A DNA stretch of 64,000 bases. It comes from Candidatus Omnitrophota bacterium. GTDB taxonomy: Bacteria > Omnitrophota > Gorgyraeia > Gygaellales > Profunditerraquicolaceae. The position numbers were made by a program, and so were the translations under genes. The DNA is taken from contig JAGVER010000010.1 of NCBI GenBank assembly GCA_020058085.1, forward strand, positions 1,549 through 65,548. The letters run 5' to 3'. The notes beneath the pieces were generated by a model, which worked only from the letters and a program-made list of their open reading frames with translations, made no database searches and was not told the DNA's origin. Within the stretch, counting starts at the first letter, position 1. Each line of letters starts with the position of its first letter. Positions 1 to 64,000 of this stretch are shown in pieces.

Positions 1-1159
1 CTAATTTCTTGATTAACTTTAAGGCATTCTTCTCCGGATAGTAAAGATAATTTATCTTTAGGCCTAGAAACTGTTTCTTCAAGAGATTAACCATTGGCTT
101 GGTATCGCAAACCAAACAATCTTTAGGAAGAACCAGAGTTAATTGCACCTTCTGGGCTTCTCTAAATAAACAACGGGCATTAGAATTACCTACATTCTGA
201 CAAGAGCCAATGGAACCAGTTTTCTTACATTCAGCGTCAGAGAAACAACGTGGTAATATTGCAAGCACCTCTGGAGCATCGGATATTTCTTCAGATACCC
301 TGATCTCTTCTGCTTTATAATCTAATATCTTCTTATTCTGGATATTTAAAACCACCTTGCCAAGCCTGCGGCCCTGCCATGCCGGCCTTAAGACTATAGT
401 CTTCCCTAATTTAAAAGATATCCCTTTTTTAGAATTCACCTGGCCATCAATAATTATATCTATTCCAGACATTTCGTTAATTAACTTAGCGTCTTCCTCT
501 TCGCCTAAATTACTTAGAAGAATAATAATATCGGCGCCCTCAACTTTAAGTTGCGCGACTGAATCCTTCAGGGCAATCTTTGGTTCGATAATCTTTATAT
601 CTTTTATCTTATCTTTAGCCTTATTGTTTGTGAGCCCGATGATCCCAAACTTAATTCCTGCGGATTCTTTAATGATATACGGCAATACTTTCTCGGATTT
701 CAGATTAGCGGATATAAATCTCAATCTAAATTTATCCGCATTCTCCCCAAAAAACTTTTCTCCAAAATTAAACTCATCTTCGCCTAGATTTACCGCATCA
801 TACTTCATTAACTCCATGGCGCGTAAATTTACAATTGCTCTCTGCATATCTAACTGGGTATTCTGGGTATTTTCATCCAAGAGTCCGGAGCTAAAGAAAT
901 TGCCTGAATCTAATAGTAGGATATCGGGATTATCATTCCTTAATTGCTTAATTAAGGTAGCGCGCCGTGCTACACCGCCATCTGGCTCTATCGGGCAGTG
1001 ACAAGGATAAAGCGTAGCATGGGTTGATCCGGTATAAATTAAAGTAGCTTCTTGAGCAAAAGAACTACTATAATTTAAAGACCAAAAAACGACCGCTATA
1101 AATGAAGCTCCGCGGGCTAAGGCCCGCGGTTTCTTGAAGCGAAATACTTGAGCGGCCAT
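1..1159 (-). CDS. Secreted metallophosphoesterase / 5'-nucleotidase-like protein with Cys-rich C-terminal region; 3' end runs off the window (partial)
   Basis: Absent from the ORF track because there is no stop inside the window. Manual translation from ATG at 1159 gives MAAQVFRFKKPRALARGASFIAVVFWSLNYSSSFAQEATLIYTGSTHATLYPCHCPIEPDGGVARRATLIKQLRNDNPDILLLDSGNFF... and stays open to base 1. The N-terminus looks like a signal peptide. GGxARRATLIKQLR and LLLDSGN resemble UshA-type nucleotidases. The + ORF 357..1001 is its antisense shadow. Confidence 0.55.
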   Translation of the reverse strand, partial: MAAQVFRFKKPRALARGASFIAVVFWSLNYSSSFAQEATLIYTGSTHATLYPCHCPIEPDGGVARRATLIKQLRNDNPDILLLDSGNFFSSGLLDENTQNTQLDMQRAIVNLRAMELMKYDAVNLGEDEFNFGEKFFGENADKFRLRFISANLKSEKVLPYIIKESAGIKFGIIGLTNNKAKDKIKDIKIIEPKIALKDSVAQLKVEGADIIILLSNLGEEEDAKLINEMSGIDIIIDGQVNSKKGISFKLGKTIVLRPAWQGRRLGKVVLNIQNKKILDYKAEEIRVSEEISDAPEVLAILPRCFSDAECKKTGSIGSCQNVGNSNARCLFREAQKVQLTLVLPKDCLVCDTKPMVNLLKKQFLGLKINYLYYPEKNALKLIKKL

Positions 1160-1275
1160 TATCCATCCTTGCCTTAAAAGGCAAGGTCCTTGCGGTAGGC
1201 ACAAGGATTTCGCCGGATAAGGGCTTAAGGATCTCAATTTTAGGCCGCGAAAGTATAAACCTGCTACTTTTCCCC
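1160..1275. promoter_or_regulatory. Hairpin-rich intergenic leader between the serA stop and the next gene start
   Basis: CCTTGCC-TTAAAA-GGCAAGG hairpin at 1167-1186 abuts the SD-like AAGGATGG of the minus-strand gene. A second hairpin TCCTTGCG...CACAAGGA lies at 1187-1207. The style is similar to the hairpin-leader family but the sequence is different. Confidence 0.35.
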
Positions 1276-2862
1276 TCATATTTTTATACTTTTAACTGTT
1301 AAAATATTCTCAAGCTTTTTTATCTTCTGCCCTATCGCAACCGATATCGGGCTGTCGACGTTTAAAACGCTAATTGCCTTGCCATCAGGTTTATCACGGC
1401 CAATAGTCATAGCCGCGATATTTATGCCTTCTTTTCCTAGAAACGTACCCAGGCTACCGATTAAACCCGGCTTATCCCAATTTTCGATATAGGCCATATC
1501 GCCAAGAGGTGTAAACTCTATATAATACTCATCGATCTTAACTATCCTCGGCTGCTTATTACCGGAGAGTGTCCCGGATATAACCCTTGTCTCTTTGTCG
1601 GTTTTGATCTCCAGCTGGATCAAATTTACAAATTCTCCTTCTTTAGAAGACTTAGCCTCTTTGATCTTAATTCCTCTTTCCTTAGCCAAGGAAACAGCGT
1701 TAACGAAATTAACTGTTTCTTTTAATATCGGAAAAAGCAGGCCTTTAGATAAAGCCATCGTCAACGGACTTAAATTATATGTAGATATTTCTCCACTATA
1801 ACTTATATCGATCTCTTGGAATCTCCCCTCGACCAACTGGCCGGAAAATGCGCCCATCCTCTCCGCTAACTTTATATAAGGATCCAGCATTTTGCAAACT
1901 TCAGCTTCCAAGCACGGATAATTCGCAGCATTACGTATTCCCTTACCTAACAAGGCATCGCGCACAATCTCGGCAACTTCAATCGCAACATTTACCTGCG
2001 CCTCTTCAGTAGAAGCGCCCAAATGCGGGGTAACAATAACATTATCCAACTTTAAAAGTTCATTTTCAGGGGTAATCGGTTCTTTCTCAAAAACATCCAA
2101 TGCCGCTCCGGCAACCTTACCCTCTTTTACCGCGTTAATTAAAGCCATCTCATCTATGATCCCGCCTCTTGCGCAGTTAATAACACGCACGCCTTTCTTC
2201 ATTGCGGCAAATTGCTTCTCGGATATCATGTGTTTAGTCTCTTCAGTCATAGGGGTATGCACAGTGATGTAGTCCGCTTGCTGAAATAATTCCTTAAGTT
2301 CCACAACCTCTATTCCCAAAGATTCGGCAACATCGCGTGATAGAAAAGGATCGTATGCTAAAACACGCATCCCGAATGAAAGCGCGCGCTTGGCTACTTC
2401 TTTACCTATTCTGCCGAAACCGATTATACCTAAAACTTTAGCGTAAAGCTCAACTCCCATAAACTTTGAGCGCTTCCATTCACCCTTCTTGGTAGAAGCA
2501 CATGCTTGAGGAATGCTGCGCGAAAGTGAAAGGATCATACTGAACGCATGTTCTGCAGTAGAAATAGTATTTCCACCGGGAGTATTCATAACGATAACGC
2601 CCTTTTGCGTAGCCGCATCAAGATCAACATTATCTAAACCCACACCTGCGCGGCCGATAACTTTAAGCCTTAAAGCAGCGTCAATGATATCCTTAGTTAC
2701 CTTGGTAGCGCTACGCACCAAAAGCGCGTCGTAATCTTTTATTATATCTCTTAGCTGTTCGGGCTTAAGCTCGGTTTTTACATCAACCTGAAATTCTTTA
2801 ATCTCTCTTAAAATTTTTAAACCTTCCTCGGAAAGAGAGTCGCTAACTAGAATCTTAATCAT
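1276..2862 (-). CDS. serA: D-3-phosphoglycerate dehydrogenase (long form with ASB and ACT domains)
   Basis: 528 aa. Rossmann motif [13 protein letters not shown]; catalytic region TVHTPMT...NCARGG...HLGAST; C-terminal ACT-like domain. AAGGAGG SD lies 7 nt upstream of the ATG. Confidence 0.93.
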
Positions 2863-2972
2863 CTATAAACCTCCTTGCCCATAAGGGCACACCCGCGCAA
2901 TTTTCGCCATAAGGTGAACACTGGCCCAATTCCAATAAAGGCCAGGTGCCTTTAAGCGCGGGGTGTTGCACA
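2863..2972. repeat. Structured intergenic repeat, copy A (SD-abutting hairpin plus three-way-junction module)
   Basis: Fills the gap from the TGA of the upstream gene (2973-2975) to the serA SD. TGCCC-ATAA-GGGCA at 2876-2889. The outer stem CACACCCGCGC / GCGCGGGGTGTTG encloses TTCGCC-ATAA-GGTGAA (2903-2918) and CACTGGCC...GGCCAGGTG (2919-2949). About 95% identical to 26591-26690. Confidence 0.8.
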
Positions 2973-4112
2973 TCAGTTTTTTAAAAATACTTCTTCTGCC
3001 GCTTTAACCCCTGCGCCTAAATTGAATTTGTGCCCCATCTGATACAAAACCTTCTCTAAACAGGAAATTCCCGTTATAATATCGAACTCCTCAATAAAAC
3101 CCATATGGGCAATGCGGATTAATTTGCCTTTCATCTCGTCCTGTCCGCCAGCAATAGTTATACCGTAAGTATCGCGCATAGTCTTAACAAGCTTTTCACC
3201 GTCAATACCCTGAGGAACTTTAGCTGCAGTTACCGCGTCTGACGCGGCGCTAGGAGCAAACAATTCCAAATCAAGCGCCTTTACCGCGGACCTTGTTGCC
3301 TCCGCCATCTTCTTGTGCCGTGCGAAAGTATTCTCTAAACCATCCTGCTTCATCATCTCCAAAGCTTCATTCAAGGCGATAATCAAAGTAATCGCAGGTG
3401 TGAATGGGGTATCAGTTTTATCGAGAGCCTTTTTGGATTTTCTCAAATCAAAATAATAACGCGGCGATTTTGAAGCTTCGATCAACTTAAAGGCCTTTTG
3501 GCTTACGGAAATAAAACCTAATCCCGGAGGCAGCATAAGCCCTTTTTGCGAACCTGAAATAACCATATCGCAGGACCACTCGTCGGTTTTAATCTCAATC
3601 GCGCCCAAACCGCTAATAGCGTCAACTACTAAAACCGCTTCTGTATTTTTAACTACTTCGCCGATCCCCCGAATATCATTAGTAACACCGGTTGATGTCT
3701 CGCACAAAGTGGTAAATACCGCTTTAATCTTGGGATTTGTTTTTAATCTTTTTTCTATTTCTTTAGGATCAACGGCCTTGCCCCATTCAACATCAATAAC
3801 TTCTGCAGCTATGCCGTAAGCCTTACAAAGTTCCGTCCATCTCTCGCCAAATTTTCCGCCTTGGACAACTAATGCCGTATCTCCTGCGGATAATAGATTT
3901 ATTACTGCAGCCTCCATAGCGCCTGTTCCTGACGAAGCCAAGATAAATACGTCGTTTTTAGTCTGAAATATATACTTTAACCCTTCGGTTGCTTTCTTGA
4001 TCTCTCCCTGAAATTGCGGAGTACGATGGTGAATAATCGGCCGGCTCATCGCCTCTAAAACCTGCGGTGGCAACGGTGTCGGCCCGGGTGTCAAAAGATA
4101 GTTTTTCCTCAT
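2973..4112 (-). CDS. Class V PLP aminotransferase (serine-pyruvate / phosphoserine aminotransferase type)
   Basis: 379 aa. [15 protein letters not shown] has the PLP-lysine context of the AGXT/class V family. Adjacent to serA, suggesting a role in serine biosynthesis. 4-nt overlap with clpP. Confidence 0.8.
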
Positions 4113-4717
4113 TTTTTCTTCCCCGGCATAATTACTTCGTCAACTATCCCGTATACTTTAGCCTCGTCGGCAGACATAAAATAATCCCTATCGGTATCCT
4201 TTTGCACTTTCTCTAGCGATTGCCCGGTATGATGCGCGAGTATTTGATTAATCTTATCGCGCATATTCAAAATCTCTTTGGCATGGCGCGAAATATCTTC
4301 AGCCTGCCCCTGAACGCCTCCCCAAGGTTGATGAATCATCACCCTTGAATTGGGCAAAGATTGACGCTTACCTTTTGTGCCGGCGCATAATAAAAGCGCC
4401 CCCATGCTTGAAGCCTGGCCCACGCAATAAGTAGCGATATCGCATTTGACAAATTGCATTGTATCGTATATCGCTAAGCCAGCAGTAACCGAACCTCCGG
4501 GTGAATTAATATAAATATTTATATCCTTGTTAAAATCCTCCATCTGCAAAAATAAGATCTGTGCGATAATAAGATTTGCCACATAATCATCTACTGCAGT
4601 TCCGACAAAAATAATACGGTCTTTAAGGAGCCGGGAGTAGATATCATATGCTCGTTCATAACCGCGTTCGGTCTGCTCTATAACCATAGGAACCAAGGTC
4701 TGATTCTTAACATCCAT
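4109..4717 (-). CDS. clpP: ATP-dependent Clp protease proteolytic subunit
   Basis: 202 aa. Catalytic Ser context [11 protein letters not shown] and His context RVMIHQP; typical [12 protein letters not shown]-terminus. AGGAGG SD lies 5 nt upstream. Confidence 0.95.
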
Positions 4718-4814
4718 ATTTACCTCCTTGCGCAGAAGCGCATACTGGCCCGTCCTTTAGGGCCAGGTATTGCCAAAAGGGCACACCGGCCTATCCTTTA
4801 GGGCCGGGTGATTT
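4718..4814. repeat. Structured intergenic repeat, copy B (four consecutive hairpins from the tig stop to the clpP SD)
   Basis: TGCGC-AGAA-GCGCA 4729-4742 abuts the SD complement CCTCCT 4723-4728. TACTGGCCC...GGGCCAGGTA 4743-4769; TGCC-AAAAG-GGCA 4771-4783; CACCGGCC...GGCCGGGTG 4784-4810, followed by a T-run and the TAA complement at 4815-4817. Confidence 0.8.
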
Positions 4815-5693
4815 TTAAGCCGCTATATTCCAATTCGCCTCTCTAAATAAAAATTCCATTACCCGTCTCGGCATATGCTCATCTTGGGTAATATTCTCTT
4901 TTTTCGCTATTGCCGATAAAACTAAATAAACCTTAACCTGATTTCTGGCTTCGGGCTCCAGTTCCTCGCGCATCTTCTTCTCTTGCTCATCTATCTTCTC
5001 GCGCGGAATACCTTTTAAAGCCAGATCCACCTTAGCCTGCCGCAACATATCTTCTAACTGTCTCCTGACTAAAGACTGGGGTGATTTAAAATCTAATCCT
5101 TTAACCAAATTCTCAATAATCTCACCCTCTACCCTTTGCCTTTCAGCATTTTCTTTCTGTAGGAAGATCTGTTTCTCTAATACTTTCTCTAATTCTGTGA
5201 GAGATGGATAACCCAGAGATTTAGCTAAATTATCATCTACATTTTCTAATTTACGCGATTCTTTCAACGAATCAATACTTCGCTTTACATCATCTGCCGA
5301 AACGCTTACATTTTTATAATTAATCTTTATACCTTTATAATCCTTGATATTAATTTCCGGGCTAATCTCTACTTTGGCCTTAAAGGAGAGGTTATCACGG
5401 TCTAATTTTATTTCAGATATTTCGGGTAATTCAATAACATCAAGCGCCTCTTCATTAATAGCCTGATTATAAATATCCGGAACTAACTCCTTCAAAACCT
5501 GCTCATGGGCCGCAGAGCCATATTGTTTTTCTAAGATATCCCTGGGCGCGTGCCCCGGACGAAACCCCGGAACCTTGGCTTCAGTCGAGATACGTTTAAA
5601 TACATCTTCAAATTTATTCTTAACAACATCTCCGCTTACTTCAACATTTATCTCTCTGATGTTGCTCTCAATCTTCTTTACTTCTGTCTTCAT
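4815..5693 (-). CDS. tig: Trigger factor lacking the central FKBP-type PPIase domain
   Basis: Ribosome-binding signature VPGFRPGHAP in the N-domain, and a C-terminal arm domain. About 292 aa versus ~430 typical. The ATG at 5693 is preferred (AAAGGGA upstream); the ORF-track start at 5708 is a GTG overlapping the lptB stop. Confidence 0.8.
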   Translation of the reverse strand: MKTEVKKIESNIREINVEVSGDVVKNKFEDVFKRISTEAKVPGFRPGHAPRDILEKQYGSAAHEQVLKELVPDIYNQAINEEALDVIELPEISEIKLDRDNLSFKAKVEISPEINIKDYKGIKINYKNVSVSADDVKRSIDSLKESRKLENVDDNLAKSLGYPSLTELEKVLEKQIFLQKENAERQRVEGEIIENLVKGLDFKSPQSLVRRQLEDMLRQAKVDLALKGIPREKIDEQEKKMREELEPEARNQVKVYLVLSAIAKKENITQDEHMPRRVMEFLFREANWNIAA

Positions 5694-5704
5694 TGCTTTC
5701 CCTT

Positions 5705-6427
5705 TCACATTCTAAACTTCTCACCCAGATACACCTGACGTGCCTGGGCACTATTAATAAGTTCGTTAGCCGTTCCAGAAATGAGTATTTTCCCTTCAGC
5801 AATAAGATAAGCGCGGTCAGTTATAGATAAAGTCTCTCTTACATTATGATCAGTAAGCAAAATACCCAACCCCTTTTCCTTTAGTTCTTTAATAATCTCC
5901 TGCGCCTCGTTAACCACAATAGGATCAATACCTGAAAATGGCTCGTCTAAAAGTATAAAAGAAGGGTTAGTAACCAAAGCCCGAGTGATCTCCAGCCTCC
6001 TTCTTTCTCCACCTGATAATGTATAAGACCTATTCTTTCTCAAATGCGCGATATTTAGCTCATCAAGCAGACCATCCAGCCTTCTCTTCCTCTCGGATTT
6101 ACCTATAGGTAACGTCTCTAGAATCGCTAGAATGTTCTCTTCAACAGTCAGCTTTCTGAAAATTGAAGCTTCTTGCGAAAGATAACTTATTCCGAAACGA
6201 CAACGCTCATGAATAGGAAGATTAGTAATATCATAGTTATCAAAAACTATCCTGCCGCGATTAGGAGGAATAACCCCTACGATCATATAGAATGTCGTAG
6301 TCTTACCCGCGCCATTAGGGCCCAATAGCCCGACAATCTCGCCGCGCTTAACTAAGATATCAACACCGCGGACAACCTCTCTGGAATTATACGATTTACT
6401 TAGGTCTTTAATTTCCAAAAGATGCAT
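5705..6427 (-). CDS. lptB: LPS export ABC transporter ATP-binding protein
   Basis: 240 aa. Walker [10 protein letters not shown], signature [11 protein letters not shown], Walker B ILLDEP. Sits next to the OstA-like gene and kds genes. Confidence 0.92.
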
Positions 6428-7304
6428 CTTTGAGCTCTCCTGTGGAATAAAAAACTAATTTGGGACGGCCGCTTAAAATTATTTTTTTATCTAATGCTTT
6501 ATATTCCGCTTCTTGGCTATAAGAGATATTTTCGCCGCGCACAATTTTCACATTACCACTGGCGACTATCCTATCTATACTGCTTGCCATTGACTTATCG
6601 GTTTGATTTGCCGCAGGGCCGGTGCTTCCTCTAACAAAATAAAGATCCATCTTATCGCTATAAATTGTCAAATCCGGCCTTTCCACTTTAACATTATCAT
6701 AAAAAGAAGCAATATTTTTCTCATAGTCCACTATTAGCTCGCCGTCGCAGGTAATGACAACTTTATCCTTAAGTACTGAATCATTACCATTTGCAGTTGC
6801 CGGATTTATATCCACACGCACATCTTTATTTAAGGCAACTTTATTTAAATTCGGTTCGCCATGCGCCCCCATACCCACAATAGTTATGTTATCTTTATTT
6901 ATATTAACCTTGTCGTTGGTAGAAACCAACTGGTTCTTCCTATCCCAATCCATAGAATCAGTGGTGAGTTTAGCCCCTCCTGCTGTCGTAATTACCACAT
7001 CTTCCTCCAGATGCACCTTTCCATCTGACTTATTAAAATCCCCTTTTTTGGCAGTAAGGTTGACATTTTCTTCTTTATCATACAAATTACCATCTACATC
7101 TTTTAATTTAACTACTTCCGTAAAAATATCCGCGGACTTACCGGATATATCCCAGCTTTTTTTACCCTTATCTCCGTAGCCGGATAAAGAGAAATCGCTT
7201 ATCTGCTGATCAGATTCTTGTGGTTCGGGGGCGACAGCTCCAAAAGCGGAATTGAAAGATAACAAAAAAAAGACAAGAATAAAAGAAAAATTTTTAAGAC
7301 TCAT
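6408..7304 (-). CDS. LptC-like / LptA(OstA)-like fusion protein, periplasmic LPS bridge
   Basis: 298 aa with signal/anchor [22 protein letters not shown]. Two successive OstA-type beta-jellyroll-like segments ([15 protein letters not shown]... and [26 protein letters not shown]...[10 protein letters not shown]). Located between kdsC and lptB, where lptC and lptA normally sit. Confidence 0.65.
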
Positions 7305-7827
7305 AAAACTTTATAATATCTTCCCATTTACCTTGAGACTTAAGAATCAACTCCGCCACCTCGCGCACTGCTCCACGCCCTCCATGATTTGTAGTTATAT
7401 AAGAGGCAGCCTCTTTGATTTCAAAAGAGGCGTTAGAGACCGCAACACCAAAACCTACAAGCTTGATTAAGCCTAAATCTACCAGATCATCTCCGACAAA
7501 ACAAACTTCATCTTTCAAAACATTATATTTCTTAAGAAGCTTATCTAATATAGCGCTCTTAGGAGAAACATCGCTAAAGACTTCGGCCACGCGCATATCT
7601 CTTGCCCGCGGCTTAATAGCAGCCGAGCCCTTGGCAGTAATAAGTACTGTCTTAATTCCTGCCTTACTTAAAGCATAAACCCCCATTCCGTCGTGAACAT
7701 CAAAAAATTTTGAATCTCTTCCTTTAGAATCGTAAATTATACGTCCGTCGGTGAGTACTCCATCAACATCCAAAAGCAGTAATTTTATTTTACCGGCGCG
7801 TTCTTTTAAACTATCTTTTATTTCCAT
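7294..7827 (-). CDS. kdsC: 3-deoxy-D-manno-octulosonate 8-phosphate phosphatase
   Basis: 177 aa. HAD motif I LLLLDVDGVLTDG, then FDVHDGMG and GDDLVD. kds operon context. Confidence 0.9.
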   Translation of the reverse strand: MEIKDSLKERAGKIKLLLLDVDGVLTDGRIIYDSKGRDSKFFDVHDGMGVYALSKAGIKTVLITAKGSAAIKPRARDMRVAEVFSDVSPKSAILDKLLKKYNVLKDEVCFVGDDLVDLGLIKLVGFGVAVSNASFEIKEAASYITTNHGGRGAVREVAELILKSQGKWEDIIKFYES

Positions 7828-7836
7828 ATTTGAAAT

Positions 7837-8808
7837 TTAGACTAGGCCTACCTTGAGTAAATCCTGAACATCTAATAATCCTACTGGGTGCTTATTTTTA
7901 TCTACCACCGGAAGCTCATCAATACGCTTTTCCTGTAAGATGCGCATTGCCTCGGCGGCTAACATCTCCTGACAAATTACAGTTGGATTCTTAGTCATTA
8001 TCTCTTTAATCTTGCACTGCGGCAACATATTGTCTATTTCAAAGTTGCGGCGTAAATCTCCATCAGTGAATATTCCGGTTAATCTTCCGGTTTTATCGAC
8101 AACTGTAGCCGAACCTGCGCGGGCCTGAGTAATCTTCAATAGCACACCTGGGACCTTTTCATCCTCCTTAACTATTGGATTGGCCTTGCCTGTGCGCATA
8201 ATATCTCCCACACTTAAAAGCAGGCGCCTGCCTAACGCTCCACCCGGATGGAAAAAAGCGAAATCTTTCTCTTTGAACCCTTTTAGCTCCAGCAAACATA
8301 CAGCTAAAGCATCACTCATCGCTAATGCTGCTGTAGTAGAAGCCGTAGGAGCTAAGCCTAAAGGACAGGCCTCCTTTTTTACCGATATATCTAAGACTAC
8401 GTCGCTATATTTACTTAAAATCGACTTAGTATTACCGGTTAAAGCAATCACCTTACAACCCATCTTTTTTAAGAGAGGCAAGAGCTTCTTCATCTCTTCG
8501 GTTGAACCGCTATTTGAAAGTATAATCACTACATCTTCTGAAGTAACTTTTCCTAAATCTCCATGGATCGCCTCGGCAGTATGCAGGAATAAACTCGGGG
8601 TTCCGGTTGAAGCCAATGTAGCGGAAAATTTCTGGGCGATTATACCAGTCTTACCCATTCCACTTACTATAGCCCTTCCCTTGGTTTTTAAAATCAAATT
8701 TACGGCAAGTTTAAAGTTATTATTGATACGGCTCTTTAAATCTTTAATCGCATCCGCCTCAATATCTAAAACTTCTTTTCCTCTTTTTAATATATTTATC
8801 TTTTTCAT
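7837..8808 (-). CDS. kdsD: Arabinose-5-phosphate isomerase (SIS plus tandem CBS)
   Basis: 323 aa. SIS motif VSGMGKTGIIAQKFSATLASTG, SNSGSTEE, C-terminal CBS pair. Confidence 0.92.
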   Translation of the reverse strand: MKKINILKRGKEVLDIEADAIKDLKSRINNNFKLAVNLILKTKGRAIVSGMGKTGIIAQKFSATLASTGTPSLFLHTAEAIHGDLGKVTSEDVVIILSNSGSTEEMKKLLPLLKKMGCKVIALTGNTKSILSKYSDVVLDISVKKEACPLGLAPTASTTAALAMSDALAVCLLELKGFKEKDFAFFHPGGALGRRLLLSVGDIMRTGKANPIVKEDEKVPGVLLKITQARAGSATVVDKTGRLTGIFTDGDLRRNFEIDNMLPQCKIKEIMTKNPTVICQEMLAAEAMRILQEKRIDELPVVDKNKHPVGLLDVQDLLKVGLV

Positions 8809-9620
8809 CTCAATGCTTTCTCTATTTTCTTAGCCTGCTTAAGCAAAATCTCTAAATCCTTTAAATTAATCATATTCGGCCCGTCACAAAGAGCTTTATC
8901 CGGATCAGGATGTACTTCCAGAAATAGCCCATCACAACCAAAGGCAACTGCCGCGCGCGATAAACCGCCGACAAATTCTCTCTGGCCCCCAGAACAACTC
9001 CCCTGCCCTGCGGGAATCTGGATACTATGCGTCGCGTCATAAATTACCGGATAGCCTAACTGGCGCATAATCTCTAATGCCCTGAAATCAGTAACTAAAT
9101 TATTATAACCAAAAGATACGCCACGCTCGGTAATAATGATATTTTTATTCCCCGTGGATTCTGCTTTTTTAATTATGGGCAAGATATCCCCGGGTGCTAA
9201 GAATTGCCCTTTTTTTATATTCACTGCTTTACCGGTTTTTGCAGCAGCGACTACTATATCTGTCTGGCGGCACAAAAACGCGGGGATCTGGATGATATCT
9301 AAAACCTTTGCTGCTTCAAGGATATCCTTTACGCAATGCACATCGCTTAATACAGGTACCTTGACTTTATCTTTAACTTTATTTAATACATCTAACCCTT
9401 TTTTGATCCCCGGCCCGCGAAACGAACCTAAAGACATGCGATTAGCCTTATCAAAACTAGCCTTAAAAATAAAAGGAATATCTAACTTAACAGTCATTTC
9501 TTTTATTCTTTTAGCAAGATTGAGGCAAAGGTTCTCTGACTCAATAACACATGGCCCGGCGATAAGAACCAATTTGTTTTTATCTCCTATCCTGATATCC
9601 TTAACAGCTACCTGTCTCAT
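8805..9620 (-). CDS. kdsA: 2-dehydro-3-deoxyphosphooctonate aldolase (KDO-8-P synthase)
   Basis: 271 aa. LIAGPCVIES, FKASFDKANR, IYDATHSIQ motifs. Confidence 0.93.
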   Translation of the reverse strand: MRQVAVKDIRIGDKNKLVLIAGPCVIESENLCLNLAKRIKEMTVKLDIPFIFKASFDKANRMSLGSFRGPGIKKGLDVLNKVKDKVKVPVLSDVHCVKDILEAAKVLDIIQIPAFLCRQTDIVVAAAKTGKAVNIKKGQFLAPGDILPIIKKAESTGNKNIIITERGVSFGYNNLVTDFRALEIMRQLGYPVIYDATHSIQIPAGQGSCSGGQREFVGGLSRAAVAFGCDGLFLEVHPDPDKALCDGPNMINLKDLEILLKQAKKIEKALR

Positions 9621-10360
9621 TATATCTTCTCTCTCCCGAGATACTCTTTTACTTTCTCTAAATCTTCCGGGGTATCAACTCCTATAGTATCGAATTTGGT
9701 TTCCACAACCTTAATTCTGAAGCCTTCCTCTAAAACTCTTAATTGCTCCAATTTCTCTGTCATCTCCAGATTAGAGACAGGCAGATTCTTATAAGTAAAA
9801 AGAAAATCCTTGGTATAACCATAAAGGCCGATATGTTTATAGTAGGCTGGATTTTTTACGCTAGAATTATTAGCTAAGTAAGGAATGGCATTACGAGAGA
9901 AATATAACGCGAAGTTATTCTTATCTGTTACTACCTTAACTACATTGGGGTCATTAATCAGGCTTGGGTCTTCTATCTTCTTCATAATAGTAGCCATGGA
10001 GACTACAGGATTATCAAGCAGCGCCCTGGCGACGCTATCAATCATTGTGGGATGAATCAAAGGCTCATCCGCCTGAATATTAACTATAATCTTAACATCT
10101 AAAGGATTAACTACCTCGGCGATTCTGTCTGTACCACAGTCATGGCTCTTAGAAGTCATCACTACTTTAGCGCCAAATCCGCGGGCAGCATCTGCTATCG
10201 CCTCATGGTCACAGGCAATAATTACCTCATCCAATAATCTTACTTGTTTGGCCCTCTCCCATACATGCTGGACCATCGGCTTGCCCATTATATCCGCTAA
10301 GACCTTGCCTTCAAAACGAACAGAAGAATATCTTGCTGGTATTACTCCTATTACATCCAT
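9620..10360 (-). CDS. kdsB: 3-deoxy-manno-octulosonate cytidylyltransferase (CMP-KDO synthetase)
   Basis: 246 aa. IPARYSSVRFEGKVL, NIQADEP, GVDTPEDLEKV. Confidence 0.93.
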   Translation of the reverse strand: MDVIGVIPARYSSVRFEGKVLADIMGKPMVQHVWERAKQVRLLDEVIIACDHEAIADAARGFGAKVVMTSKSHDCGTDRIAEVVNPLDVKIIVNIQADEPLIHPTMIDSVARALLDNPVVSMATIMKKIEDPSLINDPNVVKVVTDKNNFALYFSRNAIPYLANNSSVKNPAYYKHIGLYGYTKDFLFTYKNLPVSNLEMTEKLEQLRVLEEGFRIKVVETKFDTIGVDTPEDLEKVKEYLGREKI

Positions 10361-10362
10361 AA

Positions 10363-11376
10363 TTAACCTAACCTCTCTCTTAATTCAACCTGATTAGTAG
10401 TGGCTGTCCCTACTTTACCAACGACAATTCCGGCAGCATAATTAGCAATATGCGCCGCCTCTAATTTGCTCGCGCCAACAGCTAAACTTAAGGCAAATGT
10501 GGCGATTACCGTATCCCCGGCTCCGGAAACATCAAATACCTCTTGTGCGACCGTCGGGATATGCGTAATCTTGCCCCCTTTTTCAAATAACTTCATCCCC
10601 TGCTCTCCCAAGGTAACTAATAAAGACTCCAGCTCCAGATACTCCAATATCTGCTTCCCCGCTGATTCAATATCACTATCCGAAAAAAGCTTCTCGCTAT
10701 CAAATTTAAATTTATTTTTCTTATCCTTAATCTTTAAGTTTCTTACCGCGTTCTCCAATTCTTTGCGATTTGGGGTAATTGAGGTAACTCCGCGATAATA
10801 TTGAAAATGATCTTCTTTAGGGTCAACGAGAATAATTTTTTTGTGAGTCTGGGCAAGTAGAATTAGCCCTTCGAGCAACTGGGCGTTAATCACGCCTTTG
10901 CCGTAATCCTCAATAATTATAACATCGAAACTTTTGATATTATCTTTAATAAAATTAAATATTTCCCGCGTTGTCTCTTTCGGTAAAGGTTCAGCATGCT
11001 CCCAGTCAACCCTAACTACCTGCTGATGCCCGGCGATAATACGCGTCTTAACCGTAGTGCATCTCTCTGGCATTACCGTTACGCCTTTGGTGCTGATATT
11101 TTCTTTTTTGAGCGCATTCAGAAGCAGATCGGCATTCTTGTCGCTTCCGATAACTCCGGCTAAACAAACTTTAGCCCCGTAGGAACTGATGTTATTCGCT
11201 ACATTAGCCGCTCCGCCCGGTATATGGGTCATCCTATTCGCCCAGACTACAGGCACAGGCGCTTCAGGAGAGATACGCTCTACCTTCCCCCAAATATATT
11301 CATCAAGGATTAAATCTCCGATGACCAAAACCCGCGCCTGATTAAGCTTTTTGATTATCTCTCTGAATTGCTTCAC
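10363..11376 (-). CDS. hldA: D-beta-D-heptose 7-phosphate kinase (RfaE domain I only, pfkB family)
   Basis: 337 aa. VLVIGDLILDEY...GGAANVA N-terminus, and the C-terminal pfkB signature DVSGAGDTVIA. No adenylyltransferase domain. GTG start preceded by GGAAGGAAAGG. Confidence 0.85.
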   Translation of the reverse strand: MKQFREIIKKLNQARVLVIGDLILDEYIWGKVERISPEAPVPVVWANRMTHIPGGAANVANNISSYGAKVCLAGVIGSDKNADLLLNALKKENISTKGVTVMPERCTTVKTRIIAGHQQVVRVDWEHAEPLPKETTREIFNFIKDNIKSFDVIIIEDYGKGVINAQLLEGLILLAQTHKKIILVDPKEDHFQYYRGVTSITPNRKELENAVRNLKIKDKKNKFKFDSEKLFSDSDIESAGKQILEYLELESLLVTLGEQGMKLFEKGGKITHIPTVAQEVFDVSGAGDTVIATFALSLAVGASKLEAAHIANYAAGIVVGKVGTATTNQVELRERLG

Positions 11377-11419
11377 TAGACCTTTCCTTCCTAATTAATT
11401 CTAACCGTGGGAAGTTATA

Positions 11420-11447
11420 ATTTTAGCATAATCCAGCATTAAATCAA
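11420..11447 (-). promoter_or_regulatory. Candidate sigma70-type promoter for hldA and the kds/lpt operon
   Basis: Minus strand reads TTGATT - 16 nt - TAAAAT (complements at 11442-11447 and 11420-11425). Confidence 0.3.
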
Positions 11448-11506
11448 CTATATATTTTAGATATGTTTTCACTTAGAATGCTTCTTTTAAGCTTCAAATA
11501 TTTATG

Positions 11507-11535
11507 TTAGATTTTACCTCTAGTTAGTCTATTAT
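11507..11535 (+). promoter_or_regulatory. Candidate promoter for the ORF6N gene
   Basis: TTAGAT (11507-11512) - 17 nt - TATTAT (11530-11535). AAAGGAG SD at about 11541-11547. Confidence 0.25.
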
Positions 11536-11556
11536 AGTAGAAAGGAGAAAATAAGA

Positions 11557-12105
11557 ATGTCTAACACAATCGCCGTGGAAGTTATAGCTACAAGGATTCT
11601 AGAATTAAGGGATAAGAAAGTAATACTAGATCGAGATTTAGCTAAGCTTTATGGAGTTTCAGCTAAGGTATTGAATCAGGCTGTAAAAAGGAATATGAAA
11701 CGTTTCCCGGAGGATTTTATGTTCCAGTTGTCGTGGGAAGAAGTAGCATCTTTAAGGTCACAAATTGTGACCTTAAACAATCCAAAACCAGAGACCTCTC
11801 AAAGGGGTAGGCATATTAAATATCTACCCTATGCTTTCACAGAATACGGTGTAGCTATGCTCTCAAGTGTATTAAACAGCGAAAGAGCTATACAAGTCAA
11901 TATCCTTATTATGCGAGCCTTTACCAAACTAAAAGAAGTTCTTTTAACTCATAAAGAACTAACCACAAAAATTGAGGATCTTGAAAAGAAATATGCCTCG
12001 CACGATGAGGCTATAAGAACGATATTTGAAGCAATTAAGCAACTTCTTGAACCACCACCGGTAAAACAAAAACCGCCTATCGGATTTCATACTTACGATG
12101 AGTAA
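11557..12105 (+). CDS. ORF6N (KilA-N-related) DNA-binding domain protein
   Basis: 182 aa. ILELRDKKVILDRDLAKLYGVSAKVLNQAVKRNMKRFPEDFMFQL...YAFTEYGVAMLSSVLNSERAIQVNILIMRAF is the characteristic ORF6N pattern seen in phage and mobile-element-associated proteins. One of only two plus-strand genes. Confidence 0.8.
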   Translation: MSNTIAVEVIATRILELRDKKVILDRDLAKLYGVSAKVLNQAVKRNMKRFPEDFMFQLSWEEVASLRSQIVTLNNPKPETSQRGRHIKYLPYAFTEYGVAMLSSVLNSERAIQVNILIMRAFTKLKEVLLTHKELTTKIEDLEKKYASHDEAIRTIFEAIKQLLEPPPVKQKPPIGFHTYDE

Positions 12106-12117
12106 AATAAAGTGACA

Positions 12118-12176
12118 GTTCTAACAAAACTTATTACGCAGCAATAGCTTATCTAGAAACGGTCTGGGGCTTTAAA
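12118..12176. repeat. Direct repeat copy 1 (~59 bp), degenerate GGTTCTA-type palindromic element overlapping the stop of 12149..12610
   Basis: GTTCTAACAAAACTTATTACGCAGCAATAGCTTATCTAGAAACGGTCTGGGGCTTTA matches 14805-14863 with 6 mismatches. The internal arms GTTCTA / TAGAAAC are inverted. Confidence 0.75.
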
Positions 12177-12610
12177 ACATTCTCAACCTCTTGAATATTT
12201 TCAGGACTGGCATCCCAACGCCCAAAAGAGCCTCTATATGTAGTCCGATATTTCATTTGAGAATCTTTGTCGAGAAATAGAATCCACCTTGAACCTTTTT
12301 CAGGCATTAAATCTTCAGTAAATCTCCACCCGGCTTCCGCTATGCATGCGGAACCATCGCTAAAATCATACCGTACATCCAAGACTTCAGGGACATTTGC
12401 ACCTTTTAATAAACGAATTATTTTATACTTCCCAATTGGCCCACTAAAATAATCGACTTTACCCTCCAACTTATACCCCGTATATTCAACAATAGCTATA
12501 AGTGGAGAGTTGAAAGCTTGGTCTTTTGTAGGTTCGAACATAGGTTTGGCAAAAACAGACGAGAAGCTTATAAAACAGAGTAAACTCATAATAACCAGTA
12601 ATTTTTTCAT
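12149..12610 (-). CDS. Secreted hypothetical protein
   Basis: Start moved to MKKLLVIMSLLCFISFSSVFA (GAGAAAGGA SD). Signal peptide present; no recognisable family. Confidence 0.6.
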   Translation of the reverse strand: MKKLLVIMSLLCFISFSSVFAKPMFEPTKDQAFNSPLIAIVEYTGYKLEGKVDYFSGPIGKYKIIRLLKGANVPEVLDVRYDFSDGSACIAEAGWRFTEDLMPEKGSRWILFLDKDSQMKYRTTYRGSFGRWDASPENIQEVENVLKPQTVSR

Positions 12611-12624
12611 AATTCCTTTCTCAA

Positions 12625-12671
12625 TGAAAAAACTCGGGCATTCCGGAGGAGATAACATCTGTCCCCGGAAT
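12625..12671 (-). terminator. Candidate intrinsic terminator after 12671..13339
   Basis: ATTCCGG / CCGGAAT stem (12665-12671 and 12640-12646). On the minus strand it is followed, after 7 nt, by U6 (A-run 12627-12632 on plus). The 5' arm touches the TAA stop. Confidence 0.3.
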
Positions 12672-13339
12672 TACTTATTTGCTTCAAAATCCTTTAGTTC
12701 TAACTTGGCCTTTTCAATAAAATCATCCACTACCAAGCGAAGAGTCTTTTTCCAGTTAGCTTCATTCGCTACCTGACAGAGATTCCGCGATGAAGCAGTT
12801 ATAATTATAGGTTTGTCTCTCTTAGGCACGGTTACAGTGTTTGTAGTAGTTATCTCGCTCTTTAAAGATAAAGTCCAGAATCCTGGCATAAACCAAGCCC
12901 AGAATTTGTCAATGGAGATATCCATTATAATAGCATCGGATTTAGCTTCCTTATCGTTGTTAACCACATCGTAACCAAGAGAGTATAAAGAATTACGCGT
13001 AGCTTCATAAATAACACTTTGTACGCTTTGGCCTTCTTCAAGTATGATATCCCCTAATGCCTTGCCATAGGTATTACGCTTTCTTGCTATAGCCCTACTC
13101 TTCATTTCCGGGGTAATTTTATTTAATTCCCCAAAACCTAATGACGGAATATCAGCGCTTTTAGGCTTTTCTTGAAATATCCGGCTATCTGTAATTGAAC
13201 GAATATACACCTGTTTACCATTAGAATTAGTTAAAATTCCAGCAGGTACTTGTATACCAAGATAACCCCGGTTTGTAGCACAACCAGTTAAATTAATAAT
13301 AACTACGAGCAGAACAAAAAAATTAAGTACCTTCTTCAT
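12671..13339 (-). CDS. Lipoprotein, possibly YajG/LptE-fold-like
   Basis: Start at MKKVLNFFVLLVVIINLTGCATN (AAAGGAG SD). Lipobox LTGC. The alternating helix/strand pattern resembles small YajG-like lipoproteins, but this is a weak call. Confidence 0.6.
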   Translation of the reverse strand: MKKVLNFFVLLVVIINLTGCATNRGYLGIQVPAGILTNSNGKQVYIRSITDSRIFQEKPKSADIPSLGFGELNKITPEMKSRAIARKRNTYGKALGDIILEEGQSVQSVIYEATRNSLYSLGYDVVNNDKEAKSDAIIMDISIDKFWAWFMPGFWTLSLKSEITTTNTVTVPKRDKPIIITASSRNLCQVANEANWKKTLRLVVDDFIEKAKLELKDFEANK

Positions 13340-13393
13340 CTCTTCTCCTTTCATTCTATCTAACCAAATAATTAAGTACTCTGTCCCCGGAAA

Positions 13394-14119
13394 TTAATTA
13401 ATCTTCTTGCTCATTTCTTCTACTAAATTACGATGAATTTCCAATGCTGCATAGTTAGGATCGTTTTTGTTCAAATATTTTTCTGCTTCCGAGATATAGA
13501 AAAGTGCCTGTTTCCAATCTCTCATATTTGTATAAACTGATCCAATGTTAGCGAGAGCTTGCCAACTATCAGGCATTACCTCTAAACACTTCTTGGCAGA
13601 CTGAATCGATAATTTGTAGAAACTATCATCTTTATTCCTATTATATGCTTCTATCCCCTTTTCAAGGTAATTGGAGCTTAAACTAAAATTAATCTCTGCT
13701 ATAAGGTTTCTATCATCTGTCTTTTGAAGAGCCAACTTACATAGTTCAATGGCCTTATCAAAATCATGGGTAGAATAATAATAAGTAACTTTTTTAAAAA
13801 TTTCCTCAACCGTAGATTCGGAATTAATTTCTATGTTATTTTTCATATCGGGTAGTTTTGCGTATTCTGGATTCAGGATTTCAATTGTAACGGATTTGCC
13901 CGAAGCGTATACTGGTTTACCATCGATGCTCTCAACCTCATCAAAGAAATATGTAAGCGGAACACCTAGAAAGTCTATTTTTATATACTTATCTGTCTTT
14001 TCAATTAACTTTCCTTCTACGCTCTTTCCTGATTTAAGAATTATCGTTTCGGCGAAAGTTTTAATTGGAAAACATAAAAATACTACCGCTATTAAGATAA
14101 TCGATCTTCTTTTATTCAT
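13394..14119 (-). CDS. Secreted TPR-repeat protein
   Basis: Start at MNKRRSIILIAVVFLCFPIKTFA (GGAGGAG SD). N-terminal beta-rich segment IILKSGKSVEGKLIEKTDKYIKIDF, then TPR-like helices. Confidence 0.65.
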   Translation of the reverse strand: MNKRRSIILIAVVFLCFPIKTFAETIILKSGKSVEGKLIEKTDKYIKIDFLGVPLTYFFDEVESIDGKPVYASGKSVTIEILNPEYAKLPDMKNNIEINSESTVEEIFKKVTYYYSTHDFDKAIELCKLALQKTDDRNLIAEINFSLSSNYLEKGIEAYNRNKDDSFYKLSIQSAKKCLEVMPDSWQALANIGSVYTNMRDWKQALFYISEAEKYLNKNDPNYAALEIHRNLVEEMSKKIN

Positions 14120-14184
14120 TTCTCCTCCTAGAGTAACCGAGACGCTTTCGCCAAATGAACACACTAGAATAAGTTATAAAAACA

Positions 14185-14709
14185 TTATTTTCTACCCAGT
14201 TTCTCGGTTACGGCTTTGGCCATATTTTCATTAAGCTTTCGCGCAGCACTTATCCATTCGCGGCCGGAGAATACACCGTCATCTTTGGTTGTAATCGCAT
14301 TCCTTCCATCCGCAAAAAGTTCATAGTGAATTTTAAGCGATACACCACCTGCCCCATAGCCTACAAGCATACGCGCGGCCTTACTTCCAGCGCGGTATTC
14401 AATTATTTTTACGGTAAGCAGATAGTCATTTGACTGGGGTTTAAAATCTCTGCGTTTTTCAATAAGCTTAGCCTGATAGCCAACTTTTGCATATCGAGCA
14501 AATACTCTTACTAAGTCATCATCCATCCAATCGGAGAGCTGCGTTTGCGCTTTGGCTTGACGAGCTTCAAGTTTTTCGTTTACACCATCGTCGAACAAAA
14601 TACAGATAGTAGTCTGGGCATTTTTCTCAACGGCATTTGCCGAATTAACAAAACCGATAGTAAGTGCTGCAACAATAAATACGGTTACCGCAATCAATTG
14701 TCTCTTCAT
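14185..14709 (-). CDS. Secreted protein, DUF4410-like
   Basis: 174 aa. Signal peptide ending SANA. The YRAGSKAARMLVGYGAGG motif resembles DUF4410 lipoprotein-family proteins. Confidence 0.55.
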   Translation of the reverse strand: MKRQLIAVTVFIVAALTIGFVNSANAVEKNAQTTICILFDDGVNEKLEARQAKAQTQLSDWMDDDLVRVFARYAKVGYQAKLIEKRRDFKPQSNDYLLTVKIIEYRAGSKAARMLVGYGAGGVSLKIHYELFADGRNAITTKDDGVFSGREWISAARKLNENMAKAVTEKLGRK

Positions 14710-14804
14710 ACTTTCCTCCTTTTTGCTGTTTCAACACTAAAAAACTTGTAACGCTTCTATGCTTCTTCTAAAAACCCCAACTCGCCAATATCTGTTAGGG
14801 GGCG

Positions 14805-14863
14805 GTTCTAACAAAACTTATTACACATCAATAACTTATCTAGAAACGGCCTGATGCTTTACA
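14805..14863. repeat. Direct repeat copy 2 (~59 bp) with a remnant of a gene 3' end
   Basis: GTTCTAACAAAACTTATTACACATCAATAACTTATCTAGAAACGGCCTGATGCTTTA. The minus strand reads ...VKHQAVSR-stop, versus ...LKPQTVSR-stop in copy 1, but there is no ORF upstream. It is preceded by GGGGGCG, which resembles the GGGGACG arm of the 17242 and 63431 palindromes. Confidence 0.75.
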
Positions 14864-14938
14864 ATATAAGAGATTACAAAAACCACATTCTAATATGTGC
14901 CCAAAAGTGCCTATCCTACAAGAATAATCGAACGTGTT

Positions 14939-15916
14939 TCAAAAATCCGAAGAGAATGGTATTTTTACTTTCTTAAAAAGTTCTCTAAAATCTTGATGGT
15001 CTTTTATTAATTTTACTCTGCTCAATAAATCTTCATCTTGAGCTAATGTGTACAGATTGAAAATCCGAGCAAATATAATAAAAAACGCAACTATATACTG
15101 CGTTCCACACATTATCTCTGGTTTAAAAGAATTTTCTTTGTCAGGAAAAATCGGAAAAGTAATTTTATTCAAAAAGCTGTCACTGATATTTGCCTTACAG
15201 CCTATATACCACGCATCCGGATGAGACTTAGATGAAAATATACCGTAATTCAGTTTGTAATGAAGATTGCCTAATCCAACAGTATTCGCTTTTTGTTTTA
15301 TACTTGTATATTTGTTTTTATTAATCAACCCAAACGACCAATCTCCGGTATAGACATATTGAATCTTCCCGCTTTGCTTATCTTTTTTCCTAAGTTCGAA
15401 TTTCCTCCTATATTTGAGGTAGTTTTTATATAAACTATCATAGTCTTTCCCAAGCCTATTTTTGAGGTCTTTAATAGTATCTTTTGGTTTTGAATCCGGA
15501 TATAGATAAATTAAGCGCATATATCGCGATACGTCAGCCATCGCTACAAATTGATTTAAGCGACGTTTAGTATATTTGTGGAGCATAAAAGAGAGATTAA
15601 CTAACAACTCGTAAATACGTCTTATCAACATAGTTGCCGCAGTCGTTTGACCATTCCAAGCAATGTGTATAGAGGAAACATAACAAGAAAACGCTTCACA
15701 AAATAAGGTAAAGACAACTGCTTCTTTTAATTCTCCAGCTGCGCCTGTTTTATAAGTAAAGTTGTTACCTGCTATAAGTTTTTTATTTTCTAAATAATTA
15801 GAAAGCAACAATAATCCTTCCTTGGCTCCTTCAAAAGCTTCACTTTCTTCTTTTGGCCATTTAACAGAAGTATCTGAATTTAAAAGCTTACCCTCGAGAT
15901 AGCTCTTTATGGACAT
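14939..15916 (-). CDS. Hypothetical cytoplasmic protein (orphan)
   Basis: 325 aa, very AT-rich. No signal peptide and no motif I can assign. Confidence 0.55.
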   Translation of the reverse strand: MSIKSYLEGKLLNSDTSVKWPKEESEAFEGAKEGLLLLSNYLENKKLIAGNNFTYKTGAAGELKEAVVFTLFCEAFSCYVSSIHIAWNGQTTAATMLIRRIYELLVNLSFMLHKYTKRRLNQFVAMADVSRYMRLIYLYPDSKPKDTIKDLKNRLGKDYDSLYKNYLKYRRKFELRKKDKQSGKIQYVYTGDWSFGLINKNKYTSIKQKANTVGLGNLHYKLNYGIFSSKSHPDAWYIGCKANISDSFLNKITFPIFPDKENSFKPEIMCGTQYIVAFFIIFARIFNLYTLAQDEDLLSRVKLIKDHQDFRELFKKVKIPFSSDF

Positions 15917-15994
15917 ATTTTCATGCTTTCATGTATTATCAATAAATACGAACACCTCATTCTTCAGTAAATTTTATTACTGTAATGCTAACCA

Positions 15995-16206
15995 AAACTT
16001 CAAGATGTCTCTGGCAAGGTTCGAGCGAGTGTCGATTTTAGCCAATGGAGCTTGAGTATTGAGGGAATCCGCCACAATCATTGGCGGACGGCAAAACTGT
16101 TTGAGCGCCGAGGTAGAGACTGAGGCGCGAGTTGTTTTGCCGCCGAAATGCGAAAGATCATTGGCGTTAAAAAATCGACCTTGAGCGAGAAGTTTGACAG
16201 AGACAT
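15995..16206. repeat. ~200-nt nested perfect-palindrome element (candidate structured ncRNA or MITE-like element)
   Basis: Starts right after the TAA at 16207-16209. On the minus strand the stacked closing helices are ATGTCTCTG/CAGAGACAT, CAAGG/CCTTG, GTCGATTTT/AAAATCGAC and GCCAATG/CATTGGC. They enclose GCAAAAC..GCGCC..GGCGC..GTTTTGC and CCGCCA..TGGCGG. All pairs are Watson-Crick. Confidence 0.55.
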
Positions 16207-18252
16207 TTAATCTTTTAAGACCGAGTCGGCGCAAGAGACTACGTCTTCAACGCTAATCGCCTTTAAGCAGGCGAATTGTTTTTTACAATTATGTGCCAAG
16301 CATTCGATGCATTCGATGCATCCGACGTCTTTGTGCAAGACTTTATCTCTTAGGCCTACCGGCCCCCAACGCTTCGGGCTTAAACCTCTCTGTTTCCTGC
16401 CAAATATAGAGATTACAGGCGTACCTACTCCTGAAGCAATATGCACCGGACCAGAATCATTAGAAATAAACAAACTACATCTTTTTAGTAAACTGGCTAA
16501 CTGGGATACGGAAGTTTTTCCTGCTAGAGAGACTACAGAACTGCGCATATTTTTAATTACGTTTTGAGCAATTAATAAGTCTTTTGACCCAGAGACGACT
16601 AAAATTTTAAAGCCGTATTTTTGTGCTAACTCATCCGCCACTTCGGCAAAGCGTTCATGATGCCAAACCTTGGAAGGACAACTTGCTGCGGGATTTATGG
16701 CGAGTAATTTATCCTGCGCCTTTATACCTTCTTGTTTAAATAAATCATCAACCCATTCTTCGGATTCTTTCTTTATGGGCATAAAAAGATTTTTATCTTT
16801 AACATCGATTTTTAAATATCTTAATAAATCCAGATTATATTCCAGCTCATGCTTCTCCCCACGCTCTTTAGTATGGGGAATTCTGTCAGTAAGCAAAAAA
16901 CCTAATTTTCTATCGTAACCAACCCTTTTAGGTATGCCAGCGAGAAAACTTAATAAATGCGCGCGGTTTGTCGGATGTAAAACTATCGCCAGATCAAATC
17001 TTTTTTTCTCTAAATTACGGGCGAACTTTATCGACCGCGGCCAACTCTTATGTTTTCCTTCTTTATCATAAATAATAACTTCATCCAGATAAGGATTCCC
17101 TTCAACTATATCCTTAGCATAAGGAGAGACCACCATAGCAATAAAAGCATGAGGATATTTCTCGCGCACTGCTTTTATCACCGGCGTAGATAGAAGTACA
17201 TCTCCGATCCGATCGGTACGCACGATAAGAATACGTTTAAAAATAATGGGGACGGTTCTATTTTTCTTAAAAATAGAACCGTCCCCATTATTCCCATTAT
17301 TCAGCATCTCTCTTGATTGCCTTAGCACATCCTCTACCTTTATCAATCGCAGACAATCCAGAGTTCCCAGTTTACACTGCGCCTTTTTACATGGCCGACA
17401 ATGAATCTCTTTTTTTACTATGCTACTTTTTTTTGACCAGGGGCCATACTTACTATCATCAGTTATGCCAAATATAGCTACTACCGGTATATCCAGATAA
17501 CTTGCTATATGCATCGTGGCACTGTCATTACTAATTACTAAGGATGCCTTACTTAATAAGCTAGCCAACTCCCTTAGGTTAGTCTTGGCGCCTAGGTCTA
17601 AACAAGAGCCCTTTAAACTTTCATTAATATATTTATTTATCGGCGCATCTTCCTTATCTCCTACTAATACAACCTTAACTCCAAACTCTTCTTGCAATTT
17701 AAAAATCAGCTCGGCAAACTTCTCTTTAGGCCATCTTTTAGTATGACTGCGCGCTCCGGCAGATATGACAATAAAATTATCCTTATTACTGATCCCACCG
17801 TCTTTTAATAAACGCGTTATATACTCTGCGTCATTAGCACCTATATAAAAACTGCTCTTGGGCAAAGGATTATCACTCTTATATCCTGCGAGATAAAGAT
17901 GCCTCGCCTTCATATGTCTTATCTCTTTGGGTATTTTTGTAAGGCAAGGATGTTTGCTGTAGGCCTTAAGGATAAATCCTAAGAATGAATCCTTTAAATC
18001 TACAACCAGATCGAAATTATTCTTTATTAAATCCCTGAACAATTTAAGTTTTTCTTTAAATCCTGTGCGTTTATTATAAATAATAAATTTATCTACAGAA
18101 GGATTATCCGCGAATATATCTTTGGCTCTTTCGCTGGCTAAAACCGTAATATGGCTCTGGGGAAAGTCGGCCTTGAGAGAATCTAGGGCCGGAAGCGTAA
18201 GAATCACATCCCCAATATTGCTTAAAGTAATTAATAAAATCTTTTTTTTCAT
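16207..18252 (-). CDS. Tandem GT9 (heptosyltransferase-like) fusion protein; the two modules are joined by a palindrome-encoded linker
   Basis: 681 aa. The N module starts MKKKILLITLSNIGDVILTLPAL and has SNDSATMHIA. The C module starts KRILIVRTDRIGDVLLSTP and has SNDSGPVHIA. The linker NNGNNGDGSIFKKNRTVPIIF is encoded by 17242-17301. Confidence 0.8.
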   Translation of the reverse strand: MKKKILLITLSNIGDVILTLPALDSLKADFPQSHITVLASERAKDIFADNPSVDKFIIYNKRTGFKEKLKLFRDLIKNNFDLVVDLKDSFLGFILKAYSKHPCLTKIPKEIRHMKARHLYLAGYKSDNPLPKSSFYIGANDAEYITRLLKDGGISNKDNFIVISAGARSHTKRWPKEKFAELIFKLQEEFGVKVVLVGDKEDAPINKYINESLKGSCLDLGAKTNLRELASLLSKASLVISNDSATMHIASYLDIPVVAIFGITDDSKYGPWSKKSSIVKKEIHCRPCKKAQCKLGTLDCLRLIKVEDVLRQSREMLNNGNNGDGSIFKKNRTVPIIFKRILIVRTDRIGDVLLSTPVIKAVREKYPHAFIAMVVSPYAKDIVEGNPYLDEVIIYDKEGKHKSWPRSIKFARNLEKKRFDLAIVLHPTNRAHLLSFLAGIPKRVGYDRKLGFLLTDRIPHTKERGEKHELEYNLDLLRYLKIDVKDKNLFMPIKKESEEWVDDLFKQEGIKAQDKLLAINPAASCPSKVWHHERFAEVADELAQKYGFKILVVSGSKDLLIAQNVIKNMRSSVVSLAGKTSVSQLASLLKRCSLFISNDSGPVHIASGVGTPVISIFGRKQRGLSPKRWGPVGLRDKVLHKDVGCIECIECLAHNCKKQFACLKAISVEDVVSCADSVLKD
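17242..17292. repeat. 51-bp perfect palindrome (GGTTCTA-type element) lying in frame inside the GT9-GT9 gene
   Basis: AATAATGGGGACGGTTCTATTTTT-CTT-AAAAATAGAACCGTCCCCATTATT. The same 18-19 nt arms occur at 63431-63488. The adjacent 9-nt duplication CCCATTATT lies at 17293-17301. Confidence 0.9.
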
Positions 18253-18258
18253 AATATT

Positions 18259-19281
18259 TTATAATTTTATAGCTTGGATAACATCATCGGGCGAGATCGC
18301 CTTCATACAACGATTATCTCTACATTTTAGATCATAACAAGGGATTACGCAGCCAACATTTTTTTGCAGGATTATTGTGTTCTTCAAAGGATAAGGCCCG
18401 GTAATCTCAAGCGAGGTCGGGCCAAAAATAGCAATTATCTTTTTTGCGCCTACGCTATTAGCAATATGCATCGGCCCGGAATCAGCAGTAATAAAGAGGC
18501 TCGCCTCTTTAGCTAAAGCGCCTAGTTGCTTTAGATTAAAAACTCCACAGGCAATTATGGGCTTAAATTTCATTTTTTCTTTGATCTGTACGGCCAGAGA
18601 CTGATCGCTATGCGCGCCGGTAATCACTACCTTGGCCCCAAGGCTCTCGATTAATTTATCCGCTAACTCTGCCCAATATTCTTTTGGCCAACGCTTAGAG
18701 AGCCAGTTGCCTCCGGGATTTATTGCCACTAAAAAATCTTTATTACTAACCGAATTCTTATTCAAGAATTCCTGCGCTAACTTAGTATCCTCATCACTTA
18801 AATAAAATTCCGTATACCTATCCTCAACCTTGAGCCCGGCACGTTCAATAATGTCCAAATAATAATCTATGCGGTGAAGAGAATCTCTCGGCGGAGGCAT
18901 AATCTTTTGCGTAAGAAGAAAACCCCTCTTTTTCGTATAATGGCCTATCCTCTTAGGTATGCCGGCAAGGCGGCAGATAAGCGCGCGGCTAAATGACCGA
19001 TGCAGAAGAAATACAATATCAAAATCTTTTTCCCTTAAACTACGTACAAAATTGAGGCGTTCAAATATACCCTTATGCCGGTCATTCTCATCAAATATGA
19101 TAATTTCATCTAAATTAGGGTTGTCTTTTAATACCGGATAGCAACGGCTAGGTATAATACAGGCAATAAAACTCTCCGGAAAATTACGCCGGATATTCCT
19201 GATTGTAGCCGTAGAAAACAAAACATCACCTAGCCAGTTTACGTTGAAGATTAGGATCTTTTCACCAACCAAACCCCTCAT
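18259..19281 (-). CDS. GT9 family glycosyltransferase (LPS heptosyltransferase-like)
   Basis: 340 aa. ILIFNVNWLGDVLFSTATIRNI and TADSGPMHIANSVG motifs. Confidence 0.85.
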   Translation of the reverse strand: MRGLVGEKILIFNVNWLGDVLFSTATIRNIRRNFPESFIACIIPSRCYPVLKDNPNLDEIIIFDENDRHKGIFERLNFVRSLREKDFDIVFLLHRSFSRALICRLAGIPKRIGHYTKKRGFLLTQKIMPPPRDSLHRIDYYLDIIERAGLKVEDRYTEFYLSDEDTKLAQEFLNKNSVSNKDFLVAINPGGNWLSKRWPKEYWAELADKLIESLGAKVVITGAHSDQSLAVQIKEKMKFKPIIACGVFNLKQLGALAKEASLFITADSGPMHIANSVGAKKIIAIFGPTSLEITGPYPLKNTIILQKNVGCVIPCYDLKCRDNRCMKAISPDDVIQAIKL

Positions 19282-20075
19282 TTACACCTCTTCTTGTTAT
19301 CCTTAAAAAACGCGTGATAGCCGCTCACCTTCGCCCATAAATAAAGCAAGTTCCCTGAGCTCTCAGAGATCCTTACTCTCTTTAAGGCGAAAAGATCTTG
19401 GGCAGAATAACAATATCCCGTCTTGGTGGATACCCCCAATTTATACCCGGCCCCAATAACCAATTCCTTGATATGTTTATCTAAAAAACCTTCCGGATAG
19501 CTGAACATATTGATCGGGCACGCGAGTTTACCCTCTAAAACTTTCTTGGAATAGAAAATCTGTCTCTTTAGTTCATCTTCTGAACTTATATTGATAAGTG
19601 GTTCAGCTCCCATGCTATGGCTGCCAAAAGTAATTAAACCTGAAACCTGCATCTCTTTAATTTCATCCCAGCTTAATCTATCGGGCCTGCCTACCTCATC
19701 CACGATAAGAAACATTGTAGCTGGTATTTTATATTTCTTTAACGATGGAAAAGCATATTTATAGAAATCCTTATAGCCATCATCAAAAGTTACGGCCACT
19801 GCCTTATGCGGCAGCTTTTTATTATCCCTTATTAATCCAGCTAGAGACTCAAGCGGCAATATATTATAACCACGTTCCCTTAAAAAACGCATCTGACGTT
19901 CAAATGTTTTAGGATTGACTATAAGAGACTTCATAACAGGATCTATTTCCGGATTAACCGAATGATACATCATTATCGGCACAACGTAACGCCCGGAGAC
20001 AAAGCTAAAAAAAGACAAAATAACAACTAAAAATATTAATATTACTGATAACGCTATTCTTTTTTTCTTAAACAT
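19278..20075 (-). CDS. Polysaccharide deacetylase (NodB homology) with N-terminal membrane anchor
   Basis: 265 aa. VAVTFDDGYKDFY and HSMGAEP motifs. Confidence 0.85.
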   Translation of the reverse strand: MFKKKRIALSVILIFLVVILSFFSFVSGRYVVPIMMYHSVNPEIDPVMKSLIVNPKTFERQMRFLRERGYNILPLESLAGLIRDNKKLPHKAVAVTFDDGYKDFYKYAFPSLKKYKIPATMFLIVDEVGRPDRLSWDEIKEMQVSGLITFGSHSMGAEPLINISSEDELKRQIFYSKKVLEGKLACPINMFSYPEGFLDKHIKELVIGAGYKLGVSTKTGYCYSAQDLFALKRVRISESSGNLLYLWAKVSGYHAFFKDNKKRCK

Positions 20076-21157
20076 TCTTGATATAATTCTTCCGTTTTTA
20101 AAACTATCTTTTCCTCTGAAAATTCTGCCGCAATATACTTGCGGGCATTTGCTCCTAAACTTGAGGCTTTGTTGGAATCGAATAATAAATCGATTATTGC
20201 CTTGGCAATACCGGGAGAATCTTCGGGATTAACCAATAAGCCATTTTCTCCATCTTTAATCAAGGTCTTAATCCCGCCTACAGCTGAACCAATAACCGCA
20301 AGCCCGGAGGACATTGCTTCCATAAGCGCAAGGCCTAAACCTTCTTTTAGTGAAGGCATCACAAATATATCTATCGCCGATAAGATATCTCTTGTATCTA
20401 ATCTTTCGGTTACAAAAAAAACACTCTTGCCAATACTTAGGCTCTCGCTTAATCTTTTTAGCTCTTTTTCCATCTTGCCTTCTCCGGCAATAAGCAACTG
20501 CGCATCCGGAAAATCCACTAAGACTATCTTCATTGCCTCAATCAGATACTTATGCCCTTTAACATCGGAGAGTCGGGCCAAAATACCAATCACCGGGCTG
20601 GATCTTAAACCCAGCCGAGACTTTGCTTCCTGCTTCTGAGATAAAGAAACTGGCTTAAATTTGTCTACTGCGATACCATTATTTATCAAACTTATCCTCT
20701 CTAAGCCTACCTTAAAATCATCCCTGAGATGCTCTTTAACCTGCTCGCTTATGGCAATTATCCTCTCACCCCAACACGGGAAAATCTTACGCGAGAAACG
20801 CCTTTTAAAGAAACCATGGCAAGTAGAGATATGCTTTGCACTGGTAAGCTTATGCAACAAAGACCCTAAGACCTGCGTAGTCCGGCTATGTGAATGCAAT
20901 ATATCAATTTTATTATCTTTAATTACTTTACTTAATTTAAACGCGCTTAATAGTATTTTAAGGCTTAACTCATTTTTAGTCTTGATCGGTATGGAAATAT
21001 AAATTATCCCTAAATCATTAAATTTAGGCAACAATTCTCCGCCGCTGGACGCGATAAAGACGCTATGCCCTTCTTTCTTAAGCCCGGATGCCAGGGTAAA
21101 AATATAGCTAGTTATACCCCCAACGTTAAGATGATTAACCAGAAAAAGTATTTTCAT
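20054..21157 (-). CDS. GT4 family glycosyltransferase
   Basis: 367 aa. NVGGITSY N-terminus; EGLGLALMEAMSSGLAVIGSAVGGIKTLIKDGENGLLV (E-x7-E). Confidence 0.88.
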   Translation of the reverse strand: MKILFLVNHLNVGGITSYIFTLASGLKKEGHSVFIASSGGELLPKFNDLGIIYISIPIKTKNELSLKILLSAFKLSKVIKDNKIDILHSHSRTTQVLGSLLHKLTSAKHISTCHGFFKRRFSRKIFPCWGERIIAISEQVKEHLRDDFKVGLERISLINNGIAVDKFKPVSLSQKQEAKSRLGLRSSPVIGILARLSDVKGHKYLIEAMKIVLVDFPDAQLLIAGEGKMEKELKRLSESLSIGKSVFFVTERLDTRDILSAIDIFVMPSLKEGLGLALMEAMSSGLAVIGSAVGGIKTLIKDGENGLLVNPEDSPGIAKAIIDLLFDSNKASSLGANARKYIAAEFSEEKIVLKTEELYQECLRKKE

Positions 21158-23241
21158 TTTAAAAACTTATCTACCCCTTCAAGCACTTCTTCCGCGGTTA
21201 TCATATTCATACACTTCTTATCTTTACATCTTGCTTTATAGCATGGGCTGCAAGGCAGCTCTTTACGGATGATCAAATAATCTTTTGCCGGAGGCATATG
21301 CCTTAACGGATCAGTCGGCCCGAAAAAAGCAACGATCGGAATCCTCATCGCTACGGCAATATGCAAAGGAGATGAATCAGCGGAAACATAAACAGCGCAA
21401 CGCTTAATCAAACAGGCTAACTGATTAACCGTTGTTTTACCGCAAGCGTTAATTACCTTGACGTTCTTTACCGCATTAACCAGCATATTCGCTTCTGGAA
21501 GATCATCTTCAATGCCTGTGACGACTACACGGATATTCCTTAAACCAAGTTCATCGCAAAACCTGACCATATGCTGCCTGGGCCAACATTTAGTAGCCCA
21601 TCTTTTGCTTGCGCCCATATTTATCCCGACAATCTTTTGGTCATCACTCAACCACTGCGTATTCAATAAATTCTCTATATACTCTTGATCATCTTCAGTA
21701 GGCCATAATTCTAAATGGCTATCTCTTAAATCTATGCCCAGTAACTTTAACATCCTGAATTGATGCTCTACTGGCCCTATCCGAGGCTTATCATCTTTAA
21801 TCCGATAATTAAGTAAAAAACTTAATTTTCTATTATCATACCCATAGCGGTTAAGGCTCAAAGACAAGAATGAAAGCAAGTGGCTTAGGCGATTGTTCTG
21901 AAGATCAATCACTAAATCAAAGTTTTTCTTTCTTAAGATTCGCGCAATGCTTAATAATCCCGCAATACCCTTATCTTTACCTTTAAGGTCAACTACTAAA
22001 AGTTCGTCTATATAGGGGCTCTTAAGCAAGAGATCTTTAGATTCCTCTCCAACCAAGAAACTTATCTTATGATGCACAAACTTTTCTCTTATTGCCCTGA
22101 TCCCGGGTATAGATAAAATAACATCTCCTAAAGAGCTTAACTTAATAATTAATAATCTGGGATTCTCAATAGCATCTAGATAAACCTTAAGTGTATTCTC
22201 TACCATAAGCCCGACATTATACTTCTCTCTCACCTTTAAAATAGCTGCCTCGGCAAGATTAAAAGCTAACTGCGGATCTTTAAATATCTTTATTATTGCC
22301 TCGGCCATACTCGCAGGATCACCGGGAGGGACTAAAAGGCCGTTCTTGTTATTCTCAATAATATCAACAACACCGCCAACTTCTGTGGCCACTACCGGTA
22401 CCCCTGATGCCTGCGCCTCGATAACAACCCTGCCAAAAGCTTCATGAGTAGTAGTTGCAAGCACCAAAAGATCCAAATGCGATAAGATCTCCGGAATATT
22501 CTTTTGTGTTCCTAAGAATTCGGTACAATGGCCAAGCCCCAGTCTTCTGGTTAAAACTTGCACTTGCTCCTTATAGGCCTGATGGGTAGGAGAAGCGTCT
22601 CCGACTACCCAGATTTTTAAAGATGGGACCACCCTGGCAACCTTAGCCATAGCCTTAATAAAATATAAGTGCCCCTTAATAGGCGTAATCCTGCCGATAA
22701 TTGCGATATTAAATTCCTTGCCTCTTTTTTTATTCGGGCTTAAATATTTAAATTTCTCTAAGTCTACGCTCCGAGGTATCAAAGATATTCTGTCATGCGG
22801 CACGGCAAAATCTTCAATCATATGCCGTGCGATAATATTACTTAAAACAATTACCTTCTTTCCCCAGCCCATTACATAACTAAAAGGATGTTTTTTATAA
22901 TAACCGTGACAAGTCGTAATAAAGACGGTTTTAGTCCTACGGCAGGCAAAATAAGCGATCCAAGCTGGCACGCGCGAACGCGCATGTACAATATCTATCT
23001 CCTCTTTTTTTATAATCTCAACTAAAAGAGAAACCATCTTAATCATCGTAAAGAGTGATTTTTTATGAACGGCGAGCTGGTAATGTTTGGCCCCAACCTC
23101 CTCTAAATCTTTAACTAATTTGCCACCGGCAGAGACAACAACTGCCTTATGATTCAAACGCACCAGATACTTGGCTAAATCCAAGGTCCCGGTCTCTACC
23201 CCTCCGACATTTAACTCCGGTAAAATCTGCAGTATGTTCAA
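21154..23241 (-). CDS. GT4 - GT9 two-domain glycosyltransferase fusion
   Basis: The N half has EAFGRVVIEAQASGVPVVATEVGGVVDIIENNKNGLLV. The C half has LLIIKLSSLGDVILSIPGIRAI and SADSSPLHIAVAM. TTG at 23241 with an AAGGAG SD 8 nt upstream is preferred over the ORF-track ATG at 23280, which lies inside a repeat hairpin. Confidence 0.8.
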   Translation of the reverse strand: MNILQILPELNVGGVETGTLDLAKYLVRLNHKAVVVSAGGKLVKDLEEVGAKHYQLAVHKKSLFTMIKMVSLLVEIIKKEEIDIVHARSRVPAWIAYFACRRTKTVFITTCHGYYKKHPFSYVMGWGKKVIVLSNIIARHMIEDFAVPHDRISLIPRSVDLEKFKYLSPNKKRGKEFNIAIIGRITPIKGHLYFIKAMAKVARVVPSLKIWVVGDASPTHQAYKEQVQVLTRRLGLGHCTEFLGTQKNIPEILSHLDLLVLATTTHEAFGRVVIEAQASGVPVVATEVGGVVDIIENNKNGLLVPPGDPASMAEAIIKIFKDPQLAFNLAEAAILKVREKYNVGLMVENTLKVYLDAIENPRLLIIKLSSLGDVILSIPGIRAIREKFVHHKISFLVGEESKDLLLKSPYIDELLVVDLKGKDKGIAGLLSIARILRKKNFDLVIDLQNNRLSHLLSFLSLSLNRYGYDNRKLSFLLNYRIKDDKPRIGPVEHQFRMLKLLGIDLRDSHLELWPTEDDQEYIENLLNTQWLSDDQKIVGINMGASKRWATKCWPRQHMVRFCDELGLRNIRVVVTGIEDDLPEANMLVNAVKNVKVINACGKTTVNQLACLIKRCAVYVSADSSPLHIAVAMRIPIVAFFGPTDPLRHMPPAKDYLIIRKELPCSPCYKARCKDKKCMNMITAEEVLEGVDKFLK

Positions 23242-23315
23242 CTTTATTTCTCCTTGCACAGTAAGTGCATACTGGCCCATCCTTTAAGGCCAGGTATTGC
23301 CCAGTAAGCGCACTT
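23242..23315. repeat. Structured intergenic repeat, copy C (short form)
   Basis: TGCAC-AGTAA-GTGCA 23256-23270 abuts the SD complement. TACTGGCCC...GGCCAGGTA 23271-23298, with the same bulged G as copies A and B. Runs to the stop at 23316-23318. Confidence 0.7.
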
Positions 23316-25301
23316 TTACAATATCTTTTTCAGGGCCTCGCCGACTAAATAACTATCCCTTAGGCAAGGTCTAGCCGGTTTATCGCGCCAAACCGACTTA
23401 ACCGTGTTGCTTAAACCCCCACTTTCAACCAAGTATATATATTTATTCTTAGCAAAATAATTCAGAAGATCTTTATGCTTAAAGCTTAAGGCCGGGGCAT
23501 TAAAGACAAAGACATATTTCTTGCTACTTACCGCTTCAGAGATCATAGATATGCTTTCCGGAGAAGAAATAACAATCTTGCTTAGCCCCAATATACCGCC
23601 TATGGCCTCTGGAATATTCTTTTCATTAGCTACGACCATAAGTTTAATGCGCGGACAATCCTTGAATTCCCTTTTGATGATTTCCTCCACCCCTAAAGAC
23701 GTGCGCCGGGAAGTAGTAACTAAGATTTCAGCGCCTAAGTCCTTAGCTAAAGACTTTACTTCTTTTATCAGATCAGAGATTAATTCACCGGAGAGACGAA
23801 ATCCCTTGCTATCCCCGCCTATCAACAAACCTATGTATAAACTATCTTTATTTAACCCTTGAGATTTAATAAGCCCCACTGATTCTTCTTCTAGGTATTT
23901 ATCATCTATCAGATTAAGCGCGCCTTCAATTGCCTGGATATTCTTTCTTTTTAAAGGACGATCGTGCCGCGGCATAATAACTAAATTAAATTTATCTACC
24001 CCCAATAAAGCCGGACGCAGGATAACGACTGACTTACTTAGATTCTCGCGGGAAAAAATAAAATTTACTCCTGCAATTGAAGAACCCGCCGATATCACTA
24101 TATCCGGCTTAAGCCCTGCCAAGATTCCATAAGTTTTCTCGCTTAAGAATATCTTGAGACACTTAAGGCAACCCTGACAATTGTATCTTCCCGAAAAACA
24201 AACACAGATATTAAATATAAATTTGGCAAATTTATTCTTGAAGTCTATCTCTACTATATTAACCCTGGCCCTGATATTCTTTTCGCTTAACAAATTTTGC
24301 GCTATTTTTGATACTGCCTCTGACTGGCGTAAATGCCCGGTTTTTTTGTCGCTCAAGATAACTATATCTCTCTGGTCAGAATGTTTCCATATCTTATAAG
24401 TCCAAAGATACTCTTTAGGATTCCTACGTATAAAATCTTCAAAAATAGCGACAACCTTCTGGAGATTCTGCTTTATATCCTGATCCTCATCACCGGTCGC
24501 CTCACAAGAGGCGCACTTTGCCTTCCCATAGGCAAAGGTGCCTTTCATTACAATCTCCTTACCCGCCCATACCTTTATCTTCGGCCCGCGGGTACGAACA
24601 AAAAATATCGGAATTAATGCCGAGCCATATTTTAAGGCTAATTTAACCGCTCCTGTAGGCATAGAAGCAGGACGGCCGAAAAAATCAACCAGCGTCCCTG
24701 ACCTACCACCCTGGTCTGCCATCATACCTATAGCCTGATTATTCTTTAAGGCGTTAATTAACCCTCTCAACCCTTGATCACGAGTAATTATCCGGCAATC
24801 TTTATCTTTACGATAATTATTAAGCAAACGGTTTAAACGCGGAAACTTTTGGTCTTTTACAAAGAGAACAAAGGGGAAACCTAAATTCGCAGAGATAACA
24901 TTGGAAAACTCCCAACTTCCGGCATGAACTCCAACCAGGATTGCGCCTTTACCTCTTTTTAAGGCCCCGTTAATATGCTCCACACCTTCAATCTTAATAT
25001 GCTTATCCATATAATTACGATCCACTAATGGAATAAGGAAAACTTCGATAATACTCTGGCCAAATGACTGATAGAATGACCTGGTTAAGCGAGATAATTC
25101 CATGCAGGAAATCCCAGGGCCCAGCGCGAACTTAATATTGGCATAAGCCCTGGCTTTATGTTTAAGGTCAAGATAATAAAAACAATCGCCTAAGCGCCGG
25201 CCTAAGAATAGGCTGGACTCTATGGGTAAAACCCTTAAAATCGGGCCTAAGGTCTTAAAAAGAATACAACCTAAATAATCTGCCAAAAAAAAGTTCTTCA
25301 T
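23316..25301 (-). CDS. Lipid A late acyltransferase (LpxL/HtrB family) fused to an ELM1/DUF1022-like domain
   Basis: 661 aa. The N half has the acyltransferase HAGSWE (HX4E) motif and the MADQGGR region. The C half (LLIGGDSKGFRLS...VTTSRRT) resembles ELM1-family putative glycosyltransferases. Confidence 0.7.
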   Translation of the reverse strand: MKNFFLADYLGCILFKTLGPILRVLPIESSLFLGRRLGDCFYYLDLKHKARAYANIKFALGPGISCMELSRLTRSFYQSFGQSIIEVFLIPLVDRNYMDKHIKIEGVEHINGALKRGKGAILVGVHAGSWEFSNVISANLGFPFVLFVKDQKFPRLNRLLNNYRKDKDCRIITRDQGLRGLINALKNNQAIGMMADQGGRSGTLVDFFGRPASMPTGAVKLALKYGSALIPIFFVRTRGPKIKVWAGKEIVMKGTFAYGKAKCASCEATGDEDQDIKQNLQKVVAIFEDFIRRNPKEYLWTYKIWKHSDQRDIVILSDKKTGHLRQSEAVSKIAQNLLSEKNIRARVNIVEIDFKNKFAKFIFNICVCFSGRYNCQGCLKCLKIFLSEKTYGILAGLKPDIVISAGSSIAGVNFIFSRENLSKSVVILRPALLGVDKFNLVIMPRHDRPLKRKNIQAIEGALNLIDDKYLEEESVGLIKSQGLNKDSLYIGLLIGGDSKGFRLSGELISDLIKEVKSLAKDLGAEILVTTSRRTSLGVEEIIKREFKDCPRIKLMVVANEKNIPEAIGGILGLSKIVISSPESISMISEAVSSKKYVFVFNAPALSFKHKDLLNYFAKNKYIYLVESGGLSNTVKSVWRDKPARPCLRDSYLVGEALKKIL

Positions 25302-26304
25302 TTTTTACGATCTTTAACTCTATTCGCAAAACCAAGAGCTGTAAATCGTCAAAGATACTAAACGACTCACTTAAGAATCTCGCAGCATCCTTCTCGGTAG
25401 TAACCACTACTTTAAGCCCGTTCTCCTTAACCTTTCCGGCGATTACTTTAAGTTCGCCTAAAGTATAATTATGATGATCACTAAATCTTAAATCCAGCCC
25501 CACCCTTATACCTAAGCTTAAAATAAGCTTAGAGAAAGAATCCGGATCCCCTATTCCGGAAAGCAGTGCGACTTCTTTACCTTTAAGGCAATCCACGTTA
25601 AATAATTCTTGTGGCTTTCTAATATCATAAAAACCGATTGGATGGTGTATGGATTCAACAACTAAGGCCTTAGGGTTATATTTATTTAAAACGGATATTA
25701 ATTCATTTAGGTTATTTGTTAAATTAGTCTTAGTTAGAACAAAAATATCCGCTTTCTTTAAATAAGATAATGGCTGGCGCAATATGCCCCGGGGAAGCAT
25801 CTGCCTGTTACCAAAAGGATTAAGCGCGTCAATAGTCACTATCTCTAAATCTTTTCTAATATGCCATTGTTGCATACCATCATCTAATATAACCGTATCA
25901 GAGTTATATTCCCTTATCGCTCTTTTGGCTCCTCGCTCCCTATTTTTATCCACAATAACGGGAAGATCGCCTAAATTCTTGGAAAGCATCCTAGGCTCAT
26001 CCCCCATGGAATCAGCGCCTTTACGCTTGTAACCGCGGGTAAGTATAACCAGTCTACGCCCTCTCTTCTTTAAATGAAAGGAGATAAACTCTACTAAAGA
26101 AGTCTTTCCTGTGCCTCCTACAGTAATATTACCGATACTGATAACCCTTACATCGAAACGCTTTAAATCCAGCGATGAAATAAATATTAAGATACGAATA
26201 ATAAGGCCATAGACAAAAGAGAACAACAAGAGTATGAATTTTAAGCCCGAAGCGAGAAAACCCTTGCTTTTATCTGTAGCTAGATTATAAAGGTACTCTT
26301 TCAT
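25255..26304 (-). CDS. lpxK: Tetraacyldisaccharide 4'-kinase
   Basis: 349 aa. P-loop GNITVGGTGKTS; GDEPRML. Confidence 0.9.
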   Translation of the reverse strand: MKEYLYNLATDKSKGFLASGLKFILLLFSFVYGLIIRILIFISSLDLKRFDVRVISIGNITVGGTGKTSLVEFISFHLKKRGRRLVILTRGYKRKGADSMGDEPRMLSKNLGDLPVIVDKNRERGAKRAIREYNSDTVILDDGMQQWHIRKDLEIVTIDALNPFGNRQMLPRGILRQPLSYLKKADIFVLTKTNLTNNLNELISVLNKYNPKALVVESIHHPIGFYDIRKPQELFNVDCLKGKEVALLSGIGDPDSFSKLILSLGIRVGLDLRFSDHHNYTLGELKVIAGKVKENGLKVVVTTEKDAARFLSESFSIFDDLQLLVLRIELKIVKNEELFFGRLFRLYSF

Positions 26305-26310
26305 ATTGTT

Positions 26311-26583
26311 TTAGAAAACTTTACATAACATAAGTATGCCTATAAGAATAAATGAAGACGCACCGACGTAACGTATTATCTCCGGTTTGATAAATTTCGC
26401 CATAACCGCACCGATGATAACCGAAATAATCGTAACGATGACATAGGCTGAAACCGAGCCTAACCATACTGAAATCGGCTTCCCTGTCTTAGCTGCCATG
26501 CCAATACCGACTAATTGCGTCTTATCCGCTAATTCCGCAAAGAATACCGCTGTAAAAGTAGCTAAAAAGACTCTCCAATCCAT
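26311..26583 (-). CDS. UPF0016 / GDT1-family single-domain membrane protein (putative Mn2+/Ca2+ transporter subunit)
   Basis: Start moved to MDWRVFLATFTAVFFAELADKTQLV (E-x-x-D-K-T signature), with GGAGGAG SD. The first 40 codons of ORF 26311..26703 read through the repeat element and are discounted. Confidence 0.75.
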   Translation of the reverse strand: MDWRVFLATFTAVFFAELADKTQLVGIGMAAKTGKPISVWLGSVSAYVIVTIISVIIGAVMAKFIKPEIIRYVGASSFILIGILMLCKVF

Positions 26584-26735
26584 GATTCTCCTCCTTGCCC
26601 ATAAGGGCACACCCGCGCAATTTTCGCCATAAGGCGAACACTGGCCCAATCCCAATAAGGGCCAGGTGCCTATAAGCGTGGGGTGTTGCGCAGAAGCGCA
26701 CACCGGCCTCTCCTCTTAGGCCGGGTGACATTTTT
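26584..26735. repeat. Structured intergenic repeat, copy A' (three-way junction plus two extra hairpins)
   Basis: 26591-26690 is ~95% identical to 2871-2970. It is extended by TGCGC-AGAA-GCGCA 26687-26700, CACCGGCC...GGCCGGGTG 26701-26727, and T6 at 26731-26736. Confidence 0.85.
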
Positions 26736-26844
26736 TAACAAAACAACAGATTATAATCTTATTATGATAACATAGCCTTAAATAATAAACAATATTTATA
26801 TCAGGCTGAAAAGCCTATAAAAGGCAAAGAGATCTGTAATTTCC

Positions 26845-27528
26845 TTATCTATAGCTTAGCTTACAGGCACCTTCAATAATGCCAGCGATATCAGTTAAAT
26901 TATCGGCTACGATATCTGCTTTTTTAAGGTATGCTTTTGGAAGGCTGGTAGTTAGGGCAATACAAAACATCCCTGCTTTCTTAGCAGATTCTATACCAAA
27001 GGGAGCATTTTCTATCACCACGCACTGGGAAGGTTTTAAACCTATTGATTTGGCGCATTTAATATATGGCTCGGGATGAGGCTTACCTCTCTTTACCTGG
27101 TTTCCCGCAACCAAAGAATCAAATAATGACAAGATCTTTGCAGGGAGTATTTTACTCACTTCTTCTGAAGGGCTACCGGTAACTAGGCCCAAAATATAAC
27201 CTTTGTTTTTAAGACAACGTAAGAAATCATCTGCTCCCTTAAAGATAAAACGCTTAAAATAACTCTTGAATATCTTCTGCCGTTTCAGAAAAATCTCCCT
27301 TAAAAGGCTCGCTTTAGGTTTGATACCTGCACGGATTAAGAGATCTTTTAATGTCTTCTCCCAGTTCTCGCCTTCTTTTGCATAGACATCAAAACAACTC
27401 ACGCGTACCCCGTATGCCCTCAAAGCTTCATACCAAGCGAGAAAATGATAAGGCATAGAATCAATAATAACTCCATCCATATCAAAAATTATTGCGCGCG
27501 GGCTAAATTTTAATTTAGGCATCATCAA
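26845..27528 (-). CDS. HAD-superfamily hydrolase (beta-phosphoglucomutase-like subfamily IA)
   Basis: 227 aa. Motif I IIFDMDGVIIDS, LVTGS, GKPHPEPY, IENAPFGIESAKKAGM. Confidence 0.8.
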   Translation of the reverse strand: MMMPKLKFSPRAIIFDMDGVIIDSMPYHFLAWYEALRAYGVRVSCFDVYAKEGENWEKTLKDLLIRAGIKPKASLLREIFLKRQKIFKSYFKRFIFKGADDFLRCLKNKGYILGLVTGSPSEEVSKILPAKILSLFDSLVAGNQVKRGKPHPEPYIKCAKSIGLKPSQCVVIENAPFGIESAKKAGMFCIALTTSLPKAYLKKADIVADNLTDIAGIIEGACKLSYR

Positions 27529-27529
27529 A

Positions 27530-28249
27530 CTAGTCCAATGATGAAGTAGAGAGATTTCTCTCTATAAATTCTACTAATCTCTGCTGGGTCTCTGCAGGCA
27601 TATCCGTAAACTCTACCCCCATCCCGGGATATGAATGCGGCTGTATTTGTTTATCGGGTATCCAAACTACATAGGCATCCAATTCAAGCTCATCCTGTTT
27701 CGGAGGCAGTTTCATCTTCAAAACGACTTTATCTCCTAACTTAAATTTATTACAGCCAAATATAAAAGCGCCTACCGCGCTTAAATTAATAAGATCCAAG
27801 TTCAGACAAACAGGGCTTCTCTGGTCTTTGGTCTTCAGCTCTATCTTTATATCGATAGGCAGGCGTTTAAACCTGCGGCGGAGCTGCATCTTCTTAATAT
27901 CTTCAATAATCTTATCCTCTTTAAAACTCTCTAGGGCCATCTCTTCATCCGGGCATATCTCTACAACCTTGTCTAAGCCTGCAATACAAAAAATATTCCT
28001 GACATGTATCGGGACATTGATAAATTTAATTCTACCCCGGGCATTGACCACCTCTTTATAAACGATCACGATAACGGATATGCCCATATAATCAATAAAA
28101 TCAATCTCTTCTAGATTACATATGATATCGGTGTAACCGTCGCGCAAACACTGTGCCACTGCTTCAATCAAATTAGCGCAATCCGCATCAATTCGCCCGG
28201 ATAAATCTAAAATCACAACTCCATTTCTCTGTCTTGCTTTAATATCCAT
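27530..28249 (-). CDS. STAS (anti-sigma-antagonist-like) - PilZ fusion protein
   Basis: N-terminal STAS pattern VVILDLSGRIDA...IDFIDYMGISVIV. The C-terminal PilZ c-di-GMP motifs are RRRFKR and DLINLSAVGAF. Start taken at MDIKARQ. Confidence 0.7.
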   Translation of the reverse strand: MDIKARQRNGVVILDLSGRIDADCANLIEAVAQCLRDGYTDIICNLEEIDFIDYMGISVIVIVYKEVVNARGRIKFINVPIHVRNIFCIAGLDKVVEICPDEEMALESFKEDKIIEDIKKMQLRRRFKRLPIDIKIELKTKDQRSPVCLNLDLINLSAVGAFIFGCNKFKLGDKVVLKMKLPPKQDELELDAYVVWIPDKQIQPHSYPGMGVEFTDMPAETQQRLVEFIERNLSTSSLD

Positions 28250-29513
28250 AAGATGATCCCTCAATAAATTTCCTGATTAACGCAATATTCCTCTTGGTCG
28301 CTCCCTTATTATTCAAGATTACCTCCGAGGCGTTCTTAACTAATCTTTCCACTTTAAGATTATTATTTAACAGGCTACTTACGGCAACTATGAGGCTTTC
28401 CTGATCAAAAACTTCAAGTGCTGCCTTATTCTCCAGGAATCTCTGGGCAATATCGCGAAAGTTAAACATATACGGCCCGAAAATTACCGGTTTCCCCGCG
28501 CTGGCAGGCTCCAAAATATTCTGTCCTCCCTTCTTAACTAGGCTTCCTCCCACAAAAACAATATCTGCCGCGCTATAAAATAAAACTAATTCTCCAACTG
28601 TATCTAATATAAAAACATCATTCTCAAGCGGCGCCTTCCGACCAAGCAAACTTACCTTCTCTGGCTTAAAGCCGAGGTTATTGGCTAAATTCTTCACCTC
28701 ATCTGCCCTCTCCGGATGACGAGGAGCAAGCAAGAGACGAAGATCAGGAAAGTCATTTAATAGTAAACGATACGCGTTTAATAAAATCTCTTCTTCTCCC
28801 GGATGAGTTGAACCAGCCAGAAGAAGCCTCTCCTCTATCTTTAACCCTAATCTTTTTTTATAAACCGTAGGATCCACCGTCCGGGCAGGTATTTGATCAA
28901 ACTTCATATTTCCGGTAACCACTATATTCCCCGGTTTGGCTCCCAGGGTATTTAATCTAAAACTATCACTTCCGGCCTGCGCGCAGAAAATATTTATTTT
29001 ATTTAAAATTGGTTTAAGTAGATATTTAATAGCCAAATAACCCTTAAAAGATGCGTCGGAGATCCGGGCATTAAGTATAGCAATAGGAATGCCAGATTTA
29101 TAGAGAGAGGTTATAAGATTCGGCCAGATTTCAGTCTCGGCAATAATAAAAACGCAGGGCTTAATTCTTTTAATTACTCCCCGCAGAATAAAACTAAAAT
29201 CCAACGGCAGATAAGTAATAAAATCTCCTTCTTGGGCGATCGAATGGGCGATCTTATTCCCGGTAGGAGTTACAGTAGAAATTACAAGACTTTTGAGCGG
29301 ATAGTTACGGCGAAGCTCACTAATTAACTCGCGCATAGCCATAACCTCCCCTACGCTAACCGCGTGAATCCAGATAGGCTCATTAAAAACTAATCCTTCG
29401 GGGATAAAACCTAAACGCCTTAAGAATCCCCGGTGGAACTTCCCTTTTAATAGATATACCGGAAGATAAATTAAAGTAAAAACAAAAAATATTAAATTAT
29501 AAATAATAGACAT
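28239..29513 (-). CDS. waaA: 3-deoxy-D-manno-octulosonic acid (KDO) transferase
   Basis: 424 aa. WIHAVSVGEV, GGSLVKKGGQNILEPA. Confidence 0.9.
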   Translation of the reverse strand: MSIIYNLIFFVFTLIYLPVYLLKGKFHRGFLRRLGFIPEGLVFNEPIWIHAVSVGEVMAMRELISELRRNYPLKSLVISTVTPTGNKIAHSIAQEGDFITYLPLDFSFILRGVIKRIKPCVFIIAETEIWPNLITSLYKSGIPIAILNARISDASFKGYLAIKYLLKPILNKINIFCAQAGSDSFRLNTLGAKPGNIVVTGNMKFDQIPARTVDPTVYKKRLGLKIEERLLLAGSTHPGEEEILLNAYRLLLNDFPDLRLLLAPRHPERADEVKNLANNLGFKPEKVSLLGRKAPLENDVFILDTVGELVLFYSAADIVFVGGSLVKKGGQNILEPASAGKPVIFGPYMFNFRDIAQRFLENKAALEVFDQESLIVAVSSLLNNNLKVERLVKNASEVILNNKGATKRNIALIRKFIEGSSYGY

Positions 29514-29522
29514 ACTCTTTTC

Positions 29523-30392
29523 TTAAGCATGAGGATGCGCCTTATCATAAACACTCTTTAATTTTTCCGTAGTCAGATGTGTATAAATTTGGGTAGTAGA
29601 TAGGTTAGCGTGCCCCAATAATTCTTGAACCGTACGCAAATCTGCTCCGCGATTTAATAAATGAGTAGCAAAAGAATGCCTTAACGTATGCGGAGAGAGA
29701 CCCTGATGGGCCCCGGAGCATCTTAAATACTTCTCTACGATACCATGCACCCCGCGCGTTGTAAGACGCTTACCGTTTTTATTCAAAAAGGCGGTTTCAC
29801 TCTTTTTCTTTCTTTTATCGAGGTAGCTTCTTATAGATATAAGGGCGACATCGCCTATTGGCACGATCCGTTCCTTCTTCCCTTTACCCATAACTTTAAT
29901 TATACCACTTATAAAGTCAATATCGCTTAAGTTCAAAGCCACCAGTTCAGAGATGCGCAAACCGCTGGAATAAAATGTCTCTAGAATTGCCCGATCGCGC
30001 AGCCCGCGTTCATCTCTATCGTCTTTAGCAAACGCTGACTCTATTAACTTGCCTACTTCTTCCTCGGTCATGAACGAGGGGAGATGCTTATCAAGCTTAG
30101 GGCTTGAAAGCATAAGTATAGGATTTACTTTCAGGTAATTTTCCCGGGTCAGAAACCTGAAAAAGCTGCGCAAGGTCGAAAGATGGCGGCCAACGCTCCT
30201 ATTCCCCAGGCTCTTCTCTTTTAGGACTGCGAGGTACTTCCTTAAAAAAAGGTAATCTATTTTTTCAAACTCTATCTCGCCGCAGAATTTCTTAAAATCT
30301 TCCAGATCCAATTTATAATTTAAGATGGTATGCGCGGAATAGTTCTTCTCAATCTCTAAATAACGCATGAACTTCTCGATATATTTATCCAT
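29523..30392 (-). CDS. xerC: Tyrosine site-specific recombinase XerC/XerD
   Basis: 289 aa. SAM-like N-domain; catalytic RxxxLETFYSSGLRISE, HTLRHSFATHLL, LGHANLSTTQIYTH. Confidence 0.9.
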   Translation of the reverse strand: MDKYIEKFMRYLEIEKNYSAHTILNYKLDLEDFKKFCGEIEFEKIDYLFLRKYLAVLKEKSLGNRSVGRHLSTLRSFFRFLTRENYLKVNPILMLSSPKLDKHLPSFMTEEEVGKLIESAFAKDDRDERGLRDRAILETFYSSGLRISELVALNLSDIDFISGIIKVMGKGKKERIVPIGDVALISIRSYLDKRKKKSETAFLNKNGKRLTTRGVHGIVEKYLRCSGAHQGLSPHTLRHSFATHLLNRGADLRTVQELLGHANLSTTQIYTHLTTEKLKSVYDKAHPHA

Positions 30393-30408
30393 AACTACCC
30401 AGGAATTT

Positions 30409-31758
30409 TTAATTTATCCCCTTCATAATCTTATCTTCTCGTTGTTTATCTAAATTAATAACCTCGAAAATCTTTCCCAACTCACTTTTTTTTAGGCCGG
30501 TGGCAGATTGAAATTCAGCCTGAACAATATCATAAACTCCTTTATGACCATTATCAATTAAGGTCTTGAGAACTTCTCCTGCGGCATCAAATAATTTTTG
30601 AGTTTCAGATTTATTCCAGGAATGCCTAGGCAAGTTAACAAATTTAGGCACATTATTATAAACATCTAATATTTTTCTTACAATTCCACTGTCACCCGTA
30701 GCTTCAAATTCTTCATTTAAACTCGATAAGCTATCAGGAGAATCAGCGTTGGGAGACTTAAAATTTTCAGCCTCCTTTATTATATTTTGTATTATTTTCT
30801 TCTGTTTTCCTAAATAGTAACTCTGCATTTCTTGTATCTTACTTAAAACCGTTTTATCATTACGCGCTACTGTCGCATAAAAATGGAAAGTTCGAGGGTG
30901 AAAATATTCATAATTGCTACAGTAAATTGGATCGGCTAAGTTTACTTTTAACAAAGCGAGTAACTTATCTGGTTGCGGATATTTATAGTAGTAAATTGTA
31001 ATCCTTTGAACATCTTGTGTGGTTAATCCTACCTCTTTTAAAGCAACATTGTAGTCGAATACCTGCCCTTGCAATGACTTTTTTGCAATATTATTATCTA
31101 CTTGAAATTGTAAAGTTTGAGCAAATGCAATAGCCGCATCTTTTATATTTTTTCTTATTTCTTCTTTCTTTTTAAGTGAATGATCTTCTTCAGCTACGAA
31201 TCCAACGCTAACAAAATAAACATAATCTCCGAAAATGAATGTCAAAATTCCTCTTCTGCCATCAGCCTTTATAAGCGGGCCACCATTGGTGCTAACGCTA
31301 CAAGTCGCACCTTTTGGTATATACACCTCTGCATAATATGATCCTTCAAAAAGTTCACCTAGATATTTCTGATAGTCAATCGTTGCTTCTTTAATAGAAT
31401 CCCAAATAGTAAGCGGCATATACCATTTCTCAAATGTCCCCTTCAGGTATTGCTCTCTACCAATTTCTTCCAAATCAGTTAATCCTTCTGTAGAAATTGG
31501 CGTAAATTCAATACGATATAAATGACAGAGATCATCGGTGAAACTAATACTATTTTCATGATCGTCAATTTTACCACCAAAATGTTCATCCACCGGAATT
31601 ATAACTTTATATATTCGCGATGGCGGATAATAGTATTTACTATCTATAATCCCTACAGTAACATTTTTTGACTCTGTCTCCCCATTGCAAATATCTGGAA
31701 TAAACATGTTAATTAGCAGACAACCGAATATTAAATTAGGCAATATATTATTTTTCAT
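30409..31758 (-). CDS. Hypothetical secreted protein (orphan)
   Basis: Start moved to MKNNILPNLIFGCLLINMF, just after the topA stop. AT-rich. No recognisable family. Confidence 0.55.
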   Translation of the reverse strand: MKNNILPNLIFGCLLINMFIPDICNGETESKNVTVGIIDSKYYYPPSRIYKVIIPVDEHFGGKIDDHENSISFTDDLCHLYRIEFTPISTEGLTDLEEIGREQYLKGTFEKWYMPLTIWDSIKEATIDYQKYLGELFEGSYYAEVYIPKGATCSVSTNGGPLIKADGRRGILTFIFGDYVYFVSVGFVAEEDHSLKKKEEIRKNIKDAAIAFAQTLQFQVDNNIAKKSLQGQVFDYNVALKEVGLTTQDVQRITIYYYKYPQPDKLLALLKVNLADPIYCSNYEYFHPRTFHFYATVARNDKTVLSKIQEMQSYYLGKQKKIIQNIIKEAENFKSPNADSPDSLSSLNEEFEATGDSGIVRKILDVYNNVPKFVNLPRHSWNKSETQKLFDAAGEVLKTLIDNGHKGVYDIVQAEFQSATGLKKSELGKIFEVINLDKQREDKIMKGIN

Positions 31759-31771
31759 TCTTTCTGCAATG

Positions 31772-33757
31772 CTACTTATCTTCCGGCAAGTCGCGGGAAA
31801 CAAACCTACACTTGGGGAAATTCGAACAACCATAAAAAAATCCACGCGCAGAGCGACGTTCGATCAATTCTCCGCCGCAGCCTTCTTGCGGGCATTTAAC
31901 CCCAGAAGTAATAGATTTTGAACCTTTACATTCCGGAAACCCCGAGCAGCTTAAGAACTTTCCCCGTCGTCCCCATTTAACAATCATAGGCTTACCGCAA
32001 AGATCACAAACCTTATCAGTAGTAATAACCTCTTTTTTAACATTACTCTGGGCAAAATCAAGGCTGACCTTAAAAGGAGCGTAAAAATCTTCCAGAACCT
32101 TAAGTTTTTTAAGCCTGCCTTCTTCAATTTCGTCCAGCTGCTCTTCCATTAACGCGGTAAATTTTATATCTACAACCTTAGGGAAATATTCCACTAATAA
32201 ATCACATACCTTAAAACCTAATTCCGTGGGATTAAAATAGCCTTTTATCCGGCGTGCGTAATCACGCAGGATTATTGTATAAATTATCGGCGCATAGGTA
32301 GAAGGCCTGCCTATACCATCCTCCTCGAGTGCCTTAATTAATGAGCTATCTGAATAACGCGCCGGCGGCTTAGTAAAATGCTGTGAAGGAGTAATTTTAA
32401 GCAAATCTAAAATATCTCCCTTTTCCAATAAAGGTATTTTATTTTTCTTACCCCCTTGATCATCATCTTCTTCTTCGTCTTCGTTATTCTTATATGCTAA
32501 AAGAAATCCATCAAAGAGAAGCGTACTGCCGGAAGCGCTAAATAGATATTTGCCTGCCTCTATATCTACTGAAATTACAGCGAAAAGAGCTGGCTTCATC
32601 TGGCTGGCGAGAAAACGATTATAAATAAGGGTATATAATTTATGCTGATCGGGAGTTAAAAAATTCTTTAAACTCTCCGGATGGCGCGATACAAACGTTG
32701 GCCGAATCGCCTCATGGGCTTCTTGTGCGAGTTTTTTTACTTTATAATAATTAGGCTTATCCGGCAGGTAATCTTTGCCAAAACTTAAAGCGATATAATC
32801 ACGTACTTCATTAATCGCTTCCGGCGCAACACGCGGAGAATCCGTACGCATATAAGTGATAAGGCCTACTGGATTATCCTGCCCAATATCAATACCTTCG
32901 TAAAGTTGTTGCGCCAAGAGCATAGTCTTATTAGCATTAAACCTAAGCTTATTAAAAGCATCCTGTTGCATAGTGCTGGTAATAAAAGGCGCGCTGGGGT
33001 AACGTTTTTTCTCGCTTTTCTTTATCTCTAAAACTATGAATTTTTCGATCTTGGCTTCTTGGCAAACCTTCTCTGTCTCTTGCTCATTTTTTATCTCGGC
33101 TTTTTGACCACTTACTTTATTTAATTTCGCGAGAAAATTATTCTCGCCCTTAGCTAATTCCGCTTCAACTTCCCAATATTCCTTAGCAATAAATTTCTGA
33201 ATCTCTCGTTCTCTCTCTATTATTAGCCTTAAAGCTACTGATTGGACCCGCCCAGCGCTTAAACCACGGGCAATCTTCTTCCAGAGCAGAGGGCTTAAAA
33301 AATATCCCACAATCCTATCTAAAACCCGACGGCCTACCTGCGCCTCAACCATATTAAGGTCAAAATCCCTTGGGCTTTTGAATGCCTCATTTACCGCCGC
33401 AGGAGTAATCTCATGAAAAGTAACCCTCAAGACATTATTATTCTTCTTAAAAACACGCTCTTTCAACTGCCAGCCGATAGCTTCACCTTCTCGATCAGGA
33501 TCAGTAGCAATATAAATAGCGTCTTTGTTCTTGGCTTCTTTTTTGAGGCTGGCCAAAACCTTCTGCCTGCCCGGTAAGGTAACATACTCCGGCTCAAATC
33601 CTTTTTCAAGGTCAACCCCTAATTTCTTCTGGGGCAGATCAATAATATGCCCCATAGAAGAGACTACACTAAAATTATCTCCTAATATCTTTTTAATAGT
33701 TTTAGCCTTAGTCGGCGACTCTACGATTACTAAACTCTTTCCCTGCATTAAGAGCAC
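31772..33757 (-). CDS. topA: DNA topoisomerase I with C-terminal zinc ribbons
   Basis: 661 aa. TOPRIM LVIVESPTKAKTI, DPDREGE, active-site region YMRTDS, C-terminal CxxC zinc fingers. Confidence 0.95.
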   Translation of the reverse strand: MLLMQGKSLVIVESPTKAKTIKKILGDNFSVVSSMGHIIDLPQKKLGVDLEKGFEPEYVTLPGRQKVLASLKKEAKNKDAIYIATDPDREGEAIGWQLKERVFKKNNNVLRVTFHEITPAAVNEAFKSPRDFDLNMVEAQVGRRVLDRIVGYFLSPLLWKKIARGLSAGRVQSVALRLIIEREREIQKFIAKEYWEVEAELAKGENNFLAKLNKVSGQKAEIKNEQETEKVCQEAKIEKFIVLEIKKSEKKRYPSAPFITSTMQQDAFNKLRFNANKTMLLAQQLYEGIDIGQDNPVGLITYMRTDSPRVAPEAINEVRDYIALSFGKDYLPDKPNYYKVKKLAQEAHEAIRPTFVSRHPESLKNFLTPDQHKLYTLIYNRFLASQMKPALFAVISVDIEAGKYLFSASGSTLLFDGFLLAYKNNEDEEEDDDQGGKKNKIPLLEKGDILDLLKITPSQHFTKPPARYSDSSLIKALEEDGIGRPSTYAPIIYTIILRDYARRIKGYFNPTELGFKVCDLLVEYFPKVVDIKFTALMEEQLDEIEEGRLKKLKVLEDFYAPFKVSLDFAQSNVKKEVITTDKVCDLCGKPMIVKWGRRGKFLSCSGFPECKGSKSITSGVKCPQEGCGGELIERRSARGFFYGCSNFPKCRFVSRDLPEDK

Positions 33758-34836
33758 CTCACGAACTGTTTGCCCGGTAATTGCTTGACTAATTTTCGTA
33801 TTTGCAACTTTAAAAGCATATCGGAGATTCGGGGAATATCCATCTCTGTTCTTTCAACTAACTCCTCTAATTGAATAGCCTGAAGGGATATTAAATTAAG
33901 GAGCTTCTCTTCTTCGCCGCTCCCTAGAGATTCCTTATTCTTGACTAATTCTTTTTTATCAACGGGCAGAGACAAGACAAACTCCTCTAAAATGTCAAAA
34001 ACATTGGAAGTTAATTTTGCCCCCTGCTTGATTAATTCATTGGTGCCAAAAGAAGTAGGAGAATCAATCTTTCCGGGGATAGCGAAAACTTCCCTATTTT
34101 GCTCCAAGGCAAAATCAGCAGTAATTAAAGCGCCGCTATTTCTGGCTGCCTCAACTACTAATATCCCTAAACTCATCCCGCTGATCAAACGGTTGCGCCG
34201 GGGAAAATTTTGCGGCAATGGTTTAGTGTCTAAAGAAAACTCAGAAATTACCGCCCCATTTTCGGAGATTTCCTCGGCTAATTTCTTATTTTCCGCGGGA
34301 TATAGATAATTAAAACCGCTTCCGATTATGGCAATTGTACGCCCGCCTGATTTCAATGCTCCCCTATGGCTATAAGTATCTATACCGCGAGCCATACCCG
34401 AAACAATGGTAAAACCATGCGTAGCCAATTCGGAAGAAAACCCTTCAGCTTGGCTTAATCCGTAAAAAGAGGCCCTGCGTGAACCTATAAGGCCAATAGC
34501 AAAGCTATCTTCCGGTTTTAATTTACCTTTGAGATAAAGCACTATTGGCGGATCAAAAATATTCTTAAGATTAATCGGATAATCATCGTCTTCAATTGTA
34601 ATAATCTTCAACCCTAATTTTTTGGCCAGATCTAATTCTTTTCCTATGCTCTCTTTCTTCAAAGAAATAATCTTGTCAGCGATTTTTTCTCCAATTCCAT
34701 AGATTGCCGTTAGTCTCTGCCGGGAAGCCATTAAAATCTCCTCTGGGCTGCCTAAATATTCAACGAGTTTTTTAAACCTGACGCTGCCGATTTCACCAAC
34801 CATATTTAAAGCAACCAATGCCTCTAGCCTTGTCAT
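33748..34836 (-). CDS. dprA: DNA processing protein A (Smf)
   Basis: 362 aa. GSRRASFYG, VSGMARGIDT, FPRRNRLISG motifs. Confidence 0.92.
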   Translation of the reverse strand: MTRLEALVALNMVGEIGSVRFKKLVEYLGSPEEILMASRQRLTAIYGIGEKIADKIISLKKESIGKELDLAKKLGLKIITIEDDDYPINLKNIFDPPIVLYLKGKLKPEDSFAIGLIGSRRASFYGLSQAEGFSSELATHGFTIVSGMARGIDTYSHRGALKSGGRTIAIIGSGFNYLYPAENKKLAEEISENGAVISEFSLDTKPLPQNFPRRNRLISGMSLGILVVEAARNSGALITADFALEQNREVFAIPGKIDSPTSFGTNELIKQGAKLTSNVFDILEEFVLSLPVDKKELVKNKESLGSGEEEKLLNLISLQAIQLEELVERTEMDIPRISDMLLKLQIRKLVKQLPGKQFVRCS

Positions 34837-34841
34837 TTATT

Positions 34842-35933
34842 TTAATATAGGTTTTTTTCGCGGATTAACTTTGCTTTTCCCGATACTTCTTCAGCCTTAT
34901 CAAATTTACGCATCTTTCGATAAAACTTGGCCATATTATCCAAAACCTTGGCTACATTTAAATGATCAGGCCCAAGGTTACTTAGCATTATCTCTAAATA
35001 ATCTTCATAAATATTCTCTGCCTCAATATACCTTGTTTGTTTTAAATAGAGATTAGGAAGACTATCGATAATTTTGGGCGCATCCGGATGCCAAGGCCCA
35101 AGATAAAGATCGTTGATATCTAGTAAACGTTTATAGATAGGCTCATTACGCTGATTCCATAATTTATCCGCTTCTGATTGAAGACGGTTTAGAGCCTCAC
35201 CAACACTTGCATCTTCCTGATAAAAATTGCCTTTAAACAAGCCCCATGCATATCTGTAATATTGTTCTGCTTCTTTATCTTTACCTTGCATTTCATAGAG
35301 CTTACCTATATCGTCAAGCGGGCGAATCAAAATAGGATGCCCTTCTCCATAAGCCCCTGCGATTGATTGCAAAGAAAACATTAGCATTTTTTCTGCTTCT
35401 TCATATTTACGCTCATCTTTATACAAAGAACCCAGGTGGCTAAGAATAAGTGACGTATTAGGATTGCCACTGCCAAAATTCTTCTCTAATATTGCCTGAG
35501 AATTCTTATAAGACTTTTCCGCCTCAAAATATTTACGCCTAATCTGGTAATTCTCCCCTATATTATTCCAGACTTTAGCTGTATTAAAGTTGTCTAATCC
35601 TAAATTTTTTTCGTATATCGCTAATGCGCGACTATAAAGTTTATCTGCTTCCAAATATTTGCCCTTGATTTTATAAAGAGCAGCTAAATTATTTAGCATT
35701 ACAGCAGCATTAAGATGCTCCGGGCCAAATTTTTTTTCTATAGAATGTAAGGCATCCTCACTCAAATCTATAGCCTTCTGGTATTTAGCATTAAAATACG
35801 CATCTATGTAACCTTCTAGATACTCCTCTATCTCCCAAGATATATCTTCCTGAGCATAAGAGAAAGAGAGAAAAGCTATAGCAACTAAGATTAATACAAG
35901 CCTCTTTGATAATTTCATAAATTCCCTTATCAT
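34842..35933 (-). CDS. Secreted TPR-repeat protein (TPR_10/12-like)
   Basis: 363 aa. Signal peptide, then repeated NLAxLYxxxGKYxEAExLY units. Confidence 0.75.
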   Translation of the reverse strand: MIREFMKLSKRLVLILVAIAFLSFSYAQEDISWEIEEYLEGYIDAYFNAKYQKAIDLSEDALHSIEKKFGPEHLNAAVMLNNLAALYKIKGKYLEADKLYSRALAIYEKNLGLDNFNTAKVWNNIGENYQIRRKYFEAEKSYKNSQAILEKNFGSGNPNTSLILSHLGSLYKDERKYEEAEKMLMFSLQSIAGAYGEGHPILIRPLDDIGKLYEMQGKDKEAEQYYRYAWGLFKGNFYQEDASVGEALNRLQSEADKLWNQRNEPIYKRLLDINDLYLGPWHPDAPKIIDSLPNLYLKQTRYIEAENIYEDYLEIMLSNLGPDHLNVAKVLDNMAKFYRKMRKFDKAEEVSGKAKLIREKNLY

Positions 35934-35943
35934 TCTTACGCCC

Positions 35944-36438
35944 CTAAATAATCTTTACGATCTTTTCAACTATCTCTTTTACGGAAAGTTTTGAAGTATC
36001 GATACACCTATTTGCCATGGCATAATACGGTGCTCGCAATTTAAGCAGAAGGCTTATTCTTTCTTTAGGATTACCGGCATTGAGAAGCGGACGGTTAGCC
36101 GCTCTCGAGGTCCTTTTCAAGATAACAGAGGGATCGGCCTTAAGACAAATCATCACCCCACTCTCCTTCATTCTCTTTATATTTTCTTTATTAATAACGA
36201 CTCCGCCTCCGCAGGCAACTACAAATTTTCCTTGAGAAGAGACTTCTTTGAGTACTCTCTTCTCAAGAATCCTAAAATAAGACTCTCCTTTTTTACTAAA
36301 AATATCCGAAACAGTCTTCCCTTCTCTTAATTCGATCAGCTCATCCAAATCGGCAAACCGCCACTTCTTTTTCTTAGCAAGTTCGCGGCCGACCGTAGTC
36401 TTCCCAGTCCCCATAAATCCAACTAAATAAATATTCAT
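35944..36438 (-). CDS. aroK: Shikimate kinase
   Basis: 164 aa. P-loop GFMGTGKTTVGR, DLD, GGGVV. Confidence 0.92.
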   Translation of the reverse strand: MNIYLVGFMGTGKTTVGRELAKKKKWRFADLDELIELREGKTVSDIFSKKGESYFRILEKRVLKEVSSQGKFVVACGGGVVINKENIKRMKESGVMICLKADPSVILKRTSRAANRPLLNAGNPKERISLLLKLRAPYYAMANRCIDTSKLSVKEIVEKIVKII

Positions 36439-36450
36439 ATTCTTAATAAT

Positions 36451-36503
36451 CGAGACGCTTTCCCCAGCCCTATACTTGTCATAGAGTTAGCGAAAGCGTC
36501 TCG
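36451..36503 (-). terminator. 12-bp-stem hairpin between spoVG and aroK (terminator/attenuator candidate)
   Basis: CGAGACGCTTTC (36451-36462) and GAAAGCGTCTCG (36492-36503) with a 29-nt loop. On the minus strand it is followed by AUUAUUAAGAAU. The large loop is atypical for an intrinsic terminator. Confidence 0.3.
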
Positions 36504-36507
36504 AAGC

Positions 36508-36762
36508 TTATTCTTTGTAAGCCTGTAAGACTAACTCGCTTAACTCCTGACGTTTTTCTCTGGTAACAGGGTAAACCGTGTCATACCATTTACCATCTTT
36601 ACCCTGATGGCAAGGCATACTCACAAATAGGCCATTTACGCCTGAGACAACACGTAGCCCCTTGATTACTACTCCGTCTAACGATATATCCACAAAAGCC
36701 TTAAGCTTAGAATCGCCTTCAATTTTGTGGATACGATCAACCTGAATCGCGATATCGCTCAT
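36508..36762 (-). CDS. spoVG: Septation/regulatory protein SpoVG
   Basis: KLKAFVDISLDGVVIKGLRVVSGVNGLFVSMP...GKWYDTVYPVTRE is the SpoVG pattern. The ATG at 36762 lies 8 nt after AGGAGG; the ORF-track GTG at 36771 has no spacing from the SD. Confidence 0.9.
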   Translation of the reverse strand: MSDIAIQVDRIHKIEGDSKLKAFVDISLDGVVIKGLRVVSGVNGLFVSMPCHQGKDGKWYDTVYPVTREKRQELSELVLQAYKE

Positions 36763-36808
36763 CCTGATCACCTCCTTCTACACTAATAGACGAAGAAGGT
36801 AAGGAAAT

Positions 36809-37849
36809 CTAACTAATTCTTTTTATGTAGCTTTTATAATTAGCTTTGATCTCTCTCAAGGAATCCGAGCCGAATTTCTCTAAGATCGCGTCCGCCAAAA
36901 CAAAAGCGCAAGCAGATTCAGCCACAACTCCGGCAGCTTCAACTACACAGGTATCTGATCGTTCTACAGCCGCTTTAGAAGACTTATTAGTTTTAATATT
37001 AACTGAATCCAATGGCTTCATTAAAGTGCTTATAGGTTTCATACACGCGCGCAGAACTAATTCCTCACCATTGCTAATGCCACCCTCAATCCCTCCGGCA
37101 TTATTAGTCTTACGTAAATAACCTTTACCCTTAGCATGATAAATTTCATCGTGGACCTCGGAACCAAAACTTATAGCATAACCAGATCCCAAACCAACTT
37201 CAAATGACTTTATCCCCGGTATAGAGATGATCGCTTGAGCAAGACGGCCATCTAATCTTTTATCCGCTTGGACATAACTACCCAAACCAACGGGAAGGCC
37301 CTTGGCTCTAACTTCAAATATCCCTCCGACTGTATCCTTAAGCCTGATAGCCTCACTAATTTTATCTCTCATAGAACCGGGAGTATTTTCTCCGCCAACA
37401 GACAAAATTCTGCTAGATATACGCACATTAAATTCATTTAAGAAAATTTTACATAACGCACCTATGCCTACGCTAGCAACAGTACTGCGCGCAGAAGCAC
37501 GCTCTAGGACTTCCCTTATATCCGTAAAACCGTATTTTAGTAACCCCGCTAAGTCCGCATGTCCGGGACGAGGAGAGAATACCTTATACAGCTTCTCAAT
37601 ACTAAAATCATTATTCTTAATCAAGAGAGTAAGCGGACTCCCTAAGGTTAAATTATTTTTCAACCCGGAGAATATTTCGGCACGGTCATTCTCAAGCTGC
37701 ATCCGCTTCCCACGGCCAAAACCCGCCTGCCTGCGCTTTAATTCCTGATTGACTTTAAGTAAATCTATTTTCAAACCTGCCGGCATACCTTCTAATATTG
37801 CTACAATCGCCCTGCCGTGCGATTCACCCGCTGTTAGACATCTTAACAT
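36809..37849 (-). CDS. aroC: Chorismate synthase
   Basis: Start at MLRCLTAGESHG (AAGGAGG SD). GRGKRM and RSDTCVVEAAGVV motifs. The first 9 codons of the ORF track lie in the repeat. Confidence 0.93.
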   Translation of the reverse strand: MLRCLTAGESHGRAIVAILEGMPAGLKIDLLKVNQELKRRQAGFGRGKRMQLENDRAEIFSGLKNNLTLGSPLTLLIKNNDFSIEKLYKVFSPRPGHADLAGLLKYGFTDIREVLERASARSTVASVGIGALCKIFLNEFNVRISSRILSVGGENTPGSMRDKISEAIRLKDTVGGIFEVRAKGLPVGLGSYVQADKRLDGRLAQAIISIPGIKSFEVGLGSGYAISFGSEVHDEIYHAKGKGYLRKTNNAGGIEGGISNGEELVLRACMKPISTLMKPLDSVNIKTNKSSKAAVERSDTCVVEAAGVVAESACAFVLADAILEKFGSDSLREIKANYKSYIKRIS

Positions 37850-38098
37850 ATTAAACCTCCTTGCGCAGTAGCGCACATCCCGCAGAAAACGGGATACTCG
37901 ACATTCGCCTCAGATGAGGCGCACTTTGCCTCGATTGGCAAAGGTGCATTTATGTCGAGGTACCGGCCTCTCGCCCAGAATGGGCCGCCCCCTGAAGGGA
38001 ACGCTTGGCAATCGCTTCAGAAGAAGCGTACTTTGCTTTCAAATAGGCAAAGGTACATTTATGCCAAGGTGCAAATAAGGCCGGGTGCTAACACTTTC
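37850..38098. repeat. Structured intergenic repeat, copy D (249 nt; two tandem three-way-junction modules plus flanking hairpins)
   Basis: TGCGC-AGTA-GCGCA 37862-37875; ATCCCG..CGGGAT 37877-37895. Module M1 37897-37959 and module M2 38004-38068. Outer stem GTACCGGCC 37960-37968 / GGCCGGGTGC 38079-38088. Spans the SNase stop to the aroC SD. Confidence 0.85.
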
Positions 38099-38668
38099 TT
38101 ACTCCTTCCAAAGACCGCGCTTATTTTCACGCGCCTCTCGGTATAATTTTAAAAATAAATCCGCGTATTTTACATTCGGCGGATAAGTCATTAGTGAGGC
38201 ATAGCCCTCTTTGACTATCTCCGCATTCACAAATGTGCCGTCTTTTAAATAAACATAGGCAAGTAACCTCTTATACCTATCCTGCCTCTCTACGTCGAAC
38301 TCTAAACTGACAACTTTGCCTTCAACCAAATCTTTGGTAAACTGATAGGAGCGCTGGCCCACCTCTTTAATCTCTAAGACACTCTCTTGACTGCGCTTGG
38401 AATCGCGATAAAGCTTATCGGACTCGTGTATTTCAGGCGTATCAATTCCTATTAAACGCACCCTCTCCCCGCTAGCCAAAACAAACGTATCCCCATCCAC
38501 CACTCTCTTGACTACAATATTCGCATAATCATAGGATTTGCCAACGGGGATCTTAAACTTAACCTCTTCTCGGGAATGAAAACTAGGATCCAGGTCTCCA
38601 GCATAAAGGTAAACGCTAAAAATTAAGATACCTACTATAGAAAACAAAATGAATCTAAATCTCTTCAT
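38099..38668 (-). CDS. Secreted/anchored thermonuclease (staphylococcal nuclease homologue)
   Basis: 189 aa. Hydrophobic N-terminus; VVDGDTF...VRLIGIDTPE, and the YGRLLAYV-like RYKRLLAYVY. Confidence 0.85.
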   Translation of the reverse strand: MKRFRFILFSIVGILIFSVYLYAGDLDPSFHSREEVKFKIPVGKSYDYANIVVKRVVDGDTFVLASGERVRLIGIDTPEIHESDKLYRDSKRSQESVLEIKEVGQRSYQFTKDLVEGKVVSLEFDVERQDRYKRLLAYVYLKDGTFVNAEIVKEGYASLMTYPPNVKYADLFLKLYREARENKRGLWKE

Positions 38669-38691
38669 CTTACTCCCCCCGTTATTAATTA

Positions 38692-40635
38692 TTGCCTATG
38701 TTCATTTTACTATTTATTATAGATAAATCAATGATTTTAGAATATAATGACCCTATGATTTACGATAAATTCCAACAAGAAGCTATTGATCATATTAATC
38801 AAGGGTATTCGGTTATCGTTTCAGCGCCTACTGGCGCAGGCAAGACTGCGATTGCTGAACATGTAATCAGCACTTCTTTAGAGAAAAAAATAGGGGTAAT
38901 CTACACCGCGCCGATTAAAGCCCTATCCAACCAGAAATTCCGCGACTTCCAAGGGAGCTTTAAAGATAATATCGGCATATTAACCGGCGATGTATCCTTA
39001 AATCCTTTCGCCCCAGTTTTAATCATGACCACCGAAATATTCCGCAATAAGATCCTGGACGAACCAGAAAGCCTAAAAAGATACTCTTGGGTAATATTTG
39101 ACGAGATCCATTATATTGATAATCCTGAACGTGGGACGGTCTGGGAAGAATCCCTCATCTTCCTGCCTAAATATATGAATATATTAGGACTCTCCGCGAC
39201 AATACCTAACATTAAACAATTCGCTTCTTGGATTGAATCCGTGCACAATAAACCGGTTAAAACTGTAATTGAAGAAAAACGCCCGGTTCCTTTACACTTC
39301 TTCTTTCAGGCGGGCAATGAAATAGTAGACAAAATAGACCGCCTTAGAAGGACTAAATTCAGCAAACCCAGTAAATTATACGAGCTTATAAATTATCTCC
39401 GTAATCAAGAAGGCCTCCCTTGTATATATTTTGTCTTTGGCAGAAGGCGCGCTGAAGAATTAGCTTCGGAACTGGCGAACACGAACTTTTTAAATAAAGA
39501 TGAAAAAATAAAAATCACCGAGCTTTACACTTCCCTCTGCGAACGCTTTAATCTAAAAACCGACCGCACGGCGCAAGATTTATACCAACTTGTGCAGCAA
39601 GGCATTGCCTATCACCACGCTGGAATGCTTCCTACTTTAAAAGAAGTAATCGAGAGGCTATTCACCAGCAAGCTTATTAAGGTTATATTCACTACTGAAA
39701 CATTCGCCCTGGGGATAAATATGCCCAGCCGCTCAGTTATATTCGACGGGCTACGTAAATTCTACGGCCGATATATGCGTAATTTAAAAACCCGGGACTT
39801 TTATCAGATGGCCGGACGCGCTGGCAGGCGTGGTATAGATACAGAAGGATTTGTTTATTCCCGTATTAATCTTCAGAGGATAAGGATTGACGAAGCAAAG
39901 CGCATTATTTACGGGCCAGCTGAAGAAGTAAAGAGCCAACTAAATACATCTTATGCCACGATTCTTAATCTTTACGAAAAATATAAAGACGAGCTCTTTA
40001 AGGTCTACCCTTTATCGCTGCATTATTTTCAGTCGCGCAAAAACGAACAAAAAGAAGCCTTAAGGTTAATTGAGGCAAAGCTAAAGCTGCTTAAAGATTG
40101 GGGTCATATTGACGGCGAAGGCCTGACTCAAAAAGGACTCTTTGCCAAAACCACCTATGGCTATGAACTAATATTAAGCGAGCTCTATGACCAACAAATC
40201 CTGGAGCAACTTGATGAATTTGGCTTAGGGATAGTAGCTGCGGCAGTTGTCTTTGAGCCGCGTAAAAACCAACGCATACCTTCAAGTCTATCAAAACCAA
40301 CACACAAGATTAAGAAAATATGTGAAGAGGTGTATGATAAAATTAAGCATAAGGAGCAAAGATTCCATATTTATCCTTTCAGCAAAATCCCCTACTTTCA
40401 CATGAGCATGGCTATGGAAGCTTGGCTGCGCGGGACAACATTTGATAAAATCCTAAGGTTTAGCGATACTGACGAAGGAGAAGTAGTGCGTTATTTTAGG
40501 ATGAGCGTACAGGTCTTGCGGGAGATCTCCGAGGCAAAAGTAGTTTCTTACCTCTTAAAAGATAAAATCAAAGAAACTATCCGAGTGATTAACCGCGACG
40601 TAGTCGACGCAGAGAAACAGCTTAGAGAAGGTTAA
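38692..40635 (+). CDS. Ski2-like (HelY/DSH-type) superfamily 2 RNA/DNA helicase
   Basis: 647 aa. Motif [36 protein letters not shown]; C-terminal Ski2-type region. The start is uncertain (ATGs at 38692, 38731, 38755) and there is no clear SD. Confidence 0.8.
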
Positions 40636-41566
40636 GGTAATCCTCTAGGATTTTCTTGTGATCAAAAGCAAAATCGTATTTCTTTAGATCCTTTAAACTT
40701 ACAACCTTAAGGCCTGCGGCATCATCTCCTGCTTGAGGTTTACCTTTAGCCTTAGCGATAAAAACCGTACCAATGGTATGAAAACGCGGATCGCGTTTAG
40801 GGTCAGAATAAGTATGTAGCTGTTTAATCTCAGTTAAATCTAAACCTGTTTCTTCTTTGGCTTCCCTTTTTACCGCTTCCTCCAGGCTCTCTCCGTAATC
40901 CACGAATCCCCCGGGAAGCGCCCAACCAAAAGGCGGATTGCTTCTTTGAATAATCACTATCCCCTCGGGCAACTCTATAATCGCGTCAACTGTAGTAAAG
41001 GGTCCGTTTTGTAATTTATAAAGAATATGCTCGAGGTATTTTATAACGCCTTGATTAAAAACTTCATACGCCTCTTTATTATAAAGGCAAAATACGACCT
41101 CTTTTATTCTCGAATCCTCTTCTCTTAAATACCGCCATATCTCCTGCGCCATGATTTTAGCAGAAGCTAATAAGGGAAATCCGCCTGTGCCGCAGCCTAG
41201 CGCCGGAAAAACAATTGAGCCTACGCCTAACTCATCAGCAACCTTCAGAGAATTCCTACAAGAATTACGAATCTTTATTTCATCGGTTTTATAATCAATC
41301 CCCATAGTCGCAGCATGAATAACATATTTTGCCTTTAAATCTCCGGCAGAGGTAAAAATTGCTTCGCCTATACCTATAGGACACTTTTTTACTGCCTCAT
41401 CTTCAATAATCTTACCGCCTTTTTTCTTTATCGCTGCGGCAACTCCTCCACCCATAACCCCTCTGTTATTGGCAGCATTCACAATCGCATCTACTTTAAA
41501 ATCGGTAATATCCCCTAAAACAACTTTAATTTCGGTATCTTTTATTTTCATAATTACCTCAGACAA
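40622..41566 (-). CDS. Macro domain - Nudix hydrolase fusion (ADP-ribose processing)
   Basis: 314 aa. The N-terminal macro domain has [25 protein letters not shown]. The C-terminal Nudix box is [24 protein letters not shown]. Confidence 0.85.
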
Positions 41567-42132
41567 ATTTTATGCATCAGCCAAGCCATGTTTTTACCTA
41601 GTGTAATCATCGTATCTATCCCTTCTTCATCTTTATCTACTTCCCCTATCTCTCGTCCAATACCAATATTCCAATAGGAAGAACCTACTGTAATCATCTG
41701 GCTTATGGTAAAAAAATGGTTGATAGTATCAAAAGCATGGATTGCACCGGCGCGCCTTACTGCAATTACCGCGGCCCCGATTTTACGCTTAAACATCTGA
41801 TCGTTAGCTCTGGCAACCATACCCGCGCGCTCTATCAAAGCTTTTATCTGTATAGTACAGTCGGCAAAATAAGTGGGTGAACCTAAAATAATCCCGTCTG
41901 CTTCGAGCATCTTGGCGATATAGTCATTAATTAGATCATCGGTTACCGCGCATCTCTTGTTTTTTGCGGAAAAACATTTACGGCAAGCAATACATCCTTG
42001 TATCTTTTGCCCCGCAAGTTGAATAAGCTCGACCTCAACCCCTTCTTTTTCAAGCTCTTTAAGAACGCGTTTGATCAGGATTGCGGTATTGCCGTCCTTA
42101 CGCGCGCTACCATTAAAAGCAACAACCTTCAT
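41554..42132 (-). CDS. Iron-sulfur flavoprotein / NADPH-dependent FMN reductase family
   Basis: 192 aa. [16 protein letters not shown], Cys cluster CIACRKC...C, flavodoxin-like fold. 13-nt overlap with the macro-Nudix gene. Confidence 0.75.
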
Positions 42133-42174
42133 TATTTAATCCCTCCCCCCCTATCCGCTAATTAAAATATATTA

Positions 42175-42251
42175 GATTAGCGGGTGACGAGGACTGATTC
42201 CGAGCGAGCGTGATGCGAGCGAGGAACAGCCCTCGGCAGGACCCGCTAATC
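42175..42251 (-). terminator. Long imperfect hairpin overlapping the yjbQ stop; terminator candidate
   Basis: 11-bp closing stem GATTAGCGGGT (42175-42185) / ACCCGCTAATC (42241-42251), with inner CGAGG/CCTCG pairing. On the minus strand it is followed by UCUAAUAUAUUUUAAUU. A third CCGCTAA copy lies at 42145-42151. Confidence 0.4.
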
Positions 42252-42665
42252 TCCAATTATTTTAATTAACACCCTCTTCTTACGCTGGCCGTCAAACTCA
42301 CCATAGAATATTTGCTCCCATGGCCCAAAATCCAACTTTCCTTGAGTAATTGCCGCTACCACTTCTCGGCCCATAATCGTCCTCTTTAAATGCGCGTCAG
42401 CATTATCCTCGCCGGTAAGATTGTGCTGATATTTATCTTTACCGTAAGGAGCCAGCTTTTCAACCCAAAGAGCAAAATCTTTATGCAGGCCAGCCTCATC
42501 ATCGTTAATAAATACGCTTGAAGTAATATGCATAGCATTAACCAAACATAACCCTTCTTTGACCCCGCTTTTTCTAAGCGCGCCTTCCACTTGTTCAGTT
42601 ATATTTACAAACTCTAGGCGCTTGGGAGTATTGAACCAAAGGTATTCTGTATAACTTTTCATCAT
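42246..42665 (-). CDS. yjbQ: YjbQ/UPF0047 family protein (secondary thiamine-phosphate synthase-like)
   Basis: 139 aa. [12 protein letters not shown]...[10 protein letters not shown]...[13 protein letters not shown] is the family pattern. Confidence 0.88.
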
Positions 42666-43357
42666 AATTTCTCCAAGATTAGTCTCTTCTCTTTTTGATC
42701 AATCTTAAAATTAAAATTCTTTAGAAAAGACATCCCCAACAATCCGTCTCCAAACCCGAAATCACCTTTTTCTTCCATCAAAACAGAAGCAGCTACATTC
42801 TTAATTTCAGAATTCTCAACCTTAACATTATCCAAAACAATACGCGCGGCATCAACTGACCGGCCATCAGCTAGCGACACTTTCATATCGGGTTTAAGTT
42901 TATCTAAATCAATCCCCAATTTTTTAGCTACGCCTCTTGTTATCAAAATTAGCGACGCGCCGGTATCTAAAACCATCTCGGCCTCGACTTTATTGTTTAG
43001 AGTAACTCCAATAGTCATACCCCTAGCATCATGCGAGAAAACTGCCTTGCGCGGCTTACTCTCTTCTTCCATTTTCTGCTTAGCTAATCTATTATCGAGC
43101 TCAAGCTTATTTCTTTGCCAACGGTCGCGTAAAGAATCTAAATCTTCTGCCGAAGATCTAAAAATATCCGCTATCTCGTTCTTTGAGAATTTAACCAAAC
43201 CTGAACCTACTTCAAGCTCAAGGCTCTCCGCATCTTCTTCTCTAATAATCCCCTCAATACTACGGCCATTCTTAAGCTTAAGAGTATCTGCGAATACTTG
43301 AGAGAATATAATAAACAAAAGAAGTTGGCAACAACTAAACTTAAATATATTTTTCAT
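42662..43357 (-). CDS. Secreted retropepsin-like (clan AA) aspartic protease
   Basis: 231 aa. Signal peptide; [11 protein letters not shown] active-site motif; LLGMSFL. Confidence 0.8.
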
Positions 43358-43447
43358 TCTCTATCCTTTATTGTCCTTTAGGATAAGGGCCATCTTCTTC
43401 TTGCCCTCTTTCTTGGCTTTAGGCGCAAGGAATATGCCGACTTCTCT

Positions 43448-45958
43448 TTACTTTTTAGAGATTGCATTCCTAAGGACATCTGTTAAGCCTTTGATAATAT
43501 TCTCCATGACTGGTTTAAGCTTATATTTAGGATCACTAAGGGTACCAGTTATATTTATGGTTGCAAATTTACCAGCTTTCTCAATAACCGCGGTAGTAAC
43601 GTCTTTCAACGTACCACTTAAAGGGACAAGATTATCAAGAATATCGATATTAAGAGAAGCATCTATGGAACTATTAAACCCTAATTTGACTAATCCGGAT
43701 AAATAGGCTATATTGCTTTTAAGCATGAGATCTTTTGTAAAAATGTAGCTATCCTGTATAACAAAATTACATGATCCTTCATGAAAAACTATCTGGGCAA
43801 AATCTTTAGTAAATAATATTTTACCCAATCCTTTAAAGATATTGAGTTCCCATAGCTTGCCTTTAGTGATAGCCAGATTTCCGACGCCAGTGAGCTTGGA
43901 TAAATCATTATAGAACCCATTGGCCTTAACCTCGCCTTGTATAATTCCTGCTATATCTTTATCCTTAGCTCCGGTATCTAATTTCAGCTCTTCAACCTTT
44001 ATCTCCTGCATGAATAAATTAATCGAATACGGTAAATTATCGGATTTTAGATTTGCTTTGGCTGAAGCATTAACCGTGCCTCCATAAAAATAAAAATTTA
44101 AAGATGGAACATCCATAATCCCGGACTGCTGATTATAATCACAGGAGAACCCGCTCCCCTTTAACCCGTAGAGAGATATTTGCGGGCTTAAAATCTGAGC
44201 CTGTATCGCGCAACCCTTGAGGTCTCTTATATCTCCGCCCAAAGTAAATTTAACCTGCATATCGCCTTCGGGCGAAATTCGCGCCATCTCTTCCTTAAAC
44301 TTTGCTAACGGCTTCTTTAAGTCTTGCAGCTTTATACCTAATACCCCTGAAATATCAGCATCGGAACTTGAAGTATCAAAATTACCAGTAAGATTAAAAT
44401 CTGAATGCAAGTATCTTCCGGAGAGGGCAGATATATTAATCTTGGATCCATCCAGAGTAAAATTAGATTTAACAGTTAGATCTTCAGAGAGAAGCCCCAG
44501 AACAACAGCCGGGGACTTGAAATTATTAATCAACACGGATAATTTATACGGAAGGCCTTGATATTTAAAGTTTATTTCTTCAGCTTGAAACTGATCGGAA
44601 GTAAAATCCAAACGGCCCTTAACCTCCTGAATTGGATCATTAATTTTATCTAGTTTTAAAATAGCGCTCATAATATCCAGATAACCGCTTAGGTCAAAAA
44701 CCCCCTTATTCAATTTATTTGTAGAGATATTCAACAAGAGGTCAGCATTTCCGCTTAACGCTGCAGGTAATATAAAATTAAACTTAACCTTCAATAAATC
44801 TTGGGCCTTGGCTAAATCAAGGGTGGAGACTAAATCAACATTTAAGACTGGACTATTAAAATCATTTAATTTTAATCTAGCCTTCACCGGTAGATTCCAG
44901 ATATTAACTTGGATATTATCTGAAACTAGCCCATTGTTATCAAAATTAAATATGGCGTTTAATCCGTTAACTGACTCCACTAAATCTAAGCCGGAAATAG
45001 CCGAGTCTGTAAAAATGGCTTTTCCGGAATACAAGACCTTCCCTTCATTTAATGTGTATTTTACAGAAGCGTTAATTTGCGAGTTTAAATTAAATAAGAT
45101 CTTGTCTTTTACCAGATTAAGACCGGATGATCTTAACTGGCAATCGATATTCATAAGATCATTCTTCAATCCTAAAGAAACCGTGGCATCAATCAAACCA
45201 TTCTTTATCCCTACGCCTAAAGGTTGAAAGTAGGCCGCGATTTTATCAGGCGAAAAATTATTTATTGATATATTCGCGCTTAGTTCTTCTTGCACTATCT
45301 TGAATTCACCGGCTATGGCAATATTAGATTTAGGTTCTCCCCCCCGGGGGATTTGAGCAGAAGCCTTAAATCTTAATGAAGCTGGTAATGATAAATAGAT
45401 GTTAATATTGACATCATCTAAATCTTGGCTGAACGGCACGCTAAGACTATTATCCCTGAAATTAATCATAGAATCAGTGATACTAATCCTATAGATCTCC
45501 ATGCTGAACCCGGCGGATGGTTTAGTCCCGCTAGTTACTGCCGCAGGTTTAAGGACAGGCTGCTTGGAAAGATCTTTTTGTTTAGTGGGAAACAAATCCG
45601 CCAGATTAAAGGTATTGTCTTTGCGTTTTTCCAGAAATATTTGAGCAGAATCGAAATTAATACTCGGGATAATGACCTTTTTCTGGATAAACCCCCAAAC
45701 CCAAAATATGCAAGAAGCCTCTTTTACTTTTATAATTGCCAGATCCCTATCGTAGATATTAAGATCTTTTAAAACCAAACCCTTGAATATATTTATCCTT
45801 AAAGAACCAAGGGTAACTTTCTTTTGGGTTTGATTCTCAATCGCCTTAATAATCAGACCCTTGACTTTCTTAGGAAGCAGAACGTTATTAAGATATGTTA
45901 ATCCTGAAGCGGATAAAATAATTAGGGTAATTAAAATAATAATTATTGTTTTTTTCAT
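43448..45958 (-). CDS. asmA: AsmA-family outer-membrane biogenesis protein
   Basis: Start at MKKTIIIILITLIILSASG, right after the upstream stop. Single N-terminal TM helix, then a long beta-rich repetitive body with a conserved AsmA-like C-terminal end. Confidence 0.75.
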   Translation of the reverse strand: MKKTIIIILITLIILSASGLTYLNNVLLPKKVKGLIIKAIENQTQKKVTLGSLRINIFKGLVLKDLNIYDRDLAIIKVKEASCIFWVWGFIQKKVIIPSINFDSAQIFLEKRKDNTFNLADLFPTKQKDLSKQPVLKPAAVTSGTKPSAGFSMEIYRISITDSMINFRDNSLSVPFSQDLDDVNINIYLSLPASLRFKASAQIPRGGEPKSNIAIAGEFKIVQEELSANISINNFSPDKIAAYFQPLGVGIKNGLIDATVSLGLKNDLMNIDCQLRSSGLNLVKDKILFNLNSQINASVKYTLNEGKVLYSGKAIFTDSAISGLDLVESVNGLNAIFNFDNNGLVSDNIQVNIWNLPVKARLKLNDFNSPVLNVDLVSTLDLAKAQDLLKVKFNFILPAALSGNADLLLNISTNKLNKGVFDLSGYLDIMSAILKLDKINDPIQEVKGRLDFTSDQFQAEEINFKYQGLPYKLSVLINNFKSPAVVLGLLSEDLTVKSNFTLDGSKINISALSGRYLHSDFNLTGNFDTSSSDADISGVLGIKLQDLKKPLAKFKEEMARISPEGDMQVKFTLGGDIRDLKGCAIQAQILSPQISLYGLKGSGFSCDYNQQSGIMDVPSLNFYFYGGTVNASAKANLKSDNLPYSINLFMQEIKVEELKLDTGAKDKDIAGIIQGEVKANGFYNDLSKLTGVGNLAITKGKLWELNIFKGLGKILFTKDFAQIVFHEGSCNFVIQDSYIFTKDLMLKSNIAYLSGLVKLGFNSSIDASLNIDILDNLVPLSGTLKDVTTAVIEKAGKFATINITGTLSDPKYKLKPVMENIIKGLTDVLRNAISKK

Positions 45959-45959
45959 T

Positions 45960-47390
45960 TTACCTTCGCAGCTTTGCTGCTGCCTTAAGCGCTTCTTTTC
46001 TATTTTTGACCTTTCCAATCGCCTGAAGTTCTTCTATCTCAGAGAGAATCTTACCAATTAACGGTGAAGGTCCTAATTTAAACTCTTTCATTATATCATT
46101 GCCGCTAAGCAAACGTTCTGGAATCTTTTCTTTACCTTTCTTTAAATATTCTTTTATCAACTTTGCCACTACCTTCTCATGCTGTTTACGCGCATTAAAA
46201 GTAGTAAGCGGCCCCTTGGTTGAACGCTGGTCAGCCAACGATAATAAAAGTACGCTTAGAGCCTCAACTCCTGCATCGCGGAAATAGCGGAATTTTGCCC
46301 TTGGAGTAGGGCTATTGGTATCAGCAAGATACCCCGGACGAAGATGCCAAAGGACCATCTTATGCAAAGAATATATTTCATCATTAGAGAGCTTCAATCT
46401 TCTGGCGATATCCTCGGCGATCCTTAGACCCACTCTCTCATGGCCATGGAATGTAGTCCTACCTTTCTGATGGCGTAAAGTCTTAGGCTTACCAAAATCA
46501 TGCAAAAAAGCGCCAAATTTTAATAGTGCCTTCCGCCTTCTCGAAGCGCAAATATCGGTATTTAAATATGCCGCAATTTCTTCGTTCTTAATTCCCTTAA
46601 AAATGAGCTCCAATTGCCTAACAGTCTCTAGGGTATGCTGCCAGACATCCAGATGATGATATGGGCCCTGCCCTATCCTGCGCATCTTTTTGATCTCGGG
46701 GAAAACAGTATCCAGTATCTTTAGTTTATCCAGAGCCAGAAAATAATCATGAGCCCTCTCTGTAGCAAAGACTTTAAATATTTCATCCCGGATCCGTTCC
46801 CCAGAGACAGAAATTAATCTATTCCTGTTAAGCTTTGCTAACTTCAAAGTATTTTTATCAATATTAAAATTTAATATAGCCGAGAAACTAAAGGCACGTA
46901 ATATTCTTAAAGGATCTTCGGCAAAGGCCCCGGTATCTACTACCCTGATTATCTTTTTCTTAATATCAACTCTGCCTTCATAAGGATCTATTAGTATTTT
47001 ACTTAAATCCACATCATCTAATGCTTCTTCTAATCTTAAGGCAATTGCATTTATGGTAAAATCGCGGTGCCTAAGATCTTCCTCCAGGCACTTGCCGCGA
47101 AAATCCGTAAAATCAAAGGTATAAATCTGTCCGCCATATTTTTTGACTAGCCGACAGGAGCCATGCTCTTTATCCAGAATAACAAATCCGCATCTTAATT
47201 CCTTGGCTAATCTTCTCCCGAAACTTATCGCCCCGCTCCTAATAGCAAAATCAAAATCTGGATTCTCCTTCTCTCTCTTCAAGATCAAATCGCGCAAAAC
47301 ACCACCCACCAAATAAAGCTTAAGCCCTCTATTTGTGGCAAAATTATACACCGGCATAAGCATGCCGCGTTCTTTCAACGTAAATCTCAT
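45960..47390 (-). CDS. cca: CCA-adding enzyme / poly(A) polymerase family nucleotidyltransferase with HD domain
   Basis: 476 aa. LVGGVLRDLIL, DFDF, RDFTINA, HD-domain HDFGKP. Confidence 0.85.
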   Translation of the reverse strand: MRFTLKERGMLMPVYNFATNRGLKLYLVGGVLRDLILKREKENPDFDFAIRSGAISFGRRLAKELRCGFVILDKEHGSCRLVKKYGGQIYTFDFTDFRGKCLEEDLRHRDFTINAIALRLEEALDDVDLSKILIDPYEGRVDIKKKIIRVVDTGAFAEDPLRILRAFSFSAILNFNIDKNTLKLAKLNRNRLISVSGERIRDEIFKVFATERAHDYFLALDKLKILDTVFPEIKKMRRIGQGPYHHLDVWQHTLETVRQLELIFKGIKNEEIAAYLNTDICASRRRKALLKFGAFLHDFGKPKTLRHQKGRTTFHGHERVGLRIAEDIARRLKLSNDEIYSLHKMVLWHLRPGYLADTNSPTPRAKFRYFRDAGVEALSVLLLSLADQRSTKGPLTTFNARKQHEKVVAKLIKEYLKKGKEKIPERLLSGNDIMKEFKLGPSPLIGKILSEIEELQAIGKVKNRKEALKAAAKLRR

Positions 47391-47391
47391 C

Positions 47392-47802
47392 TTATTTATC
47401 TTTATTAAATATCTCTGACTGTTTTATAATTTCATCTTCAACAAAGATGGGGGCGTGGGCCCTGACTGCAAGGGCGATACTATCAGATGGCCGAGCATCA
47501 ATAATCTTCTCATTACCGGAGGAAGACTTCAGAACTATTTTTGCATGAAAAGTATTCTCTTCTAACTTATCAATAATAATCTTCTCAATATTAGCTTCAA
47601 GGTATTTTATGGTTGTATACAGAAGGTCGTGCGTTAATGGGCGAGTTGGCTCAAACCCACTTATTTTCAGTTTTATAGCTGAAGCTTCGGCTAACCCAAT
47701 AACAATAGGCAAGAGGCGCTCTCCGTTTTTTTCCTTTAAGACAATCAGCTGCTCATGCCTTTTCTCGTCTATAACAATCTTATTTAACTCCATCTCTAGC
47801 AT
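47392..47802 (-). CDS. Bifunctional nuclease family protein (DUF151/BFN)
   Basis: 136 aa. LPIVIGLAEASAI...RPLTHDLL...ARPSDSIALAVR pattern. Confidence 0.85.
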   Translation of the reverse strand: MLEMELNKIVIDEKRHEQLIVLKEKNGERLLPIVIGLAEASAIKLKISGFEPTRPLTHDLLYTTIKYLEANIEKIIIDKLEENTFHAKIVLKSSSGNEKIIDARPSDSIALAVRAHAPIFVEDEIIKQSEIFNKDK

Positions 47803-47815
47803 AGGAATTAACCCT

Positions 47816-48307
47816 CTACCTTATCCTTCTCTTTTCTTTGCGAAAAATGCGCTTGTCTTTTTCTAGTATATCCTTTAACTCGACCATAAACTGGCCTACA
47901 TCTTTAAATTGCCGATAGACCGAAGCAAAACGCACATAAGCTACATCATCCAAGTTTTTTAATCTTTCCATCACTAGCTCACCGACTCGGCTAGCCAAGA
48001 CTTCACGGTCGGATTTCTTCTGGATTGAACGCTCAACTTGAGTAACTATCTCTTCCATCTTTTCAACACTTATTGGCCGCTTTTCGCAAGCTCGGATAAT
48101 ACCGGCTAAAACTTTTTTACGGTCAAAAGGCTCGCGCCGGCCGTCTTTCTTAATAACCATAAGAGAAATTTCTTCTATATATTCATAAGTAGTAAAGCGT
48201 TTACCGCACTTTAAGCATTCACGCCTGCGTCTAACCGCAGATTTCTCAGCTGTACCCCTAGAATCCACAACCTTATCCTCTTTATATCCGAAAAAAGGGC
48301 ATCTCAT
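47816..48307 (-). CDS. nrdR: Transcriptional repressor NrdR (variant zinc ribbon)
   Basis: 163 aa. [13 protein letters not shown]...[17 protein letters not shown] plus an ATP-cone. The second Cys of the first CxxC is Phe (TTC). Confidence 0.9.
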
Positions 48308-48765
48308 ATCTTTCGTATTTTTATTTTAGCTTGCTTTAAAAAATCCGCGGCCATCTTATCCGGATAACCCGCAACAATAACAATCTCTTTTATTCCGGCG
48401 TTAATCAACATTTTGGCGCAGATTACACATGGCTGATTTGTGGCATAGAGGGTGCTCCCCGCTACACTTATCCCATATAACGACGCTTGAATCAACGCGT
48501 TTTGCTCCGCATGTAGCGCACGACAAAGTTCATGGCGCTCTCCAGAAGGAATCTTTAATTTCTGACGCATGCATCCCATATCTATGCAATGCTTAAGCCC
48601 TGCCGGAGCTCCATTATAACCTGTAGCCAATATCCTTTTGTCTTTTACCAAAACAGCGCCTACGCTACGGCGTAAACAAGTTGACCTCTTAGCCACAAGC
48701 TTCGACATCTCCAAAAAATATTCATCCCAACTTGGTCTTTGATGTAAATTATTCTTTTTTTTCAT
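48304..48765 (-). CDS. comEB: dCMP deaminase (ComEB type)
   Basis: 153 aa. HAEQNAL and [14 protein letters not shown] zinc motifs. Confidence 0.9.
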
Positions 48766-48767
48766 CT

Positions 48768-50015
48768 TTATTTAATTAACTCCGGATAAACAGGAAACTG
48801 ATTGGTTAATATTATCACCTCTTTTTTAATGACCTCGAGTTTTTCCGGGTCATTATTTGCCTCTAAGCAATCGTTCATAAACTTAGCAATCTTACGCATC
48901 TGGGGCTCTTTTAACCCACGGGTTGTTACCGCCGGAGTGCCCACCCTTATCCCGCTAGTTACGTCTGCGCCTTTCTGATCAAAAGGAATAAGATTTTTAT
49001 TTACCGTAATATTAACCTGCCCTAAAGCGCTGGATGCATCCTTACCGGTGATTCCTTTTCCACTTAAATCTACGAGCATTAAATGCGTATCCGTCCCTTT
49101 AGAGACAATACGAAAACTATACTCAGTCAAAGCGCTGGCTAACTCTTTAGCATTTTTAATAACCTGATTCTGATAAGTCTTAAATTCCGGGCTCATCGCT
49201 TCTTTAAAGGCCACGGCCTTACCGGCGATAACATGCATCAGCGGCCCACCTTGTATCCCGGGAAAGATCCGGGAATTTATTTTCTTCGCGAATTCTTCCC
49301 TGCATAATATAAAACCTCCGCGCGGCCCACGCAAAGTCTTATGTGTAGTTGAGGTAACAAACTCGGCAAAAGGTATCGGAGATTCATGCAGGCCCGCAGC
49401 AACCAGACCGGCAATATGCGCCATATCCGCAAATAAATAAGCGCCGACCTTATCGCATATGCTTCTGAAAGCTTTAAAATCTATCTTCCTGGGATAGGCG
49501 GAAGCACCGGCAAGAATCATCTTAGGTTTATGTTTCTTGGCCAGATCCATAATTAAATCATAATCCAACATCTCGGTTTTCTGATCAACCCCATACCCTA
49601 TGATCTTATAAAACATCCCGGAAAAATTATTCGGATGGCCATGAGTCAAATGGCCTCCGGCAGCTAAATCCATAGCCAATACTGTATCGCCGGGCATAAG
49701 CACTGAAAAATAAACTGCCATATTTGCCTGAGAGCCTGAATGCGGCTGGACATTAGCATGCTCAGCTCCAAATAATTTCTTAACCCGGTCAATAGCTAAA
49801 CTTTCAACTTCATCCACATGGCTACATCCGCCATACCAACGCCTTCCGGGATAACCTTCCGCGTATTTATTTGTTAAAACCGAGCCTTGAGCTTCGAGCA
49901 CAGCCAAAGAAGTAAAATTTTCAGAGGCAATTAGCTCTAAATTTTCCTCTTCTCTTTTAAGCTCACCTTTAATCGCGCTATAAATTTCCGGGTCAACTTT
50001 CCTTAAAAAATCCAT
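48768..50015 (-). CDS. glyA: Serine hydroxymethyltransferase
   Basis: 415 aa. [19 protein letters not shown]. Confidence 0.96.
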
Positions 50016-50473
50016 TATCTTCTACTCCTTATCTTTTTTTCAATCTCTCTAATTTGGGTTAATCGCCTTTTGTGCCTTCCTCCAACAAAATCCGTATTCA
50101 ACCATGCCATAGTTATTTTTTTAGCTAAATCCGGACGGACAAATATAGAACCCAAAACTAATACATTGCTATCATTATGCATACGGGATAATTTAGCTAT
50201 TTTTACGTTAGAAGATAAAGCTGCACGCACACCGGGTAACCTATTGGCAACGATAGAATTCCCTATCCCGCTTTTACAGATAAGAATCCCTCTTTTAAAT
50301 TTCCCTTTGGATATCTTATCCGCAAGAGCATAAGCAAACTTAGGATAATCGCAGCGGTCTCCGTTAAAAGGCCCTAAATCTTTTACCTTAATTCCCTTTT
50401 TATTAAGAAATGAGATTAACTTCTCTTTTAAGGAAAAACCTCCGTGATCCGAAGAAATAAGTATTGGCATCAT
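50015..50473 (-). CDS. rpiB: Ribose-5-phosphate isomerase B
   Basis: 152 aa. [25 protein letters not shown]. Confidence 0.92.
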
Positions 50474-51531
50474 ATTAAATTACTCACCCTTTCTACAGCT
50501 TCCTTAATGGAAACAAGTGTTTTCTCATAAAAATCCAAAGACCTGCCGATAGGATCGGAGATATCCAGATGGCTATCATTTATTTTAGCAAATTCCTTTA
50601 ATAAAAACACCCTATTTTTGACTTCAGGGGCAAGATGCAAAATCGCATCTTCATGCAACCTCTCCATAACTAGAATAAGGTCGGACCTTCTAATCATTTC
50701 CTTAGTAACTTTCTGCGATAGATGTTTAGAGACATCTATCCCCTCTTTAGCTAATACATCCTTTGTCCCTTGTGAAGCACCAAGCCCCGCGAGCATCATT
50801 ATCCCGGCAGAAGAAACCTCCACATCGTCTCTTCTTTTATCCTTCATCATCTTTTTTAATACTGCTTCAGCCATAACCGAACGGCAAGAATTACCGGTAC
50901 ATATAAAAAGAATATTCTTTTTAGAAATAGTAGCCTCAATCTCTTCTTTCTTTATAGCCCCTATCCTGGCAATTGCAGGTTGCTCAATTGTTAAATCAAC
51001 GATTGAAGATTCTAACCCTAATTTTGTCTGACCTGCATCAATAGCAAAATCCACTAAGCCATCTAGATCTTTTATCGCCTCCTCAAAATCAACCGGCGCA
51101 GGATTACCGGAGATATTTGCCGAAGGGCAAATTATCGGATCATGCGCTTCAGCAATAACCCTTAAAGCAATCTCATTATCCGGCATACGCAAACCTACAC
51201 TCCCACCCTTGATCGCTTTAAGTATCAGCGTTAACGGCCCGGGCCAGAATTTATCCATAAGTTTATATGCACTAACCGGAATGTTTCTGGCGAAATCTTC
51301 AACCTTTTCTTTTTTTGCAATATGTATTGAGAATGGCTTATCCTTGGGTCTTTTCTTAATCTCATAAAGCCTATCTACGGCTTTTTGATTAAGCATATTC
51401 GCGGCAATACCATAAACTGTTTCAGTAGGGATAATGACTAAGCCGCCTGATTTTAGGATATGCGCGGCTTCACGGATATAATCATCTTTAATTTGCTTAG
51501 GATCAATCCTAACTATCTTGGTCGTATTCAT
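50470..51531 (-). CDS. L-threonylcarbamoyladenylate synthase (TsaC/Sua5/YwlC) fused to a low-molecular-weight protein phosphatase (YwlE-like)
   Basis: 353 aa. The N half has IPTETVYGIAAN...KKRPKDKPFSIHI. The C half has ILFICTGNSCRSVMAE (CX5R(S/T)) and a DP loop DISDPIG. Confidence 0.85.
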   Translation of the reverse strand: MNTTKIVRIDPKQIKDDYIREAAHILKSGGLVIIPTETVYGIAANMLNQKAVDRLYEIKKRPKDKPFSIHIAKKEKVEDFARNIPVSAYKLMDKFWPGPLTLILKAIKGGSVGLRMPDNEIALRVIAEAHDPIICPSANISGNPAPVDFEEAIKDLDGLVDFAIDAGQTKLGLESSIVDLTIEQPAIARIGAIKKEEIEATISKKNILFICTGNSCRSVMAEAVLKKMMKDKRRDDVEVSSAGIMMLAGLGASQGTKDVLAKEGIDVSKHLSQKVTKEMIRRSDLILVMERLHEDAILHLAPEVKNRVFLLKEFAKINDSHLDISDPIGRSLDFYEKTLVSIKEAVERVSNLI

Positions 51532-52010
51532 AATTTAATCTTGGTATTCTTTATTTTAATACGCATTACCTTTTTATAAGCTAATAATTTTCCCCCGATT
51601 TTCTTATCGCTTATGCCTAATATCTCTGCAGCAAAAATTCCTGCATTCCTTGCGCCGGCCTTACCTATGCTCATCGAAGCTACGGGTATGCCTGCGGGCA
51701 TCTGCACAGTAGACAAAAGCGAATCTAAGCCTTTTAAGCTTTTAGTCTCCATAGGAATTCCGATAACCGGTAATATCGTATGCGCTGCTACAACTCCTGC
51801 TAAGGCAGCAGACATGCCGGCTGCAGCAATGAAAACTTTTGTTCCTTTTTTAGGCGCCTGCTCTATATATTTAATAAGCTCTTTAGGAGTCCTATGTGCG
51901 GATAAGACTTTAGCTTCAAAAGGAATCTTAAATTCTTTTAAAATATTTATTGCCTCACCCACAGTCTCTAAATCCGAAACGCTACCCATAATTATGCTTA
52001 CTCTATTCAT
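51528..52010 (-). CDS. purE: N5-carboxyaminoimidazole ribonucleotide mutase
   Basis: 160 aa. IIMGSVSD, SAHRTP, AAGMSAALAGVVAA. Confidence 0.93.
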   Translation of the reverse strand: MNRVSIIMGSVSDLETVGEAINILKEFKIPFEAKVLSAHRTPKELIKYIEQAPKKGTKVFIAAAGMSAALAGVVAAHTILPVIGIPMETKSLKGLDSLLSTVQMPAGIPVASMSIGKAGARNAGIFAAEILGISDKKIGGKLLAYKKVMRIKIKNTKIKL

Positions 52011-53304
52011 GACAACCTCCTCGTCCTATATCTTTCCGATAATGCATCCCCTGAAAACTTATCTTTCCTACCGCCTGATAAGTATTATCTATCGCATCCT
52101 TTATAGTTTTTCCTAAACCGGTTATTCCTAAAACTCTTCCACCATTAGTGAAATACTCTACTTCCTGCCTCTGCCCAGGATCATTTATTATCCGGGCCTT
52201 GGTGCCGGCATGAAACACATTTATATCTTCCATTCTCTCTACATCTTCTAATCCTGAAATCACCTTATCTTTTTCATAATTGCCCGGATAACCGCCTGAC
52301 GCACAAACCACACACACACAAGTGCGTGGATCCCACTCTAAAGCCCCCAGACGAGAAAGTTTTCCTTCTGAAAGAGCAAGCATCACTTCAACTAAATCTG
52401 ACTTAAGCCGCGGCAGAATCGCTTCTGTCTCCGGATCTCCGAAACGCACATTAAACTCTAATGTTTTCGGCCCGTCTTTAGTAACCATGATCCCGGCGTA
52501 TAAAACACCTTTATATTCTATACCCTCTTTTGCTAAACCATCTATAGTTCGATAAATTACTTTTTCTAAGATCTCTTTAAATAATCCTTCTGTAACTACT
52601 GGCGCCGGAGAATACGCACCCATCCCGCCGGTATTGGGGCCTTGATCATTATTAAAGACGCGCTTGTAATCTTGAGCCGAAGCAAAAGGCACAACGCTCT
52701 TTGAGTCGGTAAAAACTAAGATTGATGCCTCTTCACCCTGAAGGCACTCTTCCACAATAATTCTTCTGCCAGCCTCACCGAAAATCTTATCCTTTAACAT
52801 TGACTCTGCCGCTGCTATTGCCTCTTCAACGCTTTTGGCGACAACTACACCTTTACCCGCGGCAAGCCCGTCTGCCTTGATTACACATGGAGCGCCGATT
52901 TTATTAATGTATTCTTTCGCTTCGCCAAGATCATCGAAAAACTTAAAATCAGCTGTCGGCACATTATATTTTGCCATCAACTCCTTAGAAAATATTTTAC
53001 TCCCCTCCATACGGGCAGCAGACTTATTCGGCCCAAATATCTTTAGATTATATCTCAAGAATTCATCTACTATACCTAATGATAAAGGAACCTCCGGGCC
53101 GACAACAGTAAGATCTATTTTCTCTCTTCTGGCGAAATCCAGAAGACGGGGAATATCTTCTGCTTTTATATCGATACACTCCGCTATTTTAGTAATGCCG
53201 GCATTACCCGGTACGCAAAAAATTTTATCAACTAATTTTGACTGCGCGATTTTCCAAACTAACGCATGTTCACGACCGCCAGAACCGATAACTAGAATTT
53301 TCAT
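52003..53304 (-). CDS. purD: Phosphoribosylamine-glycine ligase
   Basis: 433 aa. MKILVIGSGGREHAL, ATP-grasp, RFGDPETE. Confidence 0.95.
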   Translation of the reverse strand: MKILVIGSGGREHALVWKIAQSKLVDKIFCVPGNAGITKIAECIDIKAEDIPRLLDFARREKIDLTVVGPEVPLSLGIVDEFLRYNLKIFGPNKSAARMEGSKIFSKELMAKYNVPTADFKFFDDLGEAKEYINKIGAPCVIKADGLAAGKGVVVAKSVEEAIAAAESMLKDKIFGEAGRRIIVEECLQGEEASILVFTDSKSVVPFASAQDYKRVFNNDQGPNTGGMGAYSPAPVVTEGLFKEILEKVIYRTIDGLAKEGIEYKGVLYAGIMVTKDGPKTLEFNVRFGDPETEAILPRLKSDLVEVMLALSEGKLSRLGALEWDPRTCVCVVCASGGYPGNYEKDKVISGLEDVERMEDINVFHAGTKARIINDPGQRQEVEYFTNGGRVLGITGLGKTIKDAIDNTYQAVGKISFQGMHYRKDIGRGGCHE

Positions 53305-53323
53305 AATATTCTCAATTTATCTC

Positions 53324-53650
53324 TCAAACCTTTATCATTATCAAAAGCATCTTGAAGCGCTCTATAGCCTTCAAAGAATGCGGCTTATTAGCGGGCATAA
53401 TAATGGTTTCGCCGGCGCTTAGGTAATGTTGCTTACCGGCAATTTTAATTTCTACCTTGCCATCAAAGATATAAACTAAAGCATCGAATGATGCAGTATG
53501 TTCGCTTAAACCCTGACCTTTATCAAAGGCAAAAATCGTAACTGTCCCTTTTTCTTTCCTAATAACTTCTTTACTAACAACAGAATCGTCTTGATAATCT
53601 ACTAGGCTAATCAGGCTCCTAGCTTCTTCGACAATATTGATCATAGCCAC
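53324..53650 (-). CDS. Cupin domain protein
   Basis: 108 aa. GLSEHTASFDALVYIFDGKVEIKIAG...GETIIMPANKPHSL cupin motifs. Confidence 0.75.
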   Translation of the reverse strand: MAMINIVEEARSLISLVDYQDDSVVSKEVIRKEKGTVTIFAFDKGQGLSEHTASFDALVYIFDGKVEIKIAGKQHYLSAGETIIMPANKPHSLKAIERFKMLLIMIKV

Positions 53651-53724
53651 TCCCAGTAACTAATATTCTCATATAATTGTTTCCACAATCATCTTTTAAT
53701 TAAATCTATTGCGTAATTCCAGGA

Positions 53725-53985
53725 CTACGAATAAACTTCTTTCCTATGGCTTATCCGTAAAATATAAATCAAAATTTCCTTCTCCGCTATCTTGTAGATT
53801 ACGCGATAATCTCCCCAACGATATCGCCAATAACCTTGAAAATCGCCTTTTAATGACTTACCTAGACCCTTAGGATCTTTAGCAAGATAGGTTTCAATAC
53901 GATTAAGGATCTTCTTAGCTATGGATTTATCGAGTTTCTTAAGATCCTCTTCGATAGAATCAAGATAAGAAACTTTATAAACCAA
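53725..53985 (-). CDS. Type II toxin, RelE/ParE family
   Basis: 86 aa. WRYRWGDYRVIYKI...ILIYILRISHRKEVY is the RelE/ParE fold pattern. 11-nt overlap with the upstream antitoxin gene. Confidence 0.85.
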   Translation of the reverse strand: MVYKVSYLDSIEEDLKKLDKSIAKKILNRIETYLAKDPKGLGKSLKGDFQGYWRYRWGDYRVIYKIAEKEILIYILRISHRKEVYS

Positions 53986-54193
53986 GCCTATTCCTCAACT
54001 CTTTGGCAGAAATAATTTTAGATTTGGGATCGCTGAAACGATCCTTGGCAATCTGTGCATCGGCATAATCTTCCAAATAGTGCGCCAAAGCATCAGTAAC
54101 ATAAAAAGTTTCGCTTCGACGCGTAGCTTTTGCCAATGAGGTTAGCCTATTAACTAATCCAACAGGTAAACGAAATGCTTTTAATAAGGTCAT
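53975..54193 (-). CDS. Type II antitoxin (ribbon-helix-helix type)
   Basis: 72 aa. The N-terminal beta-strand FRLPVGLVNRL, followed by helices, is typical of RHH. Precedes and overlaps the toxin gene. Confidence 0.75.
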   Translation of the reverse strand: MTLLKAFRLPVGLVNRLTSLAKATRRSETFYVTDALAHYLEDYADAQIAKDRFSDPKSKIISAKELRNRLGL

Positions 54194-54218
54194 GTTTTCA
54201 ACCTCCTCTCACAATAAG

Positions 54219-54247
54219 AGTATAACACTGTTATACAAGTATTGCAA
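54219..54247 (-). promoter_or_regulatory. Promoter with embedded palindromic operator for the TA operon
   Basis: Minus strand TTGCAA (54242-54247) - 17 nt - TATACT (54219-54224). The spacer contains the inverted repeat GTATAAC-A-G-TGTTATAC (54220-54236). GAGGAGG SD downstream. Confidence 0.55.
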
Positions 54248-54264
54248 GATTATTTTTTACATCC

Positions 54265-55140
54265 TTACTTCTCTTTCTTGTCTTCCTTATTCTTGATCGG
54301 TAAAAAACCTGCCATTTCGCCAATTACATTTACTAACTCTGTATTCGCGGGAATAACAATCTTGGCATTATTCACCAATGCCTTCTCAACCGCTTCGAGT
54401 TTTCGCAGTACCTGCGCGTTACCGGTAAAATATTTTTCCGCTGCTTCATTAACCAACTTAATCGCCTCAGCTTCACCTTCAGCCTCTAAAATACGCGCCT
54501 GCTTTATACCTTCAGCCTTCTTAATCTCTGCTCTTTTCTGTCCGTCAGCTACAGTTTCAGTGGCTGTAGCATAATCAACCGCAGAAATTTTTTCATTCTC
54601 TGCTTTAACTACTTTATTCATGGTTTCTTGAACATCTTTGGGAGGATCGATCTCCTTAAGCTCTGTCCTGACGATCTCCAGGCCCCAACTAGCAGTTTCT
54701 TCACAAAGAGTTTTATGCAACTCCGCGTTAATCTTCCCTCTTTCGCTATTTGCGGATTTTAAAGTAAGCGTTCCGATTATATTCCTTAAAGTTGTGCGAG
54801 CTAAGTTTACAATCTGCCACTGGTAATTATTTACGCTATACTGACAGTTCTTAACATCATTCTCATCAGCTTTTACTTTAAAATAAACCTGCGCGTCAAC
54901 CTTAGCATTCAAATTATCGTTGGTAATGATCTCCTGCGGCTCGGCATCAACCATCTGTTCAGTTACATTAACCTGATAAAGATTTTCAATTATCGGAAAG
55001 ACCCAATTGAAACCCGGGTTTGCAAAACGATTATACTTTCCCAGTCTTTCAACTAGCCCTCTATGTGTAGGCCGCACAATCCTGATACCCATGAAGAAAA
55101 CTACTACTACTAATACAATAGCTAATCCCAAAATACTCAT
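54265..55140 (-). CDS. SPFH/band 7 (stomatin-prohibitin) family membrane protein
   Basis: Start at MSILGLAIVLVVVVFFMG (GGAGGTGGGG SD). VRPTHRGLVERLGKY, and a coiled-coil AEGEAEA C-terminus. The first 18 ORF-track codons lie in the repeat. Confidence 0.85.
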   Translation of the reverse strand: MSILGLAIVLVVVVFFMGIRIVRPTHRGLVERLGKYNRFANPGFNWVFPIIENLYQVNVTEQMVDAEPQEIITNDNLNAKVDAQVYFKVKADENDVKNCQYSVNNYQWQIVNLARTTLRNIIGTLTLKSANSERGKINAELHKTLCEETASWGLEIVRTELKEIDPPKDVQETMNKVVKAENEKISAVDYATATETVADGQKRAEIKKAEGIKQARILEAEGEAEAIKLVNEAAEKYFTGNAQVLRKLEAVEKALVNNAKIVIPANTELVNVIGEMAGFLPIKNKEDKKEK

Positions 55141-55292
55141 ACCCCACCTCCTGTAAGTGCACATCCCGCAGAAAGCGGGATACTCGACATTCATTTATGT
55201 CGATGTACCGGCCTCTTAGATATTGAGCACCTTATGCTTTAATCTAGCGAAATCCTTGATCGAACACAAGTGAGATCAAGGAAGGCCGGGTG
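55141..55292. repeat. Structured intergenic repeat, copy E
   Basis: ATCCCGC..GCGGGAT 55163-55181. CTCGACAT-TC-ATTTATGTCGA 55183-55203 is the M1 outer stem with the two inner hairpins absent. Outer GTACCGGCC 55205-55213 / GGCCGGGTGT 55284-55293 encloses TCCTTGATC...GATCAAGGA. Runs from the purM TAA to the SD. Confidence 0.8.
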
Positions 55293-56291
55293 TTAGATTA
55301 TTTGAACAGTTTTCTTACCTTTTGTAACTTCACCGATAACCCATGATTTTAAACCAAAGTTTGCGAGTTTGGAAATTATTGTTTTTACTGACACGGGCTC
55401 AACTATTAAGACCATTCCTATCCCCATATTCAAAGTATGATACATCTCTCGGTCATCAATATTTCCTTTATTCTGGATTAAACGAAAGATACGAGGAATA
55501 ATCCAAGCATGCTTATTTATTATAACATCAACATTATCCGGAAGAATACGACTTATTTTATCATAAAATGCACCACCGGTAATATGCGCAATTCCTTTAA
55601 TATTATTATCTAGTAATAGGCTTAGCACCGGCTTAACATAAATACGCGTAGGCTTAAGCAGTTCATTGGCTATGCGCTTTAATTCATTAGCTGATAATGC
55701 CTTTCTTACCAGAGAATATCCATTTGAGTGAATCCCGCTGGACTCCAAGCCTATTACCGAATCTCCGGGCTTGATCCGGCTTCCATCAATAATATTCTTA
55801 CGCTCGGCTACACCGACACAAAACCCGGCGATGTCATATTCTCCCTCTCTGTACATCCCGGGCATCTGCGCGGTCTCTCCGCCGATTAAGGAGGATCCTG
55901 ATTCAATACACCCCTGGTTTATCCCTTTTACTACATCTATCAGAACCGTTTCTTTAACTTTACTAAAAGCAATATAATCTAAGAAAAAAAGCGGTTCGGC
56001 TCCGGTGCAGAGTATATCGTTTACATTCATCGCCACCGCATCAATCCCAACAGTATCATGCTTATTAGCTAACTGGGCAATCTTTAACTTTGTCCCCACG
56101 CCATCGCTGGAGGAGACCAAAACAGGATCTTTATACTTATTCTTATCTAATCTAAAAAAACTTCCGAACCCGCCGATATCTTTTAAAACTTCCGCACGAA
56201 AAGATTTTCTAACTATCGGCTTTAACTTTGCCTTAAAAGTTGAAGCAGCTTTGATATCCACACCCGATTTTTTATAATCAAGCCTTCTCAT
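55293..56291 (-). CDS. purM: Phosphoribosylformylglycinamidine cyclo-ligase (AIR synthetase)
   Basis: Start at MRRLDYKKSGVDI, with an ATGA overlap on the purF stop and GGGAGGA SD. DGVGTK, GGETAQMPG. Confidence 0.93.
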   Translation of the reverse strand: MRRLDYKKSGVDIKAASTFKAKLKPIVRKSFRAEVLKDIGGFGSFFRLDKNKYKDPVLVSSSDGVGTKLKIAQLANKHDTVGIDAVAMNVNDILCTGAEPLFFLDYIAFSKVKETVLIDVVKGINQGCIESGSSLIGGETAQMPGMYREGEYDIAGFCVGVAERKNIIDGSRIKPGDSVIGLESSGIHSNGYSLVRKALSANELKRIANELLKPTRIYVKPVLSLLLDNNIKGIAHITGGAFYDKISRILPDNVDVIINKHAWIIPRIFRLIQNKGNIDDREMYHTLNMGIGMVLIVEPVSVKTIISKLANFGLKSWVIGEVTKGKKTVQII

Positions 56292-57682
56292 GAAGTCCTC
56301 CCTGTCCAACAATAGAGGCAAAGTTTGTTCTTAGGCATCCCAATCGCAGCAATCATATCTTTTAATCTCTGATATTTTAGTGTAGTTACGCCGATGTCTT
56401 TCCTAATCCACTCTACAATCGCTTTATGCTCTTTGGAGTTTTCATTTATATACTTGCTTACATTTTTCACGTCTTTACCTGTTAAGGCTTTGATAGCCTT
56501 ACGCGCTGCCAATTCTACGATACTGCGGGTCGAATAATTAAACTTACAAGGAAACATCAGCGGCGGGCAAGCAATCCTCATATGAATCTTTTTTACCCCA
56601 TGTTCGCGCAATTTCTTAATCGTATAATTTCTAAGCTGGGTTCCGCGCACAATAGAATCATCGCAGAAAACTATGTTCTTGCCTTTAATAATCTCGGGGA
56701 TCGGTATCAATTTCATTTTAGCGATTAAATCACGTTTCTCCTGCGTGACCGGAGTATAGCTACGGTCAAAACCAGGGGTATATTTTACCAAAGGCCTGCG
56801 TAGAGGTATTCCCGATTCCATACTATAACCGATAGCATGGGCAGTCCCCGAATCCGGTATCCCAGCTACCATATCAGCAGTAACGTCATCTTCTTTAGCC
56901 AAATTCGCGCCACATCTTTCCCTGGAGATCTCCACATTAATCCCGTCATATTTAGATGCTGGAAATCCGGTATAAACCCAGAGGAATGAACAAATCTTAT
57001 TATTCTTCAGCCCTTTCCTTTTTGTCTTTAAACCTGATTTCCCAATCAAGACTATCTCCCCAGGCTCAAGAAATTTTACAATCTTATAGCCGAGATTTAA
57101 AAATGCTGAAGTCTCGGTAGTAACTGCCCAATCCCTTCCTTTCCTGCCGATCGCCAATGGCGTGCAGCCAAATTTATCCCGAGCAGCATAGATCCCGTCT
57201 TTATTTAAAATTAATAAAGAAGATGAACCTTGAATTTGACCCTGCATCTCTTCAATACCTTTAGCAATATTCCTTCCGCTAATAATCAATTTAGCCGTTA
57301 ATTCGGAAAAATTTATTTTCCCGTCAGCTATCTCACTAAACGATCTTCCCTGCTTGTAAATTTTTTTAGCAAGTTTATCTGCATTATCAATAAATCCGTT
57401 AGTTACAATCGCGAAAGGGCCGAATTTTGAACTCATCGTAATCGGTTGTTCATCTTTGGCACTGATAACGCCTATCCCCATTTTCCCCGGCATCTTCTGA
57501 TAATCCTCATAAAACTTGGCTTTAAATTGAGAACCCCGGATATCATGGATCTTTCGCTGGATATCTTTGCCAAACACGGCCAGGCCGGCAAATTGAGTAC
57601 CTAAATGTGAGTGATACTCTGTCCCGTAATACAGGTCATCGTTACAATTATTCTTTGAGACTACCCCGAATATACCACTCAT
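56288..57682 (-). CDS. purF: Amidophosphoribosyltransferase-like protein with Ser in place of the N-terminal nucleophile Cys
   Basis: 464 aa. Begins MSGIFGV (canonical MCGI[VF]G); NG oxyanion TNGFIDN; PRPP loop VFCDDSIVRGTQL. GGAGGAG SD, and an in-frame TGA 4 codons upstream excludes a propeptide. Confidence 0.75.
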   Translation of the reverse strand: MSGIFGVVSKNNCNDDLYYGTEYHSHLGTQFAGLAVFGKDIQRKIHDIRGSQFKAKFYEDYQKMPGKMGIGVISAKDEQPITMSSKFGPFAIVTNGFIDNADKLAKKIYKQGRSFSEIADGKINFSELTAKLIISGRNIAKGIEEMQGQIQGSSSLLILNKDGIYAARDKFGCTPLAIGRKGRDWAVTTETSAFLNLGYKIVKFLEPGEIVLIGKSGLKTKRKGLKNNKICSFLWVYTGFPASKYDGINVEISRERCGANLAKEDDVTADMVAGIPDSGTAHAIGYSMESGIPLRRPLVKYTPGFDRSYTPVTQEKRDLIAKMKLIPIPEIIKGKNIVFCDDSIVRGTQLRNYTIKKLREHGVKKIHMRIACPPLMFPCKFNYSTRSIVELAARKAIKALTGKDVKNVSKYINENSKEHKAIVEWIRKDIGVTTLKYQRLKDMIAAIGMPKNKLCLYCWTGRTS

Positions 57683-57694
57683 ATTCTCCTCCGC

Positions 57695-58468
57695 TCAAAA
57701 ATACTTTTTAATATAGTCAATACCATTCTTAAAAATCTGTAAACCTATGCCAGCTTCATTATTCTTCCAACCGGGATGCTGCTCTAAACTAATATTTCTC
57801 TCCGGATGGGGCATAAGCCCTAATATTCTTCCTGTTTTATCGCAAATACCGGCGATATTCTCCTCTGCCCCATTTGGATTATCCGGATATCCGCAAAATT
57901 TTCCTTGAGCATTAGAATATTGAAAAACAATTTGGCCATTATTTTTTAGCCGTTTGAGAATTTTCTTATCCTGCAGAATAAATTTACCTTCGCCATGGGC
58001 TACAGGAAGACAAATAATCTCCGGCAAGTTCTTGGCCCATACACATTTATTTTTAGCTTTGCGTAAATGCGACCACCTATCTTCAAATTTACCGGAATCG
58101 TTAATAATAAGGCTCGCCTCTTGTACTAATGAATCATTCCCCGGTAATAAACCGCTCTTAACCAGTATCTGGAAACCATTACATATGCCAATAATTAATT
58201 TACCATCCTGAATAAACTTCTTTAAATCTCCGGCTAACTTATACTTTAGCTCATTAGCAAAGATCTTACCCGAAGCTATATCATCGCCATAGCTAAAACC
58301 TCCGGGCAAAGCCAGTATATGGTAATCCGCAAGGCTGACCTTAGCACTAACTAAATTATTGATATGCACTAAATCAGCGCTTGCCCCGGCAAGAGAAAAA
58401 GCAAAAGCAGTCTCTTTATCGCAATTTGTCCCGGCTGTCCTTAAAATACAGACCTTAGGCTTTTTCAT
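57695..58468 (-). CDS. purQ: Phosphoribosylformylglycinamidine synthase, glutaminase subunit
   Basis: 257 aa. GGFSYGDD, nucleophile elbow GICNGFQ, MPHPER. Confidence 0.92.
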   Translation of the reverse strand: MKKPKVCILRTAGTNCDKETAFAFSLAGASADLVHINNLVSAKVSLADYHILALPGGFSYGDDIASGKIFANELKYKLAGDLKKFIQDGKLIIGICNGFQILVKSGLLPGNDSLVQEASLIINDSGKFEDRWSHLRKAKNKCVWAKNLPEIICLPVAHGEGKFILQDKKILKRLKNNGQIVFQYSNAQGKFCGYPDNPNGAEENIAGICDKTGRILGLMPHPERNISLEQHPGWKNNEAGIGLQIFKNGIDYIKKYF

Positions 58469-59132
58469 AAAATTTCTTTACTACCTCTACCACTTCTTTA
58501 GGTTTATCTACTAGAGTAAATATATCCAGATCGCTTTTACTGATATTGCCATGCTTAAGCATAACATTCTTTAACCAATCCAAAAGCCCTTCCCAATACC
58601 GACTGTTAAATAAAACTACGGGAAATTTTGGTATACGTGCAGTCTGGATTAAATTAATCGCCTCAAAGAATTCATCCAGCGTGCCGTAGCCTCCGGGCAA
58701 TATCACAAATGCCTTGGCGTATTTTACAAACATTACTTTCCTGATAAAGAAATAACGAAAATCCAAAAGAGTATCCACATATTGGTTTGGCTTCTGCTCA
58801 CAGGGTATATGTATATTCAATCCTATGGAATGCCCTCCCCCGCGCTTAGCTCCTTTATTAGCAGCCTCCATTAATCCCGGGCCACTTCCGGTAATTACAG
58901 CATACCCTGCCTTAGCCATATAATAAGCAACCTCTTCGCCCAGTTTATAATGTGGATCATTAGGCTTAGTGCGAGCCGAACCAAATATAGATACCGCCTT
59001 ATCTAACTTGGAGAGGACTTCAAAACCTTCGACGAACTCCGACATGATCCGGAATATCCTCCAGGGGTCCTCGCGCGTAAAATCTTCTTTTTCCATAAAA
59101 TTATCCGACAAACAGATCTTTTTCTTTACCAT
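58455..59132 (-). CDS. LOG family / TIGR00730 nucleotide 5'-monophosphate nucleosidase-like protein
   Basis: 225 aa. SGPGLMEAANKGA and PGGYGTLDEFFE motifs. Confidence 0.85.
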   Translation of the reverse strand: MVKKKICLSDNFMEKEDFTREDPWRIFRIMSEFVEGFEVLSKLDKAVSIFGSARTKPNDPHYKLGEEVAYYMAKAGYAVITGSGPGLMEAANKGAKRGGGHSIGLNIHIPCEQKPNQYVDTLLDFRYFFIRKVMFVKYAKAFVILPGGYGTLDEFFEAINLIQTARIPKFPVVLFNSRYWEGLLDWLKNVMLKHGNISKSDLDIFTLVDKPKEVVEVVKKFYEKA

Positions 59133-59147
59133 CTTTTGCCTCCGTAT

Positions 59148-62030
59148 TTACCACTTTAAAGGTTTTTGCCAAGCACTTTTCAGTTTATTAATATCAGCAT
59201 CAACACAAATCTTCCCATCTAGGCCATAAATCCTAAAATTATTTTTCGCGCCTACACAACCTATCAACCCGATGGGCAGGCCTTTTAGCGCCTTCTCGAA
59301 TTCTTTCTGCTTATTTTTTTCTACCTCTACGATGAACCTTGAATTTGATTCCGAGAACAAAAGATAATCATTACGTTTATTTTTAGAGAGATAAGGAGCC
59401 TCGCTCAAAAAGGCTTCCAGACCTAACCCTCCGGAGAAACTCATCTCAGCTAAAGCAACAGCTAGCCCGCCTTCAGAGCAATCATGCATAGCCCTGATTA
59501 TTCCCTTAGTTGTGGCGTTGCTTAAAGCATCAAATATTTTCTTTGCTCTCTCTACCCTTACTTGCGGAACGGAATTTCCAATTACCTTAGACAAACCATA
59601 ATAATGTGAACCGCCTAATTCATCGTAAGTACTCCCTACAACATAAATCAAGTTCCCTTTATTTTTCAGATACATAGAGACCGCCTTATCAACATCTTCC
59701 ATAACTGATATCGCGGAAATAAGTATAGTCCCGGGTATACTCAAAGATTTCCCGTGCACAGTATATTCATTGTAAAGGCTGTCTTTTCCTGAAATAAACG
59801 GGATACTAAATCCCTTAGCAATATCATAGCAGCCATAAGCGCAACGCACTAAACTTCCTAGCCTATCCGGTTTGTCAGGATTACCCCAGCAGAAATTATC
59901 CAAAATAGCTGTTTCTTTTAATGATCCGCCTACACTGATAATCTGGCGCAGGGATTCATCAATACAAGAAGCTGCCATCCAATAAGGATCGATAAAACCG
60001 TAGCGGAAATTTATACCATTGGAGACAATTATTCCTTTTTTAGAACCAAGGACTGGCTTTACAATAGCGGCATCAGATGGACCGTCATTTAGAACTCCGA
60101 CTAAAGGCTTCAAAACCGAACCACCTTGAACTTCATGATCATACCTGCGAATTACTGACTCCTTAGAACAAATATCATAACGCGAAAGTAATTTAAATAA
60201 CGCCGGTGTAAGGTCTCTCGGACAGTTTATCTTTGCATCTTTATGCTTTGGCTGGATATAAATTGCCTCTTTCTCTATTCTCGGCAAACCTTCATGCAGA
60301 AAATTCATATCCAGTTTACAAACTAAATTATCTTGATAATAAAGTTCCAGTTTTTTACTATCCGTGAATTCCCCAATGACTGTAGCCTCGACATTCTCTT
60401 CGGCAAAAACATTCAATAAGGCCTCTATATCTTTGGGCGGAACCGAGAGAGTCATTCTCTCCTGCGATTCAGATATCCAAATCTCCATATAAGATAAACC
60501 GCTATATTTTAAGGGGACTTTATCCAAGTCAACCCTTACCCCTAATTCTGCGCCCATCTCTCCTATTGCGCTAGATAAACCTCCTGCGCCGCAGTCAGTA
60601 ATCGCACTATAAAGATTCTCATCGCGCGCCTTAATTAATGTGTCCAAGACCTTTTTTTCCTGGATAGGATTACCAATCTGCACTGCGCCTCCGGAAACAG
60701 TTTCAGACTCATGGGTTAATTCTCCTGAAGAGAATGTTGCTCCGTGAATACCGTCTCTACCTGTCCTGCCCCCTACTACCACAGCCAGATCTCCAACATT
60801 TGTTTTCTTAAAAGATTTACCTTTAGGCATAATCCCTACTGTGCCGCAATAAACCAGAGGATTACCGGTAAAGCCTTCATCAAATAATATGGCACCATTT
60901 ACAGTAGGAATTCCCATTTTGTTCCCATAATCCTGTACTCCGCTTACTACCCCCTTCATTACGCGCTTAGGATGCAATGCGCCTACAGGCAACTTACTAA
61001 AAGGATAATCAACAAGCCCAAAACAAAACACATCAGTATTTAAAATTGGCTTAGCCCCTAAACCTGTCCCCATCGGGTCGCGAATAACTCCTCCGATACC
61101 GGTATTTGCTCCGCCGAATGGCTCCAGAGCCGAAGGATGATTATGCGTCTCAACCTTGAAACAAACATTATTTTTATCGTCAAAGCGTATCACTCCTGAA
61201 TTATCCTTGAAGACCGAAACACACCAAGGCTTATTTAATTCTTTAGTAACTTTCATTATTGTGGACTTAAGAAGACTGTCAATTAATTTTGTTTTGGATT
61301 TATTTTGGATTTTTTCCGTATACTTTATCCTGCCCCGAAAAGTCTTGTGGAAGCAGTGTTCGGACCAGGTCTGTGCTACGGTCTCTAATTCGCAATCCGT
61401 AGGATTACGGCCTAAACCCTTAAAGTAGCTCTTAATCGCGCGCATCTCAAAAAGATTAAGGAATAACTGGCCTTTCTTGCTTATCTCTAATAATTTTTTA
61501 TCAGAGGCATTAAGCAAATCAACATGCGTAAGATTAAATTGATAGCCGGATTCATTTTTGAAATTATGTTCTTCAGATTTTACAATATGCTGAATAAGTT
61601 TATTGTAAAGAAGCCTATCGCAAATTGTCTTTAGCTGTTGAAGCGAGAGTTTACCGCGGATTATATATTTTTTGGCAGTTTTGACTGAATCCACGCCTGC
61701 AATTCCTAAATCTTTGATGCCTTTTAGCGTGGATTCCTCAACCGGATCCATAACTCCGGGGTTATAGGCGACTTCAATAACAAATTCTTCTTTATTGTAT
61801 TCTCTGCTTGCCCGATTTATAAAATAATTCTGGCAGATTCTATCAGTAAGAAGTTCCTGGCAGATCCTCTTGGCATCGCCATCTAAGATATCGCCTTCAA
61901 GATTATAGACCTGAATAAAGCGGGCATCTCGGACAGTGCCAATACCTAAATCCAGAATGCCTTTTTTAACGCTTTCTCCAACAGCGTCAAAAATACCGGA
62001 TTTATCCTGTATCTCAATTTTATAAAACAT
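59148..62030 (-). CDS. purL: FGAM synthase subunit PurL with two N-terminal PurS-like domains (PurS-PurS-PurL fusion)
   Basis: 960 aa. Residues ~1-72 and ~83-150 each show the PurS pattern (..GVMDPVEESTLKGIKDLGI..V..V...K). PurL proper starts near TDCELETVAQTWSEHCFHKTF, with the ETHNHPSALEPFGGANTG motif. Confidence 0.85.
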   Translation of the reverse strand: MFYKIEIQDKSGIFDAVGESVKKGILDLGIGTVRDARFIQVYNLEGDILDGDAKRICQELLTDRICQNYFINRASREYNKEEFVIEVAYNPGVMDPVEESTLKGIKDLGIAGVDSVKTAKKYIIRGKLSLQQLKTICDRLLYNKLIQHIVKSEEHNFKNESGYQFNLTHVDLLNASDKKLLEISKKGQLFLNLFEMRAIKSYFKGLGRNPTDCELETVAQTWSEHCFHKTFRGRIKYTEKIQNKSKTKLIDSLLKSTIMKVTKELNKPWCVSVFKDNSGVIRFDDKNNVCFKVETHNHPSALEPFGGANTGIGGVIRDPMGTGLGAKPILNTDVFCFGLVDYPFSKLPVGALHPKRVMKGVVSGVQDYGNKMGIPTVNGAILFDEGFTGNPLVYCGTVGIMPKGKSFKKTNVGDLAVVVGGRTGRDGIHGATFSSGELTHESETVSGGAVQIGNPIQEKKVLDTLIKARDENLYSAITDCGAGGLSSAIGEMGAELGVRVDLDKVPLKYSGLSYMEIWISESQERMTLSVPPKDIEALLNVFAEENVEATVIGEFTDSKKLELYYQDNLVCKLDMNFLHEGLPRIEKEAIYIQPKHKDAKINCPRDLTPALFKLLSRYDICSKESVIRRYDHEVQGGSVLKPLVGVLNDGPSDAAIVKPVLGSKKGIIVSNGINFRYGFIDPYWMAASCIDESLRQIISVGGSLKETAILDNFCWGNPDKPDRLGSLVRCAYGCYDIAKGFSIPFISGKDSLYNEYTVHGKSLSIPGTILISAISVMEDVDKAVSMYLKNKGNLIYVVGSTYDELGGSHYYGLSKVIGNSVPQVRVERAKKIFDALSNATTKGIIRAMHDCSEGGLAVALAEMSFSGGLGLEAFLSEAPYLSKNKRNDYLLFSESNSRFIVEVEKNKQKEFEKALKGLPIGLIGCVGAKNNFRIYGLDGKICVDADINKLKSAWQKPLKW

Positions 62031-62066
62031 GGTTACAAAATAAGATGTGCTAGGTAGGTAAAATTT

Positions 62067-63359
62067 TTACAATCCGACTCTTTTGAAAATCACATTTACC
62101 TTACGCAGGTAATAGTTTAAATCAAATATTTTATCCAGCTCTTTTTCGTCGAGGCGCTTTAAAACTTCACTATCCAGCATAAGGCTATTTTTGAAATCTA
62201 TTCCTTTTTTCCAAGTCCGCATAGCAGAGCGCTGCACAATATCATAAGCTTCAGTCCGGGGCATTCCTGAATCCATAAGGCTCAAAAGAACCCTCTGTGA
62301 GAATATCAGCCCTTTGGTCTTAATCAAATTCGCCATCATATTCTGAGGATAAACATTTAAACCTTCGATTACTTGGATAAATTTATTCAACATATAGTCC
62401 AGGCCTAAAGTTGAATCCGGTATGATTACCCGCTCAACAGATGAATGCGATATATCACGCTCATGCCATAAAGCAATATTTTCCATTGCAGCCAAGGCGT
62501 TACCGCGCAAAAGACGGGATAACCCGCAGATACGCTCGCAGATCACAGGATTTCGCTTATGCGGCATAGCTGATGAACCTTTTTGTCCTTTGCCAAACGG
62601 CTCTTCCACTTCTAAAACCTCTGTACGCTGCAGATGCCTTATTTCAGTTGCAAATTTTTCTAGGCTTGAACCGACAATCGCAATCCTCGCCATAAATACG
62701 GCGTAAATATCCCGCTGAATTATCTGGGTGGAAATCTTTGCCGGCTTAAGGCCAAGTTTCTTACAAATATAACTTTCCACTCTGGGATCAATATTAGCAA
62801 AAGTACCGACAGCTCCGGAGACTTTACCAATGGCTGCCTCTTCCTTCGCGAGTTTAAGCCGTGTGAGATTACGTTGCATCTCATCATACCAGAGTGCAAG
62901 TTTTAAACCGAACGTAATCGGTTCAGCATGCACGCCATGGGTGCGGCCAATACAAGCAGTATCCTTATAAAGTTTGGCTTTCTTAGCTAAAACCTTGAGT
63001 AACCTATTTATATCGTCAATTAAAATACCCGCGGCTGCTTTTAATTGCACCCCAAGTGTTGTATCCAAAATATCGGATGAAGTTAACCCAAGATGTAGAT
63101 ATTTGGCATCACTACCTATATATTGGGCCACATTGGTAACAAATGCCACTACATCATGTTGTGTCTTCTCTTCAATCTTCTGGATTTGCTTAAGATTAAA
63201 CTTGGCTTTCTTGCGGATTCTTTTTACTGCTTGAGGCGGCACCTCTTTAAGCTTGGCTAATGCTTCTAAGGCGAGTATCTCAATATCTAGCATAGTCTTA
63301 AACTTAAACTCTTCCTGCCAGATACTCTTCATTTTAGGTAAGCTATAACGCTCAATCAT
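62067..63359 (-). CDS. purB: Adenylosuccinate lyase
   Basis: 430 aa. Fumarate-lyase signature GSSAMPHKRNP. Confidence 0.95.
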   Translation of the reverse strand: MIERYSLPKMKSIWQEEFKFKTMLDIEILALEALAKLKEVPPQAVKRIRKKAKFNLKQIQKIEEKTQHDVVAFVTNVAQYIGSDAKYLHLGLTSSDILDTTLGVQLKAAAGILIDDINRLLKVLAKKAKLYKDTACIGRTHGVHAEPITFGLKLALWYDEMQRNLTRLKLAKEEAAIGKVSGAVGTFANIDPRVESYICKKLGLKPAKISTQIIQRDIYAVFMARIAIVGSSLEKFATEIRHLQRTEVLEVEEPFGKGQKGSSAMPHKRNPVICERICGLSRLLRGNALAAMENIALWHERDISHSSVERVIIPDSTLGLDYMLNKFIQVIEGLNVYPQNMMANLIKTKGLIFSQRVLLSLMDSGMPRTEAYDIVQRSAMRTWKKGIDFKNSLMLDSEVLKRLDEKELDKIFDLNYYLRKVNVIFKRVGL

Positions 63360-63391
63360 TAATGCTATCCTTTCATCCTGTAGGAATTTAT

Positions 63392-63419
63392 ATTATAGCA
63401 GAAATAGCGCTTTTCGCAA
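63392..63419 (-). promoter_or_regulatory. Candidate strong promoter for purB and the downstream pur genes
   Basis: Minus strand TTGCGA (63414-63419) - 16 nt - TATAAT (63392-63397), directly downstream of the terminator hairpin. Confidence 0.5.
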
Positions 63420-63430
63420 TCGAAAATAAT

Positions 63431-63488
63431 GGGGACGGTTCTATTTTTCCGCCTTTTTAGGCTTCTATAGAAAAATAGAACCGTCCCC
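63431..63488 (-). terminator. 19-bp-stem hairpin (GGTTCTA-type palindromic element) acting as an intrinsic terminator
   Basis: GGGGACGGTTCTATTTTTC (63431-63449) / GAAAAATAGAACCGTCCCC (63470-63488) with a 20-nt loop. It begins 7 nt after the stop of 63495..64000. AUUAUUUU follows on the minus strand and UUGUUUUU on the plus strand. Confidence 0.65.
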
Positions 63489-63494
63489 TTGTTT

Positions 63495-64000
63495 TTAACG
63501 CACGTCAATAAGGTCGAAGGTGTAATCTGTGATGCCAGAGGGTGAAACTAAAACTAGGCCGATCATCTTAGTCCCTTGATTCTTATAGAGAGCCTTAAAT
63601 TCAGATTGCTTTGTGTTCGGTTTAAAATCCCCGAGGCTTCCTGACCAGAGATATTGCAGCTCGACATTAAAACATCCACTTGAGGCGAGATAAACGGAAG
63701 ATTTTATCTCCGCTTCTTCACCTGATTTAGGATAGTAGATATTTGATCTTAAGTCAATCTTACTCATATCAAAGTTGGCGGATGATTCTTTTAAAGAAAC
63801 ATCCATAAAAGTCTTCAAATTGTGCTCCATGGCTGCGCCTTCTTCTGATTCCTTTAGCCTCTCCTGGGCCATCTGAAGGGTATCCGTAGGATACCCTTCA
63901 GATTTTTCAATTAATTTCTTATAGTATCCTTTAGCAGGCGCCAGATCTCCCTCCCATTGCTTAAGCAGGCCCAATTGGTATAAACTTGCTAAAGAATGCG
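63495..64000 (-). CDS. C-terminal part of a larger (TPR-like N-terminal) protein; 5' end outside the window
   Basis: The ORF-track start at 63974 is TTG, and the frame stays open upstream to base 64000 (..HSLASLYQLGLLKQWEGDLAPAKGYYKKLIE). The C-terminal 110 aa are beta-rich and of unknown family. Confidence 0.6.
   Translation of the reverse strand, partial: HSLASLYQLGLLKQWEGDLAPAKGYYKKLIEKSEGYPTDTLQMAQERLKESEEGAAMEHNLKTFMDVSLKESSANFDMSKIDLRSNIYYPKSGEEAEIKSSVYLASSGCFNVELQYLWSGSLGDFKPNTKQSEFKALYKNQGTKMIGLVLVSPSGITDYTFDLIDVR

Follow-up and report, generated by a model that had tools for sequence, protein, structure and literature searches.

Tandem three-way junctions upstream of aroC in an Omnitrophota bacterium as probable nested copies from a dispersed family of short palindromic repeats

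The window analyzed here is a 64,000-nt stretch of DNA from a Candidatus Omnitrophota bacterium. The spacer between its SNase gene (38099-38668) and the chorismate synthase gene aroC (36809-37849) is occupied by an array of hairpins (Table 1). As both neighbors of the spacer are encoded on the minus strand, the sense RNA of the spacer corresponds to the minus strand. The true start of aroC is the ATG listed in Table 1 (P0001, 346 aa, 100% identity), and the flank of this start, GGAGGTTTAATATG, is identical in the relative L081, which is without the array. Neither a promoter nor a terminator was found within the spacer; thus, the array is transcribed together with SNase and aroC. The initial annotation of this DNA described two tandem modules in the spacer, M1 and M2, as copies of one three-way-junction architecture. 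The sequences it quoted are present in the window at the positions given, and both regions indeed fold as three-way junctions.

On the minus strand, the predicted M1 junction has a folding energy of -32.4 kcal/mol (z = -7.0) and that of M2 -23.2 kcal/mol (z = -4.4), while the plus strands of M1 and M2 fold just as well (z = -6.2 and -5.2, respectively). The entire 257-nt spacer reaches -110 kcal/mol (z = -6.7), and the aroC Shine-Dalgarno sequence is unpaired in the predicted spacer folds. The paired substitutions reported between M1 and M2 are borne out, with double, pair-preserving changes at 5 of 25 pairs: three in the outer stem, including its base, one at the base of the inner long hairpin, and one in the short hairpin. 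There are no wobble intermediates among these changes, and partner-slid controls of the M1/M2 pair table contain no double changes. However, pairing is lost at three positions in M2 (A.C at 2/69, T.T at 11/61 and C.A at 26/35), not only at the single terminal pair claimed previously. The bulged base of the long hairpin reads C on the minus (sense) strand and G on the plus strand. Of the five “compensatory” changes, three are differences between two subfamilies of host hairpin, the TCGACAT type and the TTGGCA type, and a TTGGCA-type hairpin with an identical stem is found in unrelated genomes.

The real unit is a module of 41-46 nt, read on the minus (gene-sense) strand, that consists of two hairpins, A and B. 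Hairpin A (25-30 nt, 9 pairs and one bulged base, a C) comprises YACC, a variable stem of 5-7 bp, a loop of 8-11 nt with a conserved A..GGA, the complementary stem strand and GTR. Hairpin B follows straight after A and has a variable stem of 5-6 bp with a TTNT-type loop. The conserved ends CAC(C)...GTG pair with each other, and the A loop is partly self-complementary, which renders the DNA palindromic almost to its center. Across the phylum, loop and bulge are preserved on a background of variable stems, of which 23 further types were found; positions of the A loop are nearly invariant (A in 74/77, GG in 67/77 and 76/77, and A in 69/77 copies). An identical 27-mer occurs at 17 sites in divergent contigs. 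Within the family, 7/9 and 8/9 pairs are altered on both sides, and 97.7-97.9% of cells are paired, a percentage inflated by the structure-aware scans with which the copy sets were gathered. G.U accounts for about 1% of pairs in A stems; in B stems, G.U (11) is about as frequent as A.C (9) on the sense strand, these being small counts with imperfect registration. Wobble pairs, considered as a strand test, do not tell RNA from DNA, as G.U and A.C are about equal. The selection on structure proposed in the initial annotation stands insofar as the stems vary while their ability to form hairpins is kept, both between M1 and M2 and, more strongly, across the family. However, with both strands folding alike and G.U rare, nothing in this pattern points to RNA in particular rather than DNA.

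The three-way junction arises where one A+B module occupies the loop of another A hairpin. Both empty and filled loops are known for hosts of the TCGACAT, TTGGCA, CCGCGC and CGGCCT types. An empty copy of the M1 host hairpin, TACATCGACATAAATGAATGTCGAGTA, lies in the window at 55181-55207 (repeat family D16), and the empty form of the M2 host hairpin, CACCTTGGCATAAAGGATTGCCAAGTG, is present in L045 and L144. In L213 and L020, the stem of the outermost A hairpin of the spacer recurs at the corresponding position with its loop unfilled, TTATCGGATA, and unfilled hosts are also found in L010 and L069. Since unfilled host hairpins exist, the junction is a by-product of nesting and not the unit of which M1 and M2 would be two copies. 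The same nested architecture is found at the two further sites named in the initial annotation (2890-2965 and 26610-26685), and additional nested cases are present in L144 and L171. B hairpins homologous to the B partner of the M2 host follow the same TTGGCA hairpin in L144 (CGTCCC-TTCT-GGGACG) and L045 (GCCCC-TTCT-GGGC). The insertion point within host loops is variable (before, within or after the GG), and nesting interrupts the conserved loop motif; the loop GG has been lost from both inner hairpins, that of M1 and that of M2. Comparison of the flanks of both strands revealed no fixed target sequence. There is a loose preference for the loop apex and for sites with purine-rich and A-rich sequence upstream and A downstream. 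No consistent target-site duplication was seen in the aroC and GDT1 leaders compared with L081 and L213, in host loops or in the LpxL-like gene, the borders being uncertain by 1-2 nt.

Table 1. Hairpins and modules of the SNase-aroC spacer and of the other sites in the window (minus strand throughout; R1, covariance model).
Feature	Position	Composition and context	Basis
Outermost A hairpin	37961..38087	CACC-CGGCCT ... AGGCCG-GTA; loop holds M2 and two small hairpins	Inverted repeat I8; minimum-free-energy fold of whole spacer
M2	38002..38071	TTGGCA-type A; loop (TAAATG^AT) filled by inner A+B module	
M2 inner A+B	38013..38055	TACC-TTTGC..GCAAA-GTA, then CGCTTC-TTCT-GAAGCG	R1, 38.0 bits; repeat families D14, D15
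Small hairpin (B partner of TTGGCA hairpin)	37988..38001	TTCCC-TTCA-GGGGG	Spacer fold
Small hairpin	37973..37985	GCCCA-TTC-TGGGC; within outer loop	Spacer fold
M1	37895..37962	TCGACAT-type A; loop (AAATG^AATG) filled by inner A+B module	
M1 inner A+B	37906..37946	CACC-TTTGCC-AATCGA-GGCAAA-GTG, then CGCCTC-ATCT-GAGGCG	R1, 35.9 bits; 93% identity over 27 nt with LpxL-like gene copy (D14)
ATCCCG hairpin	37877..37895	ATCCCG-TTTTCTG-CGGGAT	Inverted repeat I10; spacer fold; 95% identical copy at 55163-55181 (D16)
Terminal B hairpin	37862..37875	TGCGC-TACT-GCGCA; adjoins Shine-Dalgarno	Family D4; spacer fold
aroC Shine-Dalgarno	37861-37856	AGGAGG; start codon 37849-37847	
Nested three-way junction	2866..2965	CCGCGC-type A around TGGCC-type A+B; terminal B; serA-like Shine-Dalgarno	D1, R1, fold
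Two tandem A+B modules	4729..4810	Upstream of clpP	D2, strict scan, R1
Single A+B	23255..23296	Upstream of glycosyltransferase gene	Strict scan, R1
In-frame A+B	24498..24540	Within LpxL-like acyltransferase domain; encodes about GTFAYGKAKCASCE	R1, 45.7 bits
Simple A+B, nested three-way junction, terminal B	26586..26727	Upstream of GDT1-family gene	R1
Sister composite	55163..55292	Upstream of SPFH gene; CGGCCT-type A with other hairpins in loop, empty TCGACAT hairpin, TCCCG hairpin, truncated B	D16, R1

The window contains 16 A hairpins at 7 sites, all in the gene-sense orientation. This hairpin pattern exceeds chance: a strict scan by hairpin type returned nine matches on the minus strand and one on the plus strand, compared to 0.3 in shuffled sequences, and the ten R1 matches are all on the minus strand. 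Near-identical dispersed blocks extend over 103 nt at 94% and 37 nt at 95% identity. The genes downstream of the modules (serA-like, clpP, glycosyltransferase, GDT1, aroC and SPFH) are unrelated in function. The copy in the LpxL-like gene lies at a site spanned by Pfam PF03279, and its insert of 14 codons (14 aa) is missing from 13 of 13 orthologues. Of the 60 open reading frames in the window, 57 are on one strand; with such an extreme bias, orientation of the modules to transcription is inseparable from orientation to replication.

Comparison with relatives dates the array. Most orthologous SNase-aroC spacers are without the module; in most relatives this spacer is only ∼5-30 nt long, and at least 12 have one of a few to ∼30 nt. 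In L081 and L214, whose aroC is 90% identical, it measures 40 and 57 nt, respectively, with no module, whereas L213 (92%) carries a single simple module, the stem of which is that of the window's outermost hairpin. Thus, most of the aroC array is recent. The 16 A hairpins of the 64-kb window compare with 13 in 1.13 Mb from 80 aroC loci and none in the syntenic 21 kb of L081, where the orthologous GDT1 leader is without a block of roughly 145 nt present in the window. A decayed copy (13.5 bits) was detected in L084. The repeat has spread recently to spacers between genes and, in one case, to the interior of a gene.

One of the stem variants is present in at least 120 metagenome stretches, tandem arrays included. 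In 42 of 50 metagenome modules, the Shine-Dalgarno sequence AGGAGG begins at offset 0 after hairpin B, and at module-bearing sites the start codon lies 10-13 nt past the start of this motif. New copies land in the few bases from a stop codon to the next Shine-Dalgarno sequence, at the loop apex of a resident A hairpin (yielding the three-way junction), in tandem arrays and, once, in frame in a coding sequence. Modules are in the sense orientation in 12 of 13 cases in the aroC loci. Among metagenome copies, 63 of 94 lie just before a sense start codon and about eight are antisense only. Crude ORF-based calls of orientation had over-counted antisense cases; both L168 copies, for instance, proved to be sense. 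Antisense copies occur in L045 and L190, some copies are located in 3′-UTRs before terminators, and only one inverted pair of modules was seen (L045, 4600-4700).

Searches for known RNA families returned no match for the module. Rfam gave no match at the gathering score in the 64-kb window and, at E≤10, nothing for 37600-38400 other than a chance snoRNA match elsewhere; the only match in the module-bearing loci and in L213 and L214 was an unrelated TPP riboswitch in L163. Six matches in viral contigs were rejected as chance matches: they lie in G+C-rich DNA and have neither the loop motif nor a B hairpin.

We conclude, with a probability of roughly 0.7, that M1 and M2 belong, as nested copies, to a family of small palindromic repeats that is dispersed and insertion-polymorphic; the family is best read as new REP/RPE-like proliferating hairpin repeats in Omnitrophota. 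Based on L213, the aroC spacer would have begun with one simple module. M2, a TTGGCA-type module already holding a TTTGCC-type module, was then presumably added into the loop of that module, and M1 between its A and B hairpins. Copying may occur at the DNA level via a folded single-strand or cruciform intermediate, recognized by its structure together with the CAC/GTG base and the loop motif, as REPs are by RAYT (Y1/HUH) transposases. A need to keep the hairpin for propagation would explain the compensatory changes, to which arm-to-arm templated repair of quasi-palindromes could add. Once transcribed, the hairpins would sit in intercistronic mRNA with the Shine-Dalgarno sequence left free; the host probably tolerates them or gains slightly from them, through 5′ protection or insulation. 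An RNA-level role as leader or stabilizer may accompany proliferation.

The main alternative, which we regard as possible but unlikely, reverses this order: the A+B module would function in cis as RNA, as a portable 5′ leader whose mobility is secondary, with the hairpins either protecting or marking the 5′ end of the downstream cistron or recruiting a conserved RNA-binding protein or the 30S subunit via the A..GGA loop. The predominance of the sense orientation, the abutment of B on AGGAGG, the co-transcription of the array with an unpaired Shine-Dalgarno sequence, the phylum-wide loop and bulge amid variable stems, and the identical 27-mer in divergent contigs are all consistent with such a leader; the orientation, the abutment, the nearly invariant loop positions and the 27-mer may even suit a function in RNA better. 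However, the module is missing from the orthologous spacers of close relatives and one copy has decayed; another lies in frame within a coding region, and others are antisense or precede terminators in 3′-UTRs. Nesting splits the very loop that would be bound, and there is no G.U excess on the sense strand. CsrA-type binding of the GGA loops is unsupported: tblastn with the E. coli and B. subtilis CsrA proteins detected no homologue in 2.1 Mb of incompletely sampled relatives, and the inner loops of M1 and M2 are also without GGA.

A bolder version, in which we place similarly little confidence, combines both properties. The A+B module would be a phylum-wide, self-propagating “portable leader”, read as RNA by a conserved Omnitrophota factor that may recognize the CAC/GUG base, the bulged C and the A..GGA loop, and may set the 5′ end, stability or translation rate of the downstream cistron. 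If so, selfish repeat and general control at the post-transcriptional level would coincide in one system. More modestly, the modules may be substrates of a new, CACC-tagged branch of REP/RAYT elements.

It is improbable that the hairpins instead serve the host at the DNA level, as BIME-like, structure-specific sites at which a nucleoid, topoisomerase or recombination protein binds or cleaves, and that they are retained for their part in chromosome organization and not through propagation. The strictly Watson-Crick stems, the equal folding of both strands, the near-complete DNA palindrome and the core conserved across the phylum would suit such sites, but their occurrence is patchy among close relatives, with very different copy numbers between genomes; variable stems are ill-suited to a sequence-specific duplex binder, and adjacency to the Shine-Dalgarno sequence is left unexplained. 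Least credible by far is an aroC-specific regulator (a riboswitch, attenuator or protein-binding leader responding to aromatic amino-acid status), which the position directly upstream of aroC and the stable, covarying fold might suggest, but which, on comparative sequence data, is already contradicted by the same modules before five other kinds of gene, the short or module-free spacers of relatives, the inner module recurring within a coding sequence, and the negative Rfam searches at both thresholds. The data thus do not support a three-way-junction RNA that is dedicated to aroC.

The proliferating repeats proposed here resemble several known systems, each in part. REP elements of Enterobacteria and Pseudomonas are G+C-rich imperfect palindromes of 20-40 nt with an asymmetric bulge and a lineage-specific consensus, and one of their ends carries an unpaired tag, GTAG or CGTC (PMC3733652). 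Hairpin A is likewise a short, G+C-rich, imperfect palindrome with a bulge, and the module shares with REP/BIME elements a consensus that differs between lineages and many dispersed copies within mRNAs, mostly between co-directional genes and occasionally intragenic. In contrast, no GTAG or CGTC lies beside the A+B hairpins, the unit combines two different hairpins, most copies adjoin a Shine-Dalgarno sequence, and modules are arranged head-to-tail or nested, whereas units of BIMEs and REPINs alternate in orientation. Rickettsia palindromic elements (RPE) occur between genes and also in frame in protein genes without destroying them (PMC10969869), as does the module in the LpxL-like gene. However, RPEs measure about 100-150 bp and are often in ORFs, compared to a single coding copy of the shorter A+B module in 64 kb; they belong to an unrelated phylum, and the likeness drawn here is one of description. 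The pneumococcal BOX, RUP and SPRITE repeats and the Neisseria Correia elements are modular, intergenic and form stable RNA structures that affect neighboring genes (PMC10969869). The A+B family shares with them modularity, intergenic clusters, insertion into one another and stable RNA folds, but none of their terminal inverted repeats, frequent target-site duplications, promoters or RNase III sites was seen in it. Unlike a MITE, the module consists of two separate hairpins, and its ends (CACC... and ...GCA) do not form a terminal inverted repeat.

The family grammar is its own: A+B enters its own loop, lines up in tandem, leaves copies in frame in coding sequence, and adjoins the ribosome-binding site with unusual strictness. 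The family is new to Rfam, and the literature searched on Omnitrophota repeats, or on repeats beside Shine-Dalgarno sequences, contained nothing specific about such elements in this uncultured phylum. If the adjacency reflects function, the module would be a natural, transferable 5′-leader. For structure scans, the array is a caution that convincing compensatory changes in a bacterial spacer can stem from a proliferating palindromic repeat.

Integron attC sites are recognized as a folded single strand, with structure and extrahelical bases conserved and the stem sequence variable. The A+B module is comparable in principle only, through its conserved structure and bulge amid variable stems, its uniform orientation to neighboring genes and a presumed single-strand recognition; it is much smaller, and has no R′/R′′ core sites (GTTRRRY), integrase or cassette organization.

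The RAYT-like Y1 transposases are a candidate enzyme family for mobilization of the repeat. The 64-kb window contains no transposase (Y1_Tnp) gene, but the RAYT-like clade is large in Omnitrophota, and such genes are present in the module-bearing loci L059, L180 and L010. No A+B module lies beside any of the RAYT-like genes examined, R1 finds none in L215-L219, and, in this respect, the family may differ from REP/BIME-RAYT systems, in which the gene would be flanked by the repeat. Palindromes beside the genes of L180 and L010 are without a CACC/GGTG core. The RAYT-like genes of L059, L215, L216 and L218 are flanked by CACC...GGTG or TACC...GGTA palindromes, whose ends have the CACC/GGTG core in common with the repeat, and these palindromes are also dispersed as gene-less copies.

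Each of the two three-way junctions in the SNase-aroC spacer, M1 and M2, is a nest, in which an A+B module (a 41-46 nt repeat unit consisting of hairpin A and then hairpin B, read on the minus, gene-sense strand) sits inside the loop of another A hairpin. M2 is a TTTGCC-type module within a TTGGCA-type module, which is itself within a CGGCCT-type hairpin, and M1 is a TTTGCC-type module within a TCGACAT-type hairpin. An unfilled counterpart exists for every host hairpin. The empty TTGGCA hairpins, from loci L045 and L144, have a B partner of the same type as the one following M2. Insertion is at the loop apex, on either side of the conserved GG or within it, and more nests are present in L144 and L171.

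Coordinates of the spacer features, host hairpins and candidate transposase genes (window positions unless another locus, L, is named)
Feature	Position	Strand	Details
SNase-domain gene	38099-38668	minus	
Chorismate synthase gene (aroC)	36809-37849	minus	ATG 37849-37847; 346 aa, matching protein P0001, 100% identical
M1	37895-37962		
M2	38002-38071		
Outer stem CACC-CGGCCT...AGGCCG-GTA	38087-37961	minus	predicted fold; M2 and two small hairpins inside
In-frame module copy	24498-24540		within Lip_A_acyltrans domain of 661-aa ORF
TCGACAT host (M1)	empty: 55181-55207		empty loop AAATGAATG; filled: M1, AAATG[A+B]AATG
TTGGCA host (M2)	empty: L045, L144		empty loop TAAAGGAT; filled: M2, TAAATG[A+B]AT
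CCGCGC host	filled: 2890-2965, 26610-26685		empty: L010, L069, L063
CGGCCT host (outermost)	filled: 38087-37961		empty: L213, L020, same place before aroC
RAYT-like Y1 genes	L059 3006-3488; L180 401-883; L010 14134-14805		
RAYT-like Y1 genes	L215 2058-2534 and 10001-10483; L216, L218 10001-10483		

The initial annotation had described M1 and M2 as tandem three-way-junction modules that differ by compensatory changes. The sequences it quoted are present at the positions it gave, and the observation is confirmed, both folding as three-way junctions, with sense-strand z-scores of -7.0 (M1) and -4.4 (M2); the opposite strand folds too (-6.2 and -5.2, respectively). In a two-sequence alignment scored on the annotated structure, 5 of the 25 pairs are altered on both sides with pairing kept, none of them through a wobble intermediate, and partner-slid controls gave no double changes. 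Broken pairs in M2 number three, rather than the single one reported. Since the hosts of M1 and M2 belong to different subfamilies, three of the five compensatory differences separate host subfamilies, leaving only two between the inner modules, which are related to each other. Selection for structure was correctly recognized, but the reading as a dedicated pair of RNAs acting on aroC is not upheld, as the junctions are nested repeats.

The window (39.8% G+C) has an extreme gene-strand bias, with 57 of its 60 long ORFs on the minus strand; stop and start codons of many ORFs overlap or abut. The relatives found for its chorismate synthase assign the sequence to Candidatus Omnitrophota. No promoter-like or terminator-like site was found on the minus strand of the SNase-aroC spacer, which is therefore regarded as the intercistronic part of the SNase-aroC transcript. 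Both flanking genes are minus-strand genes, so the initially annotated sequence has to be reverse-complemented to obtain the sense RNA. The whole 257-nt spacer is predicted to fold hierarchically (-110 kcal/mol, z = -6.7) and, 3' of the outer stem, this fold continues with M1, two further hairpins, AGGAGG and the start codon.

Hairpins of the same GC-rich style occupy six other places in the window. On the sense strand, hairpin A opens with YACC and closes with GTR; between these, a stem and its complement enclose a loop, and the fourth base is bulged. Hairpin B comes directly after it and has 5-6 pairs and a TTNT-type loop. A strict scan of the window for simple A hairpins gave nine on the minus strand and one on the plus strand, compared to 0.3 in shuffles, and a covariance model of 21 copies gave 10 matches, all on the minus strand. 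Counting six with filled loops, the window holds 16 A hairpins at seven sites. Pairing across the family is kept in 97.7-97.9% of cells, a percentage inflated by the collection of copy sets with structure-aware scans, and both sides change in 7/9 and 8/9 pairs. This inflation does not extend to the variety of stems found on the constant frame: CGGCCY, TGGCCY, TTTGCC, CCGCGC, CGACGC, TTGGCA, TTGCCT, CCGACA and other stems occur, with a CAC/GTG base, a bulged C and the loop kept across the family. Of 77 ten-nucleotide A loops, 74 have A at position 3, 67 and 76 have G at positions 6 and 7, respectively, and 69 have A at position 8. Rfam gave no match for the module in the window, in the module-bearing loci or in L213 and L214, and the viral contigs searched gave chance matches only.

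Mobility of the module, or at least its copying to new sites, is evident from the sequence comparisons. In most relatives, only ~5-30 nt separate the stop codon of SNase from the aroC Shine-Dalgarno sequence. Loci L081-L083 and L214 (aroC 90% identical) have spacers of 40 and 57 nt and no module, and the flank GGAGGTTTAATATG is identical between the window and module-free L081. Over 21 kb of synteny, L081 holds no copies, compared to nine in the window; it also lacks a ~145-nt block found before the GDT1 gene in the window. The closest relative found, L213 (aroC 92%), carries a single simple module, CACCCGGCCTTATCGGATAGGCCGGTG-TGCCCTTTCTGGGCA-AGGAGG, and L084 (aroC 86%) has a decayed copy (13.5 bits). 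Other modules at this junction are in L006, L010, L020 and L069; the 80 aroC loci (1.13 Mb) contain 13 copies in total. Dispersed blocks inside the window share 94-95% identity. In L213, the gene before aroC is not SNase, and aroC also follows a non-coding stretch of ~330 nt that includes a long hairpin (556-890) and has no Rfam match at E<=0.1.

One copy lies in frame within a gene, where a 14-residue insert exactly at the module site is unique to the window's 661-aa protein compared to 13 orthologues. As the module is able to land in coding sequence, it is copied as DNA, independent of any leader function. In-frame coding insertion is shared with Rickettsia palindromic elements (PMC10969869). 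In the 661-aa ORF (23316-25301, minus), a lipid A acyltransferase domain (PF03279) is joined to an ELM1-like domain (PF06258), and relatives including L001 and L051 keep this fusion.

A metagenome scan with one stem variant only matched at least 120 stretches, and ~83 true modules are among the matches listed. Among these listed matches, a Shine-Dalgarno-like sequence lies <=8 nt 3' of the module in 50 (offset 0 in 42/50), with the start codon 10-13 nt beyond it; a sense ORF begins just after the module in 63/94, and antisense-only neighbours number ~8. Tandem arrays are found in L136, L113, L142 and L155, and an inverted pair in L045. Modules with B = TGCCGC..GCGGCA form a subclass located in 3' regions, before terminators. 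Window genes downstream of modules are functionally unrelated.

Selection on the hairpin may act at the DNA level: nearly all stem pairs are Watson-Crick, with G.U no more frequent than A.C, both strands of M1 and M2 fold alike, self-complementarity extends almost to the centre of many loops, the conserved loop is destroyed where insertions nest, and copies decay. It may instead act at the RNA level, as suggested by the sense-orientation bias, the exact abutment of the module on the Shine-Dalgarno sequence, and a loop kept phylum-wide, with an identical 27-mer at 17 sites. Because the gene-strand bias is so strong, transcription and replication orientation are inseparable for the modules.

A RAYT-like Y1 transposase is a possible partner. 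IS200-like Y1 proteins (PF01797) with RAYT-type motifs were detected by tblastn in L059, L180 and L010, all three of which bear modules. At E<=1e-20 the Y1 family comprises 2574 members, of which many are from Omnitrophota. L215 and L218 carry the RAYT-like gene at matching chromosomal positions. Inverted repeats TAGCACCGTTTGCAAACC / GGTTTGCAAACGGTGCTA bracket the L059 gene; other brackets are GCACC-N-GGTGC palindromes and YACCTGTCCC...GGGACAGGTR, whose ends read TACC..GGTA in L215 and CACC..GGTG in L216. With gene-less copies of the ends dispersed between the genes of these loci, the RAYT-like genes and their palindromic ends are a REP/RAYT-like system. The core and Y/R covariation of the ends match the base of hairpin A. 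Against a partnership, the palindromes of L180 and L010 are of other kinds, A+B modules flank no RAYT-like gene among those examined, the covariance model finds no modules in L215-L219, and the 64-kb window has no RAYT-like gene.

We file the A+B family as a small palindromic repeat, outside every named family. It behaves like REP/BIME elements, but lacks two features that define them, the unpaired GTAG or CGTC tag and the alternating orientation (PMC3733652). Mutual insertion is shared with pneumococcal BOX/RUP/SPRITE (PMC10969869). The terminal inverted repeats of MITEs are absent. The family appears to be undescribed; its testable features, a self-nesting grammar, the ribosome-binding-site position and a possible RAYT partner, were found neither in Rfam nor in the literature searched.

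Other elements were also observed. A long imperfect hairpin, GCGGGTCCTGCCGAGG..CAGTCCTCGTCACCCGC (42133-42245, minus), lies upstream of an FMN-reductase-like gene; its sequence is kept at the same place in L081 (5269-5373) and L084 (5801-5891), relatives without A+B modules, and has no Rfam match. Unlike M1 and M2, this hairpin seems to be a truly conserved cis element. A second small hairpin family, TCCTTGATC..GATCAAGGA with the related CCTTG..CAAGG, occurs at 55253-55282 and 1002-1275, with one copy within the loop of a CGGCCT hairpin before an SPFH gene; its L081 homologue (18880-18941) occupies a different spacer. A 478-aa ORF without a Pfam match (30409-31845, minus), between topA and a xerC-like gene, is missing from the otherwise syntenic L081 and is thus a lineage-specific insertion. 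A 614-nt gap (53651-54264, minus) contains two small ORFs that, by eye, resemble an antitoxin and a RelE/ParE-type toxin (..GDYRVIYKI..ISHRKEVY). Another hairpin repeat family, GGGGACACCCTT..AAGGGTGTCCCC, has three copies in one spacer of L086 (5224-5422), a relative with 87% aroC identity.
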